From: Candidatus Saccharimonadales bacterium
GTDB taxonomy: Bacteria; Patescibacteriota; Saccharimonadia; Saccharimonadales; DATKHC01
DNA length: 64,000 nt
Direction of reading: 5' to 3'
NCBI GenBank assembly: GCA_038317055.1
Contig: JBBQBA010000001.1
Coordinates: forward strand, 24,153 to 88,152
In this document: in pieces, positions 1 through 64,000 of the stretch
Position numbering within the stretch: position 1 is the first letter of the stretch
Layout of the letters: every line of letters starts with the position of its first letter
The notes under the pieces: model-generated
Database searches by the model: none
Seen by the model: only the letters and a program-made list of their open reading frames with translations
What the model was told of the DNA's origin: nothing
Position numbers and translations under genes: made by a program

Positions 1-23
1 CTAACTCAAATATCTAATCAGTA

Positions 24-500
24 CTATTTTGAGGTGGTACCTGATACGTTCGTATATTCAATAACTCTATTTAGTGATGGTCTGTACAGTACAGCACGTT
101 TTGCCTGCGTATAAATTAAAACCTTGTCACCGTTCATTGCATCTGCAAAAAATGGTTGGGTATTTAATTTAGCGGCATCACTAACTATTGCTACAGATGG
201 TGTCTCTCCGGATGGTAATTTAACTAATTTACCAACTTGATCTACTAATTGCTGTGTACTACTTGTAGCTGCAGCTTGTGGGTTATTGTGTAGTAACTTT
301 ATTTGTTTTTCGACCTGGTTATACTTATATATTGAGAACGCTGTCACACCAGCAAGCAATACAAAAATGATTATAATAATAAGTTTGAGGTTTGAAAAAC
401 TAACTCTTTTACTTCGTTTTTGTACTGGTTTAAGTTGTTGTGTGGGTTGTGGAATATGTACACCATCAACTGACTTAGACTGCTTAACTGGACTATCCAT
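24..500 (-). CDS. hypothetical N-terminally anchored membrane protein
   Basis: 158-aa ORF. A basic N-terminus is followed by one hydrophobic helix (LKLIIIIIFVLLAGVTAFSIY). No catalytic motif recognised. Confidence 0.45.
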   Translation of the reverse strand: MDSPVKQSKSVDGVHIPQPTQQLKPVQKRSKRVSFSNLKLIIIIIFVLLAGVTAFSIYKYNQVEKQIKLLHNNPQAAATSSTQQLVDQVGKLVKLPSGETPSVAIVSDAAKLNTQPFFADAMNGDKVLIYTQAKRAVLYRPSLNRVIEYTNVSGTTSK

Positions 501-591
501 ATTTAATTTCTCCCAAAATTTTTGGACTACTGTTAATGCTTATTTTATAGATAAGATTATCAATATGCAAGGAGTTAAAATGTATCAATAA

Positions 592-3552
592 CTACTGGGT
601 TGGTACTTGGAAAGTTTGTGCATTTTGAATATCTAGAGCAGTCCAAGAGAAGTTTTCGTCTAGGGTAGCTGGTTTAGGAATAACAATTGTGAAACCTTGA
701 GAATTTAGATTCGTATATGAATATTGATTAAATTGACCATCGCTACTGGATACTGTAACTACGGGTGAGTTTACATATGCTTTAGTAAAGTTAACCTGTA
801 CTTTAGTTTGTCCTGCGTGAATTACTGCAAAACCAGCAGTATCATTATTGAAAGTTGTCCTACCGTTAAACGTAACGTCATTATTAAATACTGTTTTGTC
901 TATAAAAGTTGCCAGTTTATAGAAAGTACTTTGTCCGTAAAAATCTGCTGGACCGGCGACTCTTAATCCTCCATTAGCAAATAATGTACCTGCCACGCTA
1001 AGATCTGTGTTGGACGTATTACCGGTGAAATTGAATCCATTTTGAACAAATACTTCAATCTGTCCAACTCCAGCACCATTAAATGCTTCTAGGGCTCTAC
1101 CTATATATGGACTATTTGGTCCAGCCTTCATAGCTACACCCGGACTAGATGATGCGGTCAGAAAATCACCGATAGAAATTGGACCGTTCTCAGTAGAAAC
1201 ATTTGTAGGAACACGACCAGCCAAAGCAACCGGCTTAGGATTTACTAAATTGGTTGATCGGTCAGTTTCTGAAATACCAGTTAGCTCAACACCAGGAGAA
1301 GTCGAAATTATACCTAGTTGAGGATTACTACTCCCCGCTACAGCTTTTACAATTGAATAGATCGAACCAGTCGAACTTAATGCAACCACATCTCCTGGTA
1401 ATAAGTCATTATTAACATCTGTGTAGTTTTCGGCTACGTCAGTTGAGCCTGTTGAATATGCTTGAGCATAAAATTTTAATAAATTAGCTTGGCCAGATGT
1501 TGGTCCATTAATACAAATATGCCCAACCTGAGTTCCGCCAGTTCTTTTAATTATTAATCCTTCTGCTACTCCGGTAGCACAGTTAGTTGAACCAGAATCT
1601 TGGGGTATTTTTATTATTGAAGTGTTTCCGTTAGTTGCACTTCCCAAATCAATGGTACTACCATTATTTGTAACAATTGAGGTACCAGTACCTGCATTTA
1701 TATTTATTCCTACTCCTGATGTTAATGAAGTACCGTTAATTTGTAATATTCCACCGGTTGCTGTTGTAGCTGAATTATCAGTTAATACTACTAGTCCACC
1801 TGTAGATAAGCTAGAACTAGTGGAGCTTATATTCAACCCCGCACCAGTAGTTAGTGAGTTTGCTGTTACATTAATTCCATAACCTGTAGTGCTACCTACA
1901 ATATCACTTAGTCCTACTCCTGATGTTAATGCCGTCCCACTTATTTGAATCAATCCACCAGTAGCTGTTGTAGCTGAATTATCAGTGGCATTAACTAAAG
2001 CTCCCGATGAGAGCGCAGAACTAGATGAGTTAAAATATCCGAGATTTCCTGTAGTAAGCGAAGCATTTAATATTTCAGTTCCGAAACCGCTCGTTAAGTC
2101 TGCTACATATATTAAATTAACAGCTCCCGTAGTTACGTGTGGTGCATCAATAAGTGAAATTGAACCAAAAAATCCAGCCACGTTAGTGGCATTTAGAGCA
2201 TTTACCTGAAATACTGAATAAGGAGAGGTTAGACTTGATGACGCTGCAGTGATTTGGTTAATCGTATCGACTGCTAATACTCTTCCAGTTCCAGCAGCGT
2301 TAACTACAGTTAGTGCTGAATTTGAGTCGGTAGTATTTTGTAAAGAAAGTGGCGTAATAATATTTCCACCTATACTTATTTGTCCTTCACTATAACCATT
2401 TATATCTATTGCAGTAGTAGCCAGCACGACTGAATCAATCCACATTGTATTTGTAGATTGAACGGAGTTACCAATAAATAATGTGTTTGTTGACGTCGGT
2501 GCGCCTCCACCAGAACCAGTCGTAAATGTACATGTATGATTTGTCCATCCACCAGTTACTGGCATATTTACTGCTGTACATGAGCTTAAGGTACCTGACG
2601 TTGAATTTGTACTAGAATATTTAACCAGACCAGTTGTTAATGTTCCTGAACTAAGTTTATCTACCCAAGAAACGGTATATGTAGTACTAGCACTTAATGT
2701 AGTTGGAATTAATACTTTTGCAGAATCTGCTATTCCGTTTGTAGCCGTCCCATTGTTTGAAATAATTTTTAACGAAGAAGCTCCCTGGTAGGACGTAGTT
2801 GAATCTATTGCTATTGAACCTGGAGTACCATTATAAGTCCAAGCCCCCGGCAATGATGTTTCAAAATCACCGTCTGCGACCAAATTTCCCGTCCCTGTAT
2901 TTGTACTATTATCAACATTTAATATATTTGTACCAGCCACGTTTTGTATAGCGACTGCGTTTGTTGCATTAGTAGCAGGATTAAATAAATTAGTTCCTGT
3001 GAAAGTATTATTTGTTGCAAGTTGGGTATATGAAGCAGCTGCAGTACCACCCAGATTATTTGCATTATCAGCGTTCATTGCATACGGAGTAGAAGTAAGA
3101 AGAATATAAGGACTCATTTCTCCATCTCCACCACAGTTAGCTGTAAAGTTACCGGCCGGTGTACACGAAGAAGTACTGCCTATTTGAATAGATAAATATA
3201 GTGGATTGCTATTCCAATTAACACTACTAAGTAGTGCTGTATTGACAGCCCCTAAATTAACCTGAAAAGTACCACCATTGAAAGTGACTCCTTGTGAGGC
3301 ACTAACTAGTTCATCTTCAGTCCAATTTAGTGTTCCTCCACCAGTATTGCTACCACCTGAATATATCTTAAACTCCATATTGTATGTACCATTGGTTATA
3401 TTAACTCCACTAGAATTGACTATTTTGCCCTCAAAACTTATCTGTGAATTTATACCAGTTGTCGCATATGTATGACTATTAATAAAGAGAAATGAACATA
3501 TAACAAATACTATAAATCCAAAAAACGACAGTACTCTGTTTTTGTTACACAT
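592..3552 (-). CDS. large secreted modular fibre/adhesin-like protein (CBM4_9-like module, repeat region, C-terminal peptidase-G2/tail-fibre intramolecular-chaperone-like region)
   Basis: 986-aa ORF with a signal peptide (FFGFIVFVICSFLFINSHTYA). The N-terminal module (ISFEGKIVNSSG..GTYNMEFKIY..WTE) resembles those of tail-fibre-like surface proteins. A NLVADGDFE..W..WIDSVVLA segment is typical of CBM4_9. There is an internal ~68-aa duplication (DNSATTATGG(L/I)(I/L)QI). The C-terminal DVAENY..PGDVV..ALAGRVPTNV..IGDFLTASSSPGVAMKA pattern resembles autoproteolytic fibre-chaperone domains. Confidence 0.75.
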   Translation of the reverse strand: MCNKNRVLSFFGFIVFVICSFLFINSHTYATTGINSQISFEGKIVNSSGVNITNGTYNMEFKIYSGGSNTGGGTLNWTEDELVSASQGVTFNGGTFQVNLGAVNTALLSSVNWNSNPLYLSIQIGSTSSCTPAGNFTANCGGDGEMSPYILLTSTPYAMNADNANNLGGTAAASYTQLATNNTFTGTNLFNPATNATNAVAIQNVAGTNILNVDNSTNTGTGNLVADGDFETSLPGAWTYNGTPGSIAIDSTTSYQGASSLKIISNNGTATNGIADSAKVLIPTTLSASTTYTVSWVDKLSSGTLTTGLVKYSSTNSTSGTLSSCTAVNMPVTGGWTNHTCTFTTGSGGGAPTSTNTLFIGNSVQSTNTMWIDSVVLATTAIDINGYSEGQISIGGNIITPLSLQNTTDSNSALTVVNAAGTGRVLAVDTINQITAASSSLTSPYSVFQVNALNATNVAGFFGSISLIDAPHVTTGAVNLIYVADLTSGFGTEILNASLTTGNLGYFNSSSSALSSGALVNATDNSATTATGGLIQISGTALTSGVGLSDIVGSTTGYGINVTANSLTTGAGLNISSTSSSLSTGGLVVLTDNSATTATGGILQINGTSLTSGVGININAGTGTSIVTNNGSTIDLGSATNGNTSIIKIPQDSGSTNCATGVAEGLIIKRTGGTQVGHICINGPTSGQANLLKFYAQAYSTGSTDVAENYTDVNNDLLPGDVVALSSTGSIYSIVKAVAGSSNPQLGIISTSPGVELTGISETDRSTNLVNPKPVALAGRVPTNVSTENGPISIGDFLTASSSPGVAMKAGPNSPYIGRALEAFNGAGVGQIEVFVQNGFNFTGNTSNTDLSVAGTLFANGGLRVAGPADFYGQSTFYKLATFIDKTVFNNDVTFNGRTTFNNDTAGFAVIHAGQTKVQVNFTKAYVNSPVVTVSSSDGQFNQYSYTNLNSQGFTIVIPKPATLDENFSWTALDIQNAQTFQVPTQ
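1708..2004 (-). repeat. in-frame internal duplication inside the 986-aa fibre gene (two ~90-nt units offset by 204 nt)
   Basis: tcctactcctgatgttaatg occurs at 1708 and 1912. gctgttgtagctgaattatcagt occurs at 1760 and 1964. Both encode DNSATTATGG..TSGVG modules. Confidence 0.8.
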
Positions 3553-3607
3553 ATTTACTAATATATTATAACATCCATAAGCGTTATAACGTAGAAGCTA
3601 ATGGTTA

Positions 3608-4540
3608 TTATTTTGCTCGGTAATATCTATCAGGTATAAATATTCTTAATATAAGAACAAGCATTATAATTAACAACACGGTGGTTAGCGTAATTATTGG
3701 CCAGCCAATATATAAAAATTTTTTTTGATACACAAAATAACCAACCATACCATCGTGGCGATAGAAAAATTTCAATGTATAGTGCCCTGGCCAAAAATGT
3801 GATTTTATACTATTTATCGGGAAATTAAATAATCTACTTGATCCGGGCAAAATTAGATTTGAAGTTGTGTTAATTTGCGACTGAGATACTACTTTATTTT
3901 GTGAATTAAGGATTTGTAAATTACCTCTGGGTATAGTCTGTGTATTACCAGTATTTTGCAGTACCACATTTACACTGCTTGGAAAAGTTGCGAATGAGGA
4001 ATCAAAAGCTAATGACTGAATACCTAGAGTTTGGGAGCCACCACCCGAGGTAGTTAAAAATATTAAGCTAGAAACTGCCTGACTAATACTGACGTTGTTT
4101 ACGCCTTTTTGATTTGAGCCAATAACTTTATAAATGATTGCACCATAATGGCCTCCAGGCGATAGTTGGTCAGCGTTATAGATTGTAATTGGAACTGTCT
4201 GACTTTGATGTGGAATTAATGCAATTTGATTAACACCTATGCTAATAAAATTGGCTAGTCCATGCTTATTAAAGTCAGATTGTCCGGAGTCTATAAAACT
4301 TACTGATCCAGTTTGATTTAATGAAGTAAAATCTAGCGCACTCACCTGAATAATAATTGGTTTTAAAGTGTTATTTGTGACGTTATTATGAAATGTGAGA
4401 GTAGATTGGTTTTTAGTCAGTTGAACTTGTTGTTCTGTAGGAGAAACTGTTATACCTTTTGGTGGGGTCACAGCATAAACCGTTCCAACAACCGACAATA
4501 AACTCAAAAATCCAAATAAAGATAAAATTAATCGTTTCAA
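3608..4540 (-). CDS. DUF916/DUF3324-like (CscA-like) cell-surface protein with signal peptide and C-terminal TM anchor
   Basis: 310 aa. It has a signal peptide (LFGFLSLLSVVGTVYA) and a GGHYGAIIY motif. The second half is beta-rich (VVLQNTGNTQTIPRGNLQILN..PGHYTL). The C-terminus is a TM helix plus basic tail (ILRIFIPDRYYRAK). The TTG start overlaps the upstream stop (TTGA). Confidence 0.6.
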   Translation of the reverse strand: MKRLILSLFGFLSLLSVVGTVYAVTPPKGITVSPTEQQVQLTKNQSTLTFHNNVTNNTLKPIIIQVSALDFTSLNQTGSVSFIDSGQSDFNKHGLANFISIGVNQIALIPHQSQTVPITIYNADQLSPGGHYGAIIYKVIGSNQKGVNNVSISQAVSSLIFLTTSGGGSQTLGIQSLAFDSSFATFPSSVNVVLQNTGNTQTIPRGNLQILNSQNKVVSQSQINTTSNLILPGSSRLFNFPINSIKSHFWPGHYTLKFFYRHDGMVGYFVYQKKFLYIGWPIITLTTVLLIIMLVLILRIFIPDRYYRAK

Positions 4541-5595
4541 TTTTTCTTCCTTAGTCGTTTAAATCGTCTCACTATAACTTTGGTAATCGAATATATACTA
4601 AATAAAATCAGTAATGTAAAAATAAGAACACCGATTAACATGAGCCACGGTATTACCCAAAAAGTAACAACGCCATTTACCGCAATATCTCTAGTTCCAT
4701 CGTTATATACAAGCACCAAATGTGCATAATATTTACCATATCGAAAACTTGAAATATTTGTAACATTCCACTTAAGTTGTTGAACAGGTTTTCCATTCTT
4801 GTCAGATACAATTTGGCCGTTTATTCTCTTTAAGCCGTAATAAGGAAAACCATTATTCCAAGATGCGTTAAACACTCTATTTGTATTTGGCAATACATTG
4901 CCTTGGCCACTGTTAATGTCTAGAGTATCAATAGTTTTACCGGTTAGCGTTCGACTTATATATATGTCACCTTTAGGTGCTGTAAATATTTTTCCATCGT
5001 TATGTACATTTACGCTAAATTTAGCAGGTAGATATTGAAAAATAGTTTTATTAACACTGAAGTCCTCGATACTTAATTTACGAGATTCACCTGGAACATG
5101 AGCATCAAGTAGTACCAAAATTGCATTTGCGCCTTTAACTTTATTAGTATTTACGGTTGTGTTTAGTACCGTCTTTGGAACAAATAAGACCGCATAATAA
5201 TAACCAAAAGCTGCAGTTTTAGGCACATTTATATTCATCACAACATTCTCCCAAACACCAGGTTGGGCAGTGAATGTAGTTTGAGAAAAATGCACCCAAG
5301 ATATAGAAGGGTCGCTAATTGGGGGATTATATATCTGTGCTTTACCACTAAGACCATCAGCACGAAATTCTTGCAGTTTTAGAGTAATATTTACCGGACT
5401 ACTACTATTATTTTGAACCTGAAGATTAGTTGTTGTAGACGTCCCTGGAGGGGTTGCTATATCTACTGTAACTGGGCTGGTTGTAATTATTGATCCTGCG
5501 TTATTTAACGCTGAAGCACTTGAGTTCAATATAAATAAACATCCAATTTGTAAGCCCAAAAACCAAATAAAGGTTTTTAATGTTATCCCATTCAT
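4537..5595 (-). CDS. DUF916/DUF3324-like (CscA-like) cell-surface protein, paralogue of 3608-4540
   Basis: 352 aa with a signal peptide. Motifs seen: TTSPVTVDI..NLQVQNNSSSPVNITLKLQEF, WVHFSQ, AFGYYYAVLFVP. The second Ig-like half reads FSVNVHNDGKIFTAPKGDIYI. The C-terminus is a TM helix plus basic tail (VRRFKRLRKKN). Confidence 0.65.
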   Translation of the reverse strand: MNGITLKTFIWFLGLQIGCLFILNSSASALNNAGSIITTSPVTVDIATPPGTSTTTNLQVQNNSSSPVNITLKLQEFRADGLSGKAQIYNPPISDPSISWVHFSQTTFTAQPGVWENVVMNINVPKTAAFGYYYAVLFVPKTVLNTTVNTNKVKGANAILVLLDAHVPGESRKLSIEDFSVNKTIFQYLPAKFSVNVHNDGKIFTAPKGDIYISRTLTGKTIDTLDINSGQGNVLPNTNRVFNASWNNGFPYYGLKRINGQIVSDKNGKPVQQLKWNVTNISSFRYGKYYAHLVLVYNDGTRDIAVNGVVTFWVIPWLMLIGVLIFTLLILFSIYSITKVIVRRFKRLRKKN

Positions 5596-5613
5596 ATATT
5601 AGGGATAAGTATA

Positions 5614-6669
5614 CTAGAAACTACCGGCACCAACCAAAGTAATGGTATCACTGTAATCTGTAGCTGCAGGTGTCAGAGCCGATATAGTTGAAAATTCTTT
5701 TACTGTAACTACCGCGCCGTTGGCAGTACCGTTTGAACTAGCGAGTTGACGTTCATTTGTATCTAGACCACTACCATTTCCAGATCCTGAGGATGCATAT
5801 GGTGTAGTTGCAGCGGTGGTTCCGGCGCCGCTCCCCTGTGTAATACCACCAGCCGGAAGTCCAGTAACATAACCTTCAGTTCCACTTGTTATAGTAGCGT
5901 TTGTTCCTGGGGTACGTGACGGTATTGTATAGCTTTGTGCAGTCGAATGTAGACCAGTGCTACTATCTGTTCCAAATAAGTACCAACCATTCTTGGCGTT
6001 CGTATTTACTGTTGCAGTAACACCGGTCGTTGTACCAACTGCTCCGCTTGATAAGTTAGCAGTAAATGCATCAGTGTTCGTGTTCAACGCTAATGTAAAT
6101 GAAGGTAGAACTGTAGCTGTAACTACTACTTGATCATTTGTAATAATATCTAACGCTATGTTGGCTGCAGCATCGGTACCAACTGTTAATACTGCTGCCT
6201 GGCCGCCTGTTGCGGAAGGGTTAGTTACTGCAGAAGTCGAAGTTAATACCTCACAATAAGATGTACTGGCTGTTAGAGCTGTTATTCCACTAAATGTAAT
6301 GGTTGCACCACTACCTGAAGCCGCCGGTGTTCCCGGTAAGTTACTGCTCGCACCTGTTATAGCTGTACAATTAGATGCTCCAAATGAATTCGATACTGTC
6401 TGAGTAGTATTTACAATACCCGCTGCACCACCTGTCCATCCGGTAAATGCTAGCGATAAAGCTGTACCAGTGTTACTGGATGAGGTTGTAAATTCAATTA
6501 TTACTGAGCTAGTACCGCTCGCATTCATATTAGTCAAGATTACTGATGGTTTGGTTAAGTAGGTGGTAGCGAAAACTTTTGGAAGAATTAATAGATTAGA
6601 TGCAACAATAACACTAAGTCCCACAATAATATGGGTCTTCTTGAATCTACCAGCAATACTTTTTAACAT
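5614..6669 (-). CDS. secreted S/T/G/A-rich surface protein with WxL-like C-terminal domain
   Basis: 351 aa with a signal peptide (VGLSVIVASNLLILPKVFA). VLPSFTLALNTN..NAKNGWYLFG resembles the first WxL motif region. The protein ends ..TPAATDYSDTITLVGAGSF directly before the stop. Confidence 0.55.
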   Translation of the reverse strand: MLKSIAGRFKKTHIIVGLSVIVASNLLILPKVFATTYLTKPSVILTNMNASGTSSVIIEFTTSSSNTGTALSLAFTGWTGGAAGIVNTTQTVSNSFGASNCTAITGASSNLPGTPAASGSGATITFSGITALTASTSYCEVLTSTSAVTNPSATGGQAAVLTVGTDAAANIALDIITNDQVVVTATVLPSFTLALNTNTDAFTANLSSGAVGTTTGVTATVNTNAKNGWYLFGTDSSTGLHSTAQSYTIPSRTPGTNATITSGTEGYVTGLPAGGITQGSGAGTTAATTPYASSGSGNGSGLDTNERQLASSNGTANGAVVTVKEFSTISALTPAATDYSDTITLVGAGSF

Positions 6670-6770
6670 CTTAATTCGTTGACTTTGTTTTTATTATTTA
6701 TTCTATCAAGCTTAAGTTTATTAGATTTAAGTATTTAATGCAAACTAATAAGCTAATGGTTATCTATAGC

Positions 6771-7802
6771 CTAAAAACTGGCAGCTGCGATAAAGGTAAG
6801 ATTTTCTAAATAATCTATACTTGCAGGAGTATTAGTAGATGCTATTGCCTGTAAGTTAGCATTTGCTGCACCACCATTTATAGCGGTGGTTGTCGTTAGA
6901 ATCTGTGACGGGACTGTTGTGTCTGCTCCAACAACATTGCTGCTACCATTGAATGGACTTACCAGAGTAAGTGGTCCCCCAGAAGTTTGACTCGCATTAG
7001 TTGCTTGTATTCCAAATCCCTCAGATTGTGGTGCTAAATTACCTGTAAAAGCCGGAATAGTATGGCTTTGAGTTGCACTTAATAGCCCTACATTAACGCC
7101 CGAAACGTAAACTGAACCACCGCTATTTGCATTTGTCGTGAACGCAAAAGTAAGGTTTCCGCTTGTTGATACTGTTCCGGGCAATAGATTTCCGATACTA
7201 ATAGAGTTTGGTGATACTGAAAATGTAGTTGATACACCGACTGTTGAAGCGGTTGCATAAGCTCCAAAGTTAGTATTGGTGAATTTACCTTGCATGGCTG
7301 CTACTTTAACTTCATAGGTGGTCGAGGGCGTCAGTCCAGTTATAAAGGAACCACTTCCACCTCCCCATGCAGTATAGGTTTGATATACCTGAGTACTGTT
7401 TATTGATCCATCAGCTTGTACATAACCAAGGGTTGTTGAAAAATTATTAGTTGAAACTGCGATTGCAAACGTGGAATCCGTAGGATTACCTCCTGTTGCG
7501 ATAATAAAATTTAGTTGGTTGTAATATGTTCCGGAACCGTTACTTAGCGTCGGAGCCGGAGGTATATTGAGTTGTTCTGTTTGTATTGAGCCATTATTAG
7601 CCGTTTTTGTAGAACCAGATGTAACTCCATTTGCTTGCTCACCGGCACTACCCTGAAGGCTATAAGTTGTCGATGATGAATTATTTGTAGCGCCAGGTCC
7701 AATGCTATAGGACTGTAGATTATAAGATGTACCGTGTGAAAAAGTCGCAAAAAATATCGACAACAAAGATAACCCAAGTATTGCGAAATTATTGATCAAC
7801 AT
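6771..7802 (-). CDS. secreted surface protein, FN3-like module plus WxL-like C-terminal domain
   Basis: 343 aa with a signal peptide. The FN3-like segment reads PPAPTLSNGSG..GLTPSTTYEVKVAA. The C-terminal half (TFSVSPNSISIG..) ends ..TPASIDYLENLTFIAAASF, parallel to the neighbouring gene. Confidence 0.55.
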   Translation of the reverse strand: MLINNFAILGLSLLSIFFATFSHGTSYNLQSYSIGPGATNNSSSTTYSLQGSAGEQANGVTSGSTKTANNGSIQTEQLNIPPAPTLSNGSGTYYNQLNFIIATGGNPTDSTFAIAVSTNNFSTTLGYVQADGSINSTQVYQTYTAWGGGSGSFITGLTPSTTYEVKVAAMQGKFTNTNFGAYATASTVGVSTTFSVSPNSISIGNLLPGTVSTSGNLTFAFTTNANSGGSVYVSGVNVGLLSATQSHTIPAFTGNLAPQSEGFGIQATNASQTSGGPLTLVSPFNGSSNVVGADTTVPSQILTTTTAINGGAANANLQAIASTNTPASIDYLENLTFIAAASF

Positions 7803-7843
7803 ATAGGGATAATTGTATTAAGGTGTCGCACTATTAGCAAATT

Positions 7844-8437
7844 CTAACCCGACCGCCATTGCCAGGATGATACTATCATATTCAAAGTTTTATCTAAGTT
7901 AGTATTGCCATTTAAGTCATCCCCAGTTAACGATATACTGGCCTGATACGGCCCATGTACTAGAAAAACCACTTTGCTATACTCTCCGACAGATTTATCA
8001 GTCATAACAACACCTGAATTATTATTTAGATCTAGATTAGATTGTTGATATTTTGTTGGATTAATTTTTCTTACTTGATAACCAGAATTACTATTTAATT
8101 GTCCATTTGGGATATTTAGAACTTCAATTGCTAAGCTCCATGTCACAACATCTCGATAAGTGAAGTTAACTTTATCTACAGAAGGAAAAACTAATGTTGA
8201 AGTAGAACCAGTAACTAGACTACTAGGATAATTAAAACTAATAAATTTATCACTATACTGAACAGGTTTACTTACAAATGTTGATTGGTTTGATTTAATA
8301 GTATAGCTTGATGACAAAGTTCCATGATTAGTTGAATTGACCCTTGATATAGTGACTAATACTAAAATCAAAATAATAATTGCAATAACTGAAGTAATTA
8401 AAACTTTTTTCTTTCTTTTCAATATAGCTTTTTTCAT
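7844..8437 (-). CDS. hypothetical N-terminally anchored extracytoplasmic protein (first gene of the surface locus)
   Basis: 197 aa. A basic N-terminus precedes a TM helix (VLITSVIAIIILILVLVTI). It is co-directional with and 41 nt upstream of the next gene. Confidence 0.45.
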   Translation of the reverse strand: MKKAILKRKKKVLITSVIAIIILILVLVTISRVNSTNHGTLSSSYTIKSNQSTFVSKPVQYSDKFISFNYPSSLVTGSTSTLVFPSVDKVNFTYRDVVTWSLAIEVLNIPNGQLNSNSGYQVRKINPTKYQQSNLDLNNNSGVVMTDKSVGEYSKVVFLVHGPYQASISLTGDDLNGNTNLDKTLNMIVSSWQWRSG

Positions 8438-8541
8438 ACTAACTTCATATTACAATGAATTTTGCATTTTAAGCCTAAGCTTTTTTAATTAGCTATCTGT
8501 GTGGTCATGTTATAATTTTCTCTGATATATAAAAATAAAAA

Positions 8542-9675
8542 ATGTCCAAGAAAAAATCTAGAACTTCAACGAGTAAGTTTCATAAAAGAACCTTTACTAA
8601 TATAGGGGTCAATTCAAAAGTCTCAAAAAAACCTAAGAGAAAACTTATTAAGCATAAAGTTCGCCGAAGTCAGCCAGTACACAAAAGATTTATACTTCAT
8701 CCAGCAACTCTTTTAATACTTTTGGGCATTTTAGTATTGTTATCTGGGTGGACTTATAAGGCAGTGGCAGATAGTTTTACGGTTTCTGCCAGAATTAACG
8801 CTCCGCCACTTAGTGACGGTGCTACTATTACTTCACCTCTTCAAAATAGTACATCTACTGTTAGTGACATATCAGTCAGCGGAATATGTCCAGACAATTC
8901 ATACGTAAAACTATATGACAATGGATTATTTAGCGGTGTTGCGATATGTTCTTCAAATACATTTCAGATAAGTATAAGTTTATTCGCAGGTTCAAATATA
9001 CTTCAAGCTCAAGATTTCAACATAACGGACCAAGCAGGTCCAGTAACGGCAAGTGTGACCGTGTATTTTACAGCTCCTACTCCTACACCTAACCCTAGTC
9101 CTACACCACCTCCACCTGGAACTACAAATCCAACATCTCCCGTAACACCCAGCCCCTTAATTGCAGTCACTGATTTTCATTATCAAACTTTTGAAGTAGG
9201 TAAAGACTACAGTGCTCAAATTCAACTTGAGGGTGGGACAGCTCCATATATTCTTAATATTAACTGGGGCGATGGTTCTTCTGAAACATTAACAACTAAT
9301 GATCCGTCAACATTAACAATTAATCATATATATAAGTCACAAGGTTATTATGTGATTATTATTAAAGTAACGGATGCCAAGCATCAAGTGCGAACAATTC
9401 AGTTAGCAGCATTGATTAAGTTCCCAGGCAGCATCGGCATATTCTCAAATACTTCTAGAGGCTCAAACAATATTTTTAAAACTATAAATATCCCCCCACC
9501 AAATATATTTACACTATATAAAAACTGGCTATGGATAGCATGGCCATCACTATTAATAGTTTTATTAATGGCTATTAGTTTTTGGCTAGGTGAGCGTCAG
9601 GAATATCAAAATATTATAAATAAATATAGCTTGTCTAACAAACGAGGATATAAAAATCAAAAAAGACGTGCATAA
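8542..9675 (+). CDS. membrane protein with Ig-like and PKD-like domains, N- and C-terminal TM segments
   Basis: 377 aa. It has a very basic N-terminal tail and a TM helix (LLILLGILVLLSGW). A Pro-rich linker (PTPTPNPSPTPPPPG) follows. The PKD-like motif is INWGDGSSE..HIYKSQGYYVIIIKVTD. There is a C-terminal TM helix. Confidence 0.6.
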   Translation: MSKKKSRTSTSKFHKRTFTNIGVNSKVSKKPKRKLIKHKVRRSQPVHKRFILHPATLLILLGILVLLSGWTYKAVADSFTVSARINAPPLSDGATITSPLQNSTSTVSDISVSGICPDNSYVKLYDNGLFSGVAICSSNTFQISISLFAGSNILQAQDFNITDQAGPVTASVTVYFTAPTPTPNPSPTPPPPGTTNPTSPVTPSPLIAVTDFHYQTFEVGKDYSAQIQLEGGTAPYILNINWGDGSSETLTTNDPSTLTINHIYKSQGYYVIIIKVTDAKHQVRTIQLAALIKFPGSIGIFSNTSRGSNNIFKTINIPPPNIFTLYKNWLWIAWPSLLIVLLMAISFWLGERQEYQNIINKYSLSNKRGYKNQKRRA

Positions 9676-10819
9676 ACTTAAACAAAAGCCACAAATAATA
9701 ATTATTATATTAATAATGCTTTGTCTAACTATTGTGGGTGTTAATGTTTTATTTAATTCTTCAGCTCAGTCACCGAGTGTAAGTGTAATAACTGGAAACG
9801 GTATATTATCGGGTTTAGCAACTAAACAATCAAGTAATGCTAGTCCAGGTGGTAGTGAAGTGCAATTTGGAAGTACCGATAATCCGCTTGGTACTTCAAT
9901 AAAATCAAGTCCAACCGGTCCATTATCTCCAATTTCTGGATGGCACGTAACTTTTGCAGACGATTTCAATTCACAACTAGGTACGTCAACTGGTCAAGAT
10001 AATTATTGGTATCCAAGTCAGTCATGGAACCCTAATTTAAATAATAATGTGAATGGAGATAACGGAAATGAAACTGAAGTATATAATGCCAAAAACGTAA
10101 GTATATCAAATGGTAAATTAGTACTTTCTGCAAATTACCAAAATAATGTAGCTCCAGCAACTGGTGATGGAAGTGGGTCTAGTCAAAGTAACCAAGTCCA
10201 GAGAAATTATGTTTCAGGTATAGTAACCTCAACAACAACCAGAACAGGATATAAAGGATTTACATGGACGCCGGGAAATGGGTCAACATGGGCCTTCGAA
10301 ATGGTATCTCAATGGCCAATTGATCCTGATGGCAACTTATGGAATGCATGGTGGACTAGCACACAGGGTGGTTGGCTTAATGAAAGAGATTTTTTTGAAG
10401 GACTAAATACAAGCGGAAAGTTAGATAGTGATTGGATATACCAAACTACATGTACGCTTAGCCCAAATTGTACCGGTACAAAACTGCAGGACTTCTATAC
10501 CAACCTATTAACTACTGGTTTCGATCAATCGGCTGCATTTCATCGATACACTTACGTGATAAATCCAGATCAATCATGGTCGTTTTATATAGACGGAACA
10601 ATTCAAAAGTGGGTTGGAGTTAATGGGGTCGCCCCAGTTAGATCGGGATCCAATTCACCAATGCTACTTATACTAAATTATGCTTTTAATAAAACTACGT
10701 TTAATACAGGCATTAGACATTTTGATATAGATTCAGTCGCAGTTTATCAGGATTCAGCACATGCAGGACAATCAATAAATGGCGGAGGAATTGCACCGGG
10801 CACATATATCAGTAATTAA
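9668..10819 (+). CDS. glycoside hydrolase family 16-like (concanavalin-like glucanase) secreted enzyme
   Basis: 383 aa with an N-terminal hydrophobic anchor. GNETEVYNAKNVSISNGKLVLSA and WNAWWTS are present, followed by an ExDxxE catalytic-type motif, ERDFFE, at 10382-10399. Confidence 0.6.
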   Translation: MHKLKQKPQIIIIILIMLCLTIVGVNVLFNSSAQSPSVSVITGNGILSGLATKQSSNASPGGSEVQFGSTDNPLGTSIKSSPTGPLSPISGWHVTFADDFNSQLGTSTGQDNYWYPSQSWNPNLNNNVNGDNGNETEVYNAKNVSISNGKLVLSANYQNNVAPATGDGSGSSQSNQVQRNYVSGIVTSTTTRTGYKGFTWTPGNGSTWAFEMVSQWPIDPDGNLWNAWWTSTQGGWLNERDFFEGLNTSGKLDSDWIYQTTCTLSPNCTGTKLQDFYTNLLTTGFDQSAAFHRYTYVINPDQSWSFYIDGTIQKWVGVNGVAPVRSGSNSPMLLILNYAFNKTTFNTGIRHFDIDSVAVYQDSAHAGQSINGGGIAPGTYISN

Positions 10820-10863
10820 CTGAGTACTTTTAAACTGCTTATTGTGTATAATAAATCGTAATA

Positions 10864-11913
10864 ATGGCAAAAAAGCAAAAAGTCAGAATAATTTATAAAA
10901 CAAAGAAGATGTTTTTAGGTCTTTTCGGACTAGTAATGTTATTAACTCCTATAATTACTGTTATTCAGGGAGACTCTCAAGCTTTTGCTGCAGCTTGTGC
11001 AACACCTTCACCTTCTTATGGAACTGATACCCTTACCGTTAATGTACCAGCGTCAGATACATATACAGTTTGGACAAGGATATTAGTACCGACGACTACG
11101 AACAATTCTGTACTTTTACAAATAGACAGCACAAGTTGTTCAAATGTTGGCGGTAGCAGTTCTATTCCAGTAAATAGCTGGTCGTGGGTTAACTATCAAA
11201 ACGGCAATGCTGGTTCTGTTATATCAAGTACATTGGCAGCCGGTAATCATACGTTGACTTTCATAGGCAATCAAGCTGGTGTCGGTGTTGATTTAGTTAT
11301 GCTAATTCCAGGAAATAGCTGTATACCATCGGGTACAGGAACCAATTGTGCAACAGCTACTCAGGCACCAACTCCTGTTACTGTCACCCCAAATACTTCT
11401 ACGTCTAATTCCACTAGTAATAAATCTGGTACTACAAATAATAAGGTACTGCCTGCACCTGCTGGCACTCAAGCAATTACTGAGAATGCAAGCGTCCAAT
11501 ATGATAGTCCAACTACCATAAGTCCAACCTACGAAGCTGGTCAAACAATTAAAGAGGTTAAGTATTACCTAAATAAAAAGGTAGTTTATATAGCCACTAA
11601 ATATCCTTTTACTTATCTGCTGAATACTAATAAATTACTGAGTGGAAAATATACACTTGCCTCATATACCGAATATATCTCAGGTCATTCAAGCACCGCA
11701 AGTGAAACAGTTATTGTAAAACACTCATTTATTAAAAACATTGAAATATTCCTCAGTAAATACTGGATTTATATTGTTGTACTCTTAATACTTATTGGAC
11801 TGCTCATATGGCAAATAATAGTTCGTGTCATCAAACCAAATAATAAAAACAAACATGATAAAACCACAAAACCTGACAATGGGAATATAATAACTGTTTC
11901 GCCGGGTTCATAG
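10864..11913 (+). CDS. surface protein with CBM/lectin-like beta-sandwich domain and C-terminal TM anchor
   Basis: 349 aa with a signal peptide. The domain YTVWTRILVP..LLQIDSTSC..VNSWSWVNYQ..LAAGNHTLTFIG..VDLVMLIP is paralogous to the N-terminal part of the gene at 62800-64000. The C-terminal TM helix is IYIVVLLILIGLLIW. Confidence 0.6.
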   Translation: MAKKQKVRIIYKTKKMFLGLFGLVMLLTPIITVIQGDSQAFAAACATPSPSYGTDTLTVNVPASDTYTVWTRILVPTTTNNSVLLQIDSTSCSNVGGSSSIPVNSWSWVNYQNGNAGSVISSTLAAGNHTLTFIGNQAGVGVDLVMLIPGNSCIPSGTGTNCATATQAPTPVTVTPNTSTSNSTSNKSGTTNNKVLPAPAGTQAITENASVQYDSPTTISPTYEAGQTIKEVKYYLNKKVVYIATKYPFTYLLNTNKLLSGKYTLASYTEYISGHSSTASETVIVKHSFIKNIEIFLSKYWIYIVVLLILIGLLIWQIIVRVIKPNNKNKHDKTTKPDNGNIITVSPGS

Positions 11914-12054
11914 TATCCAATAAATTAATAAACTATTAGTCTATTTAGCTATAAATGTTAATATAACAGGGTATAAACTTAGTTTAATCTTATTGGGGAG
12001 ATGATATTCACATTCAGCTTACATCCAGCTAGTTGATGTATCCTATATGCAATT

Positions 12055-13017
12055 ATGAAGTTAGTAATTATGATTCCTTGTTTAAACGAGGAGACCACTC
12101 TACCTCTAGTATTTGAAACTATGCCTAAGAATATAAAGGGCATAGATGAAATTGAAGTTTTAATAATCGACGATGGATCAACTGATAAAACAGTTGAAGT
12201 TGCTAAAAGTTTAGGCGTAACTCAGTTTGTTCATCACCCAAAAAATAGAGGATTAGCTCATTCACTTCGTGACGGAATTCAGAGAGCCTTAGAGCTTGGT
12301 GCAGATATATTAGTTTTAACTGATGGAGATAACCAATATCCGCAAGAGCGAATACCGGACTTAATACAACCAATATTGGATGGTAAGGCCGATACAGTAA
12401 TAGCAGATAGACAAACAAACACAATCGAGCATTTTACTCCAATGAAAAAGTTTCTACAAAGATTTGGAACTGGAGTATTAAATATGGCAGCCGGAACTGA
12501 TATTCCAGATGGAACAAGTGGTTTTAGGGCATATTCCAAAGAATCTGCAATTAAACTTAACTTGATTGGACGATTTAACTTTGCAGCTGAAACGACAATT
12601 CAAGCAGCTAACAAAAAACTTGCTATAGCTACAATTAAGATAAAAACTAATCCTAAGACTCGTGAATCCAGATTATTTAAATCATCGTCTGAACATGTTC
12701 GAAAAAGTATGATAGCAATGTTAAATAGCTTTACTATGTATCGGCCATACACTGTTTTTCTGAGTATTGGCGGGTTTCTATTTCTACTTGGTATTATTCC
12801 GTTTCTTCACTACCTATATTTAGTATTTACTGTGAAAAATCCTAATGGTGCCCATCATTTACAGTCATTAATTATTGGAACTGTGCTTTTGAATGCATCT
12901 TTTGTATCTTTTACTTTAGGAATAGTAGCCAATCTAATTAGGGTTAATCGCTCTTTAATTGAAGATGTTCTTGAAGTAGTTAAACGCGAACAATTTACCA
13001 ATAAAGACAAGACTTAG
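12055..13017 (+). CDS. family 2 glycosyltransferase (polyprenyl-phosphate sugar synthase type, GtrB/DPM1-like) with C-terminal TM helices
   Basis: VIMIPCLNEE..LIIDDGSTDKT..LTDGDNQYP are GT2 motifs. Two C-terminal hydrophobic helices are present. Confidence 0.85.
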   Translation: MKLVIMIPCLNEETTLPLVFETMPKNIKGIDEIEVLIIDDGSTDKTVEVAKSLGVTQFVHHPKNRGLAHSLRDGIQRALELGADILVLTDGDNQYPQERIPDLIQPILDGKADTVIADRQTNTIEHFTPMKKFLQRFGTGVLNMAAGTDIPDGTSGFRAYSKESAIKLNLIGRFNFAAETTIQAANKKLAIATIKIKTNPKTRESRLFKSSSEHVRKSMIAMLNSFTMYRPYTVFLSIGGFLFLLGIIPFLHYLYLVFTVKNPNGAHHLQSLIIGTVLLNASFVSFTLGIVANLIRVNRSLIEDVLEVVKREQFTNKDKT

Positions 13018-14552
13018 TTAAAAAACCAATAGCTAGTAAAATAGTATTTTTGACCATTGTATAGCACTGGTCTAGTTACTTTACGTGCTGCATTGTTGAC
13101 TTTTTTAACGGTTGAGTTCTGGACATCCCAGGTATCGTCACTCCGTGAAATGAATGTAAATAAACCACCACCCTCAAGAAATAGTAGTAATACTATACAA
13201 ACAAGGACGGCTTTTATTGCTGGGAATCGCCTAAGTCCAATACTAATTGCTCTTGCAAAAACTGCAACCAGTAATAATGTGACCGGCAATAAGTAACGGC
13301 CGTTCATATTTTCTAATACAAATGTGTAGTGATATGTAGCATATCCCTGAAGGAATAGAACTGCAATATAGACTAAGCTGACAGAAAATAACAAGATTAG
13401 GTATATATTATTTTTAAATACGGTTTTAAAATTTTTTATAAGTAATACTAGTCCGAACACAACAAATACAATTGCTGCCGCACTCGGAAGTGGAAGTGGT
13501 GGATAATTAGCAAAAGAGCTTACTGGACCATTAACAGCAAAGAACAGCCTATACCACATCCAATATATCCATTCACCGCTATAGAATAACGGGCTACCAA
13601 GATGAGCTTTACCAATATGTTCTTGGCTCTCAAGATATTGATGTTGCTGATAATTGTAATACCAAGGACTATAAGCTTTGCAATCATTTACACTTAGCAC
13701 TGTGCTACAGTTCGGTGCAATTGAATGATACTTTACTATATTTACTACATCGCGTTGAATAAACAATCCAGTAGCAATTATCAGAACAATCGACAGTAAT
13801 ATTTTAATTGCTAATTTATTACTCTTCCAACTGGATATAAACTCATTTACAAATTTTCCAAAATTATGTCTATAGTTTCTGTAGTAAACTATAAAAAGAA
13901 ATACTATTACGGCTAAAAATATTGGTAGAAATGCATACTTAACCAAGCTAGCGAACAAACATACGCTAATAAGAGTTATGATGGTTTTTGCAGAAGGTTT
14001 GTGTTTTCTAAGCTGATCAATAAGATCGAAAGTTAACAAAATAGTCCATGCTACCAATGGAATAAGTAAGTTATCATAATTAATCTGTGCAGCAAGCTGA
14101 GGCACGATCGGAATTAGGGCAAATAATAAAATACTTACATTTGTTAATGACCTTGAGACGCCAGCTCGAATTAATATTTTATGAAACAATAGTAAACTAG
14201 CCGCAAAAAGGCCAACATTAATAAATCGTAAGGCAATCACTTGTCCAATAGTTTCATGGGTAAATTGACTTATTATTCTATATGGGAAGCTCATTAAATA
14301 GTGATAAAGATAAGAAGGATCTCTAGCTACCGCACCATAGGAGTTACCTCCTGAGGGTTGTGAGTTTAAGAAAGGTAACCAGTGGTGAGAATATATTTGA
14401 ATTAAACCAAAATGGAAATTCTCGTCAAATGCTTGAGGGTAGGCGGCGGATATAGCTATCCAAGTAGCTTCAAACAAGAAAAAGATAATAATAAAAGTAA
14501 AAAAACGTCGCGAATTTAAGAGACTATATACTCTTTTAGTAAAACTGTTCAT
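13014..14552 (-). CDS. polytopic GT-C-type glycosyltransferase (ArnT/PMT family 39-like)
   Basis: 512 aa with more than 10 hydrophobic segments. An early loop reads PQAFDENFHFG (D/E-containing). It is convergent with the GT2 gene and overlaps it by 4 nt. Confidence 0.6.
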   Translation of the reverse strand: MNSFTKRVYSLLNSRRFFTFIIIFFLFEATWIAISAAYPQAFDENFHFGLIQIYSHHWLPFLNSQPSGGNSYGAVARDPSYLYHYLMSFPYRIISQFTHETIGQVIALRFINVGLFAASLLLFHKILIRAGVSRSLTNVSILLFALIPIVPQLAAQINYDNLLIPLVAWTILLTFDLIDQLRKHKPSAKTIITLISVCLFASLVKYAFLPIFLAVIVFLFIVYYRNYRHNFGKFVNEFISSWKSNKLAIKILLSIVLIIATGLFIQRDVVNIVKYHSIAPNCSTVLSVNDCKAYSPWYYNYQQHQYLESQEHIGKAHLGSPLFYSGEWIYWMWYRLFFAVNGPVSSFANYPPLPLPSAAAIVFVVFGLVLLIKNFKTVFKNNIYLILLFSVSLVYIAVLFLQGYATYHYTFVLENMNGRYLLPVTLLLVAVFARAISIGLRRFPAIKAVLVCIVLLLFLEGGGLFTFISRSDDTWDVQNSTVKKVNNAARKVTRPVLYNGQKYYFTSYWFFN

Positions 14553-14629
14553 ATAATTATCACTTATTATACTAATATTCCTGAGTATTACCCTTACTTA
14601 CAGATAAACTATATACTCTTAAGTAAATC

Positions 14630-15535
14630 ATGAAACATAGAATACGACTTATTATAGCGATAACGCTTGTCATAATAACCCTGAGCGCCTTCGCTTACTA
14701 TATTTCTAGTCATACATATCTATTAACTCAACTAGCCCATATTCCTCCGTTAACCATAATATGGTTGTTACTTTTATATATAGTTTGGTTTGTAGCTCTA
14801 ATTCTAATTTTATGGATCAGTATGATTATCTGTAAAAAAACACTTAGCCCTAAAGAAAATATATTACTTAATGCTTATTCAACACTTGTAAATTTCTTCA
14901 TACCTGGTCAAGGTGGAATTGCAGTAAGGGGAGTTTACCTTAAAAAAGTAAAAGACCTTGCAGTGCGAAACTACATTTATGTATCTCTTTTATATTTTAT
15001 GTTTTATGCAATTATCAGCACAGCACTACTTGTAACGAGTAATCGTCCATTGTGGCAAACATTGTTAGCTTTAATATTTATTGGCGGAGTTAGTTTTGGT
15101 GTAATACAATTTTACAAATCGAAGAGCAAGACTAGATCTGATAGTTTAGCGCTCACATCGAAAAATTTATTATTGTTGTTTGTTGCTACATTATTTCAAT
15201 CAATAGTTCAGGTCACAATATATGGTGTGGAACTAAGAAGTGTTAATTCAAATATTTCTCTTCACCAGATTGTTACTTATACCGGAGCAGCTAATTTCTC
15301 ATTATTTGTTGCTCTAACTCCTGGGGCAATCGGAATAAGAGAATCGTTCTTATTGTTGAGTCGACACTTACACGGTATTAGTAGTGCAAATATTATTTCT
15401 GCAAATATTATTGATAGGTCAGTATTTATTCTATTTTTAGGTTTTGTATTTATATTGACTATATCACTGCACGCTAATTACAAAAGCTTTATTAAAAAAT
15501 CCGATCCTAATGAAAATTCTGAACTAAAAATATAG
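14630..15535 (+). CDS. UPF0104 / lysyl-PG-synthase-TM-like (flippase-like) membrane protein
   Basis: 301 aa and polytopic. LVNFFIPGQGGIAVRGVYLKK and TPGAIGIRE resemble the flippase-like domain family. Confidence 0.5.
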   Translation: MKHRIRLIIAITLVIITLSAFAYYISSHTYLLTQLAHIPPLTIIWLLLLYIVWFVALILILWISMIICKKTLSPKENILLNAYSTLVNFFIPGQGGIAVRGVYLKKVKDLAVRNYIYVSLLYFMFYAIISTALLVTSNRPLWQTLLALIFIGGVSFGVIQFYKSKSKTRSDSLALTSKNLLLLFVATLFQSIVQVTIYGVELRSVNSNISLHQIVTYTGAANFSLFVALTPGAIGIRESFLLLSRHLHGISSANIISANIIDRSVFILFLGFVFILTISLHANYKSFIKKSDPNENSELKI

Positions 15536-15543
15536 TAAAAGTT

Positions 15544-15978
15544 TTAAATCGTGTGAATCACTATAGCGGTAGTAACAGCAAACCATACTGTTTCTAAATA
15601 AATACCTGCACGACTCTCATATTGAATTCGCTTATGAAATTTGAAAAACTCCCACACTATCCCCTTTTGTTTAACATAGAGAGCAAGTGGCCAAAATAAA
15701 TCAGGTAAAACGGCAAAGATTGCACAAAGTACGAATAGACTGGTATTTGGCGGATGAAGACTCAAGAAAAAAGTCATAACTAAAATACAAGCCAATGTAT
15801 CTAATACGATTCTTAGATTGTATGCTCTAGTACCCCGTGCAGTCTTTGGATCATTACCGTAATGCGGAATAACATCCATTAAGAAATGTGAACTTAGGGC
15901 AATTGGAATAGCAACAACAGGGTCATTAAAAGTTAAACCAACCAGTCCACCGAAAACCATATGATTCAAAGCCTGCAT
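15544..15978 (-). CDS. small membrane protein, YdjM/DUF457-like metal-dependent hydrolase family (tentative)
   Basis: 144 aa with 4 hydrophobic segments. HMVFGG...SHFLMDVIPH resembles the His/Asp pattern. Confidence 0.4.
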   Translation of the reverse strand: MQALNHMVFGGLVGLTFNDPVVAIPIALSSHFLMDVIPHYGNDPKTARGTRAYNLRIVLDTLACILVMTFFLSLHPPNTSLFVLCAIFAVLPDLFWPLALYVKQKGIVWEFFKFHKRIQYESRAGIYLETVWFAVTTAIVIHTI

Positions 15979-16010
15979 ATAATACCTATCTAATTACTGT
16001 GCTTAAGCTT

Positions 16011-16271
16011 TCAGTGTACAGACTGCAGGCCAGGAGTACTAGGGTCGTCATCAAAAATCGAATCAATTTGTTCTTTGGTTCTAAGTATATTTACATACTC
16101 CACAGCTTCATCACCACCCCTGTGGGTTTTATTAATAAAAATGGCATCTTTATGCATAGCTTCAAGTCTAGCGTCTACACTTGCTGAAATTGCAGCTAAC
16201 ATTGCTGGACTACATTCAGTTAGTGAAAATTCAGGATTGACTTCATAGTTTCTTGATAATTCTGTTCCCAT
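16011..16271 (-). CDS. hypothetical protein
   Basis: 86-aa acidic ORF with GGAGG-like sequence upstream of the ATG (catgaaacctcc on the plus strand). No family recognised. Confidence 0.35.
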   Translation of the reverse strand: MGTELSRNYEVNPEFSLTECSPAMLAAISASVDARLEAMHKDAIFINKTHRGGDEAVEYVNILRTKEQIDSIFDDDPSTPGLQSVH

Positions 16272-16407
16272 GAAACCTCCTATGGTCGATACATTATAGC
16301 ATTTTTATATACACCAAAGCTGCAGGATATATTACATTTTCTAAAGTAATTTAATACAAACAATTAATGTTATTTCTTATTTCTAGCAATCCGATAGAAT
16401 GCTAGTT

Positions 16408-16560
16408 ATGGCAATTCGACCTATTTGCGATATTTGTAAAAAAGAACTCAGCGGTTTTGGAGCTATACCATTAAGTCCACCAGACAAAGATAATATGGTC
16501 AAAAAATATCATGTCTGTAAAACATGTTACTTAGAAATCAAACCTACTGATCAAACCTAA
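16408..16560 (+). CDS. 50-aa zinc-ribbon miniprotein (not in the supplied ORF track)
   Basis: Manual translation gives MAIRPICDICKKELSGFGAIPLSPPDKDNMVKKYHVCKTCYLEIKPTDQT. It has two CxxC pairs (CDIC, CKTC). ATG at 16408, TAA at 16558-16560. Confidence 0.4.
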   Translation: MAIRPICDICKKELSGFGAIPLSPPDKDNMVKKYHVCKTCYLEIKPTDQT

Positions 16561-16561
16561 A

Positions 16562-17614
16562 CTAAGTAGTTAGGGATGGGGTTAACTTAGAATGATAATC
16601 ATTTATCTCTTCTAATTCTGTGTCAGCTCTAGATAATCCAAGCTCAACAATATGTAGAATCATCGCTTGATAATCCATTAGTCTATTAATCCAACAAGCG
16701 CTAGTAAAATAGCTCGTAAAATTATGAAATGCTAAACCAGGAACTAGGTTAGCTTCAAGAAAATGTGGCACACCATTCATATCCAGTCTAATGTCTATAC
16801 GACCGTAATCTCGTGCACCTATAGCCTTAAATACGCTTATAGCGAGTGTATTTATTTGTTTCTTGATTAAACTATCAGTAACAGCTAATACATGCTCAGT
16901 ATCGTCTGCTTTAATTTTCCGTCCAAGAATTCTATCACCTTGATTATTTTTCTCAGTAATAAGTTCAATTGGCATTGCAATTATATTCTCTGAATTTAAA
17001 GAATCAAGAATAGCTACACTAAATTCACGACCGGTTAGGTATTCTTCAGCTAAGGTTGCACAGCTAAATTCATTTTGAATCGATTCAACTTTGCTATTAA
17101 ACGTATTATAATCGCGAACTACCGAATCAGCCCCAATCCCCTTACCCCCACCTGTATTTGGTGGTTTTAGGAATAAGGGGAAGTTAAGAGGTAATTTATC
17201 TTCAAAACCAAATTGATTGTTTTTGGCCATAAAATAACCTGAAGTTTTAAGTCCAGCTGCTTCAACAACTTGTTTAGCTTCAGTTTTATCAAAATCTAGT
17301 GATATTGCCCTAGCCGAAGAACCAGAATAATTTATTCCGTTGTCATCAAGATATTCAGACAACCAAACATCCGCAACTGAATTTCCGTTCGGTCCGCTAA
17401 TAAGCGGTACTTTCTTTAGTCCTAGAAATGCTAAATCTGGCTTTTTCATAATTAAAACATCTATATCATTGGAATCATTTACAATAGTTATTCCTACAGT
17501 TTCGTAGTAATTACTAAGCAAATCTCTGATCATTTCGCAGGATTCTAGACCCATAGAACTAAACTTGGGTTTAGATGATCGAACTATCTCGATATGTTTA
17601 TTAATTTTGACCAT
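16562..17614 (-). CDS. ATP-grasp enzyme, D-alanine--D-alanine ligase family paralogue
   Basis: The Ddl-like C-terminal half reads FPLFLKPPNTGGGKGI..EEYLTGREFSVAIL..GARDYGRIDIRLD..PHFLEANLVPGL. The start was trimmed to ATG 17614 (MVKINK). Confidence 0.7.
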   Translation of the reverse strand: MVKINKHIEIVRSSKPKFSSMGLESCEMIRDLLSNYYETVGITIVNDSNDIDVLIMKKPDLAFLGLKKVPLISGPNGNSVADVWLSEYLDDNGINYSGSSARAISLDFDKTEAKQVVEAAGLKTSGYFMAKNNQFGFEDKLPLNFPLFLKPPNTGGGKGIGADSVVRDYNTFNSKVESIQNEFSCATLAEEYLTGREFSVAILDSLNSENIIAMPIELITEKNNQGDRILGRKIKADDTEHVLAVTDSLIKKQINTLAISVFKAIGARDYGRIDIRLDMNGVPHFLEANLVPGLAFHNFTSYFTSACWINRLMDYQAMILHIVELGLSRADTELEEINDYHSKLTPSLTT

Positions 17615-17677
17615 TTTTAAAGAACCTACTATCACTAGCAAATGACTATAACTAGATTATATTTGTATAACTATAGA

Positions 17678-17983
17678 TTAATATGAACGACTGAAATTGC
17701 CGCCGCCACCGCCGCCGCCACCTGGACGTCGATCTTCTTGTGGTCGAGCTTCGTTTACAACGATAGAACGTCCACTAACTTCTTTGCCGTTTAGGGCAGC
17801 TATTGCGCTTTTAGCTTCGCTATCTTCTGACATTTCTACAAAGCCGAAACCTTTAGATTGTCCACTGTCACGATCTTTTATAACTACTGCACTTACTACT
17901 TTTCCTTGTTCTGCAAAAAGAGCTTCTAACTCCTGATCAGTAACGCTATATGCTAATCCACCTACGTAAAGTTTACTTGCCAT
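17678..17983 (-). CDS. RRM-type RNA-binding protein with Gly-rich tail
   Basis: RNP-2 is LYVGGL and RNP-1 is KGFGFVEM. The C-terminus reads RRPGGGGGGGGNFSRSY. Confidence 0.9.
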   Translation of the reverse strand: MASKLYVGGLAYSVTDQELEALFAEQGKVVSAVVIKDRDSGQSKGFGFVEMSEDSEAKSAIAALNGKEVSGRSIVVNEARPQEDRRPGGGGGGGGNFSRSY

Positions 17984-18209
17984 TTTAATATTATCCTTCC
18001 TTTTATATATATATCACACGAGTTTACTGTCTTCTAACCATAATCTTATTAAGTCTTTTATAGGGACGTATTAATTAAACGGAATAGGTTTTTAGTAACC
18101 AATTGCTTAACATAAATTATAGCATAATGAAGTTACTATTGCACATTTATACTAAATGTTTTGTCTTATTAGTTTTTAGATTAATCAAAACAGGGTGTGG
18201 TTCAAATTC

Positions 18210-18218
18210 TGATATAAT
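18210..18218 (+). promoter_or_regulatory. candidate extended -10 promoter element (TGATATAAT) for the 18268 gene pair
   Basis: TG-n-TATAAT lies at 18210-18218, about 50 nt upstream of ATG 18268. An AGAGAGGAAG Shine-Dalgarno-like sequence lies at 18252-18261. Confidence 0.35.
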
Positions 18219-18267
18219 ACAAAAAGTACGAGTTTGAGAGATATATTAATTAGAGAGGAAGTAAATT

Positions 18268-18699
18268 ATGCTAGGACCAATAGATTATATTGCAGTAGGC
18301 TTTACAGAAAATAAGTTTAACGGCGAAATATTAAAAGAATTACAAAAAGTTGTTGATGATGGATTGGTTCGTATTATAGATCTACTATTTGTTACTAAAG
18401 ACACAAAGGGTGATGCAGCGGTTTTAGAACTTAGTAATATGCCAGAGGATGTAGCTAAAGCATTCGGCCCATACGCAAAAAATCTGACCGGACTACTAAC
18501 AGAAGAAGACGCGATTAAAGTCGCAGCAGATTTAGACAATAATAGTTCTGCTGCAATACTAGTATTTGAACATCTTTGGGCAAAAGGATTTAAACAAGCT
18601 CTCATTAATGCAAATGGTGTTTTATTGGCTGAGGGCCGCGTCCACCCAGATATTGCGGAAGCAGCTTTAAAAGAAGTTAATAGCAAGAAGGAGAAATAG
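18268..18699 (+). CDS. conserved hypothetical protein (DUF6325/DUF1269-like, tentative)
   Basis: 143 aa and globular. The N-terminus is MLGPIDYIAVGF. It has a strong SD, and its stop lies 1 nt before the next ATG. Confidence 0.55.
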   Translation: MLGPIDYIAVGFTENKFNGEILKELQKVVDDGLVRIIDLLFVTKDTKGDAAVLELSNMPEDVAKAFGPYAKNLTGLLTEEDAIKVAADLDNNSSAAILVFEHLWAKGFKQALINANGVLLAEGRVHPDIAEAALKEVNSKKEK

Positions 18700-18700
18700 T

Positions 18701-18952
18701 ATGGGACCACGATTTAGAATGGGAAGAAGAAGAGGACTATTAGTTGGCGCAGCTGTAGGTGCTGGTATTGCTCACCACAACGCACAAAACAACCAAGCTC
18801 AAGCAGAAGAAGCACCAGCACAAGCAGCTGCTCCTGCAATGAGCAGTGATGATCAGATAGCTCAGCTTGAAAAGTTAGGCCAACTTAAGGATCAAGGAAT
18901 TCTTACTGAAGAAGAGTTTACAGCGAAAAAACAACAAATTTTGGGTTTATAG
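18701..18952 (+). CDS. SHOCT-domain protein
   Basis: The C-terminal DQIAQLEKLGQLKDQGILTEEEFTAKKQQILGL is a typical SHOCT motif. The N-terminus is a Gly/Ala-rich hydrophobic stretch. Confidence 0.75.
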   Translation: MGPRFRMGRRRGLLVGAAVGAGIAHHNAQNNQAQAEEAPAQAAAPAMSSDDQIAQLEKLGQLKDQGILTEEEFTAKKQQILGL

Positions 18953-18958
18953 TACATT

Positions 18959-19993
18959 TTAATTCAATTTGGTAAGTGTAGTTGTAATCAATTTCTTGTA
19001 TCGAGGTTCAACTAGATTGTTTAATGCCCAATTCATATAAGCACTTGGAAGTTTAGATAAACTATCTTTTATTTGATTGTCCTTTATTTTATCCAAATTG
19101 TTAACTGCTTGTTTATTGTATTCGTGAATAAGCATTATAGACTTTTCGATTGATCCATCCTTTATTAGATTATCCACTAGCAAATTATTATCTATTTCTG
19201 ACTTCTTATTAATTAGTTTTCCGGTATTCGTTGCATTGTTTCCCGAAAGCGAGAGAATAATTGGAGTGTTATAGATTCCCTCTTTTACATCATTACCGAC
19301 TGGCTTACCTAAAAGCTGTTCGTTCGACATAAAATCTAGTAAATCATCAACAAACTGAAATGACATACCAAAATACTTACCAAAACTTGTAAGAGATGCT
19401 AATTCGGACTTATCCAGACCTGAACAAATTCCACCAATACTGCAGCATGATGAAATAAGCGCGGCTGTTTTACCCTCGATAGTTCTAACTAAAGATTTTA
19501 TAGTTCTGTTAAGGTTAAATTCATCAGCCATTTCGATCATTTCACCTACACATAAATCTTCGATCGCTTTAGCAATAATTCCAGCCACATTGGCATCTAC
19601 CAACGCTGCTTGTTGGTTAGCTTTCGAGAACAAATAATCGCCGATCATTACAGCGTAATATATACCCTCTTTTGCGTTAATAGTTGGTACTCCCCATCTG
19701 GTGCTAGCGTGATCGATAATATCATCGTGAACTAGACTAGCTATATGAACTAGCTCGACAGCAACACAACTAGTAATCACTTTTTTGTCTATTTTATTTA
19801 ATTTATTAGCAACAATAGCAATAAGCATTGACGGTCTTAATCTCTTTGAGTTGGCATTTACTAATCTTTGGATTGGCTCGCTAATAATTGAATATTCAGA
19901 ACCTACAACAATATTTAATTGTTTCTCTACCTCTTTTATGTAAAGCGGTAACTTAGGTGCATTTAAGATTTTAGCTATATCAAAAGTTTTCAT
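18959..19993 (-). CDS. trans-polyprenyl diphosphate synthase
   Basis: The first Asp-rich motif is LVHDDIIDHASTRWG and the second is FQFVDDLLD. Confidence 0.85.
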   Translation of the reverse strand: MKTFDIAKILNAPKLPLYIKEVEKQLNIVVGSEYSIISEPIQRLVNANSKRLRPSMLIAIVANKLNKIDKKVITSCVAVELVHIASLVHDDIIDHASTRWGVPTINAKEGIYYAVMIGDYLFSKANQQAALVDANVAGIIAKAIEDLCVGEMIEMADEFNLNRTIKSLVRTIEGKTAALISSCCSIGGICSGLDKSELASLTSFGKYFGMSFQFVDDLLDFMSNEQLLGKPVGNDVKEGIYNTPIILSLSGNNATNTGKLINKKSEIDNNLLVDNLIKDGSIEKSIMLIHEYNKQAVNNLDKIKDNQIKDSLSKLPSAYMNWALNNLVEPRYKKLITTTLTKLN

Positions 19994-20155
19994 GACATTA
20001 AATACTATACAACAGATAAAATAATCAGAGTCAAAACACCCTTAAAAGTGATATAGTATAAACCATAAGCTTATGGGGTATTTTTATTAAGTTTAGGGGA
20101 GTGTGATGTTATATAGGGTAGCAATAATATGCCCTGAAAACATATAAACTGATTG

Positions 20156-21124
20156 ATGAAAAAATCTAATAATATACACAAATTTTTCTATGTTTTTTTT
20201 GGTACACTTATTGTTGCTTTCATTTTAGTTAGCGCTTGGTATCTAAATAAACAGAATATTGCAGTGTTGAATCCTAAGGGCCCAATTGCCTTAAAAGAAT
20301 TTCACTTAATAGTATTTTCGCTTTTACTTTCTTTACTTGTTGTATTGCCGGTTTTTACTTTACTTATTGTATTTGCATGGAAATATAGAGAAGGTAACAC
20401 TAAATCGAAGTATTCTCCTGAACTTGATCATAATAAAATATTGGAAACAATTTGGTGGGTTATTCCGTCATTTTTAATTATTATCCTTGGAATAGTTGCC
20501 TGGAATAGTAGTCATGAATTAGATCCATTTAAACCACTAGATTCATCTATTAAACCTATTACAATTCAAGTTGTAGCACTAAACTGGAAATGGTTATTTA
20601 TTTATCCCAAACAAAACATTGCTACTGTTAATTATTTTCTAATTCCTAATAAAACTCCGGTAAATTTTGAAGTTACTTCAGACGCACCAATGAATTCTTT
20701 TTGGATACCACAATTAGGAGGACAAATATATGCTATGCCAGGAATGTCTACACAATTACATTTATCTGCCGACGGAGATGGTAGTTATCGTGGATTATCG
20801 GCAAATATTAGTGGTAACGGTTTCGCAGGTATGACCTTTACTGCCAGATCTACTTCTACGAGTGATTTTAATATATGGTTACAAAATGTAAAAAATTCTC
20901 CTAAACAATTAAGTTTGGATGAATATAATAAACTTTCTCAACCGAGCAGTAATAATCCTTCAGCATATTATTCATCAACCCAATCTGACCTGTATAATAA
21001 TATTGTATATAAGTATCTGGCGCCAAACAGTGCGTCAGCAAATTCTGATGGTGGTGGTCGAACACAAATACTACCTAACATTCAAAAACTTGAATCAGAG
21101 GGTATGCAAGGGATGAGTATGTAA
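20156..21124 (+). CDS. cyoA: cytochrome o (bo3-type) ubiquinol oxidase subunit II
   Basis: Two N-terminal TM helices. SDAPMNSFWIPQLGGQIYAMPGMSTQLHL..SANISGNGFAGMTF closely parallels CyoA, with no CuA Cys/His ligand pattern. ATG 20156 is preferred over TTG 20153. Confidence 0.9.
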   Translation: MKKSNNIHKFFYVFFGTLIVAFILVSAWYLNKQNIAVLNPKGPIALKEFHLIVFSLLLSLLVVLPVFTLLIVFAWKYREGNTKSKYSPELDHNKILETIWWVIPSFLIIILGIVAWNSSHELDPFKPLDSSIKPITIQVVALNWKWLFIYPKQNIATVNYFLIPNKTPVNFEVTSDAPMNSFWIPQLGGQIYAMPGMSTQLHLSADGDGSYRGLSANISGNGFAGMTFTARSTSTSDFNIWLQNVKNSPKQLSLDEYNKLSQPSSNNPSAYYSSTQSDLYNNIVYKYLAPNSASANSDGGGRTQILPNIQKLESEGMQGMSM

Positions 21125-23109
21125 TGTATATGTTTGGAGAATTGCTTGGAAAGCTTAATTCGGGAGTATTCCCGCATGATCCCGTAACTCTGGGTGCAGG
21201 AGTCTCAATAATGCTTGGTGGTTTAATTATCGCCATCCTTTTAACTTATAAGAAAAAATGGAAATGGCTTTGGAAAGAATGGCTAACTTCAGTAGACCCG
21301 AAACGGATCGGTGTAATGTACATTATCGTTGCCGTACTGATGCTACTCAGGGGCGGAGCCGATGCACTAATGATTCGAGCACAGCAGGCAACATCAGTCG
21401 GAGCTTCTCATGGAGTAGTTTCCGCAAACACTTTCCAACAAATCTTTTCTGCCCACGGTACTATTATGATATTTTTCGCTGGAATGGGTTTGATGTTTGG
21501 AATAATTAACCTTGTACTACCTATGCAAATAGGTGCTAGAGATGTAGCCTTTCCTTTTCTAAACCTTACTAGTTTTTGGTTATTCGTTTCAGGAATGTTA
21601 TTAATAAATTTGTCTTTAGGGATCGGTGAATTCTCTGCGGCTGGATGGTTAGCATATCCCCCGCTCTCAGAACTTAGGTATAGCCCAGGAGTAGGCGTGG
21701 ACTATTGGATATGGAGTCTTCAAATTGCCGGAATAGGTAGTCTGCTTTCAGGAGTTAACTTTCTTGTCACGATTATAAAAATGAGAGCCCCGGGAATGAC
21801 TATGATGAGGATGCCGATGTTTACATGGAGCGTATTCGACGCTATGTTGCTTGTTGCATTTGCCTTTCCAATCCTTACAGTAACTATAACCTTACTGTTC
21901 TTAGATAGAACTATGGGGACACATTTTTTCACGGCAAGCGGAGGGGGAAATGTAATGATGTATGTCAATTTGATTTGGGCTTGGGGTCATCCTGAAGTAT
22001 ACATATTAATTCTACCGGCTTTCGGAATTTTTTCAGAAATAGTTGCAACGTTTTCACGAAAGCCCATTTTTGGTTATAAAACAATGGTTTGGGCACTTGG
22101 AGCAATTACAGTTCTTTCATTTAGTGTATGGCTTCACCATTTCTTTACAATGGGTGCAGGTGCTGACGTAAATGGTTTCTTTGGAATAATGACAATGATA
22201 ATAGCTATCCCAACTGGTGTAAAAATATTTAACTGGTTATTTACGATGTACAGAGGTCGAATTAAGTTTGCAAGCCCAATGTTCTGGTTCTTGGGTTTTA
22301 TAGGTTTGTTTACTCTAGGTGGTGTTACAGGTGTAGTTATGTCAGTACCGCCAGCAGATTTTCAGATTCATAATAGTTTATTCCTAGTTGCGCATTTCCA
22401 CACTATGATTGTTAGTGGAGTTTTATTTGGTTATTTCGCTGGTTTAATGTACTGGTTCCCTAAATTCTTTGGATATACCTTAAATGAAATTACTGGTAAA
22501 TTAACTTTTTGGTTTTGGTTTATAGGTTTTCTATTAGCTTTTGGTCCACTTTATATTCTAGGACTAATGGGAGCAACTAGAAGAATCGACCACTACAATG
22601 CATCACTAGGATGGCAACCACTGTTTATTGTTGCTGGCATTGGCGCAGCAATAATTGCTGTAGGTGCATTCTTAATAATTGTTCAGCAGATAGTTAGTTT
22701 CTTTCAGCGAAAGCAGCACATCGATTATACCGGAGATCCATGGAACGGCCGAACGCTTGAATGGTCAGTTGCTTCACCAGCGCCATTTTATAGTTTTCCT
22801 GTCATTCCAGAAGTAAGTGGTCGAGATGCCTTTTGGGCAATTAAAAAATCTAAGATTAAAGAGGAACCAGTTTATAAGAGCATAGTCATGCCAAAGAATA
22901 CTTCCATAAGTATATTTATAGGTGGATTTAGTTTATTTTTTGGTTTTGGAATGATTTGGCACATATGGTGGCTTTCAATCATAGGACTAATTGGAATAGT
23001 TATAGCAATTATTATTAGAGTATCGAGCGATGATAATGAATATAGAGTATCAGCTTCAACTATTAGAAATATTGAAACTGCTGCACTTGAGCGAAAGAAA
23101 CTGGCATGA
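21124..23109 (+). CDS. cyoB: cytochrome o ubiquinol oxidase subunit I (heme-copper oxidase)
   Basis: 661 aa. Heme-copper oxidase signatures seen: WAWGHPEVYILILPAFG, VWLHHFFTMG, FLVAHFHTMIV. TAATG overlap with cyoA. Confidence 0.95.
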   Translation: MYMFGELLGKLNSGVFPHDPVTLGAGVSIMLGGLIIAILLTYKKKWKWLWKEWLTSVDPKRIGVMYIIVAVLMLLRGGADALMIRAQQATSVGASHGVVSANTFQQIFSAHGTIMIFFAGMGLMFGIINLVLPMQIGARDVAFPFLNLTSFWLFVSGMLLINLSLGIGEFSAAGWLAYPPLSELRYSPGVGVDYWIWSLQIAGIGSLLSGVNFLVTIIKMRAPGMTMMRMPMFTWSVFDAMLLVAFAFPILTVTITLLFLDRTMGTHFFTASGGGNVMMYVNLIWAWGHPEVYILILPAFGIFSEIVATFSRKPIFGYKTMVWALGAITVLSFSVWLHHFFTMGAGADVNGFFGIMTMIIAIPTGVKIFNWLFTMYRGRIKFASPMFWFLGFIGLFTLGGVTGVVMSVPPADFQIHNSLFLVAHFHTMIVSGVLFGYFAGLMYWFPKFFGYTLNEITGKLTFWFWFIGFLLAFGPLYILGLMGATRRIDHYNASLGWQPLFIVAGIGAAIIAVGAFLIIVQQIVSFFQRKQHIDYTGDPWNGRTLEWSVASPAPFYSFPVIPEVSGRDAFWAIKKSKIKEEPVYKSIVMPKNTSISIFIGGFSLFFGFGMIWHIWWLSIIGLIGIVIAIIIRVSSDDNEYRVSASTIRNIETAALERKKLA

Positions 23110-23717
23110 ACAAACTAGCGACTAACCCATCTACTGAAGTAGTTGAACAAACAGAAGAAAACTCTAAGACTATATTTGGTTTTTGGCTATATATAATGAC
23201 CGACTGTGTCTTATTCGCAAGTCTTTTTGCTACATACTCTGTTCTTCATAAAAATGTTTTCGGTGGTCCAAGTGGTGCAGAATTATTTCATCTTCCATAT
23301 ATTCTAATTGAAACAATCGTACTTTTAACTAGTAGCTTTACTTGTGGCTTGGCAATTCTATCCTTACGCCAAAATAATAAAAATAAAGTTATGTTTTGGT
23401 TCGGTGTTACCTTTTTACTTGGACTTATTTTCTTGGGTATGGAATTGTCAGAATTCAGGAATCTAGTCGTTGCAGGAAATAGTTGGCGGCGAAGTGGCTT
23501 TTTATCATCATACTTTACTTTGGTTGGCACACATGGTCTTCATATAACCATAGGCTTACTCTGGATGATTGTAATGGTTGCAAAAGTTTATACAACAGGT
23601 TTGACTAAAGGGAATATAAGAAGATTAACACTTCTTAGTTTGTTTTGGCACTTTCTCGATATTATTTGGATATTCATCTTTACGATTGTATATCTAATGG
23701 GAGCATTGGGCGTATGA
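23106..23717 (+). CDS. cyoC: cytochrome o ubiquinol oxidase subunit III
   Basis: 203 aa with 5 TM helices. YFTLVGTHGLHITIG..FWHFLDIIWIFIF is present. ATGA overlap with cyoB. Confidence 0.9.
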   Translation: MNKLATNPSTEVVEQTEENSKTIFGFWLYIMTDCVLFASLFATYSVLHKNVFGGPSGAELFHLPYILIETIVLLTSSFTCGLAILSLRQNNKNKVMFWFGVTFLLGLIFLGMELSEFRNLVVAGNSWRRSGFLSSYFTLVGTHGLHITIGLLWMIVMVAKVYTTGLTKGNIRRLTLLSLFWHFLDIIWIFIFTIVYLMGALGV

Positions 23718-24076
23718 CCAAAAATAATACTGATATTCAACACGGAACACTAAGAACCTATGTAAGTGGGTTTGCCTTTTCAATTATATTGACTCTTAGC
23801 GCTTATATTATGGTAGTGAATAGGAAATTCTCTCGAAATATTATTATCGGATCTATTGTTGGTTTAGCATTAATTCAATTCTTAATACAACTCGTATTTT
23901 TTCTTCATCTAGGTAAGGAAACAAAACCAAGATGGAAGTTATTTGTCTTTATATTTATGATACTTATTGTCTGTATTTTAGTTTTCGGTTCTATATGGAT
24001 AATGAATAATCTAAGTTATCGAATGACTCCTGAACAAATAAAAACTTATATTCACAACCAAGGTGGTGGTTTCTAG
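23714..24076 (+). CDS. cyoD: cytochrome o ubiquinol oxidase subunit IV
   Basis: The start was moved to ATG 23714 (MTKNNTDIQHGTLRTYVSGFAFS), which overlaps the cyoC stop (ATGA). It has 3 TM helices and the position expected for cyoD. Confidence 0.75.
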   Translation: MTKNNTDIQHGTLRTYVSGFAFSIILTLSAYIMVVNRKFSRNIIIGSIVGLALIQFLIQLVFFLHLGKETKPRWKLFVFIFMILIVCILVFGSIWIMNNLSYRMTPEQIKTYIHNQGGGF

Positions 24077-24932
24077 TTTGATCAAAACATATTATCAAAT
24101 GACTAAACCGGGGATAATTTATGGTAATGCGATTACTGTTATAGCCGGATTTCTACTTGCATCAAAAGGAAGTGTTAATTTCATGCTTTTGTTTACTACC
24201 ATAATCGGAATATCATTAGTGATTGCTTCAGGCTGCGTTGTAAACAACTACTTGGATAGAAATATAGATAAAGTAATGGAACGAACTAAGGATAGGGCAC
24301 TAGTACGGGGAACAATATCTGTTTTCGATGCAAGTGTATTTGCTGCAGTATTAGGGATATTCGGGATACTATTATTAGGTATTTTTACAAATAATTTAGT
24401 TATTTTAATTGGAGTCATCGCATACATAGATTATGTAGTTTTATACGGTATAGCAAAAAGGCGTACAGTTCATAGCACATTTATTGGAAGTATTTCAGGT
24501 GCAGCCCCAATTGTTGCCGGATATTGTGCGGTAACTGGAAAATTAGATTCTGGTGCAATTATTCTGTTTTTAGTTTTAGCTTTGTGGCAAATGCCGCATT
24601 TCTACGCAATTGCAATGTTTAGATATAAAGATTACAAAACTGCTAAATTACCTGTATTGCCGGTAAAAAAAGGTATGAGAGAAACTAAAATTCAGATTTT
24701 TGTTTATATTATTGCTTTTATTATTGCAACTATACTACTTAGGATCTATGGCTATACCAATAACTTCTACCTTATTATAATGATAATTGTTGGTATTACT
24801 TGGTTCTGGTTTGGTATTAAAGACCTCAAAAAACTGAAAGATGGAGCCTGGGCAAAGAAGATGTTTGTTTATTCATTAATTGCATTGTTAAGCTTTTCGT
24901 TTCTAATATCTATTAATAGCTGGACTTCATAG
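24063..24932 (+). CDS. cyoE: protoheme IX farnesyltransferase (heme O synthase)
   Basis: UbiA-family motifs NNYLDRNIDKVMERTKDR and WQMPHFYAIA. The start is uncertain: GTG 24063 or an in-frame ATG about 12 codons downstream (MTKPGIIYGN). Confidence 0.9.
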   Translation: MVVSSLIKTYYQMTKPGIIYGNAITVIAGFLLASKGSVNFMLLFTTIIGISLVIASGCVVNNYLDRNIDKVMERTKDRALVRGTISVFDASVFAAVLGIFGILLLGIFTNNLVILIGVIAYIDYVVLYGIAKRRTVHSTFIGSISGAAPIVAGYCAVTGKLDSGAIILFLVLALWQMPHFYAIAMFRYKDYKTAKLPVLPVKKGMRETKIQIFVYIIAFIIATILLRIYGYTNNFYLIIMIIVGITWFWFGIKDLKKLKDGAWAKKMFVYSLIALLSFSFLISINSWTS

Positions 24933-25012
24933 TTTTTAAATATTATTTAATAGCTATTGTGTATAGATGACTTTAGTGCTTAAATAACCTACAGTTAACG
25001 ACAAAATAAAAA

Positions 25013-26377
25013 ATGTTAAATAAAATACTTTCCAACCTGCGCTTCAACCCCGACTATGTCAGGTTATTAAAAGACTATCAGGTTAAAGAATCAAAAGAAA
25101 AATATATAAGAGGTCTTGGCTTCTTATTTATTGGATTAGCATTTATTGTTCAGTTAATCGCTTTTAGTCCCTCAACTTCTCAGACAAATGCTTCTGGTAG
25201 TAACAATGATCTCATCTACGGTGGAGTAGCCTCACAGCAACAATTAGCTACAGATTGTTTTAATAACGTGAACTATGTTCAGCTTATATATGGTAGCTAT
25301 GGAATTAGTTGTGCTGAAATAGCAAGTCCGACATCTCCTGTTGTATCACTACATTCTACTGACTACAACGGTAATTTATGGTCTGTTGGTCATTTACCTT
25401 ATAGTATCGCTGGCGAAACGCCGGTAACTCTCTATGGAGGTAGTACCGTTTATTGGAGATTGCTCCATGGCTGGGATGGTGGTGGCTCAACTACTTACAA
25501 AGCACTAAGGGTAACTAGTTATGACAACAAAGCATATTGGATACTTTTTCAGTGTGGTAATTTAATTTCTCTTGGGTTCCCTTCTTTCGCACCTCCCCCT
25601 CCCGCACCTGCTCCAGCACCAACACCATCACCCACTCCTGTACCGACTCCAGCACCAGTACCTATACCTAAACCAGTTCCACCTCCACCAACACCTACAC
25701 CAGCTCCTCCGGCGCCACCACCATGTATTTACAATAGTTCAATACCTGAGTCTAGTCCTGCCTGTAAACCTTGTGACAAATCTAGTAACTCGACAGATAT
25801 ATTATCCTGCCTATTCCCGCATAAATCAGCAACTAATGTTACAGAAGGGATAGCTGACGCAAATAATACGACAGCTCAACCCGGTGACACTATCAAATAT
25901 ACTCTGACGGTCGTTAATAAGGGTGCGGTAGCTGCAAAAGATTACATAATACACGAAGATATGAGTGATGTACTTGAGTATGCTAATCTAACCGATCCGG
26001 GTGGTGGAACTATAAGTGATATGTTTGTCGTTAATTGGCCAGCTATCACAATTCCTGCAAATTCAAGTGTGTCAAAACAGATAACCGTACAGGTTAAAAA
26101 CCCGCTTCCAACTTTCGCAGTAAATCCCGACGATCCTCAAGGATATAACAATAAAATGACAAATAGTTATGGTGACACTGTAAATATATCTGTACCTCCA
26201 AATAAAGTTGCAGCAGTAACTACAGCAGCAACAACGTCTCTACCAAACACTGGACCTGGTACAACAGTGTTTATACTCTTCTTGATTACTGCGATACCTG
26301 CATACTTTTACTCTCGTAGTCGACTTCTAAATAAGGAAGCATTAATAGCTGAAGCAATTAGTTCTGAGGGAGAATAA
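25013..26377 (+). CDS. surface protein with N-terminal TM, Pro-rich linker, DUF11-like domain and LPNTG sorting signal
   Basis: LPNTGPG lies at 26240-26260, followed by a hydrophobic helix (TTVFILFLITAIPAYFY) and SRSR. GDTIKYTLTVVNKGAVAAKDY resembles a DUF11 repeat. Confidence 0.7.
   Translation: MLNKILSNLRFNPDYVRLLKDYQVKESKEKYIRGLGFLFIGLAFIVQLIAFSPSTSQTNASGSNNDLIYGGVASQQQLATDCFNNVNYVQLIYGSYGISCAEIASPTSPVVSLHSTDYNGNLWSVGHLPYSIAGETPVTLYGGSTVYWRLLHGWDGGGSTTYKALRVTSYDNKAYWILFQCGNLISLGFPSFAPPPPAPAPAPTPSPTPVPTPAPVPIPKPVPPPPTPTPAPPAPPPCIYNSSIPESSPACKPCDKSSNSTDILSCLFPHKSATNVTEGIADANNTTAQPGDTIKYTLTVVNKGAVAAKDYIIHEDMSDVLEYANLTDPGGGTISDMFVVNWPAITIPANSSVSKQITVQVKNPLPTFAVNPDDPQGYNNKMTNSYGDTVNISVPPNKVAAVTTAATTSLPNTGPGTTVFILFLITAIPAYFYSRSRLLNKEALIAEAISSEGE
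25589..25724 (+). repeat. in-frame Pro-rich (PAPAPTPSPTPVP...) low-complexity linker
   Basis: It encodes APPPPAPAPAPTPSPTPVPTPAPVPIPKPVPPPPTPTPAPPAPPP and is locally GC-enriched. Confidence 0.7.
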
Positions 26378-26378
26378 A

Positions 26379-26942
26379 ATGAGTGAGACTATAAAGCAAC
26401 ATGAACATGCGCCCGATAATGCCAATGAGAAATACGAAATATCTAATGACGCAAAAAAAGAACATCGTGAACATCACATCAAGACTCCTGAAAAACCCCA
26501 AGAAAAAGTAGAAGCATTACAGGAAAAAGTAGAAAAACAACATCCTACCAAGTCAGCCGAATTACTTGATCAACTTGAACCAATTCATTCAACGAAAGCA
26601 GTTCATCCACCTAACAAGGAACTTAAACGTATAGCACTTAGTAACTATCTATCTGATATTCGATCTAATCTTGGTTCAGGGTCTAAAGCCTTCAGTAAGT
26701 TCATCCATAAGCCATCAGTAGATGCAATCAGCGAAGTTGCAGGTAAAACTATTGTAAGACCAACCGCAATCTTATTTGGTGGACTATTTATGTTTATAGG
26801 AAGCTCACTTTATCTATATGCCACTTATAGTACGAATGCTAAATATAACTTCTTTGTAGCTGTTTTCTTATTTGTTGGTGGATTTGTTGCTGGCGTTGTT
26901 GTTGAGCTTTTCTACAACTTATTTTTCAAAAAGAGTTTATAG
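26379..26942 (+). CDS. hypothetical membrane protein (charged N-terminus, two C-terminal TM helices)
   Basis: 187 aa. The ATG lies 1 nt after the upstream stop. The C-terminus reads AILFGGLFMFIGSSLYLY and FFVAVFLFVGGFVAGVVV. Confidence 0.5.
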   Translation: MSETIKQHEHAPDNANEKYEISNDAKKEHREHHIKTPEKPQEKVEALQEKVEKQHPTKSAELLDQLEPIHSTKAVHPPNKELKRIALSNYLSDIRSNLGSGSKAFSKFIHKPSVDAISEVAGKTIVRPTAILFGGLFMFIGSSLYLYATYSTNAKYNFFVAVFLFVGGFVAGVVVELFYNLFFKKSL

Positions 26943-26961
26943 ATAATCTAAAATATTTAAT

Positions 26962-27279
26962 ATGCTTAAAAAAATTCTGGCCATAGTTTTTACTACACTA
27001 TCAGTGGCACTATTAGCATTTAATATTATATTCTCTATAAACTACAGATATTATTCATCGACTGATCCGTATATGGTATGTAATGCAGCCATTGATGCCC
27101 CGGCTGGTAGTAATATTGGAGTTTGTAACTCTTCATCTACCGCACCAATTCCAGCAAGATGGTGGGCAATCTCTATCGCGCTACTACTACTATCAATATA
27201 TGTAGATAGTAGGGTACTTATGAAGAAACGAGTGCAAAAATCTAAAAAAACCCGTAAAAAAACCAAGACTGCCTCTTAG
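26962..27279 (+). CDS. hypothetical small membrane protein
   Basis: 105 aa with two hydrophobic helices and a Lys-rich tail (KKRVQKSKKTRKKTKTAS). Confidence 0.4.
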   Translation: MLKKILAIVFTTLSVALLAFNIIFSINYRYYSSTDPYMVCNAAIDAPAGSNIGVCNSSSTAPIPARWWAISIALLLLSIYVDSRVLMKKRVQKSKKTRKKTKTAS

Positions 27280-27328
27280 CTGAATTTAATTTAAGTTAAA
27301 TCTAATCATATAGACTTTTGCATATCAT

Positions 27329-28774
27329 GTGTTTATCATTAAGTTAATGACAGCTGAGTTGTTTCCTATAATAGATCCAGAAGACGAAAGACTGACTAGT
27401 CACGCAGATAATCCAATTTTTTTAGAAAATGGTGAGATTAATGAAACATATCTTCTTGATACATATGGAATTGGTATTACCGAAGCAAATCAAGAAGTTA
27501 CTTTTGGTCAACATCACGGCACAGTTTGGCAAATGCTAAGCGATGAGTCGTGCCCAGTAGGTGGACGATTAATGGAAGCATATAAAGAAGAAGGTACAGC
27601 TGGTACAGAAAAAGTACTAACCGGCTTCAATATGGCAGACCCACAGTTCTCGGTCAAAATTAGTGAATCTACTAGAACTAATATTACTGAGCTATCTAAC
27701 GTATTTCCGCAAAAACCAAAACAATCTGAAGTACCAACTAAAACTGATAATACTAATGAACATAGTAGTTCATCAACTCAACAAGCAACAATACATGATA
27801 TCGAAAAACCTAAATTAGCTATTGCTTCTCTAGACGAAAGAGAAGCTATAACTAACGGACCGGCTATAATTATGCGTAATCAACTTATTGATCCAAAAAT
27901 TGCTCATGTTACGGAATCAACTATATTTACCAGCGTCGAATCCCCGGCTATATTAGATACACCAAATATTCAAAACACTCAAACAAGTAATGTTGCACTA
28001 CTAGAAAGAGTTCATACTAAAACTGATATTTTAGAAAACGTAACTAATGTTAGTGAAATACTACAATTACAACCCTATCCAGATCATATTCCAATTCTCG
28101 ATACGGCAACCGAGACAGTATTTAGTACAGAAGAATCACCTTATACAGAACTTAAAATGACTGACGAAGATATATCATTATTTGAGGCAGAATTAGATAG
28201 TATTAAAGATCATCTTGAAGCAGAAAATATTGTTAGTTTGACTGATCCCACTCCCGAGGATGAAGTAATTGATTTCACCGAAAAACTCGACGAACCAATA
28301 ATAAATGAAATCACTAGATTTAGTGTCACACCGACTAAAGAAGATTTAATTGATATGGTAGGTTTTTATAGTTCTGAACAATTAGAATCAGCAATTTTAA
28401 CTATTGAGCACCTTAGTATTGTTGAACAAGCTATAATCGAAATACGAGCAAGTAGTGATGAAAATTCTGAAGAAATAGTAGCTCTAATTGATGAATATCA
28501 AGAATATTGCATTTTATTATTTGAAGAGCTTGGCCTAAATATAAACGAAGATGATATAAAAAGATTAATTGAAACTTTGACTATAGTTGAAAACACGCAG
28601 GAAACTAAAGAAATACAATTACAGTATGAAAGATTAAATAAAATTGGAACACGAGAATACCTTATAAATCAAAGTAACACATCTACTTTTAGTATAACTA
28701 AATTAATTAAACGCAAAATATACCCCAACTATAGACTTGGAGAATATATTATTGGAGCTATATCAACTAATTAG
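27329..28774 (+). CDS. hypothetical highly acidic cytoplasmic protein
   Basis: About 475-481 aa. There is no hydrophobic segment and the sequence is rich in E/D/I/T. The start is uncertain (GTG 27329 or ATG 27347). No family recognised. Confidence 0.45.
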   Translation: MFIIKLMTAELFPIIDPEDERLTSHADNPIFLENGEINETYLLDTYGIGITEANQEVTFGQHHGTVWQMLSDESCPVGGRLMEAYKEEGTAGTEKVLTGFNMADPQFSVKISESTRTNITELSNVFPQKPKQSEVPTKTDNTNEHSSSSTQQATIHDIEKPKLAIASLDEREAITNGPAIIMRNQLIDPKIAHVTESTIFTSVESPAILDTPNIQNTQTSNVALLERVHTKTDILENVTNVSEILQLQPYPDHIPILDTATETVFSTEESPYTELKMTDEDISLFEAELDSIKDHLEAENIVSLTDPTPEDEVIDFTEKLDEPIINEITRFSVTPTKEDLIDMVGFYSSEQLESAILTIEHLSIVEQAIIEIRASSDENSEEIVALIDEYQEYCILLFEELGLNINEDDIKRLIETLTIVENTQETKEIQLQYERLNKIGTREYLINQSNTSTFSITKLIKRKIYPNYRLGEYIIGAISTN

Positions 28775-29636
28775 GTTTCTCAAATAAATCTTTAGGCCAA
28801 AGTCTTTTTACTCGAACAACATTTATTTCTATAGCATATAAAGTAACTTCTGCTTGAAGATATATCCAAAATAACATACCCAAAACTAACGCGAATATAC
28901 CGTAGAATTCACTAGATCGTTTTAATTGATGTAGAATCAAGAATCCACCCACACTTTGTAGTATTTGCCAGAACACTGCCGCAACGACTGCTCCACTAAA
29001 TAACCACTTTGTTTTTACTTCCTTAACAGTAGCGAGTCGAAACACCATAGTGAAAACTAAGATATTTAGCAGGAGTGCAAATAAGGTGACCATCACTTTA
29101 AAGCCAAGTCCTTTACTCGAAATATTATTCGTATAACTTAAAAGTATGGTCGTTAATATCATGCCGCTACCACCTAGAATAATTATTCCGATACTTCTGG
29201 CGGTAGTATGCCAAAAATCTGGTCTTTCATGTTTTGGAATTTGCCATAAACTATTTGATGCATTCTGAAGTGCATTTGCAATTCCACGTGCACCATAAAG
29301 TGCTATGGCTATTCCAATAAATAGGCTTAAACCAGTCGCATGAATTCCGTGTATGTTATTGAAAATCTGTTGAGCAGAGACTGGAAAATAATGAAGTATT
29401 GCATCTATTACTTTTTGTTCAAATTTACTATTATGTTTAGTTAATAAATTTAGTACAGAGAACAATACTAGTAGTAACGGAAATAGCGAAACAAAACCAA
29501 AATAAGTGATTAAGGCAGCGTGGTTTCCAGCTTCATCTTTTCCGTATTTATTAAATACAGCAATAGGGAACCCAAGAATATGATGTTTTTTCTGAAGTTT
29601 ATTAAATGACTGAAATAAATTATCAATAATTTTCAT
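28767..29636 (-). CDS. YihY/BrkB-family membrane protein
   Basis: HAALITYFGFVSLFPLLLV..ARGIANALQNASNSLWQIP is typical of YihY. The start was trimmed to ATG 29636 (MKIIDNLF). Confidence 0.75.
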   Translation of the reverse strand: MKIIDNLFQSFNKLQKKHHILGFPIAVFNKYGKDEAGNHAALITYFGFVSLFPLLLVLFSVLNLLTKHNSKFEQKVIDAILHYFPVSAQQIFNNIHGIHATGLSLFIGIAIALYGARGIANALQNASNSLWQIPKHERPDFWHTTARSIGIIILGGSGMILTTILLSYTNNISSKGLGFKVMVTLFALLLNILVFTMVFRLATVKEVKTKWLFSGAVVAAVFWQILQSVGGFLILHQLKRSSEFYGIFALVLGMLFWIYLQAEVTLYAIEINVVRVKRLWPKDLFEKPN

Positions 29637-29664
29637 ATATTTTTTTCCGAGTCTTATATGTATT

Positions 29665-30507
29665 TTATTGTATGTGCCTACTTTTAGCCAGCGATGAAGT
29701 AAACAGAGCTCCAATAAAAACTAACGATAAACCAATTAACATTACAAACCAAAGATCATTTCGTACTTTGTCTCCTAGAAACATTATTCCAATAATACTT
29801 GGGACTAACACTTCTGCTGCTAAAACCAAGCTATTAACCTTGTTAACACGCTCTCGCTGAAGTGCAACAGCCAATAATACTATCGCAAGTATCCCAAATA
29901 CTATTAAAGCTATAGCTAGCCCTAATTGAATAGGTTGTTTAGTTATTTGGTTAAATACTATTAATCTAGTTACTATGCTGGTTCCGCCAAAAGCTAAACC
30001 CGCAAGTACGGCTATAGTGCTATTGACTAAATTTGATTTATTAATTTTAATAAGGGCCGCTGCAATTAATGCAATACCGATTGGCGTTAACACAATTGTC
30101 CACTTAAAAAGATTTGAAGTTGGTAATGCCCGGCTAGGTAGTGCGGTATAACTTAGCAATACTACACCAATTACAACAAATAATATTGAAAGCTTTTCGG
30201 ATTTTAATATTTTATGATTTAACCAATATTTATCAACTAGTGCACTTACAAATATACTTAATGCAATAAAGGATTGAACTAAAAATAACGGCAAGCTCCT
30301 AACTGCTACCAGAAAGAATAACCAACCTATAAAATCTAAAAATAGTCCAAAGAAATATGGCCCCTGCTTTATAAGTTTTATAAGATTTAGCGGATTAATA
30401 TTTTTTATATTTTCAGATTGTTTTGCACCTACTTGTTGTAGGACGGTTGCGACTCCGTAACAAATGCTCCCGCAAATACTTGCTGCATAAGGTAATATAC
30501 TAACCAT
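29665..30507 (-). CDS. polytopic membrane protein, DMT/EamA-like transporter (tentative)
   Basis: 280 aa with about 9-10 hydrophobic helices in two halves. No soluble domain. Confidence 0.5.
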   Translation of the reverse strand: MVSILPYAASICGSICYGVATVLQQVGAKQSENIKNINPLNLIKLIKQGPYFFGLFLDFIGWLFFLVAVRSLPLFLVQSFIALSIFVSALVDKYWLNHKILKSEKLSILFVVIGVVLLSYTALPSRALPTSNLFKWTIVLTPIGIALIAAALIKINKSNLVNSTIAVLAGLAFGGTSIVTRLIVFNQITKQPIQLGLAIALIVFGILAIVLLAVALQRERVNKVNSLVLAAEVLVPSIIGIMFLGDKVRNDLWFVMLIGLSLVFIGALFTSSLAKSRHIQ

Positions 30508-30553
30508 AATCAGTAGTTTACCATGACCTTATTAGGGTATTTTAATTACAATA

Positions 30554-30949
30554 TCAGTTTTGATTAGCTATTTTTCTACGATAAGAATAATGAACTATAC
30601 CGGCGATAACAGATATACCCAAAAATATAGCTATAGTATCACCAGGGCCTGTATTAGATAGGTTTTTATTAGTTGTAGTAGGAGCTGGTTTAGAATTTGA
30701 GCTACTAGTTGGAGTTGGGGTTGGTGCAGGAGTAGGAGAAGAGGATGAATTTGATTTAGATGAGTTACTGCCTTTGGAAGATGTAGATTTTTGGCTAGTA
30801 CTAGCATTTTTTGCACTTGGTCCTTTGACTTTATTGTCATCACGCAAATGAATTATCAGAAAAATGACAACGAGAATAATCAATAACAGACCTGCTACAG
30901 CAATTAATATCCGGCGTAAGCTCAAGTTCGATTTAATCTGATTATCCAT
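30554..30949 (-). CDS. small S/T/P-rich surface protein with LSNTG sorting-signal variant
   Basis: 131 aa with an N-terminal TM helix and an SSKGSNSSKSNSSSSPTPAPTPTPTSS linker. LSNTGPG lies at 30641-30661, followed by a TM helix and RRK. Confidence 0.6.
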   Translation of the reverse strand: MDNQIKSNLSLRRILIAVAGLLLIILVVIFLIIHLRDDNKVKGPSAKNASTSQKSTSSKGSNSSKSNSSSSPTPAPTPTPTSSSNSKPAPTTTNKNLSNTGPGDTIAIFLGISVIAGIVHYSYRRKIANQN

Positions 30950-31083
30950 AATTGTCTCCTTAACCTCTATAATTCGCGGTCTATGAACATTATATAATCA
31001 TTTAGTCAATATACCATAAGCAAGCTAATGTATTATTCCACTTTTCGAATACAAGCAATAAGCTATAATTGAACTATAAAACT

Positions 31084-31635
31084 ATGGATAATCTACCAAG
31101 CACAAACCCAACTGACGATAAACCAATAATTGATATTAATTCAACTTCCGATAATTCTAGTAATATTAGTATGTCAGAAACACAAGATCCACACCCTAAT
31201 AAGGTTGCCTCCAATTCATCAAACGATGAGATATCGCCAGATCAAGTAGAGGACTTAAAAAACGAAGCAATTGAATATGCAAAGGCTTACGCAAAGACTG
31301 GACTTAGCACAAGGAAAGAACCGTCACCTGACCTAGCTAATAACAAAGGTCCCTACTATTGGTGGGAAAAAGAAGCAACGTATGAGTCGAATACTTGGGC
31401 TATTTCTTTCTGGGAATACGATAATAATATATGGCAGCTACAAGCAACTAAAGTAGAGTTACAGCCAGATGGTCATAGTAGGATGACTGCATATAGTATG
31501 AGAAATGAAAATGATACTAGTTTTCCTGGCTTTCAGATATACAGAGAACAAAAAGACGATCGTTACCACCCAGCTGCTATTGAGGATATTGTTTATCTAA
31601 ATAGAGTACTTAAAGGTTTAGTAGACTCTAGGTAG
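31084..31635 (+). CDS. hypothetical protein
   Basis: 183 aa from ATG 31084. A TATAAT at 31064-31069 overlaps the alternative TTG start. No family recognised. Confidence 0.4.
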   Translation: MDNLPSTNPTDDKPIIDINSTSDNSSNISMSETQDPHPNKVASNSSNDEISPDQVEDLKNEAIEYAKAYAKTGLSTRKEPSPDLANNKGPYYWWEKEATYESNTWAISFWEYDNNIWQLQATKVELQPDGHSRMTAYSMRNENDTSFPGFQIYREQKDDRYHPAAIEDIVYLNRVLKGLVDSR

Positions 31636-31636
31636 T

Positions 31637-33193
31637 TCATTCACGCTTTAAACCCTCACCTGCTGCCTCATTCTTGAGAGCTGAAGTCAAAGGTTTTTCT
31701 TTTAAGAATAATGAAAAGATAAAACCTGTCATGGCTATAGGGATTCCGATTATATATACGTCATGAAAAGACAAAGCTAGAGCTGAATATAAATCATGAA
31801 CAAGCAATGCCGGTAAGTGAGCCAAGTGTGAGGCACCACTCTGAATTGTATTTGAATTAATACCAGCCGCCTTTGCCCCGGGAATAGTAGCATTTATGTG
31901 ATAATTTAAACGATTAACTAGCACTGCACCAAAAATTGCGGTACCAAGTGCTCCACCCAATGTCCTGAAAAACGTCGTTGCAGACGTCGCTGTTCCAAGA
32001 TCTGATCGATCAACCGCATTCTGAACTGCTAATGTCGTAACTTGCATAAACATTCCGATTCCAAGTCCAAGAACGATCATCCACAAAGACAAAGATAGCG
32101 TGGAGGTATGAAGTGAAATATGACTGAATAAGAAAAAGCCAACTACTATTAATAAATTACCAATGATTGGAAATTTTCTGTAATGTCCAGTTTTTGTAAT
32201 AATACGTCCGGATCCGATTGATGCAAATAACAGTCCCATAATCAACGGAAGTAGGTATAAGCCTGATTTTGTAGCGGAATATCCACGAACTATTTGTTGA
32301 TATTCGGGTAGAAATATAATTGCACCGAATAATGATATACCACCAATGAAACTTAAAATTACCGAAACTCTGAATATGTCGTTTTTAAATAATCTTAATG
32401 GCAGGATAGGCTCTTTTACTTTCAGCTCACATATAATAAATGCAACTATTAAAACTACGCTGGCAATTGCTAAACTAATTATTTGAGTAGATCCCCACGC
32501 ATATGTACTACCACCTAATACTGTTGCCAGAAGTAGAGAGACAATGGCACCAGATAGAATCGTTGCGCCTATAAAATCAATTTTATGTTCGGTTTTCTTC
32601 ACCGGCAAATTAAGACGAGTTGAAATTATAAATAATGCAAGAATTCCAATTGGAATATTAATATAGAATATCCATCTCCAAGACAAGTGATCCGTAAAGA
32701 ACCCTCCTAATAACGGCCCAGCTATACTGGCAATACCGAATACGGCACCAAAGTATCCCTGATATCTACCTCTTTGACGCGGTGGTATTATGTCTCCCAC
32801 TATAGCTAGAACTAACGCTATTAGACCACCTCCTCCCAAACCTTGAATAGCCCGGAAAAATATTAGTTGATCCATATTTTGCGAAAGTCCACAGAGTGCA
32901 GATCCAATCAGGAAAATAATTATAGCGTATTGAAATATTTTTTTGCGACCATAAAGATCACCAATTTTGCCGTAAATAGGAGTAGAAATAGTACTAGTTA
33001 GAAGGTAGGCGGTAACGACCCAAGATAATTTATTTAAGCCGTGGAGGTCAACAACTATTCTTGGCAATGCTGTAGATACAATAGTTTGATCAAGCGCAGC
33101 AAGAAGCAACCCCAACATTAACGCTCCGATAATAATCATTATTTCTCGGTGAGAACGTTCAACAAAACCATTATTAGAATTTTCTTTTTCCAT
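31637..33193 (-). CDS. MFS transporter, DHA2 (EmrB/QacA, 14-TMS) family
   Basis: 518 aa. MFS motif A-like [11 protein letters not shown] is present, along with [13 protein letters not shown] and about 14 hydrophobic segments. Confidence 0.85.
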
Positions 33194-33284
33194 TACTTCT
33201 CAAAAATCTAAACTAAATATTTTTAGTTATTTATTTGGTTATTTATAACTATTATACCATTTTTTAATATTGAATTATAATAGT

Positions 33285-34238
33285 TTATGCTTTTTTAGTA
33301 TTTAGTTTTGGTACTAAAAGTAAAGTGATTAGATATAGTGAAAATACAAGTAAGACGAACATTATTATTACTGTTAACAAAACAAGCCACTCCATCGAAT
33401 GGTGGTAAGAGTTTAGTAGTACTGTGCTCTTAAGACTTATACTTTGATAGATCAAATAAGGTCGATTATTCCAGGCAATTAAAATTGGTGATATAAAGCC
33501 AACCATAAAACAATATTGATAAAGCTCGTGTGGTTTATGATGTTTTATTGCTGATATTGTATAGCCGAAAACTGCTGCAAATAATACCGCCTCCATAATA
33601 GAAAGACTTAGACCAAGTAGACCAATACTATAATGCGCAAGACTTATCGGATATACAAAACCTAAACCGATTACCCAAAAAACAAACAATGATTGAAGAA
33701 ATTGTTTAACCGGGATATCCTTGTCTAGATTTGGCTTTCGGTTTACGAAGCTTAAGCCTATTACTGTTATTCCAAGTAGCATAGTAATAAATAGCGTGTA
33801 TCCCGCAAATGACTGCCAGAATTGTTTACCCGTAACAAAATAAATTGCTAATGAACCGAGACTAGATGCTGCGATATAGCTTGATACAAGATATGATTTT
33901 TTAACAAGGATGTTTGCTTTAGCTTTTTTATTTTTTCGTATATATGTCCGGATAGTAGTTTTAATTATTATTGCAACTAAGGATATAATCAGAAACCAAA
34001 AAACTGCATTATTGATAACTATATTCGCGTTTCGCAATAAAATAAGTAAACAAAGTATCAATAATTCAGTGATAGAATTAATAATTTTCCATAATTGATT
34101 ATCAAGGGCTATGTTTGAATTTGACTTAGCTGAAAGTTTTGGAAATATTGAGGCAATGCAATAACCGCATTCCACCGAGAAAATAATAGCAAGTGAAGAA
34201 AATATAAGTGATATAAGTATTAATAAGATATTAGACAT
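33285..34238 (-). CDS. hypothetical polytopic membrane protein
   Basis: 317 aa with about 8-9 hydrophobic helices. No motif recognised. Confidence 0.45.
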   Translation of the reverse strand: MSNILLILISLIFSSLAIIFSVECGYCIASIFPKLSAKSNSNIALDNQLWKIINSITELLILCLLILLRNANIVINNAVFWFLIISLVAIIIKTTIRTYIRKNKKAKANILVKKSYLVSSYIAASSLGSLAIYFVTGKQFWQSFAGYTLFITMLLGITVIGLSFVNRKPNLDKDIPVKQFLQSLFVFWVIGLGFVYPISLAHYSIGLLGLSLSIMEAVLFAAVFGYTISAIKHHKPHELYQYCFMVGFISPILIAWNNRPYLIYQSISLKSTVLLNSYHHSMEWLVLLTVIIMFVLLVFSLYLITLLLVPKLNTKKA

Positions 34239-34293
34239 TTTATAGCTCTAAATTATTCCGCTATTTTTACAATCATATGCATAATAGTACCAC

Positions 34294-35949
34294 TTAAAAA
34301 TGTTTACGAATATGTTCCATGCTATATTTCCAATTTGCATCTGTCTTTTTGTGTGGATTAAAAATATTGTGAGGATCGAATATATGTTTGGATTGTTTAA
34401 ACAAATCAAGGATTTTCTTACCATACATTTCTTCAAGCCATGGTCCCCTAACGAGTCCATCATTATGTTCTCCTGATAGTGAACCTCCGAAACTTAAAAC
34501 AAGCTCATTGACTTCTTTCATAGCCGGTTCAAGTTTTGCCCTTTCGGACTCTTCTTCTATCTTCATGAGCGGTATAACATGGAAGTTTCCATCACCAACG
34601 TGGCCGGCTATTGTAGCCATCAAATCATATTTTGTGAGTATAGCCCTAAGTTTAGGTAAAAACTCTACTAGATGACTCGGAGGTACGACTAAATCATCAA
34701 TAAATGGTGCTGTGTGTTTATCTTTTACTTTTTTTCGAAGTAAATTAAAGCTCTCTCTACGCATGATTCTAAATTTCCAAGCTTTTTTGGTAGTGTTATC
34801 GTCTTCAATTCCTTCCAATTTAAAATTATGCTTGAGATCTGCTTGCATAGAATTAATTTGAGTATCAACTTCTTCTTGGTTCTGACCCGTAAATTCAATT
34901 AGTAAGATCATTTTTGGAATTCCCTTAAAGAATATTAATGCATCGGGGAGTAAACTTAAGGCAAGTTTAATAAGCCCTATCCAACCTACGGTTTTTCGAA
35001 AATATGGTAGAAATTTTATCGAAAACCATATTGTGTAGTTATCGAAAGACTCAAAACTTGCTGGTTTATGGGGTAACACATTGTTTATTACCTCACCAAG
35101 ATTATCTATGTTCTTCATAAAGCAAACCAATACACCCGAGAAAGGCTCTTGCTTAACAAGTTTAAAATTAATATCAGTAACAAATCCTAATGTTCCCTGA
35201 GCACCAACAAATAATTTAGTAAGATCAAAGATCCCAGTTTCTCTATCCCAAACATCCCATAGATTGTATCCAGTTGAATTTTTCGATACTTTTGGTTTAG
35301 CGTTTTTAATTAAATCATAATTTTTATCTATAAGTTCGTATAAGCTTTTATATAATCCACCTTCAAATGTTTTTGAAGCAATTTTTGCTTTAAGTTCTTT
35401 TTGATTTAGCGGTTTAAGTATGTATGTTTTACCATCTGATAAAACAACCTCAAGACTAGTTACGTAGTTTTCTGTCTTTCCGTATCGAAGAGATAGTTCA
35501 CCGCCTGAATTATTGTTAACCATACCACCGACAGTACAAAGTTCTCGTGATGCCGGGAAACTAGGCATAAGTGCTTTCCTTGCTAAAGTTAGTTTTTCAA
35601 AGTCTCTATAAAAAACACCTGGTTGAGTTTGTGCAAAATGTTCACTGACATTTTCGACCTTATTAAAATATTTATTAAAATCTACTATTACAGAATCATT
35701 AATTGCTCCTCCTGACATATCTGTTCCTGCACTTCTTGCAGTTATTGATAGATTCGGCATTTTAACTCGATGTTTTTCAACAGAACTTATGATCTTTTGG
35801 ACGTCTTCTTTATTTTTTGGAAAAAGAATCAATTTTGGCATCAACTCAAACATTGATGCGTCGTGGCTGTAATTATCTCTAGATTGAACGGACTCATCAA
35901 TGTCTCCTTCAAACTTTTTTTGTTTTAGTGTAGCAATGAACTGCTCCAT
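34294..35949 (-). CDS. FAD-linked oxidase (GlcD / D-lactate dehydrogenase-like)
   Basis: ITARSAGTDMSGGA is FAD_binding_4-like. The C-terminus reads GHVGDGNFHV..GSLSGEHNDG..FDPHNIFNP. Confidence 0.85.
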   Translation of the reverse strand: MEQFIATLKQKKFEGDIDESVQSRDNYSHDASMFELMPKLILFPKNKEDVQKIISSVEKHRVKMPNLSITARSAGTDMSGGAINDSVIVDFNKYFNKVENVSEHFAQTQPGVFYRDFEKLTLARKALMPSFPASRELCTVGGMVNNNSGGELSLRYGKTENYVTSLEVVLSDGKTYILKPLNQKELKAKIASKTFEGGLYKSLYELIDKNYDLIKNAKPKVSKNSTGYNLWDVWDRETGIFDLTKLFVGAQGTLGFVTDINFKLVKQEPFSGVLVCFMKNIDNLGEVINNVLPHKPASFESFDNYTIWFSIKFLPYFRKTVGWIGLIKLALSLLPDALIFFKGIPKMILLIEFTGQNQEEVDTQINSMQADLKHNFKLEGIEDDNTTKKAWKFRIMRRESFNLLRKKVKDKHTAPFIDDLVVPPSHLVEFLPKLRAILTKYDLMATIAGHVGDGNFHVIPLMKIEEESERAKLEPAMKEVNELVLSFGGSLSGEHNDGLVRGPWLEEMYGKKILDLFKQSKHIFDPHNIFNPHKKTDANWKYSMEHIRKHF

Positions 35950-36057
35950 AATAGCTTAAGCTTACATATTTCTTATATTTATAGCAATAACTATCTGTAA
36001 AATGAACAATTGTGTGTTAACATTAGCTTAATAAAATTTATCAAATAGGTACTTAAT

Positions 36058-37239
36058 TTGGCAAAATACAAAGTTGTAATTGTGGGCGGAGGATTTGGTG
36101 GTACAAAGGCCGCATTAGAACTAGCCAAAAGTCATCATTTTGATGTAACACTAATTCATGATCATCCCGATTTCCGTTATTATCCTACTTTGTATGAAAC
36201 GGCTACTGGTGGGAAAAGATCAATATCATCGATTCCACTTACAGAAATATTTGCTAAGTTGCCAATTAACTTAGTTGAGGATGAATTAATTGATATTGAT
36301 CGGCACACTCATTCAATATCAACAAAAAGTAAAAAGATTTATCATTATGACGCATTGATATTAGCTCTTGGTGTAAAAACAAATTTCTTTCATATTGAAG
36401 GTCTTGAACAATATTCTTTTGGTATAAAAACCATTGACGATGCCGAAAGATTAAAAGAACACTTACATAAACAGATAGTTGATGAACGAAAACCTGATCA
36501 CAATTATGTAATTGTTGGTGGTGGTCCGACAGGAATTGAACTTGCAGGTGTATTACCTCATTATATTCATAAGATTATCCATAAACACGGTTTACCTGAT
36601 GCGACAGTACATGTGGATTTGGTTGAAGCAGCACCCCGTTTATTACCAAGATCTTCTAAAAAATTATCTAAAAAAGTTGCCAAACATTTAAAGAAAAATG
36701 GCGTTAAAATACTTTTAAATACGGCCGTTCAGGCTGAATCAGCGGACGAATTATTAGTTAATAATAAGCCAATAAGATCACATAGTGTTATATGGACTGC
36801 CGGTATGGCAAATCATCCTTTTTTTGCTGATCATAATTTTCAAGTTACAGATAAAGGTCGTGTCCGTGTAGATCAATACTTGCAAGCTGAACCAGGTATA
36901 TACGTAATTGGAGATAATGCAGATACTCCTTACAGCGGCATGGCCCAGACGGCTATATACGATGGTAAATTTGTTTCAGAAAACATTAAAAGGTTCGCTA
37001 CAAAGAAAGAAGTTATTCCTTATAAAGCCAAAAAACCAATATATGTTTTTGCCGCAGGAAAAAATTGGTCTGCAGTAAAATGGGGACCATTAGAAATATA
37101 CGGTAGGATTGGTAGTTGGATAAGAAGATTCGCAGATTTAGTAGGTTTTCATGATTATGAACCTTGGCAACTTGCTACAGGTAAGCTAATCGAAGAATAT
37201 GAGAGCGAAGATAGTTGTCCTGTTTGTGAAAAAATCTGA
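36058..37239 (+). CDS. ndh: type II NADH:quinone oxidoreductase (NDH-2)
   Basis: Two Rossmann motifs, VVIVGGGFGGTKAA and VIVGGGPTGIELAG. IWTAGM and YVIGDNA are present. TTG start. Confidence 0.85.
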   Translation: MAKYKVVIVGGGFGGTKAALELAKSHHFDVTLIHDHPDFRYYPTLYETATGGKRSISSIPLTEIFAKLPINLVEDELIDIDRHTHSISTKSKKIYHYDALILALGVKTNFFHIEGLEQYSFGIKTIDDAERLKEHLHKQIVDERKPDHNYVIVGGGPTGIELAGVLPHYIHKIIHKHGLPDATVHVDLVEAAPRLLPRSSKKLSKKVAKHLKKNGVKILLNTAVQAESADELLVNNKPIRSHSVIWTAGMANHPFFADHNFQVTDKGRVRVDQYLQAEPGIYVIGDNADTPYSGMAQTAIYDGKFVSENIKRFATKKEVIPYKAKKPIYVFAAGKNWSAVKWGPLEIYGRIGSWIRRFADLVGFHDYEPWQLATGKLIEEYESEDSCPVCEKI

Positions 37240-37262
37240 ACTTCCTATTACAAAATAAATAA

Positions 37263-38258
37263 CTATTGCTGTTGAGCAAATATCACACCATCATAAACTG
37301 AACTTGGACAAGTAGAAGTTTGACCACTACATGTAATTATATTAAGACTAGGTCTTGTAGCGTCCACGGGTGTGATTGCTTCTTCCATGGATACCCCATC
37401 TTTACCAAAGTTAGATATTTTTACTATTTTGTAATTTAATTTAGAATTATCACCTTTTACAATTTGGAAGCTGTCATTTACTTTTAGTTTTGAGATACTT
37501 GCAAAAACGCCAGCACTTTCACCATTTGAAGTAAATCCATCCAATATGACTGCACCGGTTTGACCAGGAAGACTACTTTCTTGCCACCAACCAACATTTG
37601 AAATATTACTTGGCGAACCTAAGTAATTTTTATTTTTACTCAAATTTACTGGGGTTATCATGCTTGAAGAATTAAGTTTTGGTATATTTAAGTACTTTGG
37701 TAAATCAGGTGCCACACTATAATTTGCAACTTGATTTGCGGAAGGCTCTGTCGATGAAGGATATGGTTGAGTATTTACTGGGTTTATACTATTTGATAAT
37801 GAAAAGCCACCGAACTGAGTAGATTTAATTGTACTATTTGATTGTGCTTGAGCAATGTTTCTATTATTTAAGTTAATAAATACAAATGCCGCACCTGCAA
37901 CTAGTACTATAGCTACAAAAGATGTGAGTACTACAAATTTTTTTGTAATTTGATTCATCTTTAGGCTAAAACGACTATATTTACTATCTTCGTATTCGCC
38001 ACTGTAGTTATTTAAATATATTGGTGCACTAAATTGCTGTTCTAATACATTATCTGAATTGGTTATTTGTACTGGATTTAATCTGGCTGGTGGAGTGACA
38101 GAATCATTTTTCGAATTCTGAACCACTAATGATGCTCTATTTAAACTAGTAATAACAACCGGACGTGGACGTGGTATATATTGAGTTGGCCTAGAATAGT
38201 GTTTATTTTGACCCGCAGTCGTAAAACCCTCGAGGTTGCTCAATGGCTGATTAGCCAT
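37263..38258 (-). CDS. membrane-anchored sortase-fold protein lacking the canonical catalytic His and Arg
   Basis: It has a TM helix (FVVLTSFVAIVLVAGAAFVF). The sortase pattern is LNIPKL..ITPV..GWWQESSLPGQTGAVILDGF..KLKVNDSFQIV..LNIITCSG. Cys lies at 37329-37331. Phe (37533-37535) sits where the GH His is expected. There is no His or Arg in the extracellular domain after the motif positions. Confidence 0.65.
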   Translation of the reverse strand: MANQPLSNLEGFTTAGQNKHYSRPTQYIPRPRPVVITSLNRASLVVQNSKNDSVTPPARLNPVQITNSDNVLEQQFSAPIYLNNYSGEYEDSKYSRFSLKMNQITKKFVVLTSFVAIVLVAGAAFVFINLNNRNIAQAQSNSTIKSTQFGGFSLSNSINPVNTQPYPSSTEPSANQVANYSVAPDLPKYLNIPKLNSSSMITPVNLSKNKNYLGSPSNISNVGWWQESSLPGQTGAVILDGFTSNGESAGVFASISKLKVNDSFQIVKGDNSKLNYKIVKISNFGKDGVSMEEAITPVDATRPSLNIITCSGQTSTCPSSVYDGVIFAQQQ

Positions 38259-38449
38259 AGCTATCTCCTTAAACTTTTTATGTTTGTTTAAATTTTATTT
38301 CACACGATAAATGTTCGTTATAAGGTTAGTAAGTTAAACTTTATGTCTGCAGCGATTTTTGCTGTAGATCCCTGAACTTTTTCACTTTTTAAGTTTTTCT
38401 TTCCTTATGAATACCATAAGTATTACGAATTTCTAAATATATGTCAAGG

Positions 38450-38803
38450 TTATATTTCTTCTGTAAGAATAATGTCTGTACCAGGTCCCTTATATATAGC
38501 AGATGCAGTAATAGTTGCGTCTAATTCACCTTCAACTTCACCGGTTTCAACAAATACACCAGCTTCTTGATCTATATGTCCACTAACTAATTGGGTTACA
38601 GCTTCGACTAAAGGAAGTGAACCGTTATCATCCTTAGTAATTTTCTCTTCATCAATAGCAACTAACTTGAGCGCAAGGTCACCACATGTATTTGGAATCA
38701 ATTGATAATTAGGCGTCCTAAAAAGTTCATCAGCTGATGGGGCGAAGCTGCCTGCTCGAAAGCGGCGGGGGATTTTTGTATTTGTTGGATTTTGATAAAA
38801 CAT
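38450..38803 (-). CDS. hypothetical protein
   Basis: 117-aa acidic ORF between sodX and the sortase-like gene. No family recognised. Confidence 0.4.
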   Translation of the reverse strand: MFYQNPTNTKIPRRFRAGSFAPSADELFRTPNYQLIPNTCGDLALKLVAIDEEKITKDDNGSLPLVEAVTQLVSGHIDQEAGVFVETGEVEGELDATITASAIYKGPGTDIILTEEI

Positions 38804-38875
38804 ACTGTTACTTTTATTATAGATCTTATGCTAATAGGTATCAAATCTATTATCAATGATTTATATCACAATTAC

Positions 38876-39160
38876 TTAGCTTAACAGAGGCCAGATAATT
38901 TTTCCTTTTATTTGATTCTTATTTAACCAACCAAAAGTCCGGCTGTCTGTACTATATTCTGAATTATCACCCAGAACATATATTTTTGAACCTTTGGTAT
39001 ATTTAACTCTTTTAACAATTTCATGGTCATCAAAATTCAATATTACAACATCACCAATATTAACTTCAGTATTTTTCGATGCAACTAGGAGTTTACCTGG
39101 TTTAATTGTCGGCATCATACTTTTACCTAAGGCTTGTCTAATTATAAATTGACGTTTCAT
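38876..39160 (-). CDS. sodX: S26-family signal-peptidase-like NiSOD maturation protease
   Basis: GKSMMPTIKPG is the catalytic Ser motif, and VKRV supplies the Lys. It lies 4 nt downstream of sodN. The start was trimmed to ATG 39160 (MKRQFIIRQ). Confidence 0.75.
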   Translation of the reverse strand: MKRQFIIRQALGKSMMPTIKPGKLLVASKNTEVNIGDVVILNFDDHEIVKRVKYTKGSKIYVLGDNSEYSTDSRTFGWLNKNQIKGKIIWPLLS

Positions 39161-39164
39161 TGTC

Positions 39165-39554
39165 TTAAACTTTTTTCGTTTCCCAAAATATTTTAGATAT
39201 CTCTTCAATTTGATCGAGTAGTTTTTGACCTTCATCTGGATCTGTAGTTTTTTTAGTAACTCCAGCCTGTTTAGTTGCTTTCCATAATAGATCATGCAAA
39301 TTTGGAAACTTTTCTAGATGTTCTGGTTTAAAATAGTCAGTCCATAACACCCATAGATGGTTCTTTACAAGATCTGCTCGCTGTTCTTTTATAAAAATTG
39401 CTCTGGTTTTATCTTCGTTATGTAAATCAGAATATTTTTTCATTATTTCATGAACTGACTGTGCTTCGACTTTCGCTTGTACCGGGTCATATACGCCACA
39501 AGGGAGATCGCAGTGAGCATAAACCGGTTTAATAAATCTATTTAGAATTTTCAT
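39165..39554 (-). CDS. sodN: nickel superoxide dismutase precursor
   Basis: The Ni-hook HCDLPCGVYDP has its His codon at 39513-39515 and is preceded by a 13-aa leader, MKILNRFIKPVYA. A GGAGGAT SD lies at 39561-39567 (minus strand). Confidence 0.9.
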   Translation of the reverse strand: MKILNRFIKPVYAHCDLPCGVYDPVQAKVEAQSVHEIMKKYSDLHNEDKTRAIFIKEQRADLVKNHLWVLWTDYFKPEHLEKFPNLHDLLWKATKQAGVTKKTTDPDEGQKLLDQIEEISKIFWETKKV

Positions 39555-39604
39555 AATACCATCCTCCAATAAATTACTGATAGAGGTATTATAGTCCACT
39601 AAAT

Positions 39605-40258
39605 TTAAGGTTTAAACTTTTTGTGTTCTTCTCGCCAACGTTCAATTTCTTTATGGTTACCGTTTAATAAGACTTCAGGAACTTTAATGCCACGAAACTC
39701 CTCAGGTCTAGTGTATTGAGGAAATTCAATAGTTTCATCATCATCCTGAAAAGATTCTATATCCTTAGAATTTTCTCCTCCCAATACTCCCGGTAATAAT
39801 CTGACAACACTATCTAGTATTGTCATAGCAGGTATTTCGCCACCGGTTAATATATAGTTACCAATACAAAATTGCTCATCGACTATTTCAATGATCCGTT
39901 CATCATAACCTTCATATCTTGGACAGATTATAATTAGTCCTTTATTTTCTTTAGCAAGCTGTTTGGCAGTAGATTGTTTATAAGCTTTACCACGTGGTGT
40001 TGGGAGAACAACTGTTGCTTTATTGTCTATTCGTTTTGCATACTCAACAGCCGCATATAATGGCTCAGGTAGAAGTAACATGCCATCACCTCCTCCGTAA
40101 GGTGTATCATCAACATTCTTACGCTTACCAATTCCAAATTGTCTTAAATCTATCACACCAAACTCAACAGCGCCATTATTCTGGGCTTTCCACAACATGC
40201 TTGAATTTAATACACCAGTAAACATGTCAGGGAATAAAGTTATTAATTGAATTTTCAT
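39605..40258 (-). CDS. trmD: tRNA (guanine37-N1)-methyltransferase
   Basis: MKIQLITLFPDMF..DDTPYGGGDGMLL..CPRYEGYDERI..GNYILTGGEIPAM. The start was trimmed to ATG 40258. Confidence 0.9.
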   Translation of the reverse strand: MKIQLITLFPDMFTGVLNSSMLWKAQNNGAVEFGVIDLRQFGIGKRKNVDDTPYGGGDGMLLLPEPLYAAVEYAKRIDNKATVVLPTPRGKAYKQSTAKQLAKENKGLIIICPRYEGYDERIIEIVDEQFCIGNYILTGGEIPAMTILDSVVRLLPGVLGGENSKDIESFQDDDETIEFPQYTRPEEFRGIKVPEVLLNGNHKEIERWREEHKKFKP

Positions 40259-40281
40259 AAATAATCTTCTCTTAAAACACA

Positions 40282-40306
40282 TTGACCCGACAAACTGTCG
40301 GGTCAA
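40282..40306 (-). terminator. perfect 10-bp stem-loop followed by a T-run, 23 nt upstream of the trmD start
   Basis: On the minus strand: TTGACCCGAC-AGTTT-GTCGGGTCAA, then TGTGTTTTAAG. Confidence 0.45.
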
Positions 40307-40417
40307 TTATGCCACATAAAGCTCCCATATATTTTTGAAAACATATGGCTCGCAATGAGCAGTGGTTTTAACTTCTTGTTAATTAACTTACGCGTCTCGA
40401 GTCGTAAGTGTTAATTA

Positions 40418-40915
40418 CTATACATCAAGATCATCTAGGTCCGCAAGCTCTTTTCGAGCTTTGCTGATTCGATCACTGTGATCTGACTGTTCTGAGGCTA
40501 AGTCTTCTTCAACTGCTGCATCCTCAACGCTTGTATCTTCAACCTTATCTTCTTCTACTTTAGGATGGCTTTCTTCAACGGGTGTATCGTTATGCTCGCT
40601 ATGTTCATGACGTTCTGGACGTTCTGAGTTTCTTTCGTCAAATGATGGACGACCATTGAATCCACCACTAGGATCTATAATCTTTAGGTTATAACGAGCG
40701 TCCTGCTTTGTACCTAAGGCTCTCAATAATGTACGTAAACTTTGAGCAGTTGCTCCACGCTTACCAATAACCCGCCCAAGGTCTTCAGGATCAACTGTTA
40801 ACTCTAGTAGTACACCTTTTTCATCAATGCGACGCTCAATTTTTACTTCATCAGGTTTAGATACAAGGGACTTAACAATGTACTCTATGAATTGTTGGTC
40901 AATAGTATTACTCAT
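40418..40915 (-). CDS. KH-domain RNA-binding protein (YlqC/UPF0109-like) with long acidic tail
   Basis: VLLELTVDPEDLGRVIGKRGATAQSLRTLL is a KH GxxG motif. It sits downstream of rpsP, as in the conserved rpsP-KH arrangement. Confidence 0.8.
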   Translation of the reverse strand: MSNTIDQQFIEYIVKSLVSKPDEVKIERRIDEKGVLLELTVDPEDLGRVIGKRGATAQSLRTLLRALGTKQDARYNLKIIDPSGGFNGRPSFDERNSERPERHEHSEHNDTPVEESHPKVEEDKVEDTSVEDAAVEEDLASEQSDHSDRISKARKELADLDDLDV

Positions 40916-41018
40916 AATTTTGGCACCTTCCTCATTTACAGAAATTGATATTCTAATTATATTACAGTTCTTGGAATTTGTTCAAAATTAGCACCTAAGA
41001 CAGTGCTTACTTAGAGAT

Positions 41019-41549
41019 TTATTCTTCTTTTGATTCTTCTATTGCTGGTTTTTCAGCTTTGATTTTATGTTTTTCACTAACCTTTTCTTCTGATATTTCT
41101 TTTTTAGTTGTATCTTCTGCTGCTTCTTCGGTTATAACTTCTTCTGTTGGAGTTTCATCTTTTATAGCTTCATCAACAGGCTCGTCTACTTTCATTTCAG
41201 CCTCAACTACTTCTGGTTCAGCTACAACTTCTTCTACGGGTCTATTCTTACGTAGTTTGTCTTTATTCTTGATATTACCAGTTTTTTTAGTTGGCATTTT
41301 AACCCAACTAGGTATATCTACTTTTTCATGCTGTAAGATTCTAATTACCCTATCAGATGGTTGTGCACCATTTGAAAGGTAAAAGGCTATTTTATCTTTA
41401 TCGATATTTGTTACTTTTGCATGAGGATCGTAGTTACCAACTAAAGCCACTATATTTCCACTCGTAGGAGTTCTTCGAGAATCTTGAACAACAACCCTAA
41501 ATTGGGCTGAGCCTTTTCTTCCTGTTCTTTGCATTCGTATAGCTAACAT
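41019..41549 (-). CDS. rpsP: 30S ribosomal protein S16 with ~90-aa charged C-terminal extension
   Basis: MLAIRMQRTGRKGSAQFRVVVQDSRRTPTSG.. is the bS16 N-terminus. The tail is rich in E/K/V. Confidence 0.9.
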   Translation of the reverse strand: MLAIRMQRTGRKGSAQFRVVVQDSRRTPTSGNIVALVGNYDPHAKVTNIDKDKIAFYLSNGAQPSDRVIRILQHEKVDIPSWVKMPTKKTGNIKNKDKLRKNRPVEEVVAEPEVVEAEMKVDEPVDEAIKDETPTEEVITEEAAEDTTKKEISEEKVSEKHKIKAEKPAIEESKEE

Positions 41550-41631
41550 ATTCAGTAGATCTTGGTGATTTCCTTAATTAAACTTTAGTATCGTATTAAC
41601 TAAGTTATTTTACAGGGGAGCTCCTCTGTTG

Positions 41632-42336
41632 TCAATTACTTTGGGCATATTCGTCAAGTGCTGCTTGAGCTGCTGCAATTTGTCCAGCTTGTTTACTTGG
41701 ACCATTTCCCTTACCTTTAAGTTTCCCACGAACAAACACGCCAACCGTAAATGCTTTGTCGTGGTCGGGGCCTTCTTCACTCAATACTTTGTATATTGGA
41801 GTTAGGTTTTCCATACTTTGAACCATTTCCTGTAAATGAGACTTTGGATCCATCCAAGAACCAGTTTCCAATATATTATCGAAGGTAACTAATAGGCTTT
41901 TTTCAATAAATATTTTAGAAGCTTCATATCCTTGATCCAAATAAAGCGCACCTATTACCGCTTCATACGAGTTTGCCATTATTTGAGCTCTTGCTCTAGC
42001 CGTACCTTGCTTTTCACCTCTACTAAGCCTTAACAAAGGCTCAAAATTTAGCCTGGTCGCTGCCGCACTAATACTCTCAGTTCTTACAAGTGCGCTCCGC
42101 CAGTTCGTAAGTACACCTTCAGGATCTTTAAAGCGTTTGTATAAATATTCTGTTGATACTAGTTCAAGCACGGCATCACCTAGAAACTCTAAACGCTCAT
42201 TATGCTCATGAACTGTTTTTCTGTGTTCATTAACATAAGATCTGTGAGTAAAAGCCGTGATAAGAATTTGAAGATCATTAAAAGTAACCCCAATAACATC
42301 ACTGGCAAATTTCTGGTATTGGTTAGAGTCTTGCAT
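41632..42336 (-). CDS. rnc: ribonuclease III
   Basis: The signature NERLEFLGDAVLELV is present. The C-terminal dsRBD reads GPDHDKAFTV..GNGPSKQAGQIAAAQAAL. Confidence 0.9.
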   Translation of the reverse strand: MQDSNQYQKFASDVIGVTFNDLQILITAFTHRSYVNEHRKTVHEHNERLEFLGDAVLELVSTEYLYKRFKDPEGVLTNWRSALVRTESISAAATRLNFEPLLRLSRGEKQGTARARAQIMANSYEAVIGALYLDQGYEASKIFIEKSLLVTFDNILETGSWMDPKSHLQEMVQSMENLTPIYKVLSEEGPDHDKAFTVGVFVRGKLKGKGNGPSKQAGQIAAAQAALDEYAQSN

Positions 42337-42820
42337 GTCTGATTTTTTTAAGTGCTAATAGCATTAACTTTCCTATATCTTCGTATTCAATTTTATCTAG
42401 TGCATCATTAGATAGCAACCATTTAACATCATTCATCCAATCTTCAGGTTTTAATGTGTCAGTGTCACCAAGTGCTTGTACCAGATATATTTCAGTTGTC
42501 ATTAAGACCAGACTATCTGTTCTACGATATCGAAAATGTATCTTACCGAGCCAATTCATAACCTTCATTTGTTGAAGGCCTGTTTCTTCTCGAACTTCCC
42601 GCTCTGCAGTATCTCTAGGTGCTTCCCCAGTTTCTATATGTCCTTTTGGTATTGTCCAACGGTTTTTTGCATCTTGAATTAGAAGAAACTCAATTTGATT
42701 AGCTTTATTTCTTCTAAATATAATTCCACCGGCTGTTGGTTCATGAAGAACTTCTTTTATAGACGGTCGTCTGGTATGTACGAATTGTCGAAAACCTTTT
42801 ATCGGCTTGGGTCTTTTCAT
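42323..42820 (-). CDS. NUDIX hydrolase
   Basis: The Nudix box is GHIETGEAPRDTAEREVREETGL. Confidence 0.8.
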   Translation of the reverse strand: MKRPKPIKGFRQFVHTRRPSIKEVLHEPTAGGIIFRRNKANQIEFLLIQDAKNRWTIPKGHIETGEAPRDTAEREVREETGLQQMKVMNWLGKIHFRYRRTDSLVLMTTEIYLVQALGDTDTLKPEDWMNDVKWLLSNDALDKIEYEDIGKLMLLALKKIRHARL

Positions 42821-42822
42821 AA

Positions 42823-43335
42823 TTATTTCTTCTTCTTAGATTCTTTCTTGATCGGTTTCTTATTTGCAGGTTTTTTACTGGCTAATTCTTTTTGGTGAGC
42901 TTCAATGGTCTTTTCGTTATCACGATAAAGAGTACCGAGCACTCCATTAATAAATTTAGATGAGTTATCTCCACCAAACGCTTTGGCGAGTTCAACAGCT
43001 TCATTAATAACTACTTTTGGTGGAACTTCTCGTTCGTTTAATAGCTCGTATGTTCCGATATACAGGACTATTCGATCCATGCGAGCTATCTGGCTTATCG
43101 GCCAGTCAGGAGCTACTGGTTGAAGTAACTTTTCGAGTCTGTCCCTTTCGGTATCAACTCCTTTTATGAGTCGTTCTATAAAATTTCGATCTTCGACTGT
43201 GTCATGATATCGTTCTATGTTTCGCTTAGTGACTTGCTCCAGGTTAAAACTTTTATCGTTGCACTCCTTACGAAAGTCCTGCTCGTATAGGGTTTGTAGT
43301 GCAATGATGCGGCCAAGATGTCGATTTGATGCCAT
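42823..43335 (-). CDS. nusB: transcription antitermination factor NusB with Lys-rich tail
   Basis: [38 protein letters not shown] is present. The tail reads [17 protein letters not shown]. Confidence 0.85.
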
Positions 43336-43381
43336 ATTGTTAAAACCTCATTTGTCTTTGCTAATTTTAGGCTAGCAAAAC

Positions 43382-43528
43382 TTATTTAGCTTTTTTGCTG
43401 CTCTCTTTTCGAGTAGTAAAAGCTTTTACTGGAGACTTAGCGTTCACTTTACGTGCAAGCTTCAGAACTTCATGACTGCGTCTAGTGCCTGTACGGCGAG
43501 GCGTTGTTCGCTTCTTAGGTTTTCCCAC
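43382..43528 (-). CDS. rpmF: 50S ribosomal protein L32 (not in the supplied ORF track)
   Basis: Manual translation gives (GTG)MGKPKKRTTPRRTGTRRSHEVLKLARKVNAKSPVKAFTTRKESSKKAK, 48 aa. AGGAG lies about 10 nt upstream. The KKRT..RR.H pattern is typical of bL32. Confidence 0.75.
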   Translation of the reverse strand: MGKPKKRTTPRRTGTRRSHEVLKLARKVNAKSPVKAFTTRKESSKKAK

Positions 43529-43787
43529 GGTTAGTTTGCTCCTACTTGTGTTATTTTATGAACGCTACTTTAAGGGTAACGTATTTTTTAAATCAACTCA
43601 AGATAAAACATCCTGCCAAAAACCTCACAAAATCTATTCTATTGAAATTTGCTGCGGAAAAGCTGAAGACAAATACAACAGTAGTATTTATGCTTAACTT
43701 AACCACGGTAACTATTACCGAATTATATTAAACTGTCTATATTTTTTCTTTAAATGAATTAAATCAAACCAAATAAGTTTAATAGTT

Positions 43788-46367
43788 TTATTTGATAACA
43801 AAGTTCACTAATTTATCTTTTACATAGATTGATTTAATTAGTTCCTTATTAACAAGATGTTCTGCCACTTTTGGTTCAGCTTTTGATTTTTCAATTATTT
43901 CCTGCTCTATATTGTCATGTGCTACTTCAATTTGACCGCGAAGTTTTCCGTTAATCTGTATAATTATCAACTTTGTATCTTTTTTAAGAGCATCTTCATC
44001 CCATTCTGGCCAAGTTTGATTTAGTACATTTCCATCAAAACCAAATTGTTGCCATAAGTCTTCTGCTAAATGAGGAGTAAATGGGGCTAGTAATAAAAGT
44101 AGCTGTTTAAAAGTGAGTTTCCAATCAGAAGAATGATCATCAAAACTTAGCGATTCTTTTTGTTTATATAGTCCATTAACAGATTCCATAAGTGCTGCAA
44201 CGCTTGTATTAAAACCAAGTTTAGGTATGTCTCTACTTATTCGTTTGTTAGTTTTAGCTAATATACTTTTTAGTTCAGGGCTGTTAATTTCATCTGATAC
44301 TATTTTATCTGGATTGGATTCCAAATATTCTTGAGCAATAGTCCAGAAGCGTTCAATAAATCGTCGACAACCGGCTACTCCATTTACATTCCAAATGACT
44401 GACTGATCAAAAGGCCCAATAAATGCGATATATAATCTGAGAGTATCTGCGCCATAATCGTTTACGATCTCCATAGGATCAACTACATTACCCCAACTTT
44501 TACTCATTTTTCTACCGTCGGCAGCTAATACCATTCCATGGCTAGATCGTTTTTTATAAGGTTCCGAAGTGTTTACTACTCCAATATCATAAAGAAATTT
44601 ATGCCAAAAACGACTATACAACAAATGAAGTGTAGTATGTTCCATTCCTCCGTTATACCAACTTACAGGCATCCATTGTTTGATTTTTTCCATATCAGCA
44701 AGCGAATTATCATTTGTTGAATCTAGATATCTTAAAAAATACCAACTTGAACCAGCCCAGTTAGGCATAGTGTCAGTCTCCCTATAGCCTTCAACCCATT
44801 TGTCATAATTTGGTTTAGGGCCACTAAAAGGTTTGGTCTCTCCAGTAGCAAGGTTGTACCAAACATGCACCCAATCTTCTGCTTCAGCTAGCGGCCCTTT
44901 ACCTAATCCTTTAGGGGTAAAGTCTTCAACTTCTGGCAGAACTACGGGTAGATAATTTAACGGAATTGGAAGAGCTGTATATTCAGTCCCATTTATTGTT
45001 TTAATAACCGGTCTGTCGGGTATCCAACTTTCCACTTCATCAGAAGTATTTAATGCTAGATCGTCTTTTACCCAAATGATCGGAAATGGTTCCCCCCAGT
45101 ATCTCTGTCTAGAGAACACCCAATCTCGTAATTTGTAATTAGTAATTTCTTTAGCTAAACCTTTTTCGTTTAGACTCTTAACAATCTTTTCCCTAGCTTG
45201 ATCGCTGGTAATTCCATTAAATTCACCAGAATTAATCATCAGACCCTCAGCTGATGAACAAGCATCATCTGGTTCGCTATTTTTTACTACTCTAATTATT
45301 TGTAGGTCAAATTTCTTAGCAAATTCATAATCTCTTTCATCGTGAGCTGGCACTGCCATAATTGCGCCAGTCCCATAACCCATTAAGACATAGTCACTAA
45401 TCCAAATTGGTAATTTCTCACCGTTAACAGGATTAATTGCATATGCACCTATAAACACACCAGTCTTATCTTTAGAATCTTCCTGACGGTTAAGGTCACT
45501 CTTAGATGAAGTTTGTTTAACGTATCCATCGACCTCGGATTTTTTATCATCAGTGGTTAATCTCTCTACCAATGGATGTTCTGGAGCAAGAACCATGTAA
45601 GTCGCACCAAATAATGTATCAGGTCTAGTTGTAAATACGGTAATCTTGTCAATACTATTTTCAATAGCAAAATCCACTTCTGCACCTTTTGATCTACCAA
45701 TCCAATTGCGTTGCTGAACCTTAACAGGCTCTATGTAGTCGACGTCATCTAAATCTTCATGAAGTCGATCAGCATATTTTGTAATTGCTAACATCCATTG
45801 TCTTAAGGGTCGTCGTTCGCATGGAAAATCGCCCCGTTCTGATCTGCCATTAATTACTTCCTCGTCAGCAAGTACGCTTTTTAGATCTTCACACCACCAA
45901 ACTACCGATTCAGCCTGATAAGCGAGCCCATGTTTATATAGGTTTAGAAAAATCCATTGAGTCCATTTGTAGTAATTTGGGTCGGTTGTTGAAAACTCTC
46001 TAGACCAATCAAAATTTAAACCTAGTGACTTTGCTTGTTGTCTAAAGTTATTTATATTAGTTTTGGTAACTTCTGCAGGATGAACTCCAGTTTTCAACGC
46101 ATATTGTTCAGCAGGTAAGCCAAATGAATCCCAACCAATAGGTAGAAGTACATTCTCGCCAGTCATCCTTCTCCATCTAGCTAAAATATCTGCAGTAACA
46201 TATGGACGAGTATGACCAACATGTAACCCAGCGCCTGAAGGATAAGGAAATTCAACTAATTGGTAGAACTTAGGTCTTGGATCATCATCTTTAACAATAT
46301 ATGATTTTTCATCCGACCATTTTTTCTGCCATCTTGCTTCAATTTCGTTAGGATTATAACGTTTCAT
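43788..46367 (-). CDS. leuS: leucyl-tRNA synthetase
   Basis: 859 aa. The HIGH motif is PYPSGAGLHVGHTR and the KMSKS motif is GRKMSKSWGN. Confidence 0.95.
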   Translation of the reverse strand: MKRYNPNEIEARWQKKWSDEKSYIVKDDDPRPKFYQLVEFPYPSGAGLHVGHTRPYVTADILARWRRMTGENVLLPIGWDSFGLPAEQYALKTGVHPAEVTKTNINNFRQQAKSLGLNFDWSREFSTTDPNYYKWTQWIFLNLYKHGLAYQAESVVWWCEDLKSVLADEEVINGRSERGDFPCERRPLRQWMLAITKYADRLHEDLDDVDYIEPVKVQQRNWIGRSKGAEVDFAIENSIDKITVFTTRPDTLFGATYMVLAPEHPLVERLTTDDKKSEVDGYVKQTSSKSDLNRQEDSKDKTGVFIGAYAINPVNGEKLPIWISDYVLMGYGTGAIMAVPAHDERDYEFAKKFDLQIIRVVKNSEPDDACSSAEGLMINSGEFNGITSDQAREKIVKSLNEKGLAKEITNYKLRDWVFSRQRYWGEPFPIIWVKDDLALNTSDEVESWIPDRPVIKTINGTEYTALPIPLNYLPVVLPEVEDFTPKGLGKGPLAEAEDWVHVWYNLATGETKPFSGPKPNYDKWVEGYRETDTMPNWAGSSWYFLRYLDSTNDNSLADMEKIKQWMPVSWYNGGMEHTTLHLLYSRFWHKFLYDIGVVNTSEPYKKRSSHGMVLAADGRKMSKSWGNVVDPMEIVNDYGADTLRLYIAFIGPFDQSVIWNVNGVAGCRRFIERFWTIAQEYLESNPDKIVSDEINSPELKSILAKTNKRISRDIPKLGFNTSVAALMESVNGLYKQKESLSFDDHSSDWKLTFKQLLLLLAPFTPHLAEDLWQQFGFDGNVLNQTWPEWDEDALKKDTKLIIIQINGKLRGQIEVAHDNIEQEIIEKSKAEPKVAEHLVNKELIKSIYVKDKLVNFVIK

Positions 46368-46391
46368 ATATCTACCGCTCCGAAAACTAAT

Positions 46392-47552
46392 TTAAAACTG
46401 TTTAAGAAAATTAGTTTTGAAAGTTGTTTCCTTTTTCTGATTTTCAGTATATCGTTCAAATCCAAGATTAACTAGACGATCTACAAGCTCTATATTTGAA
46501 ATACCAATACTTCGCCAATTGTGAGCATATAAACTACCAGGTAGTGGATTTACTTCATTAAAATATATGTCTTTTGTTTTTTTATCTATAAGCAGGTCAA
46601 CTCTTGCAATACCGGCACAACCCAGAGCTCTATATACACTCTTAGCAATATCAATACATTGTTGTCTCATATCTGCATCTAGTCTTGCTGGTATGTGGCT
46701 ATAACCCTGCGCTCCTTGTTTTCCGCCCGCAGCTTTTGATTTACTTTTGCCTCCGCGAATATATTTCGTTTCAAAGTCGAAAAATTCTTCACCTTGGTTG
46801 GGTTCTTCAGTATTTGCGGCGGTTAATTCACTATTACCCATTATTGGCACTGTAACTTCGACAAGATTTTCTACTGCTTCCTCAACAATAACTTTGTCAT
46901 CGTAATGAGCAGCTACTTCAATTGCGTTAATTAATTCATCTTTATTTGAAACTTTAGTAATTGCTATCGACGAACCAAGATGAGTTGGCTTTACAAATAA
47001 AGGATATTTTAAATTTTTTAGTTTCGTGAGTACTTGGTCTTGGTTAGATTTAAATTCAAATGAATAGAACCATTGATATTTATTTTGAGGTACTTTTTCA
47101 CTACCTGCTACGATACGAGCTAAGACCTTATCCATACAAAGCGCACTTGAAGGTACATCACAGCCAACATAAGGTACATTGGCCATTTCTAATATTCCCA
47201 TAAGATCACCGTCTTCTCCAAAAGTACCGTGAGTGGCTGGGAAAACTATATCGATATCTATTTGTTTATTCTTAAAGCCAGGTTGAATAATCCTAAACCC
47301 ACCATTAAATTGCACAGCAATTGGAGTTGTCTTATTCAAATATTTATCAAGCTTTTCTGAAGTATATAAACTGACATCTTTTAGTATTGGATCAGAATAC
47401 CACTTGCCATCTTTAGCTATATATATAGGTACAACTTCATATTTTGCAAGTAATTCTAATGGTTTAATTATAGTCGAAATAGCCGTAATAATAGATACGT
47501 CGTGTTCTGCTGATCGTGACCCGAAAATAACTGCAATTGTTTGTTTACTCAT
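46392..47552 (-). CDS. ddl: D-alanine--D-alanine ligase
   Basis: IAVIFGSRSAEHDVSI..THGTFGEDGDLMGILE..YPLFVKPTHLGSSI..EVNPLPGS. Confidence 0.9.
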   Translation of the reverse strand: MSKQTIAVIFGSRSAEHDVSIITAISTIIKPLELLAKYEVVPIYIAKDGKWYSDPILKDVSLYTSEKLDKYLNKTTPIAVQFNGGFRIIQPGFKNKQIDIDIVFPATHGTFGEDGDLMGILEMANVPYVGCDVPSSALCMDKVLARIVAGSEKVPQNKYQWFYSFEFKSNQDQVLTKLKNLKYPLFVKPTHLGSSIAITKVSNKDELINAIEVAAHYDDKVIVEEAVENLVEVTVPIMGNSELTAANTEEPNQGEEFFDFETKYIRGGKSKSKAAGGKQGAQGYSHIPARLDADMRQQCIDIAKSVYRALGCAGIARVDLLIDKKTKDIYFNEVNPLPGSLYAHNWRSIGISNIELVDRLVNLGFERYTENQKKETTFKTNFLKQF

Positions 47553-47577
47553 CTGATGTTAAGTATAGCAAACATGC

Positions 47578-49017
47578 TCAATAATAATTATCAGGCCAAT
47601 CATTCTGCATTAAGACTAAATCACCAGCTGCAACAAATTGCTCCAAATTAAGATAAAAGTTTAGTGGATCATCCTCTATTCTTAAATCTCCTTTGTAACC
47701 AGCCAACTCCATGCTGGTTTGAACAAAATCAGTTACTGAGTTTCGCATTAAAACCACTTTATCAGGGTTTGCTTCTGCAATTAGTCTTCCCATTGTTTCA
47801 TGGACAGCTCTTGTTTCAACGCCTTGATCAACTAGCCCGGGAGTAATGTATACTTTCCGTTTAGCTTTTAGTTCAACAAGTAGATTGAGCCCTGCCCGAA
47901 TACCATCAATATTACCATTGTAGGTGTCGTCAATTATCCAAGCACCACCAAGAATTCTTGGTTGCATTCTATGCTCAAACGGTATAGTTCTTGCGATTCC
48001 AGCTTCAACTTGATTCTTATTAAGTCCCAGATCTAATGCAATAGTCGCTACTGCTGCTAGAGGTCCGACTTGATGCTTGCCAAGTAGTCCGCTAGCTAGT
48101 TTGAGCTTGCTACCGTTATGATCAAGTTCAAAACTAGTTCCTGTAAAATCTACTTTTACGTTACGGATTTTATTATTACCAACCGCTTCATAGGTATAAA
48201 TATTATGAGTAGGTTTTATGAATACACTAATTGCCTCTGACTCTCCATTTATAAAAACTTTTTTATCATTCAAAAAATCAGCTAAGCTAAAAATGTCTTT
48301 ACCGGCTTCATTAAGATCAGCGTAGTGATCTAAATGTGCTGGAGCTAATCCGGTTATTACACCAATGTCCGGTCGAACAGTTTTTGTAAAATTTGCTACA
48401 TCACCGGGTTTACCTTCACCAAATTCTATAACCAGCACCTCTTCCTTACCGGTAAGTTTCGCTGCAAAATGAGCATGAGATACGGCAACATTTTTATTGG
48501 CAGGTGTAACAGCAACTTGTTTACTTCCCGCCAATACTTCGGCTAGTAGTTCTTTCATAGTAGTCTTACCATAACTCCCAGCTACCGCAATTTTTGTAGC
48601 TTTAGATTTTGCAAAGATCTTTTTAGACACTTCAACTTGTTTTCGTTCTTTTGGTTTCACTACTAACCACTTAGCAGCTATCAGTGGCAGAGTAATTAAA
48701 TATGCCCAGACTAGTGGGTATGAAATAAAGATGCATAACCCAATTTCTATTTGCCAAAACACATGATTTACTAAACCTAAGTGAACAATCCAAATACTAA
48801 TAATTACCTGGAGCAATATACCGACTGACAGAAGGAGTAGAAGAAGCTTAGCTCTTTTAGTGCGTTCAAGAGCACCACGGTTCATTACCTTAGAAAAGTT
48901 ATTTGTCTGCCAGTGCCACCTAAGATATGGCATAACTTGGTATTCAGTTCGTTGTAACATATAAATTAGTGTTTTTGGATAATTTGAGCTGTAAAAACTA
49001 AGTAATCCTGAAATCAT
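47578..49017 (-). CDS. Mur-ligase family protein (MurF-like) with N-terminal transmembrane region
   Basis: The P-loop is VAGSYGKTTMKELL. The central domain (PDIGVITGLAPAHLDHY) and C-terminal domain (DDTYNGNIDG) are Mur-ligase-like. The first ~125 aa contain hydrophobic helices (LLLLLLSVGILLQVIISIWIV; CIFISYPLVWAYLITLPLIAA) in place of the usual soluble N-domain. Confidence 0.7.
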   Translation of the reverse strand: MISGLLSFYSSNYPKTLIYMLQRTEYQVMPYLRWHWQTNNFSKVMNRGALERTKRAKLLLLLLSVGILLQVIISIWIVHLGLVNHVFWQIEIGLCIFISYPLVWAYLITLPLIAAKWLVVKPKERKQVEVSKKIFAKSKATKIAVAGSYGKTTMKELLAEVLAGSKQVAVTPANKNVAVSHAHFAAKLTGKEEVLVIEFGEGKPGDVANFTKTVRPDIGVITGLAPAHLDHYADLNEAGKDIFSLADFLNDKKVFINGESEAISVFIKPTHNIYTYEAVGNNKIRNVKVDFTGTSFELDHNGSKLKLASGLLGKHQVGPLAAVATIALDLGLNKNQVEAGIARTIPFEHRMQPRILGGAWIIDDTYNGNIDGIRAGLNLLVELKAKRKVYITPGLVDQGVETRAVHETMGRLIAEANPDKVVLMRNSVTDFVQTSMELAGYKGDLRIEDDPLNFYLNLEQFVAAGDLVLMQNDWPDNYY

Positions 49018-49763
49018 TCTAGAAAATCCTTAATCAATTTTTCAACTTGGTGTGGTTGATCGTTATGTACAAAGTGTTCAGCATTGTCTAAAACCTTCAA
49101 TGTACTACCTTTAATTTTACTTTCTAGTATCTGTCCATAATCAACTGGCGTGGATGTATCATTTTTACCATAAATTAGTAGTGTTGGTATATTTAATTTA
49201 GTGGCTTCATGACGAATGTCTTGATCAACGACTAACTTAAAGGTTTCTTCCATCCCAGGTGCAATTAAAAGGTCTGAGCCTATACGTCCATAAAACCTTT
49301 GTCGTATATTATTTTTAATGCCACTAGGAAGTACTGATGTTAAGGCTTTACCGGATTTAGCAACTACTTTAAGAGTCTGTTTCTTGGCTTTATTTTTGTC
49401 TCTTATTCCTGCCGATCCTAACAGTACTAATTTTTGTGCTGTTAGATCCTTATTAGCTAGAGCGTTAATTAATATTGCACCTCCATTAGAATGACCAATT
49501 AATCCATATGGCTTAATCTTTATTTTAGACGTGAACTTATTTAAGCAGTTAGCGTAATTATTCAAATTCCATGCCTCACGTGGTTGCGAGGATTGTCCAA
49601 ATCCAGGCAAATCAATTGCTGTAACATCATAGTTTTTACTAAGTGTTTTCTGAATCTCATAAAAACTAGATAAACTATCAGCCCATCCATGAACAAGTAA
49701 TAGCTGTGGACCATTACCGGTTCTCTCGTAGCGAATAACTAGATCGTCTATAAGCACTTGCAT
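49014..49763 (-). CDS. alpha/beta-fold hydrolase
   Basis: LLLVHGWADS and the nucleophile elbow GHSNGG are present, with a C-terminal His (NAEHFVHNDQP). Confidence 0.8.
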   Translation of the reverse strand: MQVLIDDLVIRYERTGNGPQLLLVHGWADSLSSFYEIQKTLSKNYDVTAIDLPGFGQSSQPREAWNLNNYANCLNKFTSKIKIKPYGLIGHSNGGAILINALANKDLTAQKLVLLGSAGIRDKNKAKKQTLKVVAKSGKALTSVLPSGIKNNIRQRFYGRIGSDLLIAPGMEETFKLVVDQDIRHEATKLNIPTLLIYGKNDTSTPVDYGQILESKIKGSTLKVLDNAEHFVHNDQPHQVEKLIKDFLE

Positions 49764-49799
49764 GTCTTTAAGTATAGAGTATTTAAGTCTTTAATGAAT

Positions 49800-50720
49800 C
49801 TACTTGTTTATAAGATTCTGAATATTATTTTCTAATGTCGATAATGGAATAGTTTTTTTAGGAATAGCAATTTGAGGAGTTGCACCAAAAGATGAATAAA
49901 CATACTTTTCCTTAGTACCAGTAAAATAAATCTCGGCTAATTGTCCAGATGCAACATCTATATCAAATTGTATTTTCTTAATGGCATTGGTTGTTGGTTT
50001 TTTATCAATTGCTTGAATTTTATCATGTGATATTCCTATACCTCTTGAAAATTGATATAAGTAGTAGTCAAGATAATATAGCCTAATGCTAACCGTATAA
50101 GCATAAACTTTTCTGCCATTTATTTTTTGAGTTTTTACATTTCCTGAGTAGCTATAAACATTATATTTACGTAAATAGTCTAAGTATTGTTTTTTCAAAG
50201 CTGGATTAACGTTCGCTATCGGAACTACATCAAGAACTGATTGGGTAAATAACTGACCACCATTAATTTTAGTCCCACTAGGACTATTTTCTCCCCATAC
50301 TCCTAATACAGATGAATAATTAACCGTTTGGCCAGTTTTACTTTTAGCTTTCGTGTTTATTTGTGTGTACTTTGAATAATCGGTGGTTGGCGTACCAATA
50401 CTGAGTAACTTAACGGTACCTTCGGGGTAGCCAGGCACACTTATAGTTTGTGACTCAACAACCCTATTAACTGCACCGGTTTGCACGTTTAATACTTGCT
50501 TAACAGACTGCCCGCTTTGCGTATTAGTAATTATTTTTGAGTAGCCTGCAGTACTTAATGAATTATTAAACATCCGACTAAATACTCTTGCCGGACTACT
50601 ATAGTAGAAATGGAAACATAACCACGCCGTGATACTTATGATTATAGCTATTAAAATAGAAACTTTAGTGGTTAGCCCAATTCGGCTCTTATAGGTACTT
50701 GTATTTAACCCTCTAGTCAT
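49800..50720 (-). CDS. hypothetical N-anchored extracytoplasmic protein
   Basis: 306 aa with one N-terminal TM helix (VSILIAIIISITAWLCFHFYY). No family recognised. Confidence 0.45.
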   Translation of the reverse strand: MTRGLNTSTYKSRIGLTTKVSILIAIIISITAWLCFHFYYSSPARVFSRMFNNSLSTAGYSKIITNTQSGQSVKQVLNVQTGAVNRVVESQTISVPGYPEGTVKLLSIGTPTTDYSKYTQINTKAKSKTGQTVNYSSVLGVWGENSPSGTKINGGQLFTQSVLDVVPIANVNPALKKQYLDYLRKYNVYSYSGNVKTQKINGRKVYAYTVSIRLYYLDYYLYQFSRGIGISHDKIQAIDKKPTTNAIKKIQFDIDVASGQLAEIYFTGTKEKYVYSSFGATPQIAIPKKTIPLSTLENNIQNLINK

Positions 50721-50786
50721 TAGTCATATTGTAGCAGCACCAAGTATTAGACTTTAAGATTATTGTATTATATTGTTGATATCTTA

Positions 50787-50863
50787 GGGGCATTAGCGCA
50801 GTTGGTTAGCGCGCCTCCGTGGCACGGAGGAGGTCATCGGTTCGAATCCGATATGCTCCACCA
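50787..50863 (+). tRNA. tRNA-Ala (anticodon GGC), CCA encoded
   Basis: The manual cloverleaf has acceptor GGGGCAT/ATGCTCC with G3:U70. The anticodon arm is CCTCC-GTGGCAC-GGAGG and the T-loop is TTCGAAT. Confidence 0.9.
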
Positions 50864-50947
50864 GCAATTTTGATGCTTGCAAATCTTCAGCTAAGCTATT
50901 ACTGTTATTACCATAAGTATTAAATAAAACTAAACGGAAATATAAAA

Positions 50948-51496
50948 ATGATTTTAAACATAAAAAAACGGCTTAACCAGCACGGCTTTGCCCATGATTT
51001 AGTAATTATTGCGATAGTTGTAGTATTTGCTATCGCAGGGGCTGGCTATCTAGTAGCTAGTCATGCAGCATCATGTAATCCTGTTTCTGGAAGCACCTCA
51101 GCGGCAACATCTAATGGTTGTGCTGCTTCTGGTCCAGTTTCTTCATCCCAATATGCAGCTAATTGCACAATTAATAATATTCCAAGTTCAATAGCAATTG
51201 GTGCAACACTAACTCCGACAATAACTATTACAAACGTTGGAACAAAATCAATAAGTCCACATATGATTTCATACACAACAATAAGTAATGGTCCAACAAC
51301 TTACTTTAGTGAGATAAGCTTTGGAGCAATACCTCATGGTAAGAGTAAGACTAAATCACTTCCCGGTTACACCATACCCGCTAATTCATTAATTGGAACC
51401 AACAATCTTGAGGTAGGTACTCATAGTGATCTCAACTTTAAAGCATCAAAAGTGTATTTCAGTTGTTATAGTCAACTCGTTTCAATAGTTAAATAA
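50948..51496 (+). CDS. hypothetical secreted/anchored protein
   Basis: 182 aa with an N-terminal hydrophobic segment (LVIIAIVVVFAIAGAGYLVA). The rest is a beta-rich S/T/N domain. Confidence 0.45.
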   Translation: MILNIKKRLNQHGFAHDLVIIAIVVVFAIAGAGYLVASHAASCNPVSGSTSAATSNGCAASGPVSSSQYAANCTINNIPSSIAIGATLTPTITITNVGTKSISPHMISYTTISNGPTTYFSEISFGAIPHGKSKTKSLPGYTIPANSLIGTNNLEVGTHSDLNFKASKVYFSCYSQLVSIVK

Positions 51497-51517
51497 ATTA
51501 GATACTAATTTTAATAA

Positions 51518-51546
51518 AATAAGGCCTGTGAAATTCAGACCTTATT
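51518..51546 (+). terminator. candidate intrinsic terminator between convergent genes
   Basis: AATAAGGCCTG-tgaaatt-CAGACCTTATT (one C/A mismatch) is followed by a T-rich run, 22 nt after the stop at 51496. Confidence 0.45.
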
Positions 51547-51550
51547 TATT

Positions 51551-51620
51551 CGTGCGCGCCCACCCTGCGGCGGATGTAATTTTATTTTAGTTTTTATTTC
51601 ACGCGCCGCTGAAGCGCACG
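51551..51620. other. 70-nt GC-rich-armed inverted-repeat element with AT-rich centre
   Basis: CGTGCGC at 51551-51557 pairs with GCGCACG at 51614-51620. An inner GCGGCG pairs with CGCCGC. The element stands out against the AT-rich background. Confidence 0.4.
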
Positions 51621-51647
51621 ATATACTTACACAATAAACTCTTATGG

Positions 51648-53669
51648 TTATTTGTCAAGTATTTGTTTAAGTTCTGCTTCGTTAATTTGGCTAGTCCCAA
51701 GCTTCTTTGCTTTTACAATTTTGCTATTTCCGGGTGAATTTCCTAGTACTAAATAGTCAGTGTCTTTTGCAACGCTGGACTGAAACTTACCGCCAAGTTC
51801 TCTTATTCGATCGGCCGCTTCATCACGACCCAAATCTTTTAAAGTACCAGTTATAACAAAATTCTTACCATGTAGTGGACCTTTAGCCTTGGACTCAAAT
51901 ATGGGAATAACTCCAAGCTTTTTAAATTTATCAAGCAATTCAACATTATCTGCATCAGCAAACCAAGCGTAAATCGACTCAGCGACTATACCACCTACCC
52001 CTTCGATTCTAATTAATTCATCAATTGTTGCTGATTTTATTTTATCAAGTGAACCAAAGTGTTCCGATAAATCAATTGCCGTTTGACTACCCACATGCCT
52101 AATTCCTAATCCATATACAAATTTAGGTAGCTGTGGTGATTTGGATTTTTCAATCCCTTTAATCAAATTGCTCGATGAGAGTTCAGCAAACCTATCTATC
52201 TTCTCAATTTCTTCTTTAGTAATTTTATAAATGTCAGTAATGTCAGTAATTAATCCCGCATCAACAAGAGCAACAACATTTTTTTCACCAAGACCATCAA
52301 TATCTAGTGCACCCTTACTTGCAAAATGTTCAAGCGCCTTTTTGAGTAGCAAAGATCCCGATGCTCCAACAATTCGATAAACCGCTTCTCCGTCCACTCT
52401 AACAAAATTAAGTTCAGGATACTGTCGTTTAAGTTCAACTTCCATATTAAACTTTTTTGAATTCTTTGGTCTTAATTCTATTAATACTCGGTCTACTTGA
52501 GGAATAATATCACCCGCCTTATAAATAACTGCTGTGTCACCAATTCTTAAATCACGTTTTTCGATCTCATCCGAGTTATGCATACTTGCATGCTGAACAG
52601 TCGTACCCGCAATGACTACTGGTTCAAATACTGCAATCGGAGTTGCTGCTCCAGTTCGTCCTATGCTTAGAACAATATCCTTTACAAGTGATGTAGCTTC
52701 TTCAGCCGGATATTTATATGCAACTGCGGCTCGGGGATTTTTACCAACTACACCAAGCTTATTGTAAAGTCTTCTGTCATTAAGTTTTATAACAAGTCCA
52801 TCAGTATTGAAAGGTAATTCATGCCTTTCTTTATCCCACTTATCAACGAACTTCATAACATCATCAATTTTGCTATAAACTGTTGCTTGTTTATTTCTTG
52901 TAAATCCTAGTTCACTCAAAGCTTTGTATACATTTAAGTGAGTGGGAACATCGGATTTATCCAACCTTAAAATATCATAGGCTCTAAAGCTTAATTTACG
53001 TGATGCAGTAAGTTTAGGATCTAATTGCCTAATACTACCTGCAGCAAGATTACGAGGATTAGCATAAACTGGTTTTCCAGCTGCTTCTTGATTTCGATTA
53101 AGTTCTTCGAAATCCTTTTTTAAAATTATAATTTCGCCTCTAACTTCAGTTCGTCCATTAAGTAAATTATCGAATCCTTTGGAATCTCTTAGACTAAGAG
53201 GAACATTATTGATTGTTCTAACGTTCATAGTTACATCCTCACCTATATAACCATCACCCCTTGTTATTGCATGGCTAAACTTGCCATCCTCGTAGACCAG
53301 AGCGGCTGCTAGACCATCCATCTTAATATCAACGAAATATTCGTGTTTAATACCCGGAGCAAGTTTTTCAGTTCTTTTAATCCAAGCTTCAACGTCCTCT
53401 CTGCTAAAAACATCGTTCAAACTAAGCATTCTCGACGAATGACTAACTTTTTTAAACGAATCAAGTGGAATCGCACTTATTCGCTGGGTTGGAGAATCAG
53501 GTGTGATCAATTCAGGATAATCTGCTTCTAATTTTTTGAGTTCTCTCATTAAGCCATCATAAACAGCATCAGTAACGCTTGGTTTATCTTCTACGTAATA
53601 TTCATAAGCATACTTGAACATTAACTTGCGAAGTTCAATAAGTCTTAGTTGTGCTTGATTTTTTGTCAT
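51648..53669 (-). CDS. ligA: NAD-dependent DNA ligase
   Basis: 673 aa. The adenylation motif is VDIKMDGLA. The HhH region is GLGIRHVGS. The C-terminal BRCT reads GKNFVITGTL. Confidence 0.95.
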   Translation of the reverse strand: MTKNQAQLRLIELRKLMFKYAYEYYVEDKPSVTDAVYDGLMRELKKLEADYPELITPDSPTQRISAIPLDSFKKVSHSSRMLSLNDVFSREDVEAWIKRTEKLAPGIKHEYFVDIKMDGLAAALVYEDGKFSHAITRGDGYIGEDVTMNVRTINNVPLSLRDSKGFDNLLNGRTEVRGEIIILKKDFEELNRNQEAAGKPVYANPRNLAAGSIRQLDPKLTASRKLSFRAYDILRLDKSDVPTHLNVYKALSELGFTRNKQATVYSKIDDVMKFVDKWDKERHELPFNTDGLVIKLNDRRLYNKLGVVGKNPRAAVAYKYPAEEATSLVKDIVLSIGRTGAATPIAVFEPVVIAGTTVQHASMHNSDEIEKRDLRIGDTAVIYKAGDIIPQVDRVLIELRPKNSKKFNMEVELKRQYPELNFVRVDGEAVYRIVGASGSLLLKKALEHFASKGALDIDGLGEKNVVALVDAGLITDITDIYKITKEEIEKIDRFAELSSSNLIKGIEKSKSPQLPKFVYGLGIRHVGSQTAIDLSEHFGSLDKIKSATIDELIRIEGVGGIVAESIYAWFADADNVELLDKFKKLGVIPIFESKAKGPLHGKNFVITGTLKDLGRDEAADRIRELGGKFQSSVAKDTDYLVLGNSPGNSKIVKAKKLGTSQINEAELKQILDK

Positions 53670-54547
53670 AGTAATTCCCTATATAGGTTATACATGTAGC
53701 TTTGGCCTATTAGTAAGCCTATTATTGAAAGTGCGAAAAATATAAAATCAGATACACGCGGTATAACAGCAACAAATAAAATACTTAATATACTGATTAA
53801 TAATAAAAGAGCGATCGGCATAAATAAAACTTTTCTTAAAACAACCATCCTTCTACCTTTTACCATTTTCCATGAAGAGCGAATAGCTTCAAATGGTTTT
53901 ACGTCTGGAACTGTGACAATATATAGCGCAAATATTGATGATACTACAAGGTAGATACTGACAATAACAAATAAAAGAACAACTAAAATCCATAGAACCT
54001 TTTCTACTGTACTCCCGGCTATTCCATTATTAAATATTGTGGCGTATAAAATTGCACCAAATAATGCTGGTACTAACTCAGCAGCTAAGAAAAATAAGAT
54101 AATAAAAAATTGGATAAAAGGGTATTGGCTTTTATAAAAACTATCTCTTATCGTTATTTTGTTTTTCTTAATTATCTCTCTTATCATCCATATAAAAATA
54201 AGACTAAATATTACAAAAAACAGTGTCTGAAATAATCCTCCAGTCGCGGCATTGTTAGAAAAACTTGATCCCACCACATTACCAAAAGCCGATAAATCAG
54301 CTCCAAGTGCCGATGGTTTTATATTATTCCCGACATAGTTGTTCTTAAAATTAACTACGTTTATGGTTGATTTGAAACCTCTTACAAACAACATTGTCAG
54401 TAAAAAATATATAGCTAAAACAACTGAAAATAACTTCCAGTTTTTAATGATTACATCAATACTCTTAAATGAAAGTTTTAAAACATTTGGTAATTGTATA
54501 TTCTCTGTTTTTACAATAGCCTTTTCTTTCTTAGCTACTTTAGACAT
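53666..54547 (-). CDS. hypothetical polytopic membrane protein
   Basis: 293 aa with about 6 hydrophobic helices. It overlaps ligA (4 nt) and htpX (8 nt). Confidence 0.45.
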   Translation of the reverse strand: MSKVAKKEKAIVKTENIQLPNVLKLSFKSIDVIIKNWKLFSVVLAIYFLLTMLFVRGFKSTINVVNFKNNYVGNNIKPSALGADLSAFGNVVGSSFSNNAATGGLFQTLFFVIFSLIFIWMIREIIKKNKITIRDSFYKSQYPFIQFFIILFFLAAELVPALFGAILYATIFNNGIAGSTVEKVLWILVVLLFVIVSIYLVVSSIFALYIVTVPDVKPFEAIRSSWKMVKGRRMVVLRKVLFMPIALLLLISILSILFVAVIPRVSDFIFFALSIIGLLIGQSYMYNLYRELL

Positions 54548-55415
54548 TAGTTTCCATATTCTTAAGCCGGTTAATTCGTTCTTGAATTGGAGGATGGGTA
54601 CTAAATAGATTTGTTACACTATGGTTTTTTAATGGATTAGCAAAAAAGAAATGAGCAGTTGCAGTGTTTTGTTTTTTCAAAGCACTACCTGAAGCTTCAA
54701 TTTTTTGTAAAGCACTGATTAAACCCTCAGGATATCTAGTTGTCAAAGCTCCTGTAGCATCAGCTAAGTATTCACGTTTTCGTGATACTGAAAGTTGAAT
54801 TAGAGTAGCTATTATTGGTGCAAGAATAGCCGCAACAATACCTAATATTAAAAATATTTGATTATTCTCACCCTCATTATCATCACCAAAAAACGCCATT
54901 CTAAGCATTATGTCTGCCAAGATACTTATTACAGCTGCAAGTGCGAACGCCAACATAGCTACTCTAATATCATAATTTTTAACATGACCCATCTCATGAG
55001 CAAATACTCCCTGAAGTTCTGTGTCGGTCATCATTTGGAGTAATCCGCTTGTTGCACAAACTGCTGCTTTATCAGGCGTACGACCAGTTGCAAAAGCATT
55101 TGGTGATGGATCATCCATAATAAACACTCTTGGCATAGGTAGACCATCGGTAATGCTAAGGTTTTCAATTATTCGCCACAGCCTTGGATTATCAACGCTT
55201 TTAATTTCTTTAGCACCATTTAACGCTAAAGATAGTCTAGAACCAGCATAATAACTTATTATCGCGTAAATCATACCACCAAGTAAGACAAAGGGGAAAA
55301 TTGAAGCATTACCTACAAATTTTGAAAATATAAATCCAATAATTCCAATAAAGATAATAAATACAAAAAGCATTAAATAAGTTTTGCGTTTATTGGACGT
55401 AATTTGACTATACAT
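54540..55415 (-). CDS. htpX: zinc metalloprotease HtpX (M48)
   Basis: HEMGHVKNYD is the HExxH motif. The topology is 4 TM helices, with a C-terminal STHPPIQERI. Confidence 0.9.
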   Translation of the reverse strand: MYSQITSNKRKTYLMLFVFIIFIGIIGFIFSKFVGNASIFPFVLLGGMIYAIISYYAGSRLSLALNGAKEIKSVDNPRLWRIIENLSITDGLPMPRVFIMDDPSPNAFATGRTPDKAAVCATSGLLQMMTDTELQGVFAHEMGHVKNYDIRVAMLAFALAAVISILADIMLRMAFFGDDNEGENNQIFLILGIVAAILAPIIATLIQLSVSRKREYLADATGALTTRYPEGLISALQKIEASGSALKKQNTATAHFFFANPLKNHSVTNLFSTHPPIQERINRLKNMETNV

Positions 55416-55456
55416 TATCTTACTATTATACCTGTTCTAGACTAATTTAAGTAAGA

Positions 55457-56848
55457 TTAAAGTCTCATTTGCTGAAAGGCTTTTAGCAGAATATCGAGCA
55501 TTATTTGATAATTTGCTGCGTTTGAATTTCCGGAGTTTACACCTGCATATAAATAAACCACATTGTCTACTACATTTATATTAACTTCAAAAGGCAATGC
55601 TTCTAACTTTTCCATAAAGACAGGTTCTAAAAGTTCAAAACTAGTAACTCTTTCTATATCGCTAGCAAAAACCTCATACTTCTTATTAAAGTCAGGCCAC
55701 TCCATAGAAACTTTAGTTAGGCCACGAATACCAAATGGATGAAATCCTGATTTGTGTCTTACTAAAATTTCACCATAACTTTTAGGAACATTTGTTTGAG
55801 CTATCAAATAAGTCTTATTATTCGCGTTTGGATTAGCGTTGTAAGTATAGATCTGAACCAAACAATCTTTATACATTCCAATAATATGATTATTTAAATC
55901 TGATACCCCAAACTTACCTTCTCCAAATAATTGTCCACGTGCAGGAAGTAACAACCAACCCATATCTAGGCTATAAAAAAAACCCTGGCTTGATGCGAAT
56001 TCTTCTAATGCGGGGTTGTTGGACCATTGGTTAGCTGTAGCGGGTTGAATACCGTCGAGTAGCCAATTATTATCGAATCTATGGAATCGCCAAAATTCTG
56101 AGAAGTTATTATTGTTAGTGAAAATAGTTTTATCATCCCGAGTATCAATAAGTTGATCATTCGCCTTTGCGGTAAATCCAATTATAAAGTCATCTTTAGA
56201 ATTATCTGTTGAATCATCTACTTTTGTTATAGTTGCTTGAATAATTTGTGGCGAATTAACGTTGTCGCGACGACCAGCTAGTTGCAAAGCATAAACCAAA
56301 AGTGCAGCATGTTTATAATAGTATGGCGATAGATAGGTCTTCATTGACTCTGTATTGTAGTCAGTCCAGTCTTTTTGATATTTGAAAAAGACATCCTTTG
56401 CATGATCAGTAAGAGTTTGTTCATTCCAAACTGAATCGTTTTGTTCAGCATTATTTAGTTCATTTCTAGTTACTCTAGACTGTTTTATTTTGCCGAATAA
56501 ATTATAAAGTCCCGCAGCCATACCGATTGGCGCACCAATTGCGGATACAATAAATAATAAACTGACATGGAAAGAAAAGAATAGTAAGAATACTGTATAG
56601 ATCCCGGCTATAGCCCAACCAATCCCCTGGCCTAAGACAGATTCAACTTCATTATTTCGGAATTTCCGTACTAAAGCCCCTGCTAAATGCATTGGTAAAT
56701 ATCCCAGTAAAAATAATCCACCTCCTATTCCGCCGCCACCCGAGCCACCTGAACCTCCGCCACCTCCGCCGCCACCAGAGCCACCACCACCAGCTGATGA
56801 AAATATGTAGCTAACATGTGTGAAAATTAGACCAAATAAATCGGGCAT
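55457..56848 (-). CDS. membrane protein with Gly-run, Tim44-like domain and DUF3137-like C-terminal domain
   Basis: The N-terminus reads SSAGGGGSGGGGGGGGSGGSGGGGIGGG. TM helices follow. KYQKDWTDYNTESMKTYLSPYYY..FWRFHRFDNNWLLDGIQ is Tim44-like, and the C-terminal domain resembles DUF3137. Confidence 0.55.
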   Translation of the reverse strand: MPDLFGLIFTHVSYIFSSAGGGGSGGGGGGGGSGGSGGGGIGGGLFLLGYLPMHLAGALVRKFRNNEVESVLGQGIGWAIAGIYTVFLLFFSFHVSLLFIVSAIGAPIGMAAGLYNLFGKIKQSRVTRNELNNAEQNDSVWNEQTLTDHAKDVFFKYQKDWTDYNTESMKTYLSPYYYKHAALLVYALQLAGRRDNVNSPQIIQATITKVDDSTDNSKDDFIIGFTAKANDQLIDTRDDKTIFTNNNNFSEFWRFHRFDNNWLLDGIQPATANQWSNNPALEEFASSQGFFYSLDMGWLLLPARGQLFGEGKFGVSDLNNHIIGMYKDCLVQIYTYNANPNANNKTYLIAQTNVPKSYGEILVRHKSGFHPFGIRGLTKVSMEWPDFNKKYEVFASDIERVTSFELLEPVFMEKLEALPFEVNINVVDNVVYLYAGVNSGNSNAANYQIMLDILLKAFQQMRL

Positions 56849-56870
56849 AAATTGTTTCTATTGTTATGAA

Positions 56871-57428
56871 TTAAAACTTTACTGCAACAGGTTCTTGTAT
56901 AGCGGGTTGATCACTTTCAAAAAACTCTTTGTCAGTATGAAATCCTAGCATTCCTGCAAATATGCTAGTTGGGAATACTTTTCGTTTAGTATTAAAATCT
57001 CTAACTACACTGTTATAAAATCTTCTAGAAGCTTGAATCTTATCTTCAGTATCGGTTATTTGGGCTTGAAGATCTAAGAAGTTTTGATTAGCTTTTAAAT
57101 CTGGATAATTCTCAGAAACCGCAAACAAACTTTTAAGTGCTCCCGTAAACTGATTATCAGCATCAGCAGTTTGTTTAACTGTTTGTGCATTTAACGCATT
57201 AGATCTAGCTTTTGTTACATCTTCGAATACAGTTTTTTCGTGAGATGCGTATCCCTGAACTGTACTAACTAGATTTGGTATTAAATCATATCTTCGTTTT
57301 AGTTGTACGGTAATATCGCTCCAAGCTTCATCTGAACGAACATTCAACCTAACAAGACTGTTGTACATCACTACAGCAGCAATAATAATTATGACCACTA
57401 CAGCTATTACTATTATTATGATCGGCAT
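56871..57428 (-). CDS. lemA: LemA family protein
   Basis: It has an N-terminal TM helix. YNSLVRL..AWSDITVQLKRRYDLIPNLV..ENYPDLKANQNF..RRFYN is typical of LemA. Confidence 0.9.
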   Translation of the reverse strand: MPIIIIVIAVVVIIIIAAVVMYNSLVRLNVRSDEAWSDITVQLKRRYDLIPNLVSTVQGYASHEKTVFEDVTKARSNALNAQTVKQTADADNQFTGALKSLFAVSENYPDLKANQNFLDLQAQITDTEDKIQASRRFYNSVVRDFNTKRKVFPTSIFAGMLGFHTDKEFFESDQPAIQEPVAVKF

Positions 57429-57567
57429 TAATTACTCCTTATACTTATGCAAATAATTATAGCATTATTACACTTGAAATAACTTAAAATTCAGATTAAA
57501 ACTAAATAAATTGTAGGTATAAACAAATACGTTTGCGTAAACGATTGAAATATTTTCTATATAATTA

Positions 57568-57644
57568 TGGTGGGTGATGAGGGACTCGAACCCCCGACCC
57601 TCTCGGTGTAAACGAGATGCTCTAGCCAACTGAGCTAATCACCC
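57568..57644 (-). tRNA. tRNA-Val (anticodon TAC), CCA encoded
   Basis: The reverse complement folds as GGGTGAT-TA-GCTC-AGTTGGCTA-GAGC-A-TCTCG-TTTACAC-CGAGA-GGGTC-GGGGG-TTCGAGT-CCCTC-ATCACCC-A-CCA. Confidence 0.9.
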
Positions 57645-57755
57645 GACTTCTGATAAAGTATCACATCTGTACTATAGAGAGCAATAATTACGTTTCAGTA
57701 AACTTAATAAATTGATTTTTTAGTTGCTCATCCTTATGCTAATGAGGAGTTATAG

Positions 57756-57839
57756 GCGCGAGTGGTGAAATGGTAGACACGCCTGTCTGAGGGGCAGGTG
57801 CCGCAAGGTGTGGAGGTTCGAGTCCTCTCTCGCGCACCA
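57756..57839 (+). tRNA. tRNA-Leu (anticodon GAG), type II long variable arm, CCA encoded
   Basis: Acceptor GCGCGAG/CTCGCGC. The anticodon arm is CCTGT-CTGAGGG-GCAGG. The variable arm is 13 nt (TGCCGCAAGGTGT) and the T-loop is TTCGAGT. Confidence 0.9.
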
Positions 57840-57844
57840 TTTTT

Positions 57845-59488
57845 TTATTGTTGATTAACAACTAGTGCAGTTGGCATTGTTGCATTAACCGTAACTATAA
57901 CTTTCCAATTCGCTGGCACATTTAACGTTAATAATCCTTTTCCCGTAGTTACAGTTGAAGGATATATTGTATTTTCCGCACCCGATGAAGGTCCCATAGT
58001 AACTGTTACGTTCTGAGAAACACTATTAGCTAAATATACTGTTGTATTACAAATAGTGGATGGAGTAAATGCTACTCCAGAAGTTGGTGTTGGACTACTA
58101 GTTAATGTCTGCGACCCAGTTCCCTGACTAAAACCAATTTCAACCCACATTTGCATGTCTTGTTTCCATATAACCGTCAAAGTTCCGCCATTGCCAGCAA
58201 GAACTCTGGTTGCGCTGTTTAGAATCAGCTGCTGAGTCACTCCAGAAGTAAAGGTTAGTGTATTTGTGACTGAAACTGCGCCATTAACAATAGTTATGAC
58301 TTGGCCATCATATCCAACTCCTACGCCTGTAATGACAGCTGCTCCAGTTATGGCTGCTACCGCTGAGGCTGAAACTAAAGTTATAGTGCTAGAATATCGT
58401 GCATCTACAGTAAAATTAGCTCCCGCTGATTGAGTATTACTACCGGAAAATACTGCCTGTCCTGTAGCTATTGTTGCGGTTCCAAAAACGGTCGTACAAC
58501 CCGTAAAAGTATTACCGCCGGATACTCCTGTATATGAAATAGCCGGACTAGTTGCCTGGTTATTACCACTGGCGATCAGAATTACTGGATTAATTGCTGC
58601 TGTTGCATTTATAGTTCCAGATCCACTTACCACTACACCTCCAAATACAAAAGCAGCCCTACTGGTATATGTAAATGTATGTGAAGTCCCTGTATTATCA
58701 ACTATCGTTCCCATACCAGCTTGTGCCCATCCAACATTGTTCGCTTGCAAGAAAGTAGCAGTATTAATGGCACTTATTGTAGTTGAAGAGCCATAGGATG
58801 CGGTTGTAAAGCTAGTATTAAATCCATTTGTCGAAGTCACATTTAATGAACCTGAACCTGTATAAGTACTTATATTTACATTATTTGAGCCACTAGTGAT
58901 ATTAGTTATCATCGGAGCTGATGGTACAAAAGTAGTTGAAGAATTCAATAAACCTACATTTTGAGTTGCACCATAAAACGGATAATAAGTGGCGCCATCA
59001 TTCGCCATATTAGCTATGACAACACCTAATTGTTTTGCTACAGTTCCATTTCCAGCACCTTGAGTTCCTGTAGATACGTCGTTTACATTAATTCCAATTC
59101 TAATTAGGCCAGTTGTATTTGCGCCGTAAATACCTCCTAGCTGCATATTAATCTGTTGAATATTGGATAAACTACCACCATTAGTTGTTAAATATAAGAT
59201 GTTATCCCAGATTCCTACTGACCAACCTTGTCCAGCACCAGGAGAACTAAAAGTGTTACCAGATAAAGGAAATGCTACGGGTGCATTATTAGCAATGACT
59301 GTTGGTAAATTAACAAATTGTTCTGCTGAATAGATACTAGTAATTGCAAACTTTAATGATACTGTTCCACTTTGTGTTGAATTAACAGGAGTAAATCCAT
59401 TAAATAAAGAAATTGACCAAACTCCACCAGTATATGAAATATTACTCGATTTAGCGTTTGCGCCTATACCAGTACCTGTAACCAACAT
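57845..59488 (-). CDS. hypothetical beta-rich S/T/G/N-rich fibre-associated protein, no signal peptide
   Basis: 547-aa ORF lying 8 nt downstream of the collagen-like gene. The stop lies 5 nt from the tRNA-Leu 3' end. No hydrophobic N-terminus. Confidence 0.55.
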   Translation of the reverse strand: MLVTGTGIGANAKSSNISYTGGVWSISLFNGFTPVNSTQSGTVSLKFAITSIYSAEQFVNLPTVIANNAPVAFPLSGNTFSSPGAGQGWSVGIWDNILYLTTNGGSLSNIQQINMQLGGIYGANTTGLIRIGINVNDVSTGTQGAGNGTVAKQLGVVIANMANDGATYYPFYGATQNVGLLNSSTTFVPSAPMITNITSGSNNVNISTYTGSGSLNVTSTNGFNTSFTTASYGSSTTISAINTATFLQANNVGWAQAGMGTIVDNTGTSHTFTYTSRAAFVFGGVVVSGSGTINATAAINPVILIASGNNQATSPAISYTGVSGGNTFTGCTTVFGTATIATGQAVFSGSNTQSAGANFTVDARYSSTITLVSASAVAAITGAAVITGVGVGYDGQVITIVNGAVSVTNTLTFTSGVTQQLILNSATRVLAGNGGTLTVIWKQDMQMWVEIGFSQGTGSQTLTSSPTPTSGVAFTPSTICNTTVYLANSVSQNVTVTMGPSSGAENTIYPSTVTTGKGLLTLNVPANWKVIVTVNATMPTALVVNQQ

Positions 59489-59496
59489 TCCACCCG

Positions 59497-60900
59497 TTAT
59501 TGCAGTACTTGTTGGGTAGATTTTGTAATTACATTAGAACCGTTAGTAGTTGTCCATGTGTCATTAACTGGTGTTGCATTTGTATATGTATATTCATTCT
59601 GAATAACTGGCCCTATTCCATAAAGCGCGCTAGCTGGTTGAGCAAAAGTAACATTTCCCTCATTTTGAATTACTCCCCTAGGACCATACGGGCCACCACT
59701 AAGGCTAGTAGCAATTGAAGGCGGTGCATTTACATTTCCAAGTTGCGTTATTGTTCCCGGATTACTTGCTATTGGGGCTGTGGCGGTTGTTGAAGAAGTT
59801 ATTGTAAAACTTATAAGAGATAATGAACTTCCGATATTCCAATTACTTGGTACGAAACCAGTTGAATATGCACCAAATACGTCGCCAATTTTGCCTAACG
59901 TTCCTAGTATTGAAGAGCTGAAAGTAAAAGTCGCAACTCCTCCAGACCAAGAATTAGTCCCGAGCATTGAAGTAGTAAGAAGCGGTAAAAAGTCCACCGT
60001 AACAGTTTGTGAAGTTAAAATAGCGGTATTTGCTCTTAATGAATCGGTAGGACCATAGGTAGAGTCATATACGAGAGATAACATAATATTTTTAGATAAG
60101 GTGGTCGGTACTTGTGATTCGATCCAAGTTCCAGGAGCTCCTGCTATAGTACAAGTCCAAACAGCACCAGTTTGATCAATAACAAAATCGCCGACCGTAA
60201 ATGTAACAGCTCCCCCAGTTGGTGCACCCAACGAAGTAGTACCCATATATCTACCATCAAGTAATGACCCACTTCCACCCTGTACGCCTAAACTACTTGC
60301 TCCGGTAATAGCATTATTTCCCATTCCTATAGAACCGCTCATGGTGCCACCAGTTAGTAATAATGCCCCACTAGATGCAGCACCTGTTGCTCCTTGAGGA
60401 CCAGTTGAGCCTGTCGAACCTGATCCTGTTGCTCCTTGAGGACCAGTTGAGCCTGTTGCACCTGTTGGTCCAGTAGCTCCAGTAGTACCGGCACCGGTTG
60501 AACCCTGAGGACCAGTAGAACCCGTTGCACCTGTTGGTCCAGTAGCACCAGTGATTCCGGCACCTGTAGAGCCGGTATTTCCAATTGGGCCGGAAGATCC
60601 TGTAAAACCCTGTATTCCTTGCGAACCTGTAGCACCTGTCGAACCTGTTCCCGTTGCTCCCTGAGGACCAGTTGAGCCAGTTACTCCGGTTGCACCAGTG
60701 CTACCTTGAGCACCAGTAGCACCTGTTGCTCCCCCACCAGGTCCAGTTGGACCTATTGTACCTTGTGGACCTTGTGGTCCTGTAGCACCAACAGCAGAAT
60801 CTTTCAGACTTCCATCGGAATTTAAGGAAACACTTAAAAAGTCGTTTAATATATTACCCCAATTACCATTATCCCCACCGGGTGACGGTAAGCGCGCCAT
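59497..60900 (-). CDS. collagen-like triple-helix-repeat protein (tail-fibre-like N-terminus)
   Basis: The N-terminus [22 protein letters not shown] is followed by ~135 aa of G-X-Y repeats ([17 protein letters not shown]...). The C-terminal domain is beta-rich. No signal peptide. Confidence 0.8.
60385..60789 (-). repeat. in-frame G-X-Y (collagen) coding repeat with a few frame interruptions and near-identical sub-repeats
   Basis: Repeated ggaccagt(t/a)ga(g/a)cc(t/c)gt.. units encode [16 protein letters not shown](S/A)TG twice. Confidence 0.8.
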
Positions 60901-61020
60901 TTGTTACTTAATTACCCTTTTAGACATCAGTATTTATTTAACCCTCTAGGCCAGAATGCCTATTAATTAGAAGCGGCATTTAAGGATTAGTATATATGAT
61001 AGAAAGCATTTATATAAGGA

Positions 61021-62658
61021 CTAGATGTAGGGTAGATAACTATAAAAATGACCAAGATCATAGCTATCACGAAGAATTGGTTTCACGGTATCAATTCCGC
61101 CACCTATCTTTACGCCAGGATTTAGTATACCGTGTGGGTCAAAAGTTTCTTTTATTTTTCTAAGTATCTCATAAGCATCCGCACCGTATTGTAATGGTAA
61201 GTATGCAGTTCTTAGTCGTCCTTCACCATGTTCTCCGGTAATACTGCCATCTAAATTAAGAACTAGCTTATAGTATTCATCCATAATCTTAAATATTTTT
61301 TGACGATGTCCAACTTGGCCAATATCCAATATTGGTTGAATATGAAGATGTCCATCACCGGCGTGACCGTAAACTGAAATTGGCATATTGTTATTCTTAA
61401 ATATTTCATATACCCCAGCCATAAACTTAGCTAGATTTTCCGGTGGTACAATTCCATCTTCAATAATTGGAATCGGTTTCGCACTACCTTCACCGTGTAA
61501 AAGTACTGCAGTTGTACTTTCTCGGAGTTTCCATAATTCTTCTTTTTTATGGGCTTCAGTTTCAGAATGATATTGAACTGCATTATCTTTAAATATTCGT
61601 GATAATCTCTTCAATAATTTCTTTTGTGCATGATCTGATTCATTGTCCAGTTCTATTAATAAAACAAAATTAGGCATTGGTTCTTTTAGGGTTGCCGAAA
61701 TTAAACCAGGATCATATTTGTGTGCCATATCGAGTAAATTCTTATCTACAATTTCGACCATACTTGGAGTCTCCGGCAATTTTCTAATTTCTATAATAAC
61801 CTGCTGTAATACCGCAAGAGTTTCTAGTTTAGCAAGTATTAATGTCGTATTTGCCTTGCGCTGTAAAGTAGATAATGTAGCCTCAGTTATTAGACCAAGT
61901 GTTCCCTGTGATCCAACAAGTAATGGAGTTAGATCAAAAGATCCGTCTTTTCGCTTTACTAGATTAATATTGTAGCCTGCAGCATTCTTGGTTGTACTTA
62001 GATTAAACTTTTTAATAACCTCCTGGTTGTCTTCAATTAGGGCATCAATAGTTCTATATATTTCACCTTCAAAGGTTGATAGTCCAAGTTTCTTATTGAG
62101 TTCGCGTTTTGATAACCGCTTTGCATCAATTACATCACCATTTGAAAGAACTACCCTTAGACCCTTTACAAAATCAAGAGTAGATCCGTATTTCAGACTT
62201 CTAGCACCACTAGCATTGTTTGCCAGAGCTCCGCCAATCGTGCTGTATTCCATTGAGGATGGTGCCGGAGGTAGAAACCTATCATGTGTATAAAGAGTTT
62301 GTTGAAGTTTGCCATAATTAATTCCTGGCTCAACAGTTACAGTTCCGGTTTTGTTATCTAATTCAAGTATCCGATTAAGGTGTGCCGGGAAGATTATTAT
62401 TATTCCACTACCGATAGCAGCTCCTGTTTGATCTGTACCACTTCCACGTGCGGTTATAGGAAACACTCGACCTCGCTCAGCTAATTGCCAGGTAAACTTA
62501 GTGGTCTTTCTAATATCGTTTTCATTTCTAGGATAAACGATGACGTTGGGAGTTATCGTAAATATGCTTGCGTCTGTAGAAAAGTGTCGCCTTGCATCAT
62601 TACCTGTAATTATCTCACCATTAATATGACCCTGTAAGTATTGCGCGATTTTATTCAT
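61021..62658 (-). CDS. FAD-linked oxidase (GlcD / D-lactate dehydrogenase-like), paralogue of 34294-35949
   Basis: ITARGSGTDQTGAA..GHAGDGHLHI..GSITGEHGEG..FDPHGILNPG. The start was trimmed to ATG 62658 (MNKIAQYL). Confidence 0.85.
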   Translation of the reverse strand: MNKIAQYLQGHINGEIITGNDARRHFSTDASIFTITPNVIVYPRNENDIRKTTKFTWQLAERGRVFPITARGSGTDQTGAAIGSGIIIIFPAHLNRILELDNKTGTVTVEPGINYGKLQQTLYTHDRFLPPAPSSMEYSTIGGALANNASGARSLKYGSTLDFVKGLRVVLSNGDVIDAKRLSKRELNKKLGLSTFEGEIYRTIDALIEDNQEVIKKFNLSTTKNAAGYNINLVKRKDGSFDLTPLLVGSQGTLGLITEATLSTLQRKANTTLILAKLETLAVLQQVIIEIRKLPETPSMVEIVDKNLLDMAHKYDPGLISATLKEPMPNFVLLIELDNESDHAQKKLLKRLSRIFKDNAVQYHSETEAHKKEELWKLRESTTAVLLHGEGSAKPIPIIEDGIVPPENLAKFMAGVYEIFKNNNMPISVYGHAGDGHLHIQPILDIGQVGHRQKIFKIMDEYYKLVLNLDGSITGEHGEGRLRTAYLPLQYGADAYEILRKIKETFDPHGILNPGVKIGGGIDTVKPILRDSYDLGHFYSYLPYI

Positions 62659-62799
62659 ATTTAAATACAAAATCCCCCGAAAGCATTAACATATTTACAG
62701 TTATCATAGCATAATAATCTGTCTCCAATTGATACTTTTTAACTAATAAAAATACTAATGAAGACTTTGATCAAAACTAATAACTCTTACAATTTATAA

Positions 62800-64000
62800 C
62801 TATTTAGAACTCATAGTTACATTGAGTTGATGAATACCAGCTGAGTATTGCTCTGGATTATGCAAAGTTTTGTCATTCGGGGTTTTGAAATTGTAATTAT
62901 AGTTATGATTGGGCTTTATGTTACTTAAGAGATATTGTCCACTTGCATTGGTTGTTGTTGAACCAGCCAGACCGACACTAACAGTGACTCCTGCAATTGG
63001 AGCTTTCGTAACACTATCAGTTACGGTACCGTAAACATAAGTAACTGCTGGGTTTATTACTGCAGTTGTTGTAGTACTAGCTGTAGTAGAATTTGTGGAT
63101 TTATTACCGGTGGTATCATAAGCAACTATATAGTAGCTATATATAGTGTTTCCACTTACACTAGAATCAATATAACTTGTTGCAGTTGGTGAGACGAAGG
63201 CTAATCCAGATCCATTTCGATAAAGTACGTATGCCACCAATCCAACATTGTCTGTGCTCGCAGTCCAATGAAGGCTTATTTGCCCATTTCCAACGGGTAG
63301 AGCACCTAGATTTGTTGGCTGAGAAGGCGGAGTTGTATCAGGAGTCTTTGGTGTAGTTACGGTTGTGGGTGCAGAAGATATTGATACATTAACCGGATTA
63401 CTTATATCGTAAGCTTCAACCGTATAGCTATATGTCGTATTTGGTTGAAGATTAGTGTCTGTAAATGAATTGATGTTTGAAGAATTAACGCGAGTATAGG
63501 CACCTCCACCGGTGCTTCGTAGGATATAGTATCCAGCTATCCCAGGACCACCATTATCATTGCTTGCATTCCAAGTTAGCCCAACACTAGTTGAACTCTT
63601 AGCACTAGAATTAAGTCCAGCAGGAGTACTTGGTAACACTACAGGCTGACCAGTCGTACAATTGACACCTGTTCCGGTTGGTACACAACTATTATCGGCG
63701 AGTAAGAGTATGTTGTCGATAATTACTCCTGGTTGAGTGCCAATTAACTCTAAACTATGGTTACCAGATGATAGCGATGCAGTCATAGTTTGTGTTGTAA
63801 CAGCATTTTGATAGTTTACCCATGTCCAAGTATTAACTGGCATCGAACTGTTGCCACCTACGTCATAACAATTAGAACCATCGACTTGAAGCTTTATAGT
63901 ATTACTTGTAATTGCTGGGATCTTCATACGAACCCAAACAGAGTAGGTAGTAGTGCTAGGAACAGCAGCTGTCATTGTGTCAGTCCCGTAAGTTGTAGTA
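62800..64000 (-). CDS. partial surface protein: CBM/lectin-like domain, two FN3 domains, CarboxypepD_reg-like domain (5' end outside the window)
   Basis: The frame stays open to the window edge (..TTYGTDTMTAAV). FN3 motifs are GLTWNAS..YYILR..TYSYTVEAYD and SLHWTAS..YVLYR..IYSYYIVAYD. VYGTVTDSVTKAPIAGVTVSV..NASGQYLLSNI is present. Confidence 0.7.
   Translation of the reverse strand, partial: TTTYGTDTMTAAVPSTTTYSVWVRMKIPAITSNTIKLQVDGSNCYDVGGNSSMPVNTWTWVNYQNAVTTQTMTASLSSGNHSLELIGTQPGVIIDNILLLADNSCVPTGTGVNCTTGQPVVLPSTPAGLNSSAKSSTSVGLTWNASNDNGGPGIAGYYILRSTGGGAYTRVNSSNINSFTDTNLQPNTTYSYTVEAYDISNPVNVSISSAPTTVTTPKTPDTTPPSQPTNLGALPVGNGQISLHWTASTDNVGLVAYVLYRNGSGLAFVSPTATSYIDSSVSGNTIYSYYIVAYDTTGNKSTNSTTASTTTTAVINPAVTYVYGTVTDSVTKAPIAGVTVSVGLAGSTTTNASGQYLLSNIKPNHNYNYNFKTPNDKTLHNPEQYSAGIHQLNVTMSSK

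Follow-up and report, generated by a model that had tools for sequence, protein, structure and literature searches.

Two abutting open reading frames, here called P1 and P2, lie between the gene for a FAD-linked oxidase (FADox) and a tRNA-Leu/tRNA-Val pair in the genome of a member of the Saccharibacteria (TM7). The window is the whole 64-kb stretch of DNA that was analysed, and P1 and P2 together are referred to as the fibre gene. The features of the locus are:

60901-61020, minus strand: spacer of 120 bp from the stop of the FAD-linked oxidase gene to the start of the fibre gene, the presumed promoter region
59497-60900, minus strand: P1, ORF of 467 aa
57845-59488, minus strand: P2, ORF of 547 aa
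57756-57839, plus strand: tRNA-Leu(gag), found by ARAGORN, Rfam 52.4 bits, convergent with the fibre gene
57568-57644, minus strand: tRNA-Val(tac), found by ARAGORN, Rfam 69 bits, the conserved partner of tRNA-Leu(gag) in Saccharibacteria

The stop codon of P1 is separated from the ATG of P2 by 8 nt, and the stop of P2 lies 5 nt (57840-57844) from the 3' CCA of tRNA-Leu. Both gaps, and the coordinates of the ORFs and tRNAs, had been given in a first-pass annotation of this DNA and were all correct on re-check; the sequence features it described (the N-terminus, the G-X-Y region, the beta-rich end and the tRNA pair) were likewise recovered. P1 and P2 occupy different frames, and the frame of P2 is open up to 59533, overlapping the end of P1. 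The neighbouring genes are housekeeping genes: LigA, HtpX, LemA, Mur ligase, Ddl, LeuRS, NusB and the FAD-linked oxidase. When the collected phage loci were compared with all window ORFs of at least 80 aa, P1 and P2 were the sole matches, and the earlier statement that no phage gene lies nearby therefore holds. Reading of the N-termini by eye revealed no signal peptide or TM helix in either product. The spacer contains no repeat of tRNA-Leu or tRNA-Val, and its likeness to the DNA 5' of a related fibre gene in the nearest species (locus L069) is weak and limited to 26 nt.

The first-pass annotation had regarded P1 and P2 as a gene pair. Comparison with their homologues points instead to one frameshifted gene: in all the relatives identified, those encoded on phage contigs included, the C-terminal half of P1 and the whole of P2 correspond to a single polypeptide. 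For this comparison, P1C denotes the C-terminal, non-collagen part of P1, P2N the first ~200 residues of P2, and P2C the remainder. The 845-aa phage protein P0002 is colinear with residues 217-461 of P1, then with residues 3-193 and 393-453 of P2; its residues 27-268 are ~40% identical to the proximal core in P1, and its residues 281-467 are 39% identical to the N-terminal part of P2. An exhaustive profile search returned 51 matches at E <= 1e-30, and the long top matches (P0033-P0047, 859-1904 aa) contain P1C-, P2N- and P2C-like segments in order in one chain, as does a 1390-aa ORF from the IMG/VR contig L111. P1 and P2 follow the colinear segment order of this single-chain fibre-core set (P0002, P0033-P0047 and the L111 ORF), yet the uninterrupted ORF of the set is absent here. 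Because the frame changes between 59533 and 59497, the gene is called frameshifted:

59497-59533, minus strand: frameshift zone, in which the P1 frame ends with TAA at 59497-59499 and the P2 frame is open from 59533

Reading in the frame of P2 continues without a stop for 45 nt 5' of the ATG, and this stretch resembles the homologues, its codons matching GYPAAGITQG in P0035. The ATG itself aligns with an internal Met in three of five homologues. When a conceptual -1 shift at the A run was aligned to five single-chain homologues, the alignment was gap-free from the shift site to the P2 Met in four of them. Judged from the sequence, a single nucleotide was most likely lost from the A4 run at 59521-59524 (ACA AAA TCT), and a 1-nt loss at or near this run would explain the split. 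Since an independent Logan assembly (L001, SRR19962015) is identical over 57615-60412, the frameshift is not an assembly error. P1 and P2 can thus be read as the halves of a single fibre gene, of ~1018 codons once restored. The top long relatives are single chains, and in P0035 of contig L113, where a split occurs as well, the break falls at another position. No close relative of the exact window gene was present in the databases searched, and we therefore infer, rather than observe, an intact ancestral allele. Each half retains its full open frame (467 codons in P1, 547 in P2), as would fit a very recent lesion and also a split that is tolerated or useful.

Once restored, the gene can be divided into the following parts:

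60802-60900, minus strand: N-terminal anchor motif (N-motif; P1 1-33), M-A-R-L-P-x-P-G-x-D-x-x-x-W-G-x-I-L-N-x-F-L-x-V-x-x-N-x-D-G-x-L-K
60376-60789, minus strand: collagen-like G-X-Y stalk (P1 38-175), Pfam Collagen (PF01391) at 2.7e-7, 30.7 bits against a cutoff of 27.2
60383-60464, minus strand: 42-nt tandem duplication in the collagen region, Tandem Repeats Finder 150, 2.0 copies, 95% identical, repeat families D1 and D2
60253-60375, minus strand: neck after the stalk (P1 176-216), matching, in L113, the final part of the ORF that lies 5' of P0035, LSGSNTMTGALNMGDEAITDVSNL
60115-60252, minus strand: widespread ~50-aa module (P1 217-262), RY(M/V)G.T..GAP..G.F.VGDFVID..G..W.CT.AG.PGTW
59521-60114, minus strand: proximal fibre core (P1 263-460), colinear with the single-chain homologues, 30-46% identity to P0033-P0047
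58904-59488, minus strand: first part of the distal fibre core (P2 1-195), motifs PG.GQGW..G.WD and N.G.LN.STTF.PS
58124-58387, minus strand: beta-sandwich matching the Phage_depo_C region of a phage homologue (P2 ~368-455), pLDDT 82-96, the best-predicted part of the P2 model
57848-58123, minus strand: C-terminal tip (P2 456-547), similar by eye to the C-termini of P0034 and P0035

The architecture is therefore that of a 33-aa anchor followed by a collagen stalk, a neck, a beta-rich core that includes a sandwich resembling Phage_depo_C, and a tip. Searches of Pfam, NCBIfam and the PDB gave no match to the anchor motif. Six uninterrupted G-X-Y runs of 7, 10, 10, 8, 8 and 5 triplets (48 in total) make up the stalk, and the PHROG tail-fibre matches to P1 cover little beyond the collagen region and its edges. 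Near-identical sub-repeats, as described in the first-pass annotation, are present in the form of the doubled 42-nt unit, and the length variability expected of the repeat is seen in relatives, which differ in collagen length. The neck was modelled by AlphaFold2 with low confidence. The ~50-aa module, 65-74% identical to modules in P0004 and P0005, the latter of which adjoins a terminase gene in an SU10-like phage contig, is behind most of the 5233 profile matches and is often repeated inside one protein.

Within the proximal core, a small beta domain is confidently predicted at P1 ~305-395 (pLDDT 84-97). Besides P0002, eleven proteins share 34-43% identity with the first part of the distal core, which is also present in the IMG/VR contigs L111 and L112. 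Further along, residues 393-453 of P2 are 44% identical to a stretch of P0002 (contig L002) that holds its match to Phage_depo_C (PF25692; P0002 664-725, 5.5e-6, 27.2 bits against a cutoff of 25), while P2 itself has no Pfam match at E <= 0.1, PF25692 included. At the tip, for which the model is of low confidence, a blastp segment aligns P2 ~436-533 with P0034 978-1080 at 29% identity. A Pfam scan of the fibre-core family members (P0002, P0033-P0047 and the L111 ORF) was empty except for one stray match, a sequence search of the family against the PDB gave nothing real, and the family has no PHROG entry either. All structure predictions are of monomers and of low confidence overall.

The likeness to phage tail fibres that the first-pass annotation had perceived is borne out at both ends of the gene. 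In 23 IMG/VR viral contigs, proteins begin at residue 1 with the N-motif (50-67% identity); in one of these loci (L090) the gene directly follows the tape-measure gene, and another N-motif contig (L095) carries portal and major head genes. The motif also occurs in six records of five cultured Streptomyces phages. This extreme N-terminal position is thus shared with proteins of bona fide phage genomes. The closest relatives of the distal parts are found in siphovirus contigs: P0008, a cluster-mate of P0002, is encoded in contigs of 37-39 kb with genes for portal, Mu F, prohead protease, major capsid protein, tail tube, tape measure and the distal tail protein Dit, and P0034 lies near a capsid gene. 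None of 50,697 deposited phage genomes matches the distal core, and the window gene does not sit inside a phage or prophage structural module, its neighbours being housekeeping genes and no other window ORF matching the phage loci.

Several known systems invite comparison. Collagen-like fibres of actinobacteriophages, such as BRock gp186, a 'collagen triple helix repeat-containing protein', carry the same N-motif at residue 1, with 53-61% identity over 33-36 aa, and then continue into G-X-Y repeats. These tail fibre or minor tail proteins, of which the PHROG 'collagen like minor tail' families are a further example, likewise combine an anchor, a stalk and a distal domain and have no signal peptide, and PHROG tail-fibre families match the window stalk. 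In contrast to the actinobacteriophage fibres, the window gene belongs to the chromosome of a cell, is unaccompanied by any other phage gene, is frameshifted, and has a distal core unmatched among the deposited phage genomes. P0002 and P0008 (845 aa, Phage_depo_C), from uncultured 37-39 kb siphoviruses (ENA GROS21-1 scaffolds), are colinear with the window fibre at 39-44% identity, and the contigs that encode them equal the window in GC content (0.36). Unlike the window fibre, the phage protein is a single ORF without the N-motif and collagen stalk, and its C-terminal ~90 residues differ; moreover, its gene lies between the Mu F-like and prohead protease genes and not in a tail-tip module.

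The host side of the comparison is provided by other Saccharibacteria. FADox, tRNA-Leu, tRNA-Val and LemA are syntenic in ~23 TM7 species, and the slot between FADox and LemA ranges from 1.0 to 9.5 kb with variable content. The fibre gene is a solitary occupant of this slot, extending from the FAD-linked oxidase gene to the tRNA pair. At L069, a gene with the same N-motif and collagen, and with a GDSL esterase tip, flanks the same tRNA pair on the opposite side. At its 5' end this gene is 73% identical to the window gene over 160 nt; FADox reaches 75% and the tRNA block 78% (77.6% to L069 11656-11925). The tRNA-Leu(gag) gene is inverted relative to most TM7 species and oriented as in L069. Conservation and synteny across relatives, which the first-pass annotation took as an argument against its own phage reading, are therefore found in part: a related gene with a 5' divergence close to that of the housekeeping neighbours occupies the same tRNA locus, but the order of fibre gene and tRNA pair differs between the window and L069. 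This difference in order leaves room for independent insertions beside tRNA 3' ends. The core formed by P1C and P2 was not found in the other TM7 loci compared, and the distal module may have been acquired from a phage recently, even with a resident 5' end.

The N-motif begins proteins in four TM7 loci (L069, L082, L019 and L035) and heads at least 339 genes in metagenome contigs, some of them 0.4-1.2 Mb long; five metagenome loci have 2-3 copies per 20 kb. The genes next to the metagenomic copies are TM7 orthologues at 55-80% identity, the assignment to TM7 resting on orthologue similarity and not on taxonomy. Among 134 ORFs neighbouring N-motif genes, the top Pfam and PHROG families are cellular, or are minor-tail or tail-fibre families, and no portal, terminase, capsid or integrase is among the 25 commonest. 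Many solitary Saccharibacteria genes thus share the N-motif and differ in their distal modules, which comprise a GDSL esterase, a beta-helix with a K1-lyase rider, BppL_N, DUF5907 and 'Phage tail repeat like' domains. Together they apparently constitute a large and so far undescribed family of stand-alone fibre genes in Saccharibacteria, which lends some weight to the earlier idea of a domesticated module. Modular phage receptor-binding proteins (tailspikes, depolymerases and lactococcal BppL) similarly join a conserved anchor to exchangeable tips, but the TM7 genes are solitary amid housekeeping genes of a reduced epibiont genome, with no baseplate or tail partner seen. Tailocin fibres (R- and F-type) and Bacillus BclA are domesticated or cell-encoded trimeric fibres without Sec signals, and BclA, from the exosporium, has an N-terminal targeting segment, a variable-length collagen-like region and a beta C-terminal domain. 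Unlike the tailocin fibres, the window gene has no adjacent tail, sheath or baseplate genes within the 64 kb, which are part of a 491.6-kb contig, and a phage-like structural cluster could lie elsewhere in the genome. The window gene has no sequence relation to BclA.

We consider it probable that P1 and P2 represent one modular phage-type fibre gene of ~1018 codons, recently crippled, that belongs to a TM7-wide family of solitary genes. A first alternative, raised in the first-pass annotation, is that a prophage once integrated at the 3' end of tRNA-Leu and has since lost everything but the fibre gene, which is now decaying. The 3.2 kb of extra DNA in the window does lie exactly between FADox and the tRNA-Leu 3' end, where L069 has a gap of 4 bp, and the related L069 gene begins 132 bp from the tRNA-Val 3' end; the closest relatives of the distal part are phage-encoded, one such phage having the GC content of the window (0.36), and a frameshift fits decay. 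Against this, the proposed search for repeats of the tRNA-Leu 3' end at 60.9-61.0 kb yielded none. No att-like match to a tRNA end was found with up to 3 mismatches in 25 nt, words of at least 9 nt from the ends of tRNA-Leu and tRNA-Val are absent from 60850-61100, and those of at least 12 nt from the tRNA-Leu 3' end do not recur in the rest of the window. P1 and P2 are all that the island contains: it has neither an integrase nor another mobility gene, inverted repeats do not bound it, and no further phage gene or fragment was found.

Nor is the composition of the island unlike that of the host: GC3 is 0.206 and 0.216 for the two ORFs, compared with 0.240 +/- 0.032 in the other window genes, and synonymous codon use is alike and indistinguishable from the host's. 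Furthermore, the 5' end has diverged from the L069 gene as much as the flanking housekeeping genes have, and solitary genes with the same N-terminus are common amid TM7 housekeeping genes, with no phage hallmark in the commonest nearby families. We regard a prophage remnant as improbable; a decaying or phase-off copy within a resident TM7 family describes the fibre gene better.

A second alternative is that the split is functional and yields two products, either by a programmed -1 frameshift at ACA-AAA-T, making a short product of anchor, stalk and proximal core as well as the full-length fibre, or by termination-reinitiation of P2 in a true two-gene operon. Programmed frameshifts are used by phage tail genes. 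Here the needed shift is -1, tRNA-Lys would re-pair perfectly on A_AAA, and both ORFs are intact; the stop and start codons are only 8 nt apart with GGGTGG just 5' of the P2 ATG, and many genes of this genome lack a Shine-Dalgarno sequence, so that unusual initiation is common. Yet there is no canonical X_XXY_YYZ heptamer, only A_AAA in ACA AAA TCT, and the P-site codon ACA is unable to re-pair in the -1 frame. No stable stimulatory structure is predicted in the 101 nt downstream from the A run (MFE -17.8 kcal/mol, z = -0.51 relative to shuffled sequences). The single-chain state of the top long relatives, and the different break in P0035, also argue against such an arrangement. Finally, because the P2 ATG is an ancestral internal Met and the codons upstream still match the homologues, a recent lesion is indicated rather than an evolved start, and we regard a functional two-product arrangement as very improbable.

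A third alternative, that the gene encodes a common type of bacterial surface adhesin with collagen-like repeats (Scl, Lcl or BclA) and has nothing to do with phages, would account for the Pfam Collagen domain and for NCBIfam matches, all below threshold, to Lcl, SclB and SclA at residues 33-209, but those models (NF038329, NF038330 and NF046116) score 46-52 bits against cutoffs of 325-500 bits and in the G-X-Y region only, neither signal peptide nor LPXTG is seen by inspection, and the existence of phage-encoded homologues for the N-terminus and the entire distal part, that is, for the non-collagen parts, effectively refutes it.

For the single modular fibre gene, the architecture suggests how an intact protein might work. 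It would trimerise via the collagen stalk, the N-motif would dock to a conserved partner, either on a phage or phage-like particle or on an envelope structure, and the distal beta domains would be presented to a surface glycan receptor. From the recently crippled copy described here, ribosomes would halt after the proximal core and produce an anchor-plus-stalk stub with no tip, and P2 would be made only if ribosomes re-initiated at the ancestrally internal Met or, rarely, slipped by -1 on A_AAA.

It is conceivable, if rather unlikely on present evidence, that Saccharibacteria keep a chromosomal repertoire of phage-derived fibres with one docking motif and swappable glycan-binding or glycan-cleaving tips, of which the window gene is a member that has been switched off. 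Were this the case, the TM7 fibres, whose tips are akin to actinophage minor tail proteins, would serve host recognition and attachment in Saccharibacteria, which live attached to other bacteria, or, alternatively, would provide swappable receptor-binding proteins for a phage-like particle so far unrecognised.

The first-pass annotation had described this region as a pair of collagen-like genes abutting two tRNA genes with no phage gene nearby. The reading frames (here P1 and P2), the tRNA pair, the 5-nt gap and the G-X-Y repeats were all confirmed by the ORF listing and the tRNA scans.

Features of the fibre locus (coordinates in the window)
59497-60900, minus strand: P1, 467 aa (ORF listing)
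57845-59488, minus strand: P2, 547 aa (ORF listing)
57756-57839, plus strand: tRNA-Leu(gag) (tRNA scans)
57568-57644, minus strand: tRNA-Val(tac) (tRNA scans)

P2 and tRNA-Leu are convergent, the P2 stop codon lying 5 nt from the CCA end of the tRNA, and an Rfam scan returned the two tRNAs and nothing else. In P1, a 33-aa N-terminal motif (residues 1-33, the N-motif) is followed by a collagen-like stretch at residues 38-175, which comprises six G-X-Y runs of 5-10 triplets each, matches Pfam Collagen above threshold and includes a 42-nt duplication at 95% identity. Both flanks consist of housekeeping genes. One has LemA, Tim44-like/DUF3137, HtpX, LigA, Mur ligase, Ddl, LeuRS and NusB; the other has an FAD-linked oxidase (FADox). 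The surroundings are thus free of phage genes, as had been stated.

The Tim44-like/DUF3137 gene (55457-56848, minus strand), located between LemA and HtpX, codes for a protein with an extended poly-Gly/Ser tract close to the N-terminus (GGGGSGGGGGGGGSGGSGGGG), which arises from a 9-nt-periodic repeat, family D4, at 56718-56785. In addition, a Shine-Dalgarno sequence is missing from most genes of the window, and in many a TATAAT-like box is found at most 25 nt from the start codon; together, these features suggest that leaderless or short-leader mRNAs are frequent in this genome.

The division into two genes did not withstand comparison with homologues. A word-indexed search of 5.8 billion proteins yielded two relatives for the non-collagen part of P1 and a single one for P2, namely P0002 (845 aa), whose contig also codes for a prohead protease. 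Residues 27-268 of P0002 align with residues 217-461 of P1, and residues 281-467 with residues 3-193 of P2; in a three-way alignment, P2 residues ~370-450 form a further aligned segment with the Phage_depo_C region of P0002. As so few relatives had been retrieved, an exhaustive HMMER search was carried out with the three-way alignment, giving 5233 matches (E <= 1e-3), 51 of them with E <= 1e-30. In each of the top long matches, of 859-1904 aa, three segments follow one another in a single chain, resembling in turn the C-terminal non-collagen part of P1, residues 1 to ~200 of P2 and the remainder of P2, and the same order is found in a 1390-aa ORF of an IMG/VR contig (L111).

The P1 frame ends at a TAA codon (59497-59499), the P2 frame is open already from 59533, and a -1 frame change joins the two. 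When this shift is placed conceptually at an A4 run (59521-59524, ACA AAA TCT), the product can be aligned to five single-chain homologues, in four of them without a gap from the shift site to the P2 methionine. The 11 codons upstream of the P2 ATG, read in the P2 frame, match GYPAAGITQG of the homologue P0035, and the "start" methionine of P2 is an internal residue in three of the five aligned homologues. Over 57615-60412, the window agrees at every base with an independent Logan assembly of SRR19962015, which makes the frameshift a genuine feature of the population sequenced. Programmed frameshifting is unsupported, since the site has no X_XXY_YYZ heptamer and the fold downstream of it is no better than that of shuffled sequence (z = -0.51). 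We conclude with good confidence that one gene, and not a gene pair, occupies the locus: it encodes a modular fibre of phage type, was frameshifted recently, and in restored form has about 1018 codons. The databases searched contain no close relative of this gene, and it is for this reason that we infer its intact allele.

The gene neighbourhoods of the relatives point to the origin of the distal core, which lies beyond the collagen-like stretch. P0008, a cluster-mate of P0002, sits in siphovirus contigs of 37-39 kb that encode small terminase, portal, Mu F, prohead protease, major capsid, tail tube, tape measure and Dit (distal tail) proteins. The P0034 gene has a capsid gene nearby, P0035 lies on a contig with RusA and methyltransferase genes, and P0005, which shares a ~50-aa "GDFVID...W.CT.AG.PGTW" module with the window gene, adjoins a terminase in an SU10-like contig. 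Judged by sequence, the distal core is of a phage-encoded type. It was found in no other Saccharibacteria (TM7) locus examined, P2 had no match among deposited phage genomes, and a metagenome scan with the alignment of the first ~200 residues of P2 gave none. In an attempt to assign phage hosts, fibre genes were the only genes found in common between viral contigs and TM7 loci.

Two of the homologous loci have peculiarities of their own. In the siphovirus contig L085 (7840-13164), the genes for the 845-aa homologue and for a Ser/Thr-rich protein of 719 aa lie between the prohead protease and a Mu F-like head gene, unlike the usual tail-tip place of fibre genes. In L113 (8782-12580; GC 0.64, with the RusA and methyltransferase genes), the P0035 gene, the best relative of the C-terminal part of P2, is interrupted too; a 409-aa ORF upstream of P0035 ends in out-of-frame sequence right after a "neck" motif, and the position of the break therefore differs from that in the window gene.

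Remote homology and structure prediction of the C-terminal domains, proposed in the first-pass annotation as a check for phage receptor-binding proteins, agreed in part: phage-encoded sequence homologues were found, but the structural match was at best a weak one to a tailspike. The AlphaFold2 model of P2 is confident in part only (mean pLDDT 59.6), and its best Foldseek match is a phage tailspike depolymerase (E = 4.6e-4, TM-score 0.11). The model of the C-terminal part of P1, likewise confident in part only (mean pLDDT 63.1), has no significant PDB match. Matches of P1 to PHROG tail-fibre families span little but the G-X-Y region and its edges, and were therefore set aside as evidence for phage origin. 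The N-motif and the core are described by no entry in Pfam, NCBIfam, PHROG or the PDB: Pfam was essentially empty on core-family members, NCBIfam gave only sub-threshold collagen-adhesin matches, and PDB sequence searches with the N-motif and core profiles returned nothing or a spurious mandelate racemase match.

The N-motif is found at protein starts in 23 IMG/VR contigs, of GC 0.36 to 0.69. One of these viral contigs, L095, has portal and major head genes, and in L090 the N-motif gene comes after the tape-measure gene. Among deposited phage genomes, five Streptomyces phages carry the motif, which in BRock is followed by G-X-Y repeats. In terms of sequence, then, the 33-aa motif is phage-associated.

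N-motif genes of Streptomyces phages
7791-8738: phage BRock (L195, KX925554.1)
6956-8398: phage GiJojo (L196)

In a group of Streptomyces phages of 112-116 kb, the N-motif gene lies directly 3' of tRNA-Lys(ttt) within an array of ~30 tRNAs, and a second collagen-like "minor tail protein" is encoded at the opposite end of the array. The N-motif gene is thus tRNA-adjacent in these phages, as are the fibre genes of the window and of its nearest species.

When metagenomes were scanned with the motif profile, at least 339 relatives were confirmed. Of the 80 best loci, several are on contigs of 0.4-1.2 Mb, five carry two or three N-motif copies, and ~28 include genes orthologous to TM7 genes of the window or of the GTDB loci, identities being typically 55-80%; it is by these orthologues that metagenome contigs were assigned to TM7. 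The members vary in architecture, and in a collagen-bearing subfamily (L115, L117, L118 and L135) both stalk lengths and tips differ.

N-motif genes in the loci of other TM7 species
L082: 698 aa with DUF5907 tail-fibre repeats; a GH5-like gene comes next, and another N-motif copy is present elsewhere in the locus
L019: 962 aa, beta-helix, K1-lyase rider domain, weak BppL_N match
L035: 288 aa

Among 134 ORFs around eleven N-motif genes, the commonest Pfam families are cellular (response regulators, MFS and ABC transporters, MarR, AlaRS), and fibre-type families are represented by beta-helix, "Phage tail repeat like", DUF5907 and BppL_N. Most frequent among the annotated PHROGs are "minor tail protein", "tail fiber protein" and "virion structural protein". 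Portal, terminase, capsid and integrase are absent from the top 25 families of either database.

A small downstream gene common to phage and TM7 fibre loci was looked for, with no significant similarity found. In three TM7-like loci from metagenomes, the N-motif fibre gene is followed directly by a conserved gene of ~227 aa (MSLPAFRASALRRREQ...AAWGFDEGTGTTARDSS). Its copies in L128 and L167 are 89% identical, and it could encode an accessory or assembly partner. In the TM7-like contig L115 (9207-16472), N-motif genes of 449 and 332 aa, both with collagen, bracket five genes, including two paralogue pairs (363/380 aa and 227/219 aa).

The ~227-aa gene
4915-5598: L128
6048-6731: L165
5308-5991: L167

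A scan of GTDB species genomes with FADox gave 80 loci, nearly all labelled as Saccharibacteria or Saccharimonadales, the closest being L069 (OY969420.1; 82% identity). The order FADox, tRNA-Leu(gag), tRNA-Val(tac), LemA-HtpX is kept in ~23 species, with a FADox-LemA gap of between 1.0 and 9.5 kb. The window has its fibre gene between FADox and an inverted tRNA-Leu. In L069, tRNA-Leu is likewise inverted but adjoins FADox, and a 556-aa gene with N-motif, collagen and a GDSL esterase tip follows tRNA-Val; its product is 75% identical to that of the window gene over the first 80 aa. DNA identity between the two species is 73% for the first 160 nt of the fibre gene, 75% for FADox and 78% for the tRNA block, and the 5' module is thus about as diverged as its housekeeping neighbours. 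Upstream of the two fibre genes there is only a weak 26-nt resemblance. The comparison with relatives that had been proposed therefore places, in the nearest species, a related gene at the tRNA pair, with a 5' module diverged like its neighbours, but with a different tip and position.

In the tRNA pair (57568-57839 in the window), tRNA-Leu(gag) flips repeatedly with respect to tRNA-Val(tac) and FADox from one Saccharibacteria species to another, and the slot gains extra tRNAs in some (Phe, Gly, Cys, Leu-taa); it is a rearrangement hotspot with or without a fibre gene. The FADox of L069 (10013-11651) appears as two overlapping ORFs, probably through a long-read homopolymer error in that MAG, and frameshifts in such assemblies hence call for independent confirmation.

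The tRNA end had also been seen as a possible integration site. However, the att-like repeat looked for there was not found: no repeat of the 25-nt 3' end of tRNA-Leu was detected with up to 3 mismatches, no 9-12-nt words of either tRNA recur in the region upstream of P1, and no 12-14-nt words of the tRNA-Leu 3' end recur elsewhere in the window. The fibre gene is not bounded by inverted repeats, GC3 and synonymous codon usage of P1 and P2 are host-like, and none of the other ORFs of the window matches the collected phage loci. Together, these observations argue against a prophage scar, and the locus is not demonstrably a prophage remnant.

From gene context in about a dozen long contigs and the orthologue-based TM7 assignment, the window gene is most likely a member of a family of solitary fibre genes resident in Saccharibacteria. 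A conserved N-terminal docking motif and stalk would be combined in such a family with exchangeable distal modules, and the distal module of the window copy belongs to a type otherwise known from phages, one of which has the same GC content (0.36). By analogy with phage receptor-binding proteins, the product may be a trimeric fibre, held by its N-terminus and displaying a glycan-binding or glycan-cleaving tip. Inspection of the N-termini revealed no Sec signal in the fibre protein.

What appeared to be a gene pair is thus corrected to one broken phage-type fibre gene, and its N-motif marks a large family of solitary fibre genes set among housekeeping genes in many Saccharibacteria genomes. The exchangeable distal modules of this family resemble phage receptor-binding and depolymerase domains, including those of phages of Actinobacteria, the host phylum of cultivated Saccharibacteria. 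No description of such fibre genes in Saccharibacteria was found in the searchable literature, and the first report of a phage demonstrably targeting a bacterium of the Candidate Phyla Radiation (CPR) dates from 2026 (PMC13578794). The fibre family may bear on host recognition and attachment by Saccharibacteria epibionts and on their dealings with phages, and it provides a concrete, searchable set of candidates for these questions that is testable in cultivated strains.
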